Below, piece after piece: positions 1-32,000 of a DNA stretch of 32,000 bases; the first letter of the stretch is position 1; every line of letters starts with the position of its first letter. The position numbers and the translations under genes were made by a program. Below the pieces are notes generated by a model. The model did no database searches. It was not told where the DNA came from and worked only from the letters and a program-made list of their open reading frames with translations. Origin of the DNA: Pirellula staleyi DSM 6068 (GTDB taxonomy: Bacteria; Planctomycetota; Planctomycetia; Pirellulales; Pirellulaceae); the NCBI GenBank assembly GCA_000025185.1, contig CP001848.1, positions 4,380,001 through 4,412,000 on the forward strand, written 5' to 3'.

Positions 1-228
1 AAAAATCGGCAAAATCGTTTCCAAGATCGATCTTTGCCATCCATTTTCACTCCCCTCGACCCAACTGTCCCGCTCGGGCAAGGCCTCTTCGAGCCTGCTT
101 CAGCTTCACAAATCGGGCTGGGTTTCGTATCACTCACCGGTCGGTTGCATGCAGCATGGCGGCCCCTGAAACATCGCCGCTGCTAAAGCCCCTCGAAACG
201 CAACCAGCGAAAGCCGAGCGAAAAACCT

Positions 229-1593
229 TTGAAAAACGGCGCTACCACCGATCCTCCTCCCGCTCCAAGCACCTGGCTGCTGTGGCAACGCGCCCTGCCA
301 TTCGCCACGCTGTTTGGGGTGGTCTACTTCGTGCAAGGCTTTGCCGAACCGACTGCGGGGCTCGTTTCGCAGCCATTTGTCGATAGTTTTTCGAGTGCCG
401 GTTTCGCCGCCACCGAAATCGGGGCCTGGCTCGGAATCGTCGGCCTCCCTTGGTCGATCAAGCCACTCGCCGGACTGATGATCGACTTCATTCCCCTGGG
501 AAGACTGGGGAGAAGCGGCTGGCTACTGCTCGGGAATTTGCTCAGCATCGTCGGCTATGGCTGTGCGGCGCTCACGCTCCTGCTGGCGGGCGGGGAAGGA
601 CTCGTCGCAGCGCTGCTGCTGGCCAGTTCCGGGGTCGCAATCGCCGATGTCGCCACCGATGCCTTGGCGATTTCCCGGGGACAGCCGCTCGGGATCACCG
701 GGCAACTGCAGTCGGTGCAGTGGGGAGCCCTTTCGCTCGCGGGGATTCTCGCTGGCGAACTGGGGGGCTATCTCGCCGCCAGCAATCGGCTGGGGCTCGG
801 GATGGTCGTTTGCGCGCTGCTGGGTCTCTTGGTGATTGCGGTGCAGTTGATTTTGCGCGTCTTACATCCAGCGGTGATCGTCGAGCACGCGCCGCCCGTC
901 ATCAGCTCTGATGAACCAACAGCCGCTCGGGCGTCGACACTCGGCGAGGCCTACCGGCAGCTGATCCTGGCAGCCCAAAGTCGACTGGTAATCACCACCG
1001 GGCTGTTTCTGTTCCTCTGGAGTTTCAATCCGTTCTCTACGGCGGTGCTGCAAAGCTACGCCACCGACATCCTGGGGCTCGACGAGCAGTTTTATGGGCG
1101 ACTCATCAGCGTGCAGTGCCTGGCGATGTTCGTGACCGCCTGTGTCTACGGCATCATCTGCCGCATGGTTGCGATGCGGGTGCTCGTGCATCTCTCCATC
1201 GCCGCCGGCATCGCCTGCACACTCGCTTACTGGGGATTCAGTGGCGCTACTTCGGGGGTGATTGTCACGCTGTTTGTCGGAGCGGCCTACATGCTCGGAA
1301 CCTTGATTCAGCTCGACCTGGCGGCCCGCGTCGTTCCGATCCGCTCGGCCGGAACCGTCTTCGCGCTTTTGATGGCGATCAGCAATTCGGGACTCTCGGC
1401 CAGCCTCACCGTGGGTGGCTTTCTCTACGATCAGCTCTTCCTGTGGACCGAAAGTCGTCACGCCGCCTTTCATCTGCTCGTCGGAATTGGGGGGCTCTCC
1501 ACCTCCCTCTGCTGGCTCGTCGTGCCGTTTCTTCCGCCACTCGATGATCGGCCAATTTCCCCGGCCAAGGCTGCCGATGTGACAGAAACGTAA
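229..1593 (+). CDS. MFS-type membrane transporter, folate-biopterin transporter (BT1)-like
   Basis: 454-codon ORF with roughly 12 hydrophobic spans. The N-terminal VYFVQG...LPWSIKPLAGLMIDFIPLGRLGR resembles the BT1/MFS loop signature (PW-x-K-P-x-G-x-x-D-x-x-P). The ORF opens with TTG at 229 and has no early ATG, so the 5' end is uncertain. Confidence 0.7.
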   Translation: MKNGATTDPPPAPSTWLLWQRALPFATLFGVVYFVQGFAEPTAGLVSQPFVDSFSSAGFAATEIGAWLGIVGLPWSIKPLAGLMIDFIPLGRLGRSGWLLLGNLLSIVGYGCAALTLLLAGGEGLVAALLLASSGVAIADVATDALAISRGQPLGITGQLQSVQWGALSLAGILAGELGGYLAASNRLGLGMVVCALLGLLVIAVQLILRVLHPAVIVEHAPPVISSDEPTAARASTLGEAYRQLILAAQSRLVITTGLFLFLWSFNPFSTAVLQSYATDILGLDEQFYGRLISVQCLAMFVTACVYGIICRMVAMRVLVHLSIAAGIACTLAYWGFSGATSGVIVTLFVGAAYMLGTLIQLDLAARVVPIRSAGTVFALLMAISNSGLSASLTVGGFLYDQLFLWTESRHAAFHLLVGIGGLSTSLCWLVVPFLPPLDDRPISPAKAADVTET

Positions 1594-1791
1594 TGCCGTA
1601 AACTGATGCCCCTCCTGGGGTTCTCGAAATTCGATCTTTCGGCGATCGAAGCCACCTCTGCACCACACCACCAGTCGATCGACTATAGTAAGATGAGTGA
1701 GACGATCGGCTGACGATCGCTTTAGCCCTGCCGAACTTCCTGACGCGAAGCCTACTAGCGAAACTGGTACTGCCAGTAGCGACTCTCTCCT

Positions 1792-2538
1792 ATGCCTACC
1801 GTTGGTCTGTTTATCCCTTGCTACGTCGACCAGATGTATCCCCATGTCGGGATGGCCACGCTCGAGTTGCTCGAGCAGCTGGGATGTAAGGTCGAATTTC
1901 CCACCGCCCAAACTTGCTGCGGACAGCCGATGTCGAACACCGGCTGCACCGACGAGGCCAAGCCTTTGGCCCGGAAGTTTCTCGATGTCTTTGCCGACTA
2001 CGAATACATCGTCGCTCCCTCGGGCAGCTGCGTCTCGATGGTGCGGCATCACTACGACGAACTGGTGCACGACGACAAACGCCTCGTGCCGACGCAAAAG
2101 AAAACGTTCGAGCTCTGCGAGTTCATCGTCGATGTGCTGAAGGTCGAAAAAATCGATCGTCCGTTTCCACATCGCGTGGGGCTACATCAAAGTTGTCACG
2201 GACTCCGCGAACTGCGGCTCGCTTCGTCGAGCGAAGTCATGGGTCCCCCGTTTGGCAAGACCCGCCAACTGCTCGCCAGCATGGCCGGCATTGAGCTGGT
2301 GAATCTCGAGCGTCCCGATGAATGCTGTGGCTTCGGCGGAACCTTTGCGGTGAGTGAAGAGGCGGTTTCGTGCATGATGGGGGACGACCGAATCTACGAC
2401 CACGAGAAATCGGGAACCCAGGTGCTGACAGCCAACGACATGAGCTGCCTGATGCACTTGCAGGGAATTATTGCTCGCAAGAAGAAGCCGCTGCGTGTGA
2501 TGCATGTCGCTGAAATCTTGGCAGGACACTCCGTATGA
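1792..2538 (+). CDS. lutA: Lactate utilization protein A (LutA/YkgE-type Fe-S oxidoreductase, CCG domains)
   Basis: 248 aa. Starts MPTVGLFIPCYVDQ. Has two cysteine-rich CCG-type motifs (QTCCGQP and DECCGFGG). Its stop overlaps the next gene's start (ATGA at 2535-2538), and it is followed by lutB and lutC homologues. Confidence 0.85.
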   Translation: MPTVGLFIPCYVDQMYPHVGMATLELLEQLGCKVEFPTAQTCCGQPMSNTGCTDEAKPLARKFLDVFADYEYIVAPSGSCVSMVRHHYDELVHDDKRLVPTQKKTFELCEFIVDVLKVEKIDRPFPHRVGLHQSCHGLRELRLASSSEVMGPPFGKTRQLLASMAGIELVNLERPDECCGFGGTFAVSEEAVSCMMGDDRIYDHEKSGTQVLTANDMSCLMHLQGIIARKKKPLRVMHVAEILAGHSV

Positions 2539-3929
2539 CACACTCGACACTAGCCACTGCGTTTGTCGCCGATCGTCCTCGCGCTGAGTGGCACGATAAG
2601 ACCCTGTGGTTCGTCCGCTCGAAGCGCGACAAAGCGGCCTCCAAGCTTCCCGAGTGGGAATTGCTGCGCGAAACAGCGTCGCAAATCAAAGCGCACACCA
2701 TGTCGCGCATGGCCGACTATTTAGAGCAGTTCGAGCGCAACGCCCAGAAGCACGGAGTGATTGTCCACTGGGCCAAGGATGCCGCCGAGCATAACGCCAT
2801 CGTGCACAAAATTTTGGCCGATCGAGGTGTCACGCGGCTGGTGAAAAGCAAGTCGATGCTCACCGAAGAGTGCCACCTCAATCCTTACCTCGAGCGGCAC
2901 GGTATCGAGGTGGTCGATAGCGACCTCGGCGAACGGATCGTGCAGCTCGCCGGTGAACCTCCGAGCCATATCGTCCTCCCGGCGATCCATAAGAAGAAGG
3001 AAGATATTGGCGAGCTGTTCCACGAACATCTGCACACCGAAAAAGGGGCTTCGGACCCGAACTACCTAACCGAAGCTGCCCGCCACCACTTGCGCGACCG
3101 CTTTATGCGGGCCGATGCGGGGCTCACGGGAGTGAACTTCGCGATCGCCGAAACCGGCGGCATTGTGGTCTGCACCAACGAAGGCAACGCCGATATCGGT
3201 GTGTCGCTTCCCAAAGTGCATATCGCCAGCATGGGGATGGAAAAAATCATTCCTCGTGCAGCCGATTTGAGCATCTTTTTGCGACTCTTGGCGCGAAGTG
3301 CCACGGGACAGCCGATCACGACTTATTCGTCGCATTTCCACGGGCCACGTCCTGGTGGCGAGCTCCATATTGTGATCGTCGATAACGGCCGGACGGGATT
3401 GCTCGGGAGCGACGAGCATCGCCGCTCGCTCAACTGCATTCGCTGCGGCGCGTGCATGAACACTTGCCCGGTCTATCGTCGCAGCGGCGGATTCAGCTAC
3501 GAAAGCACCGTGCCTGGGCCGATCGGCTCGATCCTCTCGCCAGCCCGCGATCCGAAAGAACATAAATCACTGCCCTTTGCCTGCACGCTGTGTGGATCGT
3601 GCACCGATGTTTGTCCGGTGAAAATCGACCTGCATCATCAGCTGCTGACGCTCCGCAGCGAAATTGCTCACAAGGGGCATTTGCCCTGGTCGAAGCGGAT
3701 GTCGATGAAGCTGGCTTCGATGGTCCTCAGCCGCACTTGGCTCTACAACCTGGCAGGTAAAACAGCGCGTTTGGCGCTCCGCATCTTGCCACGATTCCTC
3801 GTCTACAATCCCTTGAACGACTGGGGGCGCCAGCGCGATCTCCCACCTGCTCCTGCGGCCAGTTTCCGAGAACAATTAAAGCAGCGTCATGCCACACGAA
3901 ACGAAGCCAGCCAAAATCAATCCAAATAG
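2535..3929 (+). CDS. lutB: Lactate utilization protein B (LutB/YkgF, 4Fe-4S ferredoxin-type plus LUD domain)
   Basis: 464 aa. Two ferredoxin cluster motifs (CIRCGACMNTCP and CTLCGSCTDVCP) follow an N-terminal LUD/DUF162-like region. Translationally coupled to lutA. Confidence 0.85.
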   Translation: MTHSTLATAFVADRPRAEWHDKTLWFVRSKRDKAASKLPEWELLRETASQIKAHTMSRMADYLEQFERNAQKHGVIVHWAKDAAEHNAIVHKILADRGVTRLVKSKSMLTEECHLNPYLERHGIEVVDSDLGERIVQLAGEPPSHIVLPAIHKKKEDIGELFHEHLHTEKGASDPNYLTEAARHHLRDRFMRADAGLTGVNFAIAETGGIVVCTNEGNADIGVSLPKVHIASMGMEKIIPRAADLSIFLRLLARSATGQPITTYSSHFHGPRPGGELHIVIVDNGRTGLLGSDEHRRSLNCIRCGACMNTCPVYRRSGGFSYESTVPGPIGSILSPARDPKEHKSLPFACTLCGSCTDVCPVKIDLHHQLLTLRSEIAHKGHLPWSKRMSMKLASMVLSRTWLYNLAGKTARLALRILPRFLVYNPLNDWGRQRDLPPAPAASFREQLKQRHATRNEASQNQSK

Positions 3930-4518
3930 TCGGGCCGAGATGCTCGCGACCGTGCGGAAACAAAAAGTACCGCCCGCCGAGCTCCCTTCGCTCGATCAAA
4001 AGTGGACCACCTACGAGAACCGGGTCGAGAAGTTCCAGGAACTCTTGGAATCGATCGGCGGGGTGTTCGTGCCGGTCCAGAACGAGCAAGAGATCGCCGA
4101 CTACCTGAAGACAATGCCGGTGGTGCAGCAAGCGAAAATGGTGGTTTCGCTCATTCCTGAATTGCTTGCGGGCAATTTTGATCTCGGCCAGGTGGAAGAC
4201 CCGCACGAGCTCGAGCCGGTCGATTTTTTCCTCCTGCGAGGTGAGCTCGGTGTCGCCGAAAATAGCGCCATTTGGCTGACCGATCGGGAGATGAAGCATC
4301 GCATCGTGCTGTTCATTACGCAGCATTTGTCGATGGTGATTCGCGCGAGCACGATCGTCAGCAACATGTACGAGGCGTATCAGAAAATCAGTGTTTCGGA
4401 TCGTCCTTACGGCACGTTCCACGCCGGTCCGTCGAAGACCGCCGATATCGAGCAGTCGCTGGTGATCGGCGCGCATGGCCCGCGCTCGCTCACCGTCTTT
4501 TGTCTGCTCGATACGTAG
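3889..4518 (+). CDS. lutC: Lactate utilization protein C (LutC/YkgG, LUD domain)
   Basis: 209 aa, third gene of the lutABC arrangement. The ATG at 3889 overlaps the lutB 3' end by 41 nt. It is preferred over the ATG at 3940 because the conserved N-terminal SRAEMLATVRK segment lies upstream of 3940. Confidence 0.75.
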   Translation: MPHETKPAKINPNSRAEMLATVRKQKVPPAELPSLDQKWTTYENRVEKFQELLESIGGVFVPVQNEQEIADYLKTMPVVQQAKMVVSLIPELLAGNFDLGQVEDPHELEPVDFFLLRGELGVAENSAIWLTDREMKHRIVLFITQHLSMVIRASTIVSNMYEAYQKISVSDRPYGTFHAGPSKTADIEQSLVIGAHGPRSLTVFCLLDT

Positions 4519-4527
4519 GCGATCCGC

Positions 4528-5007
4528 GTGGAAGAGATCGCCTATCACGAATCGGGGCATGCCTTCGCGGCGGCGTATCTCGGCGCACGGGTCCATTCGA
4601 TCAGCATCGAGCCCGACCGCAACGATCTTCCCGATCGTGAAGGGGAGGCGACCTACTCGTTTCGCCGTGGCCAGTACACGCAGCAGCAAGTGGCGCAGAA
4701 CATCATGTTCGTGGCACTGGCGGGACCGGTGGCCGAGATGATCTATCGCCAGGAGCCGCTCCACCCGGCGTTTGTGCCCGAGTGGGCCTACGACTGGCAG
4801 CAGGCGATGGATGCTGCGGCGGCGATTCAGCCCGACGAGCGTAAACGGCTGACGGTGCTCGAAATGCTCGTCCGGAAGATGCACGAGCTGTTTCGTCTCG
4901 ATCAGCACTGGGCCGCGATTGCTGCGGTGGCCGACAATCTGCTGGCCCACGAAACGCTCGACGAAGATCAGCTGTCGGAGATCTTTGCTGCCTGGCTCCG
5001 CCGGTAG
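4528..5007 (+). CDS. Stand-alone FtsH-like (M41) zinc-metallopeptidase domain protein
   Basis: 159 aa. HExxH motif sits at the extreme N-terminus (EIAYHESGHAFAAAYLG), closely resembling the FtsH peptidase motif (AYHEAGHA). The following ALAGPVAEMIY resembles FtsH LGGRAAEE. No AAA+ or TM region. GTG start 9 nt after the lutC stop. Confidence 0.6.
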   Translation: MEEIAYHESGHAFAAAYLGARVHSISIEPDRNDLPDREGEATYSFRRGQYTQQQVAQNIMFVALAGPVAEMIYRQEPLHPAFVPEWAYDWQQAMDAAAAIQPDERKRLTVLEMLVRKMHELFRLDQHWAAIAAVADNLLAHETLDEDQLSEIFAAWLRR

Positions 5008-5198
5008 TCCCTAAAACCGTTTGCTATCAAGCGTTAGGTTCAGGGAGCCTTGCCGTGTAAAACTTCGGCCAGCGCGAAACACGCCTGCCCAAGCGGGCGG
5101 TGAATTTGGTATGGTTGAGGCTCGCGGATTTCCGATTCCCACATCGCCAGCTCGGCGTCCTCCGCTCGACGCACAAGCCAGAATAGCTCGGTAGGTTC

Positions 5199-6839
5199 AT
5201 GAGCCCGATCGATCCCGTTGTAGACCGCGAAGTGAAGCGCCGCCGCACGTTCGCCATCATTTCGCACCCCGACGCCGGCAAAACGACCCTCACCGAAAAA
5301 TTGCTCCTGTACGGCGGCATGCTCGAAGTGGCTGGCGCTATCCGAGGCCGCAAATCGCAGCGGGCGGTCACTTCCGACTGGATGGAGCTCGAGCGCCAGC
5401 GCGGTATTTCGGTCAGCAGCACGGTATTGACGTTCGACTTCGATGATTGCCGCGTGAATCTGCTCGATACCCCGGGGCATCATGACTTCAGCGAAGATAC
5501 CTACCGCACGCTGGTCGCCTCCGACTGCGCGGTGATGGTGATCGACCTGGCTAAAGGGGTCGAAACGCAAACCGAAAAACTGTTCCGCGTCTGCGCGCTC
5601 CGCAAAATTCCGGTCATCACGTTTGTCAACAAAGTCGATCGCCCCGGTCAACAAACGCTCGACGTGCTGAACGATGTCGAGACCAAACTGGGGATCGAAG
5701 CGGTTCCGCAAAACTGGCCCCTCGGTATCGGTGGCGAATTTTGCGGCGTGGTCGATTTCGACACCTTCACCGCGCATGTGTTCGACGACAAGCAGGGGGA
5801 ACGGCGCGTCGTCGCCCGCTCGATGCCACTTTCGGAAGTAAACGACGAGCGGATGCGTCCCGAGATGTTGCAGCAGACGCGCGACGAGATGGAGCTGATT
5901 CACACCGCCGGAACCACGTTCGACGAAGCACGTTTCCGACGGGGGGAAATCACGCCGGTCTTCTTTGGAAGCGCCTTGACCAATTTTGGTGTCGAGCATT
6001 TCTTGCGTGGCTTTTTGAAGCTCTGCCCAACGCCAAGCGATCGCAACAGCGACGTCGGACCAGTGCAGGTGAACCGGAGCGATTTCGCGGGCTTTGTCTT
6101 TAAGATTCAAGCGAATCTTGATCCGCGCCATCGCGACCGAGTCGCTTTCCTGCGGATCTGCGCGGGAAAGTTCGAACGCGAGATGGAGGTGCTCCATCCC
6201 CGCACCGGTAAGCGGATTAAGCTCAAGCGAGCTCATAAAGTGTTCGGGCAAGATCGCGAGACAATGGACGAGGCTTTTCCGGGGGACATCATCGGACTAG
6301 TGAACCCAGGGGAATTTCATCTGGGAGATACGATCTGCATTGGCGAGCCGGTGCAGTTTGAATCGTTGCCCCAGTTTTCGCCTGAACATTTCGCGGTGCT
6401 CCGCTGCCGTGATACGTCGCGCCGCAAACAGTTCACGCGCGGACTCGAACAGCTGATTGAAGAGGGGGCGATTCAAACGTTTGTCGATCCGCACGCCATG
6501 CAGCGCGAGTCGATTCTCGGCGCGGTTGGCGCGCTGCAATTTGATGTCGTTCGCTTTCGGCTCGAATCGGAATACAACACGCCGACCGACATCACCTCGA
6601 TGCCGTTTTCGCTTGCCCGCTGGATCGTTCAGTCGACCCCCGAAGACTTGCGTGAAGCGCGAGTCCCTTACGGCGCGAAAGTGGTTCGCGATCAGCTCGG
6701 CTGTTTGGCGATGCTGTTCGCCTCGCCGTGGGACGCCAACTATTTCGAGCGCGAGCATCCCAAAATCAAGCTCAGCTCGATTCGTGAGACGGTGAAGCTG
6801 CCGGGTCAAGAACAGCTGCCAGTGGCTGGGGATGATTAG
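5199..6839 (+). CDS. prfC: Peptide chain release factor 3 (translational GTPase)
   Basis: 546 aa. GTPase motifs are present: G1 SHPDAGKTT, G3 DTPGH, G4 NKVD. N-terminal RRRTFAIISHPDAGKTTLTEKLLLYGG is typical of RF3. Confidence 0.93.
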   Translation: MSPIDPVVDREVKRRRTFAIISHPDAGKTTLTEKLLLYGGMLEVAGAIRGRKSQRAVTSDWMELERQRGISVSSTVLTFDFDDCRVNLLDTPGHHDFSEDTYRTLVASDCAVMVIDLAKGVETQTEKLFRVCALRKIPVITFVNKVDRPGQQTLDVLNDVETKLGIEAVPQNWPLGIGGEFCGVVDFDTFTAHVFDDKQGERRVVARSMPLSEVNDERMRPEMLQQTRDEMELIHTAGTTFDEARFRRGEITPVFFGSALTNFGVEHFLRGFLKLCPTPSDRNSDVGPVQVNRSDFAGFVFKIQANLDPRHRDRVAFLRICAGKFEREMEVLHPRTGKRIKLKRAHKVFGQDRETMDEAFPGDIIGLVNPGEFHLGDTICIGEPVQFESLPQFSPEHFAVLRCRDTSRRKQFTRGLEQLIEEGAIQTFVDPHAMQRESILGAVGALQFDVVRFRLESEYNTPTDITSMPFSLARWIVQSTPEDLREARVPYGAKVVRDQLGCLAMLFASPWDANYFEREHPKIKLSSIRETVKLPGQEQLPVAGDD

Positions 6840-7045
6840 GGCGTAGCGCACAGTCGTGCAGTACGCCGCTGCGTTCGATGCAATGTGCGTCATAGACGCT
6901 TCGATCGCTTTATTCTGCAGCTCCGGCACGCTTTGCCGAGCTGGTTTGCGATGGCATTTGCTAGTGCCATCCCCTCGATGGACCTATAGTACCCAAGGCG
7001 TGTCGCTCCATCTGCGATCGTTCCTTGAAAGCTCCTGTAACCATC

Positions 7046-10000
7046 ATGGCTGGCATCATCCTGTTCATTGTCGTGATGGTCGTTGTCACGCTGGTGGGAC
7101 ACGGCATCTGGGTTTTTCTGGCGTGGCTCTTCACCTCGGCACGGGAAGACCGGCACGGGCTCCCCACCACGAGCCAACTTTCGTGCTGCGCGCGCTGCGG
7201 AACAGCGATGACTTCGGCCGAGCGGCAGTGCAGCATCTGCTCGTGGCCCCTTCCCACCGCGCAGTCCGATCGATCGCAGGCGATTCTGTGGGCGGTCGGC
7301 GCGCAGCTCGCGCGCTACTGTCGTCTCGGTCTGCTGTCGCCGCAAACCATGCAGCTCTGGATGACGCGGCTCAATCCTCCACCGACATCCGCTGCATCTC
7401 CGCAAGTGGAAGCTGCGACAACGCCGGCCGCTGTCGCTCCTGCGGCAGAGAGTCCCACGACTGAAGTTCCAGCCGCGCCGCCACTAGCGCCGGCGTTGGT
7501 GATGGGAGAGCCAGATATTGCGGCGCCGGTTCCTGTAGCGAGCTCGATGGTCGACGCGCCGATTGAAGCGATGATCGTCGAGCCTGCCATCCTCGAGTCA
7601 CCGGTTAGTGAACCTGCGACACCTCGATCGATCGAAGATCGCGCGCGACGTTATCTCGAGAATCGCGAGCTCGCAGCGCAAGAGAACGCTGCCACAGTAG
7701 CATTAGCGGCGCAGGCTACCACCGCCGCAGAGCGGCCGAAGCGAGAAGGGCTAGCGAAGCTGCTCAGCGCGTTCCTCGAAGAGAAAAACATCCGCTGGGG
7801 GGAACTGGTGGGTGGGCTGTTGATCGTCGGCTGCACCGTGGCGCTGGTGATCAGCTTTTGGTCGGAGATCAACGATCGTCCGCTCCTGAAGTTCTTGCTT
7901 TTGAACGGCGTTACTGCCGCGATTTTTGGCATGGGCTTTTATACCCAGCATAGCTGGAAGCTCCGAACCACGAGCCTCGGGCTCCAGCTGATCGGCATGC
8001 TGCTGGTCCCTCTCAACTTTTTGGCCATCGCCGCCTTCACCAGCAAAGCACCGCCGAGCGATCCACTTTCGCTAGGAGGCGAACTCCTTTCGCTTGTCTT
8101 CTTTGGGACGCTCTCGTTCTATGCTGCTCGCGAACTTGTTCCTGCGTGGCGCTGGCATTGCACCCTCGCTGCGATGCTGATGTGCGTCTGGCAACTCCTC
8201 ACACGACGCTTCATTCAGGCCGACGCCACAAACGCTGCGATCTACCTGTTTGCCACCGTTCCTGTAGCCACCTACCTCATCACGTTTGGCCTCGCCTTGA
8301 TTGATGCGCGTCGCGCTTGGCAATGGAGCGAACGGAAAACCAACCGTCTCTTCACGCTGCTCGGACTCACAACAATCGGCGTGCTACTGCCGCTCGGTGT
8401 GCTGCTCTATCAAACGCAGCAGAGCTACCGCGCACTAGAAAAGCTCTCGCCGCTCCTCACGCTGCTGGCATCTCCGGCACTGATGCTCGGCGTCGTCGCG
8501 ATGCTGAAGATTCAAAAACGCTCGCTCTTATGGCAACGGATCATCAGTGTCAGCATCGGCCTGCTGGGTGGACTGCTGACCGTGGTTTCGCTCGTCCTCG
8601 CGTGGCCTGCCCCCATGTTGCTGTTGCCGACACTCGGCTTCATCGCGGGGTTCTTTCTGTTTTTATCGATTCGCTTTCGCCTCGCCGCGGCGCATTTGCC
8701 GGCGTGTATGGCGCTGCTGGTCGTGCTGCTCATCCTGTGGCAAGTGCTCAGTGGCAATGTCGCGCTCGATTCCCTCGAGAGTGAAAAACTGGCGACAGGA
8801 CTGGTCTCGGGATCGAGTGGATTTGTCCTCATCGGCGCAGCGGTGCTGTTTGTCATCAGTTCGGTGATTCTCGAAAAACGGAGCTTGCCACACGACTCGG
8901 CGTGGCACATGCGCTCGGCTGAACTCGCCGCGACACTCGGCTTCATTCTGGTGAGCGTGGCGGGACTCGGACGCTCAGGAGACCCGATCGGCGCAACTTT
9001 TGCCTATCTGTTCCTGGCGATTGCGACCGCGATTACATCGCTCGTCACGCGGCGACAGCTCCTAGCGCAGCTCGCCTCGGCACTGCTGCTGATCACCTGT
9101 GTGCAAGCGATCGTGTTTCGCTACACCCTGATTCATCAGCTCGAAGCGCCGTGGGTTGCAGCGCTCCTGGCCCACGCAACGTTTGCGATTGTTGGTAACT
9201 ACTCGCTCCGCTGGTTTCCTCCTCTCGAGCGCGAACCGCTGAGTCCGCAATCGGCTTACACCGCAGCGCTCTCGCTCGTAGCTGCAACCGGCTGCATCGC
9301 GTTTGCATCGCTCACGATGTCGTGGGAGATGTCGACCCTCTATGTCAGCTGGCTCACATCGCTCGTGCTGCTCGTCGCGCTGCTCCTCCCGATGCCACTC
9401 CTCTTCGAGGGGTTTCAGCTGCTGCTGGCGCTCTCGGTGGGGCTCGGTGTTCTCGCCGCAGCTTCGCGACAAACCTGGTTCACAGAAGCCGAACTTCCCT
9501 ATCGCCATCCGTGGCTCTGGATTGCGCAAGGGATCGCCTTTGCATTGCAGTCGGCTGGCTGGAAAGTGGCCCGGCTGATCTATGCGCACCGCTGGCTCGG
9601 CGCTACTGCACCCGATACGACGAGCGAACAACCGCCGACTTCGTTCGATCCTCAGCTCTCGATACCTAACTGGCTTGCCACCTACGAGCGCGAGCTCCGT
9701 CTGAAGTTCGATCATATCGCTGCGATCATCGCGCTGGTGATCCTCGTGGGAAGTTCGTGCTATGCCGTCCTGCCGGGAGCTGCGCAGGAGATTTCCCCCG
9801 TTCAAGTTACAGCCCCCTTTGCGCGGAAAGATTTACAGCCAATCGCTGCCGAGAAGTTTGAGCTGCTGGGAGCTCCTCACACACTGGCGGCCGGTTTTCC
9901 CGCAGCTATCCTGACGCTCACCGTTTTCGCAGCACTTGTGCTGGGGCTGTGGCAGCATGGCAAATCGCTAAGAATTCCGGCAATTCTACTCGTTCTCTTT

Positions 10001-13000
10001 GCTTTCACGTTGCAGCTTGCCACCTTCTGGGAAGCTGAGGTCGCCACCACTTCAGCGCTCCGCTGGCTACTCGCACTGCTCGTCCTCGTCTGCTCAGCGG
10101 TCTATCTGCTGCGCGATCGTTTCACGGCGTTCTTCTCGCAACTGGGACTTACCTGGGGGAGCGACGAACCTCTCACCCCCGCGCATGTGCTGCTCGCGAC
10201 GCGCGCGATCCTTGTCGCCATCGCCATCGTTCCGTACCTGCTGATGGCGGCCTACATCTCTAGCGCAGCGCTCCAAAACTACACTTTCTCTGCCGGACAG
10301 TCGCAGCTGATCGACGCTTTCAAAGTAGTGGGAGTTCTCTCGCTGGTCTTCGCCTCCGCTGTGCTGGCTGCCAGCTTTGCCGCGCAAGAATCGCAGGCGC
10401 TCCCTCAACGTTTTGCCGCTCCACTCGCCATCGGCAGCCTGATCCTCGGTGCCGGGCCGCTCGCCATCACTTGGGGTTTTGCGATTGCTCAAAGTCTGAT
10501 CGTCCATCCACTCCTGGGACCCAACGTCGACTCCTGGTTCGTCGCCATCGGCAACCCTGCCTCCTTCGGCATGCCACTGGCGATCATCGCGCTGACACTT
10601 TTGGGGATCGGAGCGTTCGAACGACGGGTCGGCTATGTCTACGCAGCAACTCATCTGCTGAGCATCGTGGCGACGATGGTCTATCTGATGCTGCGGGCCA
10701 AAATGTCGCGCACGCTCGGCCCCGATGCCTGGACCGAAGTGCTGCAGCTCAACAGCGCCGTCTTAGGTGTTTCGGCGATCCTTTGGACCAGCATCGTGGC
10801 CCTCTACGAGCGCCAGCGCACCGATAAATCCCCCGGCGATCTCCCCGCGCAGCTGCCCACACTGACGATCGCGCAGATGCTGCTCGCTACGCTACTGATG
10901 CTGTTGACCCACGTCCCCACCTACCTCGCACACCTTTCACCGCCGGGCAGTTTGACATGGAGCACCCATGCCGGAGGCTGGACCGGACTTTGCCTCCTGA
11001 TCATCTCCCTGGTCGGGACTTGGATGGTGCTCGGCACGACGTTCCTGCGTCTCTTTCCGACGATTGGCACCGCTGCGATTCTCGCGCTCGTCGGAGTGAT
11101 TGTCAGCACCACCGCGAAGCCCACCACAGGAAGCTGGTTAAGCCATCATCTGCTGGAAATCGGCGTCATCGCGAGTGGCATTTGGAGCCTCCTCCTAGTC
11201 CCTCGATCGCTCAGGAACTGGATTTTGGTACCCACCTTTTCCGTCGACGGTCAATCGCCCGAAACTCCCCCATCGATCTGGTGGCTGACCGGGCAAGCGT
11301 CTGGCTGTGGCCTCGCCATCAGCGGACTCTTGACGCTGATTGGTCTGGCCGCTAATTCCTTCGATCCGTGGCATCCGCTCCCTGCGATCGCTGCCTACCT
11401 GACAGCCGCTGGCATGCTCGTCGCAATTGCGATGATCAACGACCAACGCTTCTTCTACTGGGGTGTTCCGCCGCTGGCGACGATGGCGAGCTACGCTCAC
11501 TGGGGTTGGCTCTCGTCAGGGACTCCCGGTTTCTCTCCCTGGATCTTGGAGTGGACGCAGATCTTCGGCATGACGCTCTCCGCGTGTGTCGCGCTGCACG
11601 CATTGCTCGAGCGGTACTGGTTCTCCCGCAGCTCATCACGCGCCGCCAGTCCTTGGCCATTTCAGTTTTCGCATCTGCTCCTGGCGATGGCGATTTTTGT
11701 GGTCGGTGGACGTGTAGCCCTTGCTTTGATGGGTGATGCGATCATTTTCGGCACCAACATTCGGCCACTTATCGAAGTGTTGTCGACAGCGTCGCTCGTG
11801 ATCGCCGCCGTAGCGCTCCTCTTCGCGCGAACGACCAATGTCACGCTGATTTTGTGCTACTTCGTGGGGCTGCTCGTCACCGCCGAGTTTGTCAATCAGC
11901 TCGATACGCGTGGCACACTCTTCTACTTTACATCGACCTTAGCCCTGGCCGCCTTCACGGTCGCGACGAGCTACCTTTGGAGCATCCGCGCGAAACTATA
12001 CGGCTTGGCCGAGCAACTCACCTTTCGCACCGAAGCAGCGCGGCCTCTTGCCGGCAGCGATCAGGTTTCTCTGCGCGGCAGCGGTCTTGGCTGGCTGGTC
12101 GTCGCAACAAGCATGCTCAGCCTGGTGGTGATTGGGCTCTCGTTCTTCGGGCAGCTGACGTTCGAGATTTTTGAGTGGCGTGTCTCCGCCGCTCATGCGA
12201 TTTTGGCGCAGGCCATCGCCATGGCGCTTCTGGCGCAAGGAACGATCCGCACAGCGCTGCAGTATGCCTCGCTCGGCATCAGCGTGCTGTTCGCGATTGC
12301 CGCCGGATTTGCCTTCTTGCCTCCCGACATTGTCGCTCCGGTGTTGCACCGAACCGTCACCGCCGCTGTCGCCATTTCCGTGATGATTCCGGTCCTGGGA
12401 CTCGGGCTGGTGAAGCTCACACGGCGCGAAAACGAGTGGACGCAAGCAGCCTATCGACTCCTGCCACTCCTGGCGATGATCGCCTCGATCCTGTTTTGCG
12501 TTGTGCTTGCCATCGAGACCCAGCAATTCACCGAGACTGGCTCGTCGCAGGTGCTCTGGCCCGCAACGGTGGCTGTAGCGCTCGCGCTCTTGCTCCTGAT
12601 TGTCGCCGCGATTGCTGCGGCGGTGCTTCCAGGTCGCGATCCGTTTCAGCTTTCCGAGCAAGGACGGACCGCCTACGTCTATGCCGCCGAACTGATTCTC
12701 GCGCTCCTTGTGCTCCACTTCCGCGTCTCGATGCCGTGGCTCTTTGCTGGTTGGTTCCTGCAATTTTGGCCGCTGCTCACCATCATCGTCGCCTTCATCG
12801 GGGTGGGGGCCTCGGAGTTCGCCCAGCGCTATAAGCTGCATGTCCTCGCCCAGCCGCTCCACAACACCGCCTCGCTCTTGCCACTCATCCCGATTCTCGG
12901 CATGTGGATCGTCCCCTCGGCGCTGCATGGCTCCGCCGTGCTGCTGATTGTCGCGTCGCTCTATGCGGCGCTGGCGCTGCTGCGAAGTTCGCCCCTCTTT

Positions 13001-13525
13001 TCCATCCTCGCGCTCCTGGCGATACAGGGGGCTTGGTGGTTTTTCCTCGGCAACTCCGAATCGCTCGTGATCTGGAAACATCCGCAGCTGTGGCTCATTC
13101 CACCGACCTTGGCGGTCCTGATTGCCACCCATTTCAGCCGGAAACGGATCAGCGTCGAGCAGCAAACCACCATTCGCTATCTGGCGGCCACTGTCCTCTA
13201 CGCCTCATCGTGCGCCGATATCTTCCTGCGCGGCGTGGCGGTCGCTCCTTGGCTGCCGCTGGTGCTGGCGGGGCTTTCGATCCTCGGTGTCATGGCAGGA
13301 ATTTTGCTACGAGTCCGCGCGTTCCTTTATCTCGGCACCGCCTTCTTGCTCGTCGCCATTTTCACCATGATTTGGTACGCCGCTGTCGAACTCGAGCGGA
13401 CCTGGATCTGGTGGGTCGCGGGGATCGTGACCGGCATCCTGATCATCACGCTGTTTGGACTCTTCGAAAAGAAACGCAACGACCTCCTGAAGCTCGTCGA
13501 TCACTTGAAGAAGTGGGACGCCTGA
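7046..13525 (+). CDS. Giant polytopic membrane protein with N-terminal TM anchor and zinc-ribbon (function unknown)
   Basis: Uninterrupted 2166-codon frame. The TTG at 7025 opens the ORF, and the ATG at 7046 is the more likely start. Order of parts: N-terminal TM helix; CxxC...CxxC (CARCG...CSICS); a Pro/Ala-rich linker; a charged helix; then ~1900 aa of almost continuous hydrophobic helices; and a basic amphipathic tail (KKRNDLLKLVDHLKKW). Confidence 0.85.
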   Translation: MAGIILFIVVMVVVTLVGHGIWVFLAWLFTSAREDRHGLPTTSQLSCCARCGTAMTSAERQCSICSWPLPTAQSDRSQAILWAVGAQLARYCRLGLLSPQTMQLWMTRLNPPPTSAASPQVEAATTPAAVAPAAESPTTEVPAAPPLAPALVMGEPDIAAPVPVASSMVDAPIEAMIVEPAILESPVSEPATPRSIEDRARRYLENRELAAQENAATVALAAQATTAAERPKREGLAKLLSAFLEEKNIRWGELVGGLLIVGCTVALVISFWSEINDRPLLKFLLLNGVTAAIFGMGFYTQHSWKLRTTSLGLQLIGMLLVPLNFLAIAAFTSKAPPSDPLSLGGELLSLVFFGTLSFYAARELVPAWRWHCTLAAMLMCVWQLLTRRFIQADATNAAIYLFATVPVATYLITFGLALIDARRAWQWSERKTNRLFTLLGLTTIGVLLPLGVLLYQTQQSYRALEKLSPLLTLLASPALMLGVVAMLKIQKRSLLWQRIISVSIGLLGGLLTVVSLVLAWPAPMLLLPTLGFIAGFFLFLSIRFRLAAAHLPACMALLVVLLILWQVLSGNVALDSLESEKLATGLVSGSSGFVLIGAAVLFVISSVILEKRSLPHDSAWHMRSAELAATLGFILVSVAGLGRSGDPIGATFAYLFLAIATAITSLVTRRQLLAQLASALLLITCVQAIVFRYTLIHQLEAPWVAALLAHATFAIVGNYSLRWFPPLEREPLSPQSAYTAALSLVAATGCIAFASLTMSWEMSTLYVSWLTSLVLLVALLLPMPLLFEGFQLLLALSVGLGVLAAASRQTWFTEAELPYRHPWLWIAQGIAFALQSAGWKVARLIYAHRWLGATAPDTTSEQPPTSFDPQLSIPNWLATYERELRLKFDHIAAIIALVILVGSSCYAVLPGAAQEISPVQVTAPFARKDLQPIAAEKFELLGAPHTLAAGFPAAILTLTVFAALVLGLWQHGKSLRIPAILLVLFAFTLQLATFWEAEVATTSALRWLLALLVLVCSAVYLLRDRFTAFFSQLGLTWGSDEPLTPAHVLLATRAILVAIAIVPYLLMAAYISSAALQNYTFSAGQSQLIDAFKVVGVLSLVFASAVLAASFAAQESQALPQRFAAPLAIGSLILGAGPLAITWGFAIAQSLIVHPLLGPNVDSWFVAIGNPASFGMPLAIIALTLLGIGAFERRVGYVYAATHLLSIVATMVYLMLRAKMSRTLGPDAWTEVLQLNSAVLGVSAILWTSIVALYERQRTDKSPGDLPAQLPTLTIAQMLLATLLMLLTHVPTYLAHLSPPGSLTWSTHAGGWTGLCLLIISLVGTWMVLGTTFLRLFPTIGTAAILALVGVIVSTTAKPTTGSWLSHHLLEIGVIASGIWSLLLVPRSLRNWILVPTFSVDGQSPETPPSIWWLTGQASGCGLAISGLLTLIGLAANSFDPWHPLPAIAAYLTAAGMLVAIAMINDQRFFYWGVPPLATMASYAHWGWLSSGTPGFSPWILEWTQIFGMTLSACVALHALLERYWFSRSSSRAASPWPFQFSHLLLAMAIFVVGGRVALALMGDAIIFGTNIRPLIEVLSTASLVIAAVALLFARTTNVTLILCYFVGLLVTAEFVNQLDTRGTLFYFTSTLALAAFTVATSYLWSIRAKLYGLAEQLTFRTEAARPLAGSDQVSLRGSGLGWLVVATSMLSLVVIGLSFFGQLTFEIFEWRVSAAHAILAQAIAMALLAQGTIRTALQYASLGISVLFAIAAGFAFLPPDIVAPVLHRTVTAAVAISVMIPVLGLGLVKLTRRENEWTQAAYRLLPLLAMIASILFCVVLAIETQQFTETGSSQVLWPATVAVALALLLLIVAAIAAAVLPGRDPFQLSEQGRTAYVYAAELILALLVLHFRVSMPWLFAGWFLQFWPLLTIIVAFIGVGASEFAQRYKLHVLAQPLHNTASLLPLIPILGMWIVPSALHGSAVLLIVASLYAALALLRSSPLFSILALLAIQGAWWFFLGNSESLVIWKHPQLWLIPPTLAVLIATHFSRKRISVEQQTTIRYLAATVLYASSCADIFLRGVAVAPWLPLVLAGLSILGVMAGILLRVRAFLYLGTAFLLVAIFTMIWYAAVELERTWIWWVAGIVTGILIITLFGLFEKKRNDLLKLVDHLKKWDA

Positions 13526-13559
13526 TCGCGAGCCCCCTTCGGCGAGATTTCCAGGAACG

Positions 13560-13599
13560 AAAAAACCTCGGCAGCTCTGTCGTGACAAAGCTACCGAGG
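13560..13599 (-). terminator. Rho-independent terminator downstream of the beta-propeller gene
   Basis: On the minus strand, CCUCGGUAGC...GCUGCCGAGG forms a 10-bp stem with one G-U pair, followed directly by UUUUUU (plus-strand A-run at 13560-13565). It lies 78 nt after the stop at 13677. Confidence 0.65.
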
Positions 13600-13676
13600 C
13601 ATGGATGTTCTCTGGTCGGCCAAGAGTTTATCGAGCGATCGGAGCGAGCCCCAATATCGCAAACACTGGCTGCTAC

Positions 13677-14966
13677 TTATTCCTTGATGTCGTAGCACAT
13701 CAGCTTGTCTTGCTCGCGCAAGTAGAGCCGTTTGCCAGCCACCACGGGATGGGCCCAGCAAGGTTTCTTGCTCACATACTCGGGGGTAAACGAACCCTTG
13801 AGCTTGTACCCCTCGGTGGTGCATTCGATGAGCGCTACTTCGCCACTTTCGTAGCGGAAAATCAGGTTTCCATCGGCCAAGGTCACTGCGGCGGAACCTT
13901 TACCAACGCCACGCGTTTCGCCACCCCACACCACTTTGCCGGTCGACATCTCGACGCAAATCGGAAAGCCATTATTGTGGCGATGACCACAGTAGATATG
14001 TCCATCCTTCAGAATCATGCCGCCATGGTGATTCTGCAGCACGTCGGCATTCAGGAAGTACTGTTCTTCGGCTTTGATCTCCGTCCCCTCTTTTACGAGC
14101 TTCAGCAGTGCCGAGCCGGTTTGATAGCCAGTGCTGCTGAAAATGTAATCGCCGCTGGCAATCGGGGTCGGGATGTTGGCGACGTCGTTGGCCACATCGT
14201 TGTAGCTCCAGAGGAACTTTCCGGTGGCTGCTTCAATACCAACCAAACCTCGCCCGGTAAGCTGCACGTATTGCTTCACGCCAGCCGCGTTGGAAATGAT
14301 GATCGACGAATAGCCGGCACCATCTTTTCCTTTCCCTTCGATGGCAGGGACCGCTGCCTGCCAGACGGTGTCACCCGTTAGTTTATGGAGGGCAACGACC
14401 ATCGCCTCTTTGCCACCAGGAGTGCAGAGGACCCAGTCGCCATCGACGAGGGGGGATTCGCTGTAGCCCCAGCCCGACATCATCTTGCCACCGAACTCCG
14501 ACTTGAAGTCCCGCTTCCAAACCACTTCACCCCCGTCGCGCTTCAGGCAAACAATCGCGCCACTCGAGGCAACGCAGTAGAGATGCGGGCCATCGATCGT
14601 GGGGGTGCAGCGCGAACCTTCGTAGCTGTGCTTCGGGGGCTCGCTCGTGATTTTTGAAGTCCAAACGACTTTGCCCGTTTCGGCACTCGTGCAGGTGACT
14701 CCCTGACCATCGGCAAAGTTGCCCGTCGTATAGATCATGCCATCGGCGATCGAGACGCTGGCGTAGCCATCTCCCATTCCTTCGACCGACCAGACCAAGG
14801 TCGGCGCTTTCGCACTCCAGTCCTTCAGCAGTCCTGTCTCGGACGAAATTCCGGTTCGATCAGGACCGCGCCATTGCGGCCACGAGCCAGCCGGTTCAGC
14901 AGCCACAAGCGTGGCGCTAGTTCCCATCACCATCAGCAAGGTGGCAAGTTTGCGTCGAATCGACAT
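13677..14966 (-). CDS. Secreted PQQ-like (BamB-type) beta-propeller repeat protein
   Basis: Signal-peptide-like N-terminus from the ATG at 14966 (MSIRRKLATLLMVMGTSATLVAAEP), then WPQWRGPDRTG and repeated G-x-[VI]-[YV]...D-G-x-[VL]-x-A-[LV]-type blades typical of PQQ-like propellers. The ORF could also start at 14993. Confidence 0.85.
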   Translation of the reverse strand: MSIRRKLATLLMVMGTSATLVAAEPAGSWPQWRGPDRTGISSETGLLKDWSAKAPTLVWSVEGMGDGYASVSIADGMIYTTGNFADGQGVTCTSAETGKVVWTSKITSEPPKHSYEGSRCTPTIDGPHLYCVASSGAIVCLKRDGGEVVWKRDFKSEFGGKMMSGWGYSESPLVDGDWVLCTPGGKEAMVVALHKLTGDTVWQAAVPAIEGKGKDGAGYSSIIISNAAGVKQYVQLTGRGLVGIEAATGKFLWSYNDVANDVANIPTPIASGDYIFSSTGYQTGSALLKLVKEGTEIKAEEQYFLNADVLQNHHGGMILKDGHIYCGHRHNNGFPICVEMSTGKVVWGGETRGVGKGSAAVTLADGNLIFRYESGEVALIECTTEGYKLKGSFTPEYVSKKPCWAHPVVAGKRLYLREQDKLMCYDIKE

Positions 14967-15095
14967 CGAGTTCTCACTCCAGGTCCAAGGCATAAGTCGA
15001 AAAACTAGACAATTTCCAGTGCCGAAGAGTGTAGGGGAGCGATCGCGATCGTAGCAAGCTGGAATTACCGCTGCAGGAAAAAGGGGGGAGTTACG

Positions 15096-17318
15096 CTAGA
15101 ACCCCTCGACCGTGTCGGTTGAAGCTCCGTCGCTATCGATCGGCCGCGTAGCGACGCTGAGCGCGGCGAGATCGCTACGAATTTGCTGGTGGATCAAATA
15201 TGCCGCCAGGAGGGCCAGCACACTGGCGCCGATGAACAGCCCGGAGTAGACCGGTTCGCTTTTCACCCAAAAGGCGACCATGAAGAGCCCGAGCAGCGGC
15301 ACCACACCGGCTGTCAGCAGCGAGATGTTGCTGTGCTTTGCCAGGCGTGCGAGCTGTCGCTGGTCGCTAATGTCGGGCGGATGGGGCCCCAGCAGAGTGG
15401 GGTAGAAAACCCGGATCGCGAGCCAGCTGGTCGCCAAAAACGGGAGCCCCGCGCTAACGAGCCCACATGTCGTTTGCGAGAGGATGAAATGGACGTACGG
15501 CGGATACTTGCCCGATAAAAAATGAATCCCCAGAGGAAACGCAAAACCAGCGACGATCCACTCGACCGACCCGATCCAAGCGATCACATGCCCGAGCCAG
15601 AGGGCTCGTCGGCGTGCTTGGAGCGAGAACTCGTCGGAGACTGTTTGGCCAGTCGCCACCAGTTTCACAGCCGACGCCACGCGCCACGAAAAGTAGGTGC
15701 CGAGAATCAGCCCCAGCGGAAAGAAGAACGTATTGAGGATCACCGACACCCGGTCGAATGCGGGTACCAGTTCGGGATTCGGCACAATCACTGCGTGGCG
15801 ATTGAAGAAGAAATTGAACGCGCCGAAGATCGCAAACGGAGGAAAATTGACGAGAATCAGCGAGATCATCGGCCGATGGCGAATGAAGCTGCGCCAGCCG
15901 CTGCCGAGTTCGTGAAGCATGTCCCAGGCACGCGGATTGAGGCACAAGAGCAGATCGCGCGCGAAGGCATTTCCGTCGGCAGGGCGGTTATTAGGATCGG
16001 CATCGAGTGCTCGCGTAAGGACCCGCTCGATGCGCTGCTTCAGCGGATCGACCGTCGTCAGATGCTCGGGGCGTTTGGGGGGCGCTTGCCGCCGAATGTT
16101 CGTCATATCTTCGAGCGTGGCTGTCCAGCCCGATTGCAAATGACTATCGCGAAACGGACGTTCGCCGTAGAGCAATTCCCACAGCATGACGGCGAGCGAA
16201 TAGAGATCGCTACGTCCATCGAGTTCGGCCGGGCTGCGCTCGTGGACCGGATTGCAGGCCTCGAGCTGCTCGGGGGACATGTAGGCCAAGCTGCCGCCAA
16301 AATAGGCGGCCGGTGTCGCGCCGTCGAGCTGCGAACTAAAGCTGATATTGAAGTCGGCCAGCTTAGGGACCGCATCGGCCGAGAGTAAAACGTTGGCAGG
16401 CTTGACGTCGCGATGGAGCACTCCTTGCTTGTGGGCATAGTCGAGTGCCTGCGCGAGCTGCGAGCCGATGCGGCAAATCGTTTCGGCCCAGCTTTGCTTG
16501 CTCACGCGTCGTTTCCAGCTCGATTCTTCGCCGGTCAAGAGTCCACCGCGCGCGAGCGATTCACTCACCGCTGCGACTAGCAGCCCGCCACTGCGCGAAT
16601 GATCGGGAAGTGTACGTACGCGGTCGAGCACTTCGTGGAGCGTGCCACCCGGAGCATACTGCATGTAGAGCAGACGCAGCTTTCGTTCGGCGAGCAGACG
16701 CTGATCGAACACGCGCACGATGTTGGGGTGATCGAGCTGCGCGAGGGTTTGGGGCTCGCTCCCTTTATCGGCGGAGATCTTCAGCGCCACGAGCCGCTGC
16801 ATCGACAGCTGCCGCGCGAGAAACACACAGCCGAACGCACCCTTTCCAAGCTCCACGAGCAGCTCGAAATCGTCGAGCCGCTGTCCCGCGACAAACCCTT
16901 CCATCCGCCGCGCGGGAAACATCGCCGTGGTCATCGACGTCGGCTGAGCGCCGAGCAAACGTCGCAGGGCAGGGGCCGATTTGGGAAAACGTTCGTAGTA
17001 TTCTCCCGCCGTCACATTCGTCTGCTGATTGCGACGAACGTGGTATTCCTCATAAATCAAATCGCAGGGGGGCTCCCCATTTTCGAGCAGTTCGGGAAAG
17101 GCCTCGGCGTAGTTTTCGAGCAGTAGCAGCGCGCCGTTCCCAGCGCGGAGTTCGAGGTCAACCTTAATCAGCTCGGTGAGGACCAGCTTGCGGAGCGTCA
17201 GTGGCTCGTTGGGCAAAAAGTCGGCGATGCTCGGAGGTCCCACCTCCCACGCTTCCACAAAACGATCGAGCCGTTGTGCAAGTTCATCCCAAGCTTGCGT
17301 GGCGGCGGTGGTGCTCAT
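15096..17318 (-). CDS. Membrane-anchored Hanks-type Ser/Thr protein kinase
   Basis: 740 aa. Has Gly-loop GKGAFG, VALK lysine, catalytic loop HRDVKPANVLL, DFN (in place of DFG) and SPE (in place of APE). About 150 aa of N-terminal extension and ~270 aa of C-terminal multi-TM region. Confidence 0.9.
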   Translation of the reverse strand: MSTTAATQAWDELAQRLDRFVEAWEVGPPSIADFLPNEPLTLRKLVLTELIKVDLELRAGNGALLLLENYAEAFPELLENGEPPCDLIYEEYHVRRNQQTNVTAGEYYERFPKSAPALRRLLGAQPTSMTTAMFPARRMEGFVAGQRLDDFELLVELGKGAFGCVFLARQLSMQRLVALKISADKGSEPQTLAQLDHPNIVRVFDQRLLAERKLRLLYMQYAPGGTLHEVLDRVRTLPDHSRSGGLLVAAVSESLARGGLLTGEESSWKRRVSKQSWAETICRIGSQLAQALDYAHKQGVLHRDVKPANVLLSADAVPKLADFNISFSSQLDGATPAAYFGGSLAYMSPEQLEACNPVHERSPAELDGRSDLYSLAVMLWELLYGERPFRDSHLQSGWTATLEDMTNIRRQAPPKRPEHLTTVDPLKQRIERVLTRALDADPNNRPADGNAFARDLLLCLNPRAWDMLHELGSGWRSFIRHRPMISLILVNFPPFAIFGAFNFFFNRHAVIVPNPELVPAFDRVSVILNTFFFPLGLILGTYFSWRVASAVKLVATGQTVSDEFSLQARRRALWLGHVIAWIGSVEWIVAGFAFPLGIHFLSGKYPPYVHFILSQTTCGLVSAGLPFLATSWLAIRVFYPTLLGPHPPDISDQRQLARLAKHSNISLLTAGVVPLLGLFMVAFWVKSEPVYSGLFIGASVLALLAAYLIHQQIRSDLAALSVATRPIDSDGASTDTVEGF

Positions 17319-17597
17319 CGTCCTGTTTCCGAGTCATCGAAGTGCCAGCAAGACACAGATCGGGTGTCGAGGTTCATCTGGCCCGGGGCATTTCTCTTCG
17401 GAGCAATAAGCGCCCGAAAAGCTTTCAGCCCTCAAGTGCTGCACGCCTTAGTGTAGCGAACAGCCGACTTTACTTGCAGCAGGAAGCATAACTACATGCA
17501 AATCTAGCTATTGATCCCTCGCGAATGCTTTCCGCGGAGGTGGTTTGATTGACGGAGCTATCACCCAGCAATGCGCACCTTGCCGCTGGGTTTTGGA

Positions 17598-18065
17598 TTA
17601 AGCCCAGTCGTCGGCGCGACCTGCCTGGCGGAGGAGCGACACGACGTAAGGTTCGGGAATGCCGAACTCGCGAGCCCCCTCCACAATGCGGCGGAGGTAG
17701 GCATCGGTCGGCGGGGCTTCTTCGACCGTGTGCTCGGGGGTCGCAAAATAAGCGACCGCCTCGAATTGCGCTCCTGCATCGTCGGTGACGAGCACCGTTT
17801 TGCGCTCGTAGCCTTGCTCGAAACCGTCGAGTTTTTGCATGGCGACAGCATCGCAGCAGTAGACAGCCCCAATTACCGTGCTGTCAGCAGGTGCCAGATT
17901 GGCATAGATGTCGATATTGTTGCGCCCAAACTTGTTGAACACCACTTGATGGCCCGCCAAATAGGCCCGCCGAGGAGCATCGGGCGTTTCGCGCGCTGGT
18001 CCCACGCGCCGCTCCATTTGCGAGCGCAGCAAATTACTACCGTAGGCAAAATACCAAACATCCAT
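17598..18065 (-). CDS. Gamma-glutamylcyclotransferase family (AIG2/GGACT-like) protein
   Basis: 155 aa. N-terminal YFAYGSNL motif is characteristic of the GGCT fold. Size and layout fit the family. It lies 15 nt downstream of the transglutaminase-like gene. Confidence 0.8.
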   Translation of the reverse strand: MDVWYFAYGSNLLRSQMERRVGPARETPDAPRRAYLAGHQVVFNKFGRNNIDIYANLAPADSTVIGAVYCCDAVAMQKLDGFEQGYERKTVLVTDDAGAQFEAVAYFATPEHTVEEAPPTDAYLRRIVEGAREFGIPEPYVVSLLRQAGRADDWA

Positions 18066-18080
18066 GAGCGGAATCTCGCG

Positions 18081-18890
18081 TTACTTCACTTCGTCGGTCC
18101 AAACTTGGAACGAAGTCAGTGTATTAACTCCAAACGTGGTGGTGAGGGCCACATCGGCTGCATCGCGCCCCCGCGCCATGAGCACCCGCCCGATCCGCGG
18201 CGTATTATTGCGCGCATCAAACGAATACCACTGACCACCAAGGTAGGCTTCAAACCAGGCGCTAAAGTCCATGGGGCTCGCCGCTGGTGGAACCCCAATA
18301 TCTCCCAAATAGCCCGTGCAATAGCGGGCCGGAATATTACAGCAGCGACAGAGTGTAATGGCTAGATGCATAAAGTCGCGGCAAACTCCGACACGTTCGC
18401 GGTAGGCCTCGAGTGCCGTGCGCGTGGCGCGAGCTAATTGGTAGTCGAAACGAATATGCTTATGGGCAAAGTCACAAATCGCTTGCACTCGAGCCCAGCC
18501 TGGTGGTGTCGACGAAAAAAGATTCCAGGCAATGTTTTTCAGTTCGCTGTCGACTTCGCAGTAGCGGCTCGCTAGCAAATAGAGGAGGACTTCGCTGGGC
18601 AACTGCTCTACGGGCGCTTGCATTGCGCTGGGAACTTGCAGATCGGGAAGACCACAATCTTCGACCACCGCTTCATTGCGAAACGAGATGCGTCCCGCAG
18701 GAGCTACGATTCGACCACAGCGGTTGCCGTAGATGTCGAAGTAGGTGGAGATCGGCACATTAGGATGAACTTGAAGCTGTTCCGCTTTCTTCACGGTGGC
18801 ATCGCGTGAGGGATGCATATAGAGCATCGCCACCATCGGAGCAGGTTGTGGCGATTGAAACGAGATCTCGAATCCGACACGCAGCAGCAT
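18081..18890 (-). CDS. Transglutaminase-like cysteine peptidase superfamily protein (COG1305-type)
   Basis: Catalytic-Cys context RERVGVCRDFMHLAITLCRCCNIPARYCTGYL, followed by a ...WFEAYLGGQWYSFDARN core. The start is taken at ATG 18890 (MLLRVGFEISFQ, the usual family N-terminus). The ORF extends to 18968. Confidence 0.85.
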   Translation of the reverse strand: MLLRVGFEISFQSPQPAPMVAMLYMHPSRDATVKKAEQLQVHPNVPISTYFDIYGNRCGRIVAPAGRISFRNEAVVEDCGLPDLQVPSAMQAPVEQLPSEVLLYLLASRYCEVDSELKNIAWNLFSSTPPGWARVQAICDFAHKHIRFDYQLARATRTALEAYRERVGVCRDFMHLAITLCRCCNIPARYCTGYLGDIGVPPAASPMDFSAWFEAYLGGQWYSFDARNNTPRIGRVLMARGRDAADVALTTTFGVNTLTSFQVWTDEVK

Positions 18891-19167
18891 CAAACCCCCG
18901 GCCAATGAGAAGGGAAACGTTAGGAATCCATGTCGATCGAGCGATGAGCCGGGAGAGAGGCCAATCACTGAACCCGTTCATGATAGCGCTTAGCGACCCT
19001 TCAGAGGGGATAATTCTCGGGGGAATTGCGAGGAATCGCGCGGATCGCGATAGTGGGAAGCCCTTTCCACAAGGTATTCTCACCCCCAGCGAGCCGCGTT
19101 CGAAGCCCCATTGAGCGCCACTGCGGTAGCTGGATTTTTGAGACGTAGATTTTTTGCGAGCCACTCC

Positions 19168-19782
19168 ATGACCATCGACGACACTTCTTTGCATGCCGCT
19201 GTTCGCCAAGGGAGCACCGAGGCGCTAGCGCAGCTGATCGAGATGCGTCGGCCCCATTTGATGGCGTTTATCGAGCGGGAACTTGGCGCCGCACTTCGTC
19301 GGAAGGTGGAAGTGGACGACGTGTTTCAAGAGACTGCGGCCGAAGCGGTGCGCGCCTTGCCTGGCGCCGATCTTACGCAGCGCGAGCCCTTTTCGTGGCT
19401 CTGCCAAATCGCGGAGCGACGGATCATCGACCTGCATCGCAAATTTTTCGATGCTCAAAAACGAGATGCCGCGCGCGAAGTGCCACTCGCAGCACCCGCT
19501 GGAAGCGATTCCCACAGTGGCGGGCTGATCAACATGCTCGTCGCCAGCATGACCACCGCCAGCCAGGCCTTCTCGCGCAATGTACGAGAAGCCAAGCTGA
19601 TGGACGCCATCGCCACACTTCCCGAAGAACAGCGCGAGGCGCTCCGGCTGCGCTACATCGAAAACTTACCCTCGAAAGAGATCGCGCAAAAACTTGGCAA
19701 AAGCGACGCCGCCATTCGAGTGATGCTCACCCGCAGCCTCAAAAAATTGCAAGAGATCCTCGACAAGACCCTCGAAAAATAG
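19168..19782 (+). CDS. ECF-type RNA polymerase sigma-70 family factor
   Basis: Region 2-like DDVFQETAAEAVR and region 4 HTH (EEQREALRLRYIENLPSKEIAQKLGKSDAAIRVMLTRSLKKL). Start taken at ATG 19168; the ORF extends to 19111. No anti-sigma ORF is adjacent. Confidence 0.85.
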   Translation: MTIDDTSLHAAVRQGSTEALAQLIEMRRPHLMAFIERELGAALRRKVEVDDVFQETAAEAVRALPGADLTQREPFSWLCQIAERRIIDLHRKFFDAQKRDAAREVPLAAPAGSDSHSGGLINMLVASMTTASQAFSRNVREAKLMDAIATLPEEQREALRLRYIENLPSKEIAQKLGKSDAAIRVMLTRSLKKLQEILDKTLEK

Positions 19783-19851
19783 CCGCTTGCATTCGCTTGT
19801 TAGTGAAGCCGCCCCGTTTTACCTGACACAGATCGATAGATGGACTTGTAG

Positions 19852-19877
19852 GTCAGGTCCCCTCTCAGGGACCTGAC
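19852..19877 (+). terminator. GC-rich 10-bp hairpin between the convergent sigma gene and repeat copy A (possible bidirectional terminator)
   Basis: GTCAGGTCCC-CTCTCA-GGGACCTGAC forms a perfect stem. On the plus strand it is followed by GGGAGTTTATCC, only a weak U-tract. An upstream ACCTGAC (19821-19827) could pair alternatively with the 5' arm. Confidence 0.4.
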
Positions 19878-19955
19878 GGGAGTTTATCCGGCAATTCTCT
19901 AGCCGGTTTCACTTCTCCTGCCATCAAGTTAAGACCTACGTTTCTGCTTGTTGGG

Positions 19956-20218
19956 TGCCATGCTCTATCGCGGGGCCTTGAGGCCACATCGCGTTCTCGG
20001 TTGGCGATCTCTTCTCCCGTCAGATTCCCTCCGGGCATCTGACCTACACAGTTGAAGCCACTTCCGGATGGGCGACTCCGCTCAGCACAGTTTTGGGGTG
20101 CCACTGGCATCTTGCCAGTGCTGAAGTTGGAACCGATGTTTTTCGCGGAATGTCCCTGAAAACAGAGTCCATTTGCACTTCTCACTGGGCAGAGCCCAGA
20201 GGCACTCTGGATGGCAGC
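19956..20218. repeat. 263-bp structured direct repeat, copy A
   Basis: Hand alignment to 20693-20955 at an offset of 737 bp shows no indels and 5 substitutions (20031, 20047, 20052, 20206, 20209). Contains perfect hairpins at 20019-20043, 20102-20120 and 20185-20199. The ends TGCCAT/ATGGCA are complementary. Confidence 0.9.
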
Positions 20219-20355
20219 CTGCTAATTGTTGCCTGACCTTGATCTCTAGACGAAGTAATAGTTGCTGTGCGGCCCGAAAAACGGTCAGGTACGGCGCACT
20301 AACCTACTCACTCGTTGCCTTGATCTAGGATTGGTTTATGTCGCTACTATCTGAT

Positions 20356-20625
20356 CTACGGATGGCAGTCAGTGTCATTGTTGTCTGACTGGTCAGTTAA
20401 GTGCTTGAGGGTGAGTGTAGCGTCTACTTGGTCAGACTTCACTTTCTCAATTGCTCGCAGCCAATCATTCCAGATCGCATCATCAACCGGGCTTCCATCC
20501 GGAAAGAATGTCATACTGCCCAACAATGAACCTAGCTGACTGTAACCATATTTGGAGTACAGTTCATCTAGAAATGCAAACATGGCGAGATACCCTTGCT
20601 TCTCACTCAATTTATCGTTGCTCAT
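20356..20625 (-). CDS. Small cytoplasmic hypothetical protein (89 aa) on a low-GC insert
   Basis: ATG at 20625 is preceded by GAGGAGGAAAGAG (strong SD). Protein is MSNDKLSEKQGYLAMFAFLDELYSKYGY...DAIWNDWLRAIEKV... with an acidic tail and no TM or signal peptide. Hand-counted G+C is 120/265 (~45%). The 188-aa track ORF reads through repeat B and is not believed. Confidence 0.6.
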   Translation of the reverse strand: MSNDKLSEKQGYLAMFAFLDELYSKYGYSQLGSLLGSMTFFPDGSPVDDAIWNDWLRAIEKVKSDQVDATLTLKHLTDQSDNNDTDCHP

Positions 20626-20692
20626 TGCATTACTCTTTCCTCCTCGGGGCGATAGTCCTGATTCTGGATTGAATGCCTGAGGCATAGCCAGA

Positions 20693-20955
20693 TGCCATGC
20701 TCTATCGCGGGGCCTTGAGGCCACATCGCGTTCTCGGTTGGCGATCTCTTCTCCCGTCAGATTCCCTACGGGCATCTGACCTAAACAGCTGAAGCCACTT
20801 CCGGATGGGCGACTCCGCTCAGCACAGTTTTGGGGTGCCACTGGCATCTTGCCAGTGCTGAAGTTGGAACCGATGTTTTTCGCGGAATGTCCCTGAAAAC
20901 AGAGTCCATTTGCACTTCTCACTGGGCAGAGCCCAGAGGCACACTAGATGGCAGC
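20693..20955. repeat. 263-bp structured direct repeat, copy B
   Basis: Partner of 19956-20218, with 258/263 positions identical. Weaker homology resumes at 20964-20979 (GATCnnTAGACGAAGT, also at 20241-20256). The unit therefore abuts the stop codon of the upstream (minus-strand) molybdoenzyme gene at 20984. Confidence 0.9.
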
Positions 20956-20983
20956 ATAATAAAGATCGTTAGACGAAGTCGTG

Positions 20984-22252
20984 CTACGTCACGTCAACCG
21001 AGACCTCGTCGACGCCGTTCCAAACATAGCCGGCCGGATTCCAGTGAATCGAGCCGTCGAGCGGCTGTGAATGGCCGAGCACATCCACGGCTCGCGACTG
21101 AATCGTCTGTTTTCCTGGCTTCAAATCGACAGCCACTTTCCAGGTGTGCCAGGCATAGGGGCTCTTGGCGTGCTCGAGCTGGGCCCGCTGCCAGGTTGCT
21201 CCCTGATCGAGCGAAACTTCGACCGCTGCGATCTTGGCCTGACCACCATTGAAGGCAATTCCCGAGATCGTCGTTGGGCCAGCCTTCAGCTGTTCACCTT
21301 CCAGCGGCGCGAAGACGAGGCTCTTGATTTTCATGTCCCAGTTCGGTTCGCTGTTCTCGATAGTCGACTCGAACTTACTGCCCGGTGTGAGCGGCACATA
21401 AGGGGTGCGATAACGGCCGACGTGATGATAGTTGTCACTCTCGCGGGCTTCGAATCGCAGGGCCGAAAGCCATTTCACGTTCATCGTGGCGTAATAGCCC
21501 GGAGTAATCAGCCGCGCAGGTCCTCCATGGGCAATCGCAAGCGATTCGCCGTTCATTTCCAGGGCAATGATCGTCCGCTCGAGCACCACTTCCAGCGGCA
21601 AGCTATGTTCGAAATCAGGCTTCCCTTCGGCGACCGGCCCTTCTTTCCCTTCCGCTGCAACGAATCGAACTTCGCTCGACAGCTTTACTCCCAGATGCGC
21701 CAGTACATCGGCTAGCTTCGGTCCCCGAAATGTCAGATTCGCAATCGCGCCGTTGGTCCACTGAATGCCGTCGGCCTTCACCGTTTTCGAAAAGCGCGAG
21801 CGGCTGTTCCCCGAGCATTGCAGCACAAGCGTAACCTCGTGCTGAGGCAGCTTGGCGAGTTCTCCCACGGTGATCGTGCGATGCTGATCGACGAGCCCCG
21901 ACAGCATCACGGGCCAGCGCTCGGCCATGGGGGCGGGCTCCAGCGACAAACTGTTCTCGAGCAGCTGATTATTGCGCACAAACAAAATCGATTTCGGAGT
22001 GATCGCATGCTCGCGCAGGAGCGCGATCGGCGTTTCGATTTCGCCTGTCTTGATGCTATGCACAATCAGCCGCGGATCTTTTCCCGGTATCCACTGGTCG
22101 GCTGTCGGAAGTTTCGCATCGTCGGCCAAGAGCCAAGGAGATGTTCGCGCGAGTGACAACAGTGCCAGCAACGACGACGACGTTTGGAGAAAGCTGCGGC
22201 GGCCCAGGGGTGCACTATTCAGAGATGCAGAGTTCAGTGGCGAGCGATTCAT
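20984..22252 (-). CDS. Sulfite-oxidase-family molybdopterin oxidoreductase with TAT signal
   Basis: Twin-arginine leader (LGRRSFLQTSSSLLALLSLA). Mo-ligand cysteine context LVLQCSGNSRS (compare CAGNRR). C-terminal Ig-like dimerisation-type domain. Start taken at ATG 22252; the ORF extends to 22300. Confidence 0.85.
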   Translation of the reverse strand: MNRSPLNSASLNSAPLGRRSFLQTSSSLLALLSLARTSPWLLADDAKLPTADQWIPGKDPRLIVHSIKTGEIETPIALLREHAITPKSILFVRNNQLLENSLSLEPAPMAERWPVMLSGLVDQHRTITVGELAKLPQHEVTLVLQCSGNSRSRFSKTVKADGIQWTNGAIANLTFRGPKLADVLAHLGVKLSSEVRFVAAEGKEGPVAEGKPDFEHSLPLEVVLERTIIALEMNGESLAIAHGGPARLITPGYYATMNVKWLSALRFEARESDNYHHVGRYRTPYVPLTPGSKFESTIENSEPNWDMKIKSLVFAPLEGEQLKAGPTTISGIAFNGGQAKIAAVEVSLDQGATWQRAQLEHAKSPYAWHTWKVAVDLKPGKQTIQSRAVDVLGHSQPLDGSIHWNPAGYVWNGVDEVSVDVT

Positions 22253-22429
22253 CGGCGTGTTCTCCAGCGACGATGCGAGGAACGATCGGAGCACCACCAA
22301 TGTGGCGAGCTCGAAAGGGGAGGGGAACTCGCAATATCGCTAGAGGAAGTAGCGCATGCAACCGGTCGCAGGCAGGTCGCCGAAATAGCGTGCCCGATCG
22401 CACAGTTTCAGCTGCGCTACTAGTGGCGC

Positions 22430-23041
22430 TTAAGTGCGTTCCGCTTCACGCTCGAGTTCCGCCCGCCGAGCACGATAGCTCGCTTCAGCCTCTTGGTAGG
22501 CCGAGGCTTTACTCATGTTGTAAATCGCCATTCCAATGCCACCTATGGTGAAGATGACACCGAAGAGTGGGAAGAGCGCCACGATAGGAAACGGGCCATG
22601 CAGGCCACCTCCCATCGTGATCATTGAACCGGCCATGATCGTCCAAAATATTCCGAACGCGGTGGTCACGAAGCCTGTCACTAAGCTTCCCCCTGCGGTC
22701 GGAATATAGCGCGATCCATGCCGACCTGTGACCATATAGCTTTCGCGATCGATCATCCACTTTTGATCGAGATTGACAATCTCCTGACGAGCTTCCAGCC
22801 GCGAGAGTCGCGAGCTTTCGCGACCAGTTTCACCTAAGACAGCATAGCTGGGGCGGCTCGCTTCACCCACAAATTCCACGGCCGACGAGCCTTTGATCTC
22901 CCCCGCATCGTCGGCGATGTAATGCACCTCGGAAGCGTCACTTGCCAGCAGCTTTTGCTTAGCAGCGACGAACTCTTCGGCCGATAACGCACCAGCAGCA
23001 TGCAGCGCGCTCAGTTTTTCAAGTTCGCCAACGAGGTTCAT
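22430..23041 (-). CDS. SHOCT-domain membrane protein, paralog 1
   Basis: 203 aa. N-terminal LEKLSALHAAGALSAEEFVAAKQKLL fits the SHOCT pattern. Two adjacent hydrophobic helices and a charged C-terminal helix (YRARRAELEREAERT). Confidence 0.7.
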   Translation of the reverse strand: MNLVGELEKLSALHAAGALSAEEFVAAKQKLLASDASEVHYIADDAGEIKGSSAVEFVGEASRPSYAVLGETGRESSRLSRLEARQEIVNLDQKWMIDRESYMVTGRHGSRYIPTAGGSLVTGFVTTAFGIFWTIMAGSMITMGGGLHGPFPIVALFPLFGVIFTIGGIGMAIYNMSKASAYQEAEASYRARRAELEREAERT

Positions 23042-23153
23042 GGCAGAGACTCACTCACGACCATCGGTCGATGGCTTCAGGTCTAGTTCGCTGAGATTTT
23101 AGTTGAAACAATGCCTGAGTTATCCAGGCTTTGCATGGAAGCCTAGGGACTGG

Positions 23154-23705
23154 TTATTTGATCCGTTGCTGGGCAAGCCACTCCTCAGGTGCGGAAGCAT
23201 TACTGAGTTCGCGGCGTCTGTCACGGTAACGTTTTTCGGCACGCTTAAAATTTCGGGCCGTGACATACCAGTAGTAAGAGCAGCCGAGCCCAGCAGCGAC
23301 CGTTACCAGTCCAAAAACAAACAGTAAAGGACCGCCGGGATCACGAAGGGGTGGAAGAAACCACAAGGAAAGCATGGTCAGCCCTCCAATACCACACACG
23401 CCAATCCCCAGTATCAGGCTATCTATCACAGTCGGAACACTGCGAACGCCATGCTTACCGACGATTTGATAGCGCCGGCTTTCGACATCCCAGCATCGGT
23501 CAAGCTGAATAGTCGCTTGCCGCGACTCAATGGCCTCGACGCGCTCCTGAAGTGTTTCTAGAAGCCCCACGTCGTCCGAAATGAAATGGATGCCAGACGT
23601 GTCACTTGCCAGCAGCTTTTGCTTGGCAGCAGCGAACTCTTCGGCCGATAGCGCACCAGCAGCATGCAGCGCGCTCAGTTTTTCAAGTTCGCCGACAAGA
23701 TTCAT
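23154..23705 (-). CDS. SHOCT-domain membrane protein, paralog 2
   Basis: Start taken at ATG 23705 (MNLVGELEKLSALHAAGALSAEEFAAAKQKLL), matching paralog 1; the ORF extends to 23798. Same architecture: SHOCT, a conserved LD..W....R.Y...G.HG....PT segment, two TM helices and a basic tail. Confidence 0.7.
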   Translation of the reverse strand: MNLVGELEKLSALHAAGALSAEEFAAAKQKLLASDTSGIHFISDDVGLLETLQERVEAIESRQATIQLDRCWDVESRRYQIVGKHGVRSVPTVIDSLILGIGVCGIGGLTMLSLWFLPPLRDPGGPLLFVFGLVTVAAGLGCSYYWYVTARNFKRAEKRYRDRRRELSNASAPEEWLAQQRIK

Positions 23706-23870
23706 CCCACTCCTCCCGCAACCAAGATCGCACACGAAAGCGTCTGCAATTCTCGCGCGTGATGGCTCGCGAGTTTCTATTCGCTCGTCGGCATGCAATC
23801 TTGAGGCGAGCGGGGGAGTCGAGTCAACTCAAAACTGCTGACTCGGTCGACGCTTGGGGGAGAGGAGCGT

Positions 23871-24365
23871 TTAGAACAGCACCGGCTTACCCAGTTTGCG
23901 GCGAATGACCGTGAACTGACCACTGTGCATGGTGGTGTGATTGGCGACCGTGAGGAACAGATGGGCGATCTTGGGGCAGAACGACTTCATGCTCCCTTTG
24001 GTGTCGCCATCGAGGTCGTCGTCGGTGAGGCTCATCAGCGTTTCAATCGTCGCTGCACGCGACTTGCTGAGGAGGGTCAAATAGTCGCTCTTCGACAAGA
24101 ACTTGGCCGGGTCGTCCGATGTTGCGCCAGGAGTTCCGTGGTTCTCGTCGAAACCGGCGGGGAGTTCGGGCATCTTCGAATCGGGAAACTCGCTCTTGAT
24201 CAGCATCACGTCGCCGAAAATCACATTGCCGATCTGCCAGGCAGCGTGATTGGCTTCGGGAATGGGTCGCACCAACAGGTCGGCGTCCGAGAAATCAGCC
24301 ACCATCCAATCGAGATGGTCTTTGGTGGCCTGAAGACTGAGCTTGATCGCTTCGCGTCCGTTCAT
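23871..24365 (-). CDS. DinB-family (DinB_2-like) four-helix-bundle protein
   Basis: 164 aa. N-terminal LQATKDHLDWMVADFSDADLLVRP..ANHAAWQIGN and C-terminal HTTMHSGQ are typical DinB-family histidine-containing motifs. Confidence 0.75.
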   Translation of the reverse strand: MNGREAIKLSLQATKDHLDWMVADFSDADLLVRPIPEANHAAWQIGNVIFGDVMLIKSEFPDSKMPELPAGFDENHGTPGATSDDPAKFLSKSDYLTLLSKSRAATIETLMSLTDDDLDGDTKGSMKSFCPKIAHLFLTVANHTTMHSGQFTVIRRKLGKPVLF

Positions 24366-24503
24366 GAATCTGCCGCTCCGAGTGCGTGAGTGGAAAGAGA
24401 GAAGTTGGCATAGTGTACAAAATATGCCACGCGCTGCAACCGTAGAGCAGCAAGCTTCACGAAAAACTCACCTGCGGCAGATAGCTCGATCGACCAGGGA
24501 TCG

Positions 24504-24914
24504 CTAGGCGAGCAGCCGAGCGACAGCGTCGAGCAATTTGTCCATGGCAAACGGCTTGCGGAGATAGTCATCGACTCCGAGCATTTCGGCATAGGCCTTG
24601 TGACGGCTCCCCTCGTTCGCGGTGATCATGATCACACGAACCGGATTGGGGCGGGTGCGGCGAAGCTTTTCGAGGACCAAAAAACCGCTTCGCTTGGGCA
24701 TCATCATGTCGAGAATCACCAGATCGGGATCGTCGCGCTCGGCGATGGCAAGCCCTTGGTTGCCGTCGCGAGCCACCATGACGGTGTAGCCCCGCGATTC
24801 GAGAGCAAACCGCATCGCTTCGATGATCTCGGCATCGTCGTCGACGAGCAGAATCCTTTTCGCACCGGCCTTAACGGGTGCGTCGCTCTCGTCGTGTGGA
24901 GTCTCCTTAGCCAT
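24504..24914 (-). CDS. Single-domain response regulator (CheY-like receiver)
   Basis: KRILLVDDDAEII acidic pocket, phospho-acceptor context DLVILDMMMP, ITANEG and a K in RKPF. No output domain. Start taken at ATG 24914; the ORF extends to 24962. Confidence 0.85.
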   Translation of the reverse strand: MAKETPHDESDAPVKAGAKRILLVDDDAEIIEAMRFALESRGYTVMVARDGNQGLAIAERDDPDLVILDMMMPKRSGFLVLEKLRRTRPNPVRVIMITANEGSRHKAYAEMLGVDDYLRKPFAMDKLLDAVARLLA

Positions 24915-25090
24915 CAGCGATGCAATCCTATGAGTGGATAAATCGTACGAAGCGGCGGGCAATCGGGCAGGAAGTCACTCGGTAAAACTCCCCGCGGCAA
25001 CAGCAGTTACGCACACAGAGTCCCCGGTGACAGGCCCAGTAGCTTATCGCGCGGCGCGACCAGTGGCAATCGACCGCCCGAGGTCCCACC

Positions 25091-26647
25091 CTAGTTCGCT
25101 TCGCCCCCCAGGACATTGAGCTTCGTCGACACAATTTTCCCCATCCGCTCGTAGGTCAGCTCGATCGGGGAAGGTAGTTTCGAAATCAGATCCCGAAACT
25201 CGTTGGTGTCGGCAAACGGTTTGCCAGCCAGGGTATAGATCCGATCGCGAGGCTCGAGCCCCGCCTGATGGGCTGCGGAACCAGGGACCACGCTCGTCAG
25301 CAGTACGGTTTGCGGCTCCGCTGGATCTTCGCGCCAGGTGATTCCGATCCGGATCGGCGAACCGGCTGGCTCGACCGTAATCTTCACCGGTTCCGCTTCG
25401 CCCGCACGCTCGACTGTCAATTCGGTGGTGCCACTGGCGGCCAGCAGTTCGAGCCGAAATTTGCTGTCGTCGTCAATCGGCCTGCCCGAGAGGGTCAAAA
25501 GCTTATCCCCGCTCTTCAGCCCCGCCTTTTCGCACGGCGAACCGGGCGTAACGCTGGTCACCACCCAGGCAGGCTTATCACCCTCGGGACGATTCCACGA
25601 CATCCCAAAACGTGGTGGAGTGCTGGGAGCAGGCTGCTCAATCATCTGCTTCCCCACCACTATCTCGCGCACACTAGCGGGACGATAGCTCGGCGACTGA
25701 TCGGCATTGGCAACTTCTAAGATGGTCAGCAGCGACAACCTGGCCAGTTGCCGCACGCCATCGGCATTAATGCGATCAGCATCATCACTGGGGCGATGAT
25801 AATCGTCATGCAATCCTGTGTGATACATCACAAAAGGAATCCCCTTCGCAAAAAAGGGATGATGATCACTATCTTCTTTAATCTTATAAGTGAAATCGAG
25901 TGTGAGATTGCTGTCGGTATTGAGCTGACTAATCGACTTCCGCATCCCTGGCATCGTTCGCGAACCAATCACCTCGACTCCTGTTTTTCCCAGTCGACCA
26001 ATCATGTCGAGATTCAGGTAAAAAACGACGCGATCGAGCGGAATCGTCGGAGAACTGACCCAATGCTTCGAGCCAATCAGGCCATGCTCTTCTGCGTCCC
26101 ACAAGGCAAACATCACACTCCGCCGAGGAGGCGTTGGAAGCTCGGCAATTGCTTCCATAATCTCGAGCAGCCCGGTGGTGCCACTCGCATTGTCGTCGGC
26201 ACCATTATGGATATAACCCAAAGGACCAAAACTATTGCCAGTACGACCATAGCCCACGTGGTCATAATGCGCGCCAATGACCACCACTTCGTTTTTAAGT
26301 TTCTCGTCGCTACCTTCAATCAGTCCGACAATATTGCGCGACACACCATTGTATTGAAAGTTCTGGAAATAGGTCCCTTGATCTCCGATCGGCTTAAGCT
26401 TGAGATCTTCAAACTTTTTCACCAAGTAGGTTCCTGCGGCCCTGCCACCCCGCGAGCCCGCATCGCGACCTTCGAACGTGTCGTCGGCCAGGGCATCGAC
26501 CAGTTCGGTCACCTCATCCTTGGTAATGGAATTGGCGGCAGCGGCAATGGCTGCCTTCAGCTGATCGTTAGCACTGGCCTCGTACGCAGCGCCAGCACTT
26601 CCCACAACCACGGCGGCTGATCCCACCAATTGCAAAATTCGCGACAT
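25091..26647 (-). CDS. Secreted M28-family aminopeptidase with two C-terminal PDZ domains
   Basis: M28 metal-ligand contexts are IGAHYDHVG, GADDNASGT, EEHGLIGS and NLDMIG. Two PDZ-like segments are present (TPGSPCEKAGLKSGDKLLTLSG and VPGSAAHQAGLEPRDRIYTLAG). A signal-like N-terminus starts at ATG 26647; the ORF extends to 26773. Confidence 0.85.
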   Translation of the reverse strand: MSRILQLVGSAAVVVGSAGAAYEASANDQLKAAIAAAANSITKDEVTELVDALADDTFEGRDAGSRGGRAAGTYLVKKFEDLKLKPIGDQGTYFQNFQYNGVSRNIVGLIEGSDEKLKNEVVVIGAHYDHVGYGRTGNSFGPLGYIHNGADDNASGTTGLLEIMEAIAELPTPPRRSVMFALWDAEEHGLIGSKHWVSSPTIPLDRVVFYLNLDMIGRLGKTGVEVIGSRTMPGMRKSISQLNTDSNLTLDFTYKIKEDSDHHPFFAKGIPFVMYHTGLHDDYHRPSDDADRINADGVRQLARLSLLTILEVANADQSPSYRPASVREIVVGKQMIEQPAPSTPPRFGMSWNRPEGDKPAWVVTSVTPGSPCEKAGLKSGDKLLTLSGRPIDDDSKFRLELLAASGTTELTVERAGEAEPVKITVEPAGSPIRIGITWREDPAEPQTVLLTSVVPGSAAHQAGLEPRDRIYTLAGKPFADTNEFRDLISKLPSPIELTYERMGKIVSTKLNVLGGEAN

Positions 26648-27290
26648 CCAGGACTGCCTGGAGCAGCGGGGGGCAAGGGAGGCCAAGATCGTTCGCAGAC
26701 CGAATTCGGATCGCATGGGGCAAGTCCTGCTAGCGAGCTCACAATTGCCATGAACGGGTAGAGTGGCGGTCACGGATTGCCTTTCCGTAACAGCCGCTAT
26801 CTCGGGAACTTCAATAGTGTAGTGTCGTCGCGAACCCCGCAGGTAATCCAGTGTCTCCTAAAATGCCGGACGACTCGCCGCTAGCAGCCGAAAAAACTGG
26901 GGGGAAGTAGGGAACTTCGTCCCTCTCGCTTCAGCTGAGCGGTCCACGCAACCGATTTTGGAGAGACGTTCGACGGTAAACTTGTTCCGCGACCGGTTTT
27001 GGCAATGAAACCCGGGCTTGCAGACGGGCAAGATCCTGATAAACATAAGAACTTGCGAAATCACCTACTAGAAACTGCTTGCTTTCGACTCCTCGTCCAC
27101 GCAAATACTTTCTGGCAAACGAGTTGCAAAATTCCTCGGGCTTGGCTCAACGCGAGTCAAACCCAACGAATAGATCGCCTTAACTTGAGAAGTAGCTCAA
27201 TAGCCTAAGTCCCTCTACGACTTAGCTTTAGCACCACTTCTCGATTATGACGATGCTGGCAACTTACCGAACCGATTTCGCAAACCACCT

Positions 27291-27377
27291 GGAGAGGTGG
27301 CTGAGTGGTCGAAAGCGCCGGTTTGCTAAACCGGTGTAGGGTAACTCCTACCGCAGGTTCGAATCCTGTCCTCTCCG
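27291..27377 (+). tRNA. tRNA-Ser (anticodon GCU)
   Basis: Folds by hand as a cloverleaf. Acceptor GGAGAGG/CCTCTCC plus discriminator G; anticodon stem CCGGT/ACCGG with loop TTGCTAA (anticodon GCT); long variable arm GTAGG...CCTAC; T-arm GCAGG-TTCGAAT-CCTGT. CCA is not encoded. Confidence 0.9.
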
Positions 27378-27481
27378 CTAAATGCCCGCTTGCAGAATTG
27401 TTGCAAGTTGGCATTTTTAATGTACTTATGGCGATACCGCCTTTGTGTTCGCGTCATCTAAATCTTTGGTCGGCCGCAAAT

Positions 27482-27560
27482 AGTCCGATAAAACGGGCAT
27501 CTCTAGTCCGATAAGCGCTCACCCGAAGTCCGATAAGCCCGTAAAATGTGCTATCGGACT
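27482..27560. promoter_or_regulatory. Cluster of AGTCCGATAA sites (3 direct, 1 inverted) upstream of the recombinase gene
   Basis: Direct copies at 27482-27491, 27505-27514 and 27527-27536, spaced 23 and 22 bp apart. An inverted copy (TATCGGACT) lies at 27552-27560, 19 nt before the ATG at 27580. Confidence 0.6.
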
Positions 27561-27579
27561 ATTCATTCGCACTCGCGGG

Positions 27580-29190
27580 ATGAGGGGGAGCAGCGTGGGC
27601 ACTAGAACCAGAATTACCTGGAAACTGGACAAGCAGGGACAGTACGCCCGTCAGATCGGCCGGAAGCGAGCGGACAACGGTAAAGTCGTCCAGCATAAGT
27701 TCCGCCTGGGTGCAGAACTCGTTGAAGCCAAGCGAAGAGAGCAGCGTCTCCGTGAACTCTGGGAACAGATCGAAGCGGAGCATCCGAGGGGAGCTGCCGA
27801 GTGGACTTCCGAGACCCTCAGTTTTGCTCGACAGATCGCTAAAGGCGAAAAGCTGATAGAGCTTCCTCAGTTCCACGGCGAATCCCCGGCTGCCTACGCC
27901 AAGCGACTCCACCTTACACAGAAAAAATATCCAGCCATTGCCATCGTTGCTGAAGATCGTGAGGCCCAGGAAATAGGCGAGATCGCAATCGACAGTATGC
28001 ACGAGGTTCAGGCTCTCGCACGTGATACCGTGCATCAACTTTCAGTCGATCTTGATTCGCGCACGGCGGTTGCGAGGTCACGTTCACGCAAGTCCACTAA
28101 AGGTAGCGGCGCAAGGCTTCACGAGGCTTTTGACGCCTTTATTGAATGGATCAAGAAGGACTATCACCGCGAAGCACTAGGTCGGGTCAATGACGGCGGT
28201 CTGACGCTGATCCGCCAAGTTGGCACACTGAAAGAGAAGCACGAAGATACCGCATTATCCACGATCGACTACGTTGCCGTTGAGTTGATGTTTCAGTTTT
28301 GGCGGCAGCGCCCGTTTCGCAAGGGAACCAAACGACCGATTAGTCGGGTGTCTGCCGAAAACTATCTCGGACTGCTGAAGCGTTTTTTCCGGTGGCTTCA
28401 TCGGCAACCGAAATTCGCTTGGAGTAAGCCTGATGACTTTGAAGAGATCTCCACGAAAGTTGAGGACGATCCCGATGGATTGCAGCGCGGATTGGCGCAA
28501 GTAAAGACCTTCGGGCTAGCTGAACTCATCAAGCTGAACGAAGTCGCGACACCCTTGGAACGATTATTTCTCCTGCTCGGGTTGAATTGCGGGTTTGGCG
28601 TGAAAGAGATTGCGACTCTCACCGTGGGAGAGGTGGTGCTCTTCAAAGGACATAACGACCGAGAGCAAGAGCTTTTGGGATATCAGACGACAGCAGCGGA
28701 CTCGTTCATCAAGCGAGTACGGCGAAAGAGCAGCGTGTACGGTGAATGGATATTGTTTCAACAAACCGTCGATGGCCTACAGTGGGCACTAAAGCGGCGT
28801 CGAGCGATGCCGGATTTTTCGCCGAATGCGCCGTTGCTGCTCAATAGCCACGGGGAACGATATGACAAGCCAACGAAGGGTGATCACCGCAATCAGCAGA
28901 TCTCGAATCGGTTCAACGATCTCGTAGCGCGCATTCGAGCAAAGGATGAGTCCTTCCCGAAGCTGTCTTTTGGCAAGCTCCGCAAGACATCAGGAAACCT
29001 AATGCGAGATCGAGGCGGTGGCGAGGTCTCGGGTGTTCATCTTTGCCATGGCCAAGCGGTAAAAACCGATGACCTCGCCGACGCCTACACGAATCGCCCT
29101 TTCGGCAAAGTCTTTGCAGCATTGCGAGTTGTGGAGCAATACCTACAGCCTGTATTTGCCGCTGCGGGTCCGAATCCTTTTGGCAAGTAG
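27580..29190 (+). CDS. Divergent tyrosine-recombinase-like integrase
   Basis: 536 aa, next to a tRNA. The C-terminal region aligns by eye to integrase boxes: LLLGLNCGFGVKEIATL (box I), FGKLRKTSGNLM (compare HxLRHT), LCHG (compare LGH) and DAYTNR (candidate catalytic Tyr). Several canonical residues appear substituted, so the assignment is tentative. Confidence 0.55.
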   Translation: MRGSSVGTRTRITWKLDKQGQYARQIGRKRADNGKVVQHKFRLGAELVEAKRREQRLRELWEQIEAEHPRGAAEWTSETLSFARQIAKGEKLIELPQFHGESPAAYAKRLHLTQKKYPAIAIVAEDREAQEIGEIAIDSMHEVQALARDTVHQLSVDLDSRTAVARSRSRKSTKGSGARLHEAFDAFIEWIKKDYHREALGRVNDGGLTLIRQVGTLKEKHEDTALSTIDYVAVELMFQFWRQRPFRKGTKRPISRVSAENYLGLLKRFFRWLHRQPKFAWSKPDDFEEISTKVEDDPDGLQRGLAQVKTFGLAELIKLNEVATPLERLFLLLGLNCGFGVKEIATLTVGEVVLFKGHNDREQELLGYQTTAADSFIKRVRRKSSVYGEWILFQQTVDGLQWALKRRRAMPDFSPNAPLLLNSHGERYDKPTKGDHRNQQISNRFNDLVARIRAKDESFPKLSFGKLRKTSGNLMRDRGGGEVSGVHLCHGQAVKTDDLADAYTNRPFGKVFAALRVVEQYLQPVFAAAGPNPFGK

Positions 29191-29838
29191 TCCCGTCATT
29201 GTGAGTGATGTAAATCACCCTTGGCCACACTTCCGTGTCAGCGCACTGCTGTAGCGACCTAGACGCCTGACTCGCTTGCCGCGTTCATCTTCATCGACGC
29301 GGCGGGCAGTTCGCCTTCCTTGTAACGCTCCACCGGACCGCGTCGTCGCGGATGGGCGATGATGCTTCGCAGGCCGTTGCTGTCAGCGACAGGCTAGGAT
29401 CTACTTATGCCGGAATTGCCGGGAAAAATTCCCGGCTGGCAAAGTTGTTGATTCCATACTTGCGAGTGCCGGAAGCGTTCCGCTTCAGTGGCGATAACGT
29501 GAAACTTTGGCGAACGGAACTGTGAGCGAGTCCGGCTTACTTATCCACCGCGACAAATTCGCGGGCGCAAACCATCTGGGACCTACGAGATGCACAGATC
29601 AATGACGCGACGAGGATCAGCGGGAACCACCGAACTCCTTTCGTTGCCTATTGCTGACGTCGCCAGTTCTATCAGCGACACGGTCCACCTCACTGGAACC
29701 TCTTCAGCGGCATCCTTCCCTGGGGTCGCTCAGCGGTCTGTTTGGAGATCTGCAACACCCCCGGTAACATCTTCTTTCCGAACGCCGCCCCGCTGCGCGA
29801 GCGGCGGGCGGCAAAGGTTGAGGAGAAGCTATTCTCCT

Positions 29839-29928
29839 TATCTCAATAATATATTGAGATAGGCGCTGTATCTCAATAATCGGAAAACGGCGTCCTATCT
29901 CAATAATCGGGACGGCATTATTGGGATA
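29839..29928. promoter_or_regulatory. TATCTCAATAAT operator-like repeat cluster
   Basis: Direct copies at 29839-29850, 29869-29880 and 29896-29907. The first copy is part of a palindrome with ATTGAGATA at 29853-29861. An inverted 11/12 copy (ATTATTGGGATA) lies at 29917-29928. The cluster is preceded by hairpin AGGAGAA-GCTA-TTCTCCT (29821-29838). Confidence 0.6.
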
Positions 29929-30117
29929 CATTTACGCAAACTCGGGACTGCTGAACCCGACAAATCAGAACTCGCCGTCCCTCGGTTGTCTTCTATCAGG
30001 ATGGCCGAACTATACGAAAGCAGCCAGACACAAATTCAATGTCATAATACCAGCGATGCCATCCTGGCCGAGTGTCCTGGTACGTTTGGCAGTGTGGAAA
30101 AAATGTCGGGTGCATGA

Positions 30118-30139
30118 AAGGTACAAACTTGCATTTTCG
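30118..30139 (-). terminator. Putative intrinsic terminator of the Rep-like gene
   Basis: On the minus strand, CUUGCAUUU-ACGA-AAAUGCAAG forms a perfect 9-bp stem followed by UUUGUACCUUU. It lies 74 nt downstream of the stop at 30213. Confidence 0.45.
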
Positions 30140-30212
30140 TAAATGCAAGCGGTATTCTTCCGCCATTGGCAAGTCGGGCTCCCTACCTGTGCTTGTCGAA
30201 GGACCCTACGGT

Positions 30213-31463
30213 TCAATCCACTGAACTGAAGGCTGGACGAGCATCTTGACGGGAAATCTTCCGGCGACGCCTGTGCTTCACCTCGGGCCGCACGGGTGGT
30301 CCCATTGGTGTGGCGATCTCGTAGTGTTCAAGCGTTGCGATTTTGCCTGCCTTGTCAGCATGGTTGTTGGCAGCGTGGTCCTCGTCATCCCGCCAGAAAA
30401 CTGACAGGTCAGTTCCCAACGGCAGACGATAACGCTTGGCGAGCTGCTCGACCGTCAACCGACATAGTTGCTCGCGTTCCGTGGCGCCATGTACGGGGCT
30501 GGGGATGCGAATCAATTTGCGTGACGGAATCTTTCGATTGATGTAATCGGCCCTTAGCAATCCAGCCTTCTGGAGCTGCTTCATAGCCAGCGCCACAGAT
30601 CGCTCCGAAAGCCCCGCTTGCTGGGCGATCTGCCCGTGAGTGTTTTCCGGACGCTTCTTTATTCCCTTCCTTTCAAGCCAGCGCAACCACCGCGCCAACA
30701 CCAGCGACTGTGTCAGCCGTGGCAACGCTATGAACTCGGAGGCGTTGAGCCACGTTCGCCATTCACATTCATCGGGATGCGGCTTCCATGCGCCATCGAG
30801 CTTCCCCAGTTGGGCCAGCTCAAAGTGCACGTTTCGATCCAGCACCAGCACCGGGCCGCGATGCCCCTTTATCTTGAACCGATCAATCAACCCACGTGAC
30901 TGCAGGGCATAGACAGCCTCGACGACGCGGCGCTCGGACAACCCGAGCGTATTGAACAGCCGCGTGTAGGTCGCGAAGTAGGGACGCCGCAGAAACTCGT
31001 CCGGATTCGGGTTGAGATCCTCGTCGGTAAGGCCCGCCACAAATGACGGTTTGAGCCTGTGCTTTCCGTAAAGGCCCGGACTGCGTTGATTGAGGTACAC
31101 GAGATGGGACAGCAGCAAGCCCGCACCCACATTCCCTTGCGTGGCGAGGACGGCCCAACTAGAGATCAGTGTGCCAGGTCGTGGATCGTCCGTGGGTCGG
31201 TTGTCCCGACCCATAAAGTGCTCGCAGATTCGACCGAATTGCTCCAGATCGACAGCAGGAGGCGGATTCTTTGGCCGCTTGGGCTCGGGGGTGTCTGGAG
31301 ACTTGCGACTGATCCCCGTGGGATATGGTTTCAGATTGTCAGCTTGGCGGACCGGCAACCCGGGAAGATTTGGACGACGACAACTGGCACCGTGTTCGCT
31401 GCCGTTCGACGCCTCGCCAATTCGACTTGACCGTAAAGAGCGCTTTGATACGCTGACTGACAT
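30213..31463 (-). CDS. Rep-like / replisome-organizer-like protein with two winged-helix-type HTH segments
   Basis: 416 aa. Basic, Pro-rich N-terminus. A LLLSHLVYL segment resembles those seen in phage/plasmid initiators. Two HTH-like segments are present (LGLSERRVVEAVYALQSRGLI and AGLSERSVALAMKQLQKAGLL). Iterons lie upstream. The function is inferred, not shown. Confidence 0.5.
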   Translation of the reverse strand: MSVSVSKRSLRSSRIGEASNGSEHGASCRRPNLPGLPVRQADNLKPYPTGISRKSPDTPEPKRPKNPPPAVDLEQFGRICEHFMGRDNRPTDDPRPGTLISSWAVLATQGNVGAGLLLSHLVYLNQRSPGLYGKHRLKPSFVAGLTDEDLNPNPDEFLRRPYFATYTRLFNTLGLSERRVVEAVYALQSRGLIDRFKIKGHRGPVLVLDRNVHFELAQLGKLDGAWKPHPDECEWRTWLNASEFIALPRLTQSLVLARWLRWLERKGIKKRPENTHGQIAQQAGLSERSVALAMKQLQKAGLLRADYINRKIPSRKLIRIPSPVHGATEREQLCRLTVEQLAKRYRLPLGTDLSVFWRDDEDHAANNHADKAGKIATLEHYEIATPMGPPVRPEVKHRRRRKISRQDARPAFSSVD

Positions 31464-31626
31464 TGCTGATCTCCCATTGCAAGGACGGCAATACCCTCGG
31501 CCAGGCGAGAGCTACCCACTCTCGCCTGGCCTTTTTCGTTTTCCAGACCCCTGATTTCTTAAACAATCCCGAAATCCAGTCAACAGCAGCGCTGGCAGGC
31601 AAATTGGAAGTGGCCTCCTGAAACCA

Positions 31627-31734
31627 TGAAACTGCGAAAGTGGTAATCGTGAAACTGCGAAAATGGTAATCCACCAGCACCTGAAACTGCGAAGGCGGTA
31701 TTCTACCGCCCATGTAACTGCGAAAATGGTACCC
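31627..31734. repeat. Four 22-bp iteron-like direct repeats (core AACTGCGAA..GGTA)
   Basis: TGAAACTGCGAAAGTGGTAATC (31627-31648), TGAAACTGCGAAAATGGTAATC (31650-31671), TGAAACTGCGAAGGCGGTATTC (31682-31703) and TGTAACTGCGAAAATGGTACCC (31713-31734). They are followed by the AT-rich GACTATATAAAAACAAGAG (31741-31759). They lie 164-271 nt upstream of the Rep-like start. Confidence 0.75.
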
Positions 31735-32000
31735 ACCAGAGACTATATAAAAACAAGAGACTCCTCTGAATTAAGAAACTCCGTAATTGAGTGCGGCTAC
31801 TCGTCGCTACGCTCCGCCGCCGCACTCAAAACACGCTTGCGCTTACGAGCCAAGCCAGAAGTGGGCCAAGGGAAGTGTCCTGATCGCTGTGATCTCTCCG
31901 AGAACACCGAATTTCTTCGATTGGAACTCAATCTGCCCCTGACTAGACCAGTATTGCCTTGCCGCGCAAATACTGCTCGACTCGCTGAATACGATTGGCT

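Follow-up and report, generated by a model that had tools for sequence, protein, structure and literature searches.

Downstream of a sulfite-oxidase-family molybdoenzyme gene in the chromosome of Pirellula staleyi DSM 6068, two nearly identical segments bracket a single small gene of low G+C content, and this layout raises the question of which kind of element it represents and how the segments came to flank the gene. The initial annotation of the locus had proposed three candidates: a duplicated structured RNA, the insertion of a small circular cassette through the repeated segment, and a cassette-array recombination site unlike canonical attC. Here, the locus was analyzed within a window of 32,000 nt (the whole stretch of DNA under study, to which coordinates refer unless another locus is named) and was compared with the same locus in an NCBI MAG (L144), a JGI metagenome contig (L145) and a 770-bp contig (L001), as well as with the closest relative (L141). 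The parts of the locus are as follows.

19111 to 19782, plus strand: ECF sigma-70 family gene (Pfam Sigma70_r2 and r4), the conserved downstream flank, syntenic in L141 and L144
19783 to 19955, unstranded: unique spacer from copy A to the convergent ECF sigma-factor gene
19956 to 20225, unstranded: repeat copy A (unit U), from the repeat search and the alignments
20226 to 20355, minus strand: 3' flank of ORF89, low in GC and rich in stop codons, reaching the second duplicated block (16-mer at 20241-20256)
20356 to 20625, minus strand: ORF89 (Psta_3394), a predicted orphan immunity protein, from the gene neighborhood of its homologs
20626 to 20692, minus strand: toxin-gene stump; its translation in frame with ORF89, LAMPQAFNPESGLSPRGGKSNA, is the tail motif at the C-terminus of the cognate toxin domain
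20693 to 20962, unstranded: repeat copy B (unit U), a non-coding segment that L001, L144 and L145 carry as well
20963 to 20983, minus strand: start of the duplicated block beside the stop codon, with the 16-mer (20964-20979) that is repeated at 20241-20256
20984 to 22252, minus strand: sulfite-oxidase-family molybdoenzyme gene (Pfam Oxidored_molyb and Mo-co_dimer), the conserved upstream flank

A repeat search returned the pair as direct repeats of 270 nt (19956-20225 and 20693-20962) with 97% identity at a spacing of 737 nt, and pairwise alignment of copies A and B revealed exactly five substitutions (C>A, C>A, T>C, T>A and G>A) and no indels within the first 263 nt, in agreement with the near-identical 263-bp repeats at an offset of 737 that had been described before. 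The weaker homology reported between 20241-20256 and 20964-20979 is likewise present, at 88% (14/16), and the 16-mer is followed by a variable piece of 8 nt at copy B vs 22 nt at copy A. Because this second block reaches 20979, copy B begins 4 nt from the stop codon of the molybdoenzyme gene, essentially as had been claimed. The unit thus has an indel-free core of 263 nt, and the whole duplicated segment measures about 290 bp (263-300 nt). Its terminal inverted repeat is only 6 nt long, and neither microhomology nor a target-site duplication is seen in the sequence or the alignment at the junctions of the duplicated block. The lower G+C content ascribed to the insert was also recovered, with 46.8% between the copies vs 57% in the copies and 57.8% in the window. 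Each of the three hairpins described earlier is found in both copies or is visible in the sequence: CACTGGCA-TCT-TGCCAGTG at 20102-20120 and 20839-20857 (0 expected by chance), GTCAGAT-N11-ATCTGAC at 20019-20043 and 20756-20780, with its one substitution in the loop, and CTGGGC-AGA-GCCCAG. The 9-mer GGATGGCAG does recur at 20360-20368, with three matches in the window vs 0.37 expected, and no interpretation was found for it. A diversity-generating retroelement was considered and rejected, as the five differences between the copies are not confined to adenines and no reverse transcriptase occurs in the window.

The order molybdoenzyme gene, copy B, ORF89, copy A and sigma-factor gene is common to DSM 6068, L144 and L145, which are about 97% identical overall. 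As both copies flank the gene in L144 and L145, the repeat pair is not an assembly artifact, a possibility that the initial annotation had raised. L001 carries copy B and ORF89, and the contig ends before copy A. This contig was also examined as a 737-bp circle with a k-mer overlap; that reading was rejected, because the contig starts within the molybdoenzyme gene and stops immediately short of copy A, with no overlap between its two ends. In none of the four assemblies is ORF89 disrupted, and its product varies by one amino acid at most. The molybdoenzyme matches a P. staleyi DSM 6068 protein (P0002) with 100% identity, and its synteny is kept in L141 and L144; in L141, the position is occupied by an RNase_T gene, and both the unit and ORF89 are lacking. 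The spot between the molybdoenzyme gene and the convergent sigma-factor gene is variable in the P. staleyi chromosome. More distant molybdoenzyme loci are not syntenic with this locus.

Regarding the gene between the copies, the single 89-codon ORF with a Shine-Dalgarno sequence was found as reported, is preceded by GGAGGA and is annotated as Psta_3394. ORF89 comprises a domain of three helices and about 75 aa; its family is unannotated and counts 624 relatives at E<=1e-3, which occur as single domains or as two to six tandem domains. Multi-domain relatives are many, with two to six matched stretches each (six in P0122), and tandem multi-domain immunity proteins are "polyimmunity" proteins by the definition of Zhang et al. 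(2012, PMC3482391). ORF89 itself has no Pfam, NCBIfam or PDB match. Among 40 relatives there was no Pfam or PDB match and one stray PADLOC match (NsnC, 1/40, E 0.0026), and NCBIfam returned just two chance-level matches for six other relatives, both on one relative. The family together with its toxin has no match in Pfam, NCBIfam, PADLOC, PHROG or PDB, and it falls into none of the described immunity families (such as Pfam Imm*/SUKH).

The gene neighborhood of the family provides a functional clue. Elsewhere, ORF89 homologs directly follow large toxin-like proteins, next to their C-terminal domain. In one such locus (L147), the family gene (3992-4222) overlaps the stop codon of a toxin-like ORF (2691-3995, 434 aa); in another (L148), it lies at 3962-4216, 20 nt behind a large toxin-like ORF that ends at 3941. 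The C-terminal regions of about 90 aa of these two toxin-like proteins are 55% identical to each other, and in P0144 an Rhs-type DPxGL end precedes the family domain. In the window, the 67 nt upstream of ORF89 still encode a toxin tail (PQAFNPESGLSP), so that the insert holds the last ~20 toxin codons fused in frame to intact ORF89. The tail motif [FY]NP.[ST]GL, located at 20673 and 16 codons upstream of ORF89, was found solely directly upstream of ORF89-family genes, with no background matches in about 2.2 million six-frame residues, and an orphan family member in L151 is likewise preceded by a stump with the same toxin tail. These features, which the initial annotation had missed, identify the insert as a putative orphan module of a toxin stump and an immunity gene, and ORF89 is predicted to be an orphan immunity protein of a polymorphic-toxin system. 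The middle 0.47 kb of low GC reads as a probable horizontally acquired orphan polymorphic-toxin module. Other family members are bracketed by direct repeats as well, namely in L146 (87 nt, 95% identity, spacing 787) and L147 (81 nt, 81%, spacing 777). As these repeats are unrelated coding sequences, the ORF89 family has no common site.

The two copies of the unit do not evolve independently, to judge from how their variants are distributed. No site is specific to one paralogue vs four strain-specific sites common to both copies, and a TCACC patch lies in copy A in L144 and L145 but in copy B in L001. This swapping of variant patches between the copies indicates gene conversion, by which the two copies exchange sequence and are kept alike. 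The unit diverges between strains about threefold faster than the neighboring spacers, and gene conversion alone is insufficient to explain this excess together with the clustered multi-base changes in the unit. Overall, the unit is duplicated, unconstrained non-coding DNA, and is probably neither an RNA gene nor a jumping element.

Another feature that had been missed is the identity of the 26-nt hairpin, which proved to be a REP from a planctomycete REP/RAYT family. Each copy carries this element and a degenerate inverted arm.

20096 to 20121, plus strand: REP element of copy A, 0 mismatches to the consensus
20182 to 20207, minus strand: degenerate inverted REP arm of copy A, 7 mismatches
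20833 to 20858, plus strand: REP element of copy B, an exact match to the 26-nt planctomycete REP consensus GGGTGSCACTGGCATCTTGCCAGTGC
20919 to 20944, minus strand: degenerate inverted REP arm of copy B, 19/26 matches, forming a REPIN-like doublet with the REP; lost in L001 through the 27-nt deletion

More than 120 stretches, mostly from Planctomycetota genomes, contain the hairpin, and the consensus includes a 5' head. The copies mostly form inverted doublets 33-64 nt apart, with 58 "+-" vs 1 "-+"; in the unit, the perfect REP is followed by the inverted arm 86 nt downstream, start to start. In L004 and L005, ORFs between REP copies match PF01797 (Y1_Tnp, RAYT-type), the first with 26.6 bits (above the cut-off) and the second with 21.2 bits (just below it). 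No Y1 transposase gene is present in the window. The sequence shared with these REP loci is just the 26-40 nt around the hairpin, and a genome scan with the hairpin retrieved REP loci only. Apart from the pair itself, the remainder of the unit occurs neither in the 32-kb window nor in 20 kb of L144, and the closest relative lacks it. A unit-specific exact 19-mer gave 19 matches in JGI metagenome contigs, all of them chance matches, and plasmids, phages and viral contigs, as well as called proteins used as a proxy, contained no unit.

Several other explanations of the unit were weighed against these data. In three of the four strains, one reading frame runs through the unit without a stop, in frame with the toxin stump, and therefore the unit might be an older, decayed toxin fragment. 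The locus would then be a ruined polymorphic-toxin array, in which the replacement of one toxin-end/immunity module by another left homologous toxin segments behind as the repeats, in the manner of the "orphan" modules of Rhs and CDI systems. Such a layout exists in L147, where the 81-nt repeat stands in the toxin gene before the C-terminal domain and again behind the immunity gene. In the present locus, the frame is open through both copies, that of copy B continues into the toxin tail and ORF89, and weak collinear matches (G[HK][LM]P..P[EQ]N and LG....GN) reach a best shuffle p of 0.018. Most Smith-Waterman comparisons with shuffles, however, are non-significant (p = 0.06-0.23), so that the range as a whole (0.018-0.23) is unconvincing for a remaining toxin domain; the similarity ends within three codons of the unit edge, and the NGG motif is absent. 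The unit also has the GC content of the host (57%), unlike the insert, lacks codon periodicity of GC and contains a REP doublet. Its variable sites fall 10/7/6 on codon positions 1/2/3, with no third-position excess, its translation has no protein-family match, and in L001 it carries a 2-nt insertion and a frameshift in addition to the 27-nt deletion. The unit was thus rejected as coding sequence in spite of the open frame, and its origin as a toxin-gene piece is considered unlikely. A duplicated functional RNA, either an sRNA derived from the 3'-UTR of the molybdoenzyme transcript or an ORF89 leader, has the slimmest prospect of all. It would suit the several perfect hairpins, the start of copy B 4 nt past a stop codon and a double substitution in the L144 copy A (C to T with G to A), which preserves the CAGCAC/GTGCTG pairing; in E. 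coli, moreover, REP hairpins can stabilize the upstream mRNA. Nevertheless, Rfam yielded only chance matches at both gathering and permissive (E<=10) thresholds, the best being a miRNA with 24 bits vs a gathering score of 76, and the unit folds no better than its shuffles (z = -1.9 and -1.1). Covariation is essentially absent, with compensatory pairs across six copies numbering 0/78 on one strand and 2/85 on the other. L001 has lost hairpin 2, the GGCC hairpin of the L144 copy A is disrupted by clustered changes, and the rapid divergence of the unit and its absence from the closest relative speak against this candidate of the initial annotation as well.

The unit, or the whole 737-bp period, might instead be a mobile element, either a MITE/REPIN composite that inserted twice or a REP-flanked cargo that was moved as a single-stranded circle by a RAYT/IS200-type transposase. 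A perfect REP with its 5' head stands in each copy in the same orientation, 737 nt apart, the REP family is tied to Y1 transposases elsewhere, and a circle of unit and insert that integrated at the REP of a resident unit would give the observed layout. Against this, the unit beyond the 26-40 nt at its hairpin occurs in no other searched sequence, there is neither a transposase in the window nor a target-site duplication, and the homology extends past the unit into the 16-mer after an indel, which fits a segmental duplication. An element of this kind is distinctly improbable. The initial annotation had named an ordinary MITE, dispersed at many loci with target-site duplications, as the outcome that would overturn its view: the hairpin is indeed dispersed, and no further copy of the unit was found in the searched window, relatives, metagenomes, plasmids and phages, with the inverted repeat and junctions as described above. 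It is also highly improbable that toxin-stump/immunity modules of this family travel as circles of about 0.74-0.79 kb that enter and leave chromosomes through the flanking repeat. The same-strand REP hairpins and a RAYT-type single-strand transposase could act in such a process, and the similar repeat spacing around family members in three unrelated loci (737, 777 and 787 nt) is a hint of it. If it were true, the locus would be a cargo-carrying, REP-bounded mobile element, a kind of mobile unit that, to our knowledge, has not been described so far. As for a site-specific recombination site of the integron or rAID type with ORF89 as a captured cassette, the arrangement of repeat, small low-GC gene and repeat and the immunity-gene cargo, as in Bacteroidales rAID-1 arrays, are in its favor. 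This candidate of the initial annotation is nonetheless not supported, since no tyrosine recombinase or integrase is encoded within about 10 kb on either side (window and L144), there is one cassette only, the unit of 263-300 nt is longer than attC, has no RYYYAAC/GTTRRRY ends and occurs at no other searched locus, and the repeats that bracket the relatives in L146 and L147 are unrelated coding sequences. Its prospect is very slim.

The reading that we prefer, with a probability of about 0.6, is a lineage-specific three-part block, in which a foreign toxin-stump/immunity module is bracketed by a duplicated non-coding segment whose copies undergo gene conversion, the duplication having arisen together with the insertion. 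Most likely, judging from the layout, the unit was duplicated through circle integration or insertion-coupled duplication. A circle of about 737 bp carrying one copy of the segment may have integrated by a single crossover or site-specifically, or an illegitimate insertion may have been coupled to the duplication. The earlier proposal of a small cassette inserted through the 263-bp segment fits the layout; the sequences searched contained neither a circle nor a donor of the unit, nor an empty site with one copy and no insert. In this block, the immunity protein would guard against a toxin that competitors or phages deliver, the repeats would have no dedicated function, and the block as a whole may now be open to RecA-dependent events in which the immunity gene is lost or amplified in tandem.

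The locus is an ordinary kind of bacterial genome scar, small and of little importance in itself. What it exposes is an unannotated immunity-protein family with hundreds of members and an unannotated toxin domain, which are now testable as a pair and occur in phage-borne and Rhs-type toxins. It also exposes a REP/RAYT family in which several planctomycete families share one identical 26-nt element, which is unusual for REPs.

Compared with known systems, the hairpin resembles the REP/REPIN elements associated with RAYT transposases (Nunvar et al. 2010; Bertels & Rainey 2011; Di Nocera et al. 2013, PMC3733652) in its 26-nt length with a conserved unpaired 5' head, its many copies, its inverted doublets and its position beside Y1-transposase genes. 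Its head reads GGGTG(G/C), in contrast to the GTAG or CGTC tags of the described REP super-families. REPs are normally species-specific, whereas here several planctomycete families have the same 26-mer in common. The REP/REPIN part covers about 110 of the ~290 nt of the unit and does not set the ends of the duplication. Integron cassettes are similarly promoterless small ORFs bounded by similar structured repeats; unlike these, the locus has no integrase (in the window and in 10 kb of L144), a single cassette and a repeat that is too long, lacks core sites and has the wrong ends, as attC sites are 57-141 nt in length. The rAID-1 clusters of Bacteroidales are defined by a 5' XerD-like recombinase, two or more low-GC genes in one direction and repetitive intergenic sequence (Ross et al., bioRxiv 10.1101/471110), and they share with the locus orphan immunity genes of skewed GC with repeated sequence between them. 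The low GC and the flanking repeat are present here; the XerD-like recombinase is absent, there is one gene and not an array, the phylum is another and the repeat occurs at this locus only. The orphan immunity genes and toxin-end modules of Rhs, CDI and MuF-type systems (Zhang et al. 2012, PMC3482391; Jamet et al. 2017, PMC5576092) correspond in several respects, including a small immunity gene directly behind a variable C-terminal toxin domain, orphans that keep a truncated toxin 3' end, foreign composition, tandem "polyimmunity" proteins and direct repeats left around modules by recombination. The present module differs in that its immunity family and toxin domain have no counterpart among the described Imm, Tox and Ntox families of Pfam, its surroundings contain neither a full-length toxin gene nor a delivery system, and the bracketing repeats are non-coding, host-like DNA and not toxin-gene sequence. 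No circle, plasmid or phage is known with the segment, so Campbell-type integration is read from the layout only. The locus is nevertheless like the products of Campbell-type integration or amplification in its unique segment between near-identical direct repeats, in its gene conversion and in the pop-out or amplification that the repeats could mediate, and it offers a clean natural case of gene conversion between 263-bp repeats that could switch off or amplify an immunity gene.

The initial annotation described two near-identical direct repeats on either side of a low-GC insert, and this layout was borne out in each of its parts. The repeats align at 97% identity over 270 nt with a spacing of 737 nt; pairwise alignment of their first 263 nt gave five substitutions and no indel, and the weaker homology resumes for 16 nt (20241-20256 and 20964-20979). 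As this resumption lies past an unalignable stretch of only 22 nt in one copy and 8 nt in the other, the duplicated block (the unit) measures about 290-300 nt in all.

19956-20225: copy A of the unit
20356-20625, minus strand: ORF89, annotated in DSM 6068 as the hypothetical protein Psta_3394
20693-20962: copy B of the unit

Copy B begins 4 nt beyond the stop codon of the adjoining minus-strand molybdoenzyme gene (Oxidored_molyb and Mo-co_dimer domains), the three hairpins reported in the unit are in place, and the G+C content between the copies is 46.8%, versus 57% in the copies and 57.8% in the window. The 89-codon ORF is preceded by the Shine-Dalgarno sequence GGAGGA. A search for promoter and terminator patterns came back empty, so that ORF89 probably owes its transcription to read-through from the molybdoenzyme gene.

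ORF89 has no match in Pfam, NCBIfam, PADLOC, PHROG or PDB. An exhaustive HMMER search revealed 624 relatives at E<=1e-3, occurring as single proteins of ~75 aa or with the well-conserved domain repeated two to six times in tandem. Its predicted structure consists of three helices (pLDDT 87) and has no structural match in PDB. On one viral contig (L147) the family member overlaps the stop codon of a large protein (2691-3995), and on another (L148) it lies 20 nt downstream of one (3126-3941); over their C-terminal ~90 residues the two large proteins share 55% identity, and this domain, which matches nothing in Pfam, NCBIfam or PDB, is a candidate new toxin domain. It follows the pattern GHLPD.PENR...GN.W.GR..PD.TQVW...NGG...YNP.TGL. 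At a further locus (L151) only a stump of this domain lies upstream of the family member, and in the protein P0144 an Rhs-type '...DPLGL' end precedes the ORF89-family domain. Polymorphic toxin systems are recognised by this combination: a variable C-terminal domain at the end of a large protein, a small gene after it, orphan copies and tandem "polyimmunity" fusions (Zhang et al. 2012, PMC3482391). Copy B and ORF89 are separated in the window by 67 nt, whose translation in the ORF89 frame, LAMPQAFNPESGLSPRGGKSNA, aligns with the toxin tails ...PKTYNPQTGLSSP, ...PHQYNPKTGLASP and ...PHTFNPQTGLPAP. Across ~2.2 million six-frame residues of the collected sequences, the motif [FY]NP.[ST]GL was found only at toxin tails and in the window stump, always just upstream of an ORF89-family gene. 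Because of this tail match and the neighbourhoods of the family, the insert of foreign composition is best read as an orphan immunity module, consisting of the truncated 3′ end of a toxin gene and an intact putative immunity gene, whose function is predicted from gene neighbourhoods only.

The molybdoenzyme is 100% identical to the Pirellula staleyi DSM 6068 protein. The order of molybdoenzyme gene, copy B, ORF89, copy A and a convergent ECF sigma-factor gene is kept in two other assemblies, an NCBI MAG (L144, in which the copies are 94.3% identical) and a JGI metagenome contig (L145). An assembly artefact, which had been considered at the outset, is ruled out by this shared layout, and the duplication is older than the split of strains differing by ~3%. 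All four assemblies carry an undisrupted ORF89, whose protein differs by no more than one residue. The fourth, a 770-bp ENA metagenome contig (L001), has copy B and ORF89; its 3′ end corresponds to about position 20229, inside the 22-nt variable piece just short of copy A, which may reflect strain heterogeneity at the junction or merely low coverage. The closest relative outside the P. staleyi group (L141, molybdoenzyme 76% identical) retains both flanking genes, between which lies an RNase_T (DEDD exonuclease) family gene of 316 aa (L141:11331-12281). No trace of the unit or ORF89 was found in L141, no remnant of its RNase_T gene was detectable in the window, and synteny is absent from more distant loci. 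The interval between the molybdoenzyme and sigma-factor genes is a variable spot. Three other features of the window were compared with L144 and L141:

7025-13525, plus strand: a 2166-aa ORF without Pfam match
22430-23041 and 23154-23798, minus strand: a tandem pair of paralogues encoding SHOCT-domain membrane proteins
27291-27378 and 27580-31463: tRNA-Ser(GCT), then a 536-aa ORF without family match and an HTH protein

For the first, both genomes conserve a protein of comparable length (2159-2162 aa) in the corresponding position. The SHOCT-domain pair, which has a 141-nt stretch in common at 86%, is also present in both. Beside the tRNA gene, L144 has PSCyt/DUF1501 genes and L141 has an integrase and a DUF3987 gene; this region is probably a strain-variable island.

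The unit itself is non-coding. In three strains one reading frame runs through it without a stop, and the layout of L147 is analogous, which would favour a decayed toxin array. The unit of L001 carries a 2-nt insertion and a 27-nt deletion, variable sites fall at codon positions 1/2/3 as 10/7/6, GC shows no codon periodicity, and the translations found no match in protein-family searches. Similarity to the remainder of the toxin domain is unconvincing (p = 0.018 to 0.23 against shuffles) and stops within three codons of the unit edge; a decayed array is considered unlikely. The duplicated structured RNA proposed initially is the least probable reading, because the Rfam search of the unit returned nothing, its fold energies lie inside the shuffle range, and the consensus folds of six copies contain 0/78 and 2/85 compensated pairs; hairpin 2 is deleted in L001.

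The unit could also be a mobile REP-bounded or MITE-like element, a quite improbable reading, as further copies were found neither in the window, L144 or L141, nor in JGI metagenome contigs (exact 19-mer search), plasmids, phages or viral contigs, nor among called proteins (proxy search), and a target-site duplication is absent. The many unrelated loci with target-site duplications expected of an ordinary MITE were therefore not seen in the searched sequences, and no mobile element was detectable. An integron- or rAID-like site, anticipated as a cassette-array recombination site, is very unlikely, with no recombinase within ~10 kb. The locus is neither an integron cassette nor a rAID-1 cluster nor an Rfam RNA, and in the sequences searched it does not look like a MITE.

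The only dispersed part of the unit is the hairpin CACTGGCA-TCT-TGCCAGTG, with consensus GGGTG(G/C)CACTGGCATCTTGCCAGTGC. Among the matches listed, it occurs in >120 stretches, mostly from Planctomycetota genomes, which share only 26-40 nt with the unit, and its copies form inverted doublets (58 '+-' versus 1 '-+'), mostly 33-64 nt apart. At two of these loci (L004 and L005) the copies flank genes matching the IS200-like Y1 transposase family. The dispersal, the doublets and these genes identify the hairpin as a REP element of a REP/RAYT system.

20096-20121 and 20833-20858: perfect REP elements, in copies A and B
L004:1037-1782 and L005:4745-5519: ORFs of ~200 aa between two REP copies, with a PF01797 match and HVH and YxHxNPV motifs

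The ORFs are probably the RAYT of this REP family. In L005 (5525-5633) REPs also form a tandem run with 30-nt spacing. In the unit, the perfect REP is followed 86 nt downstream (start to start) by a degenerate inverted arm (19/26), and the two form a REPIN-like doublet covering ~110 of the unit's ~290 nt. REPs are usually species-specific; the 26-nt REP (GGGTGSCACTGGCATCTTGCCAGTGC) is letter-for-letter identical in MAGs labelled Pirellulales, Thermoguttaceae, Lacipirellulaceae and Planctomycetaceae, and also in a few non-planctomycete MAGs.

Between DSM 6068 and L144, site divergence is 4.8% and 5.9% for the two unit copies, versus 1.8% for adjacent non-coding spacers and 1.3% for all flanks together (Fisher p = 0.005 and 2e-5). 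No site within the unit separates A copies from B copies, four sites separate strains yet are common to both copies of one genome, and a TCACC patch lies in copy A of L144 and L145 and in copy B of L001. These patterns show concerted evolution by gene conversion, and the DSM 6068 pair was the last to be homogenised. The strain differences are tightly clustered (CCGCG>TCACC, CTGT(G/T)T>CCCCGT, CGCGATGTGG>CCCGGCGTCG), with 3-4 bases changed within 5-8 nt. Conversion between A and B alone falls short of explaining these clusters and the ~3x divergence over neighbouring spacers; possible causes would be a third, unseen copy acting as conversion donor, or template switches within quasi-palindromes. 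In copy A of L144 (10401-10670), a C to T and a G to A change 34 nt apart preserve a 7-bp TCAGCAC/GTGCTGA pairing that overlaps the REP stem, the sole clear compensatory event among the copies; selection or template-switch mutation could explain it.

Two copies of a non-coding segment, which recombine with each other, thus flank a foreign fragment of toxin stump and immunity gene. The duplication would have arisen together with the insertion. Of the small-circle insertion suggested initially, integration of a ~737-bp circle with one repeat, by single crossover or at the REP, would still be the simplest route to the layout, but no circle, empty site or donor was found; alternatively, an illegitimate insertion may have been coupled to local duplication. 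Junction microhomology was not found at the repeat-insert block. Recombination between direct repeats of 263 bp lying 0.47 kb apart could readily delete the immunity gene or amplify it in tandem. Two unrelated viral contigs likewise have repeats on either side of an ORF89-family gene:

L146:199-285 and 986-1072: direct repeats of 87 nt, 95% identical, spacing 787
L147:3507-3587 and 4284-4364: direct repeats of 81 nt, 81% identical, spacing 777

The L146 member adjoins a phage portal gene. Because these repeats are unrelated coding sequences (a neighbouring gene's 3′ end and a pre-toxin linker), they point to general recombination around ORF89-type modules rather than a shared site.

Of more value than the repeat, perhaps, are the unannotated toxin/immunity pair and the REP/RAYT family, of which several planctomycete families carry an identical element. 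Described REP heads carry a GTAG or CGTC tag, whereas the head of the planctomycete 26-nt REP differs. In its gene neighbourhood, the window locus agrees with the orphan immunity modules of polymorphic toxin systems, although its module belongs to none of the described immunity or toxin families.
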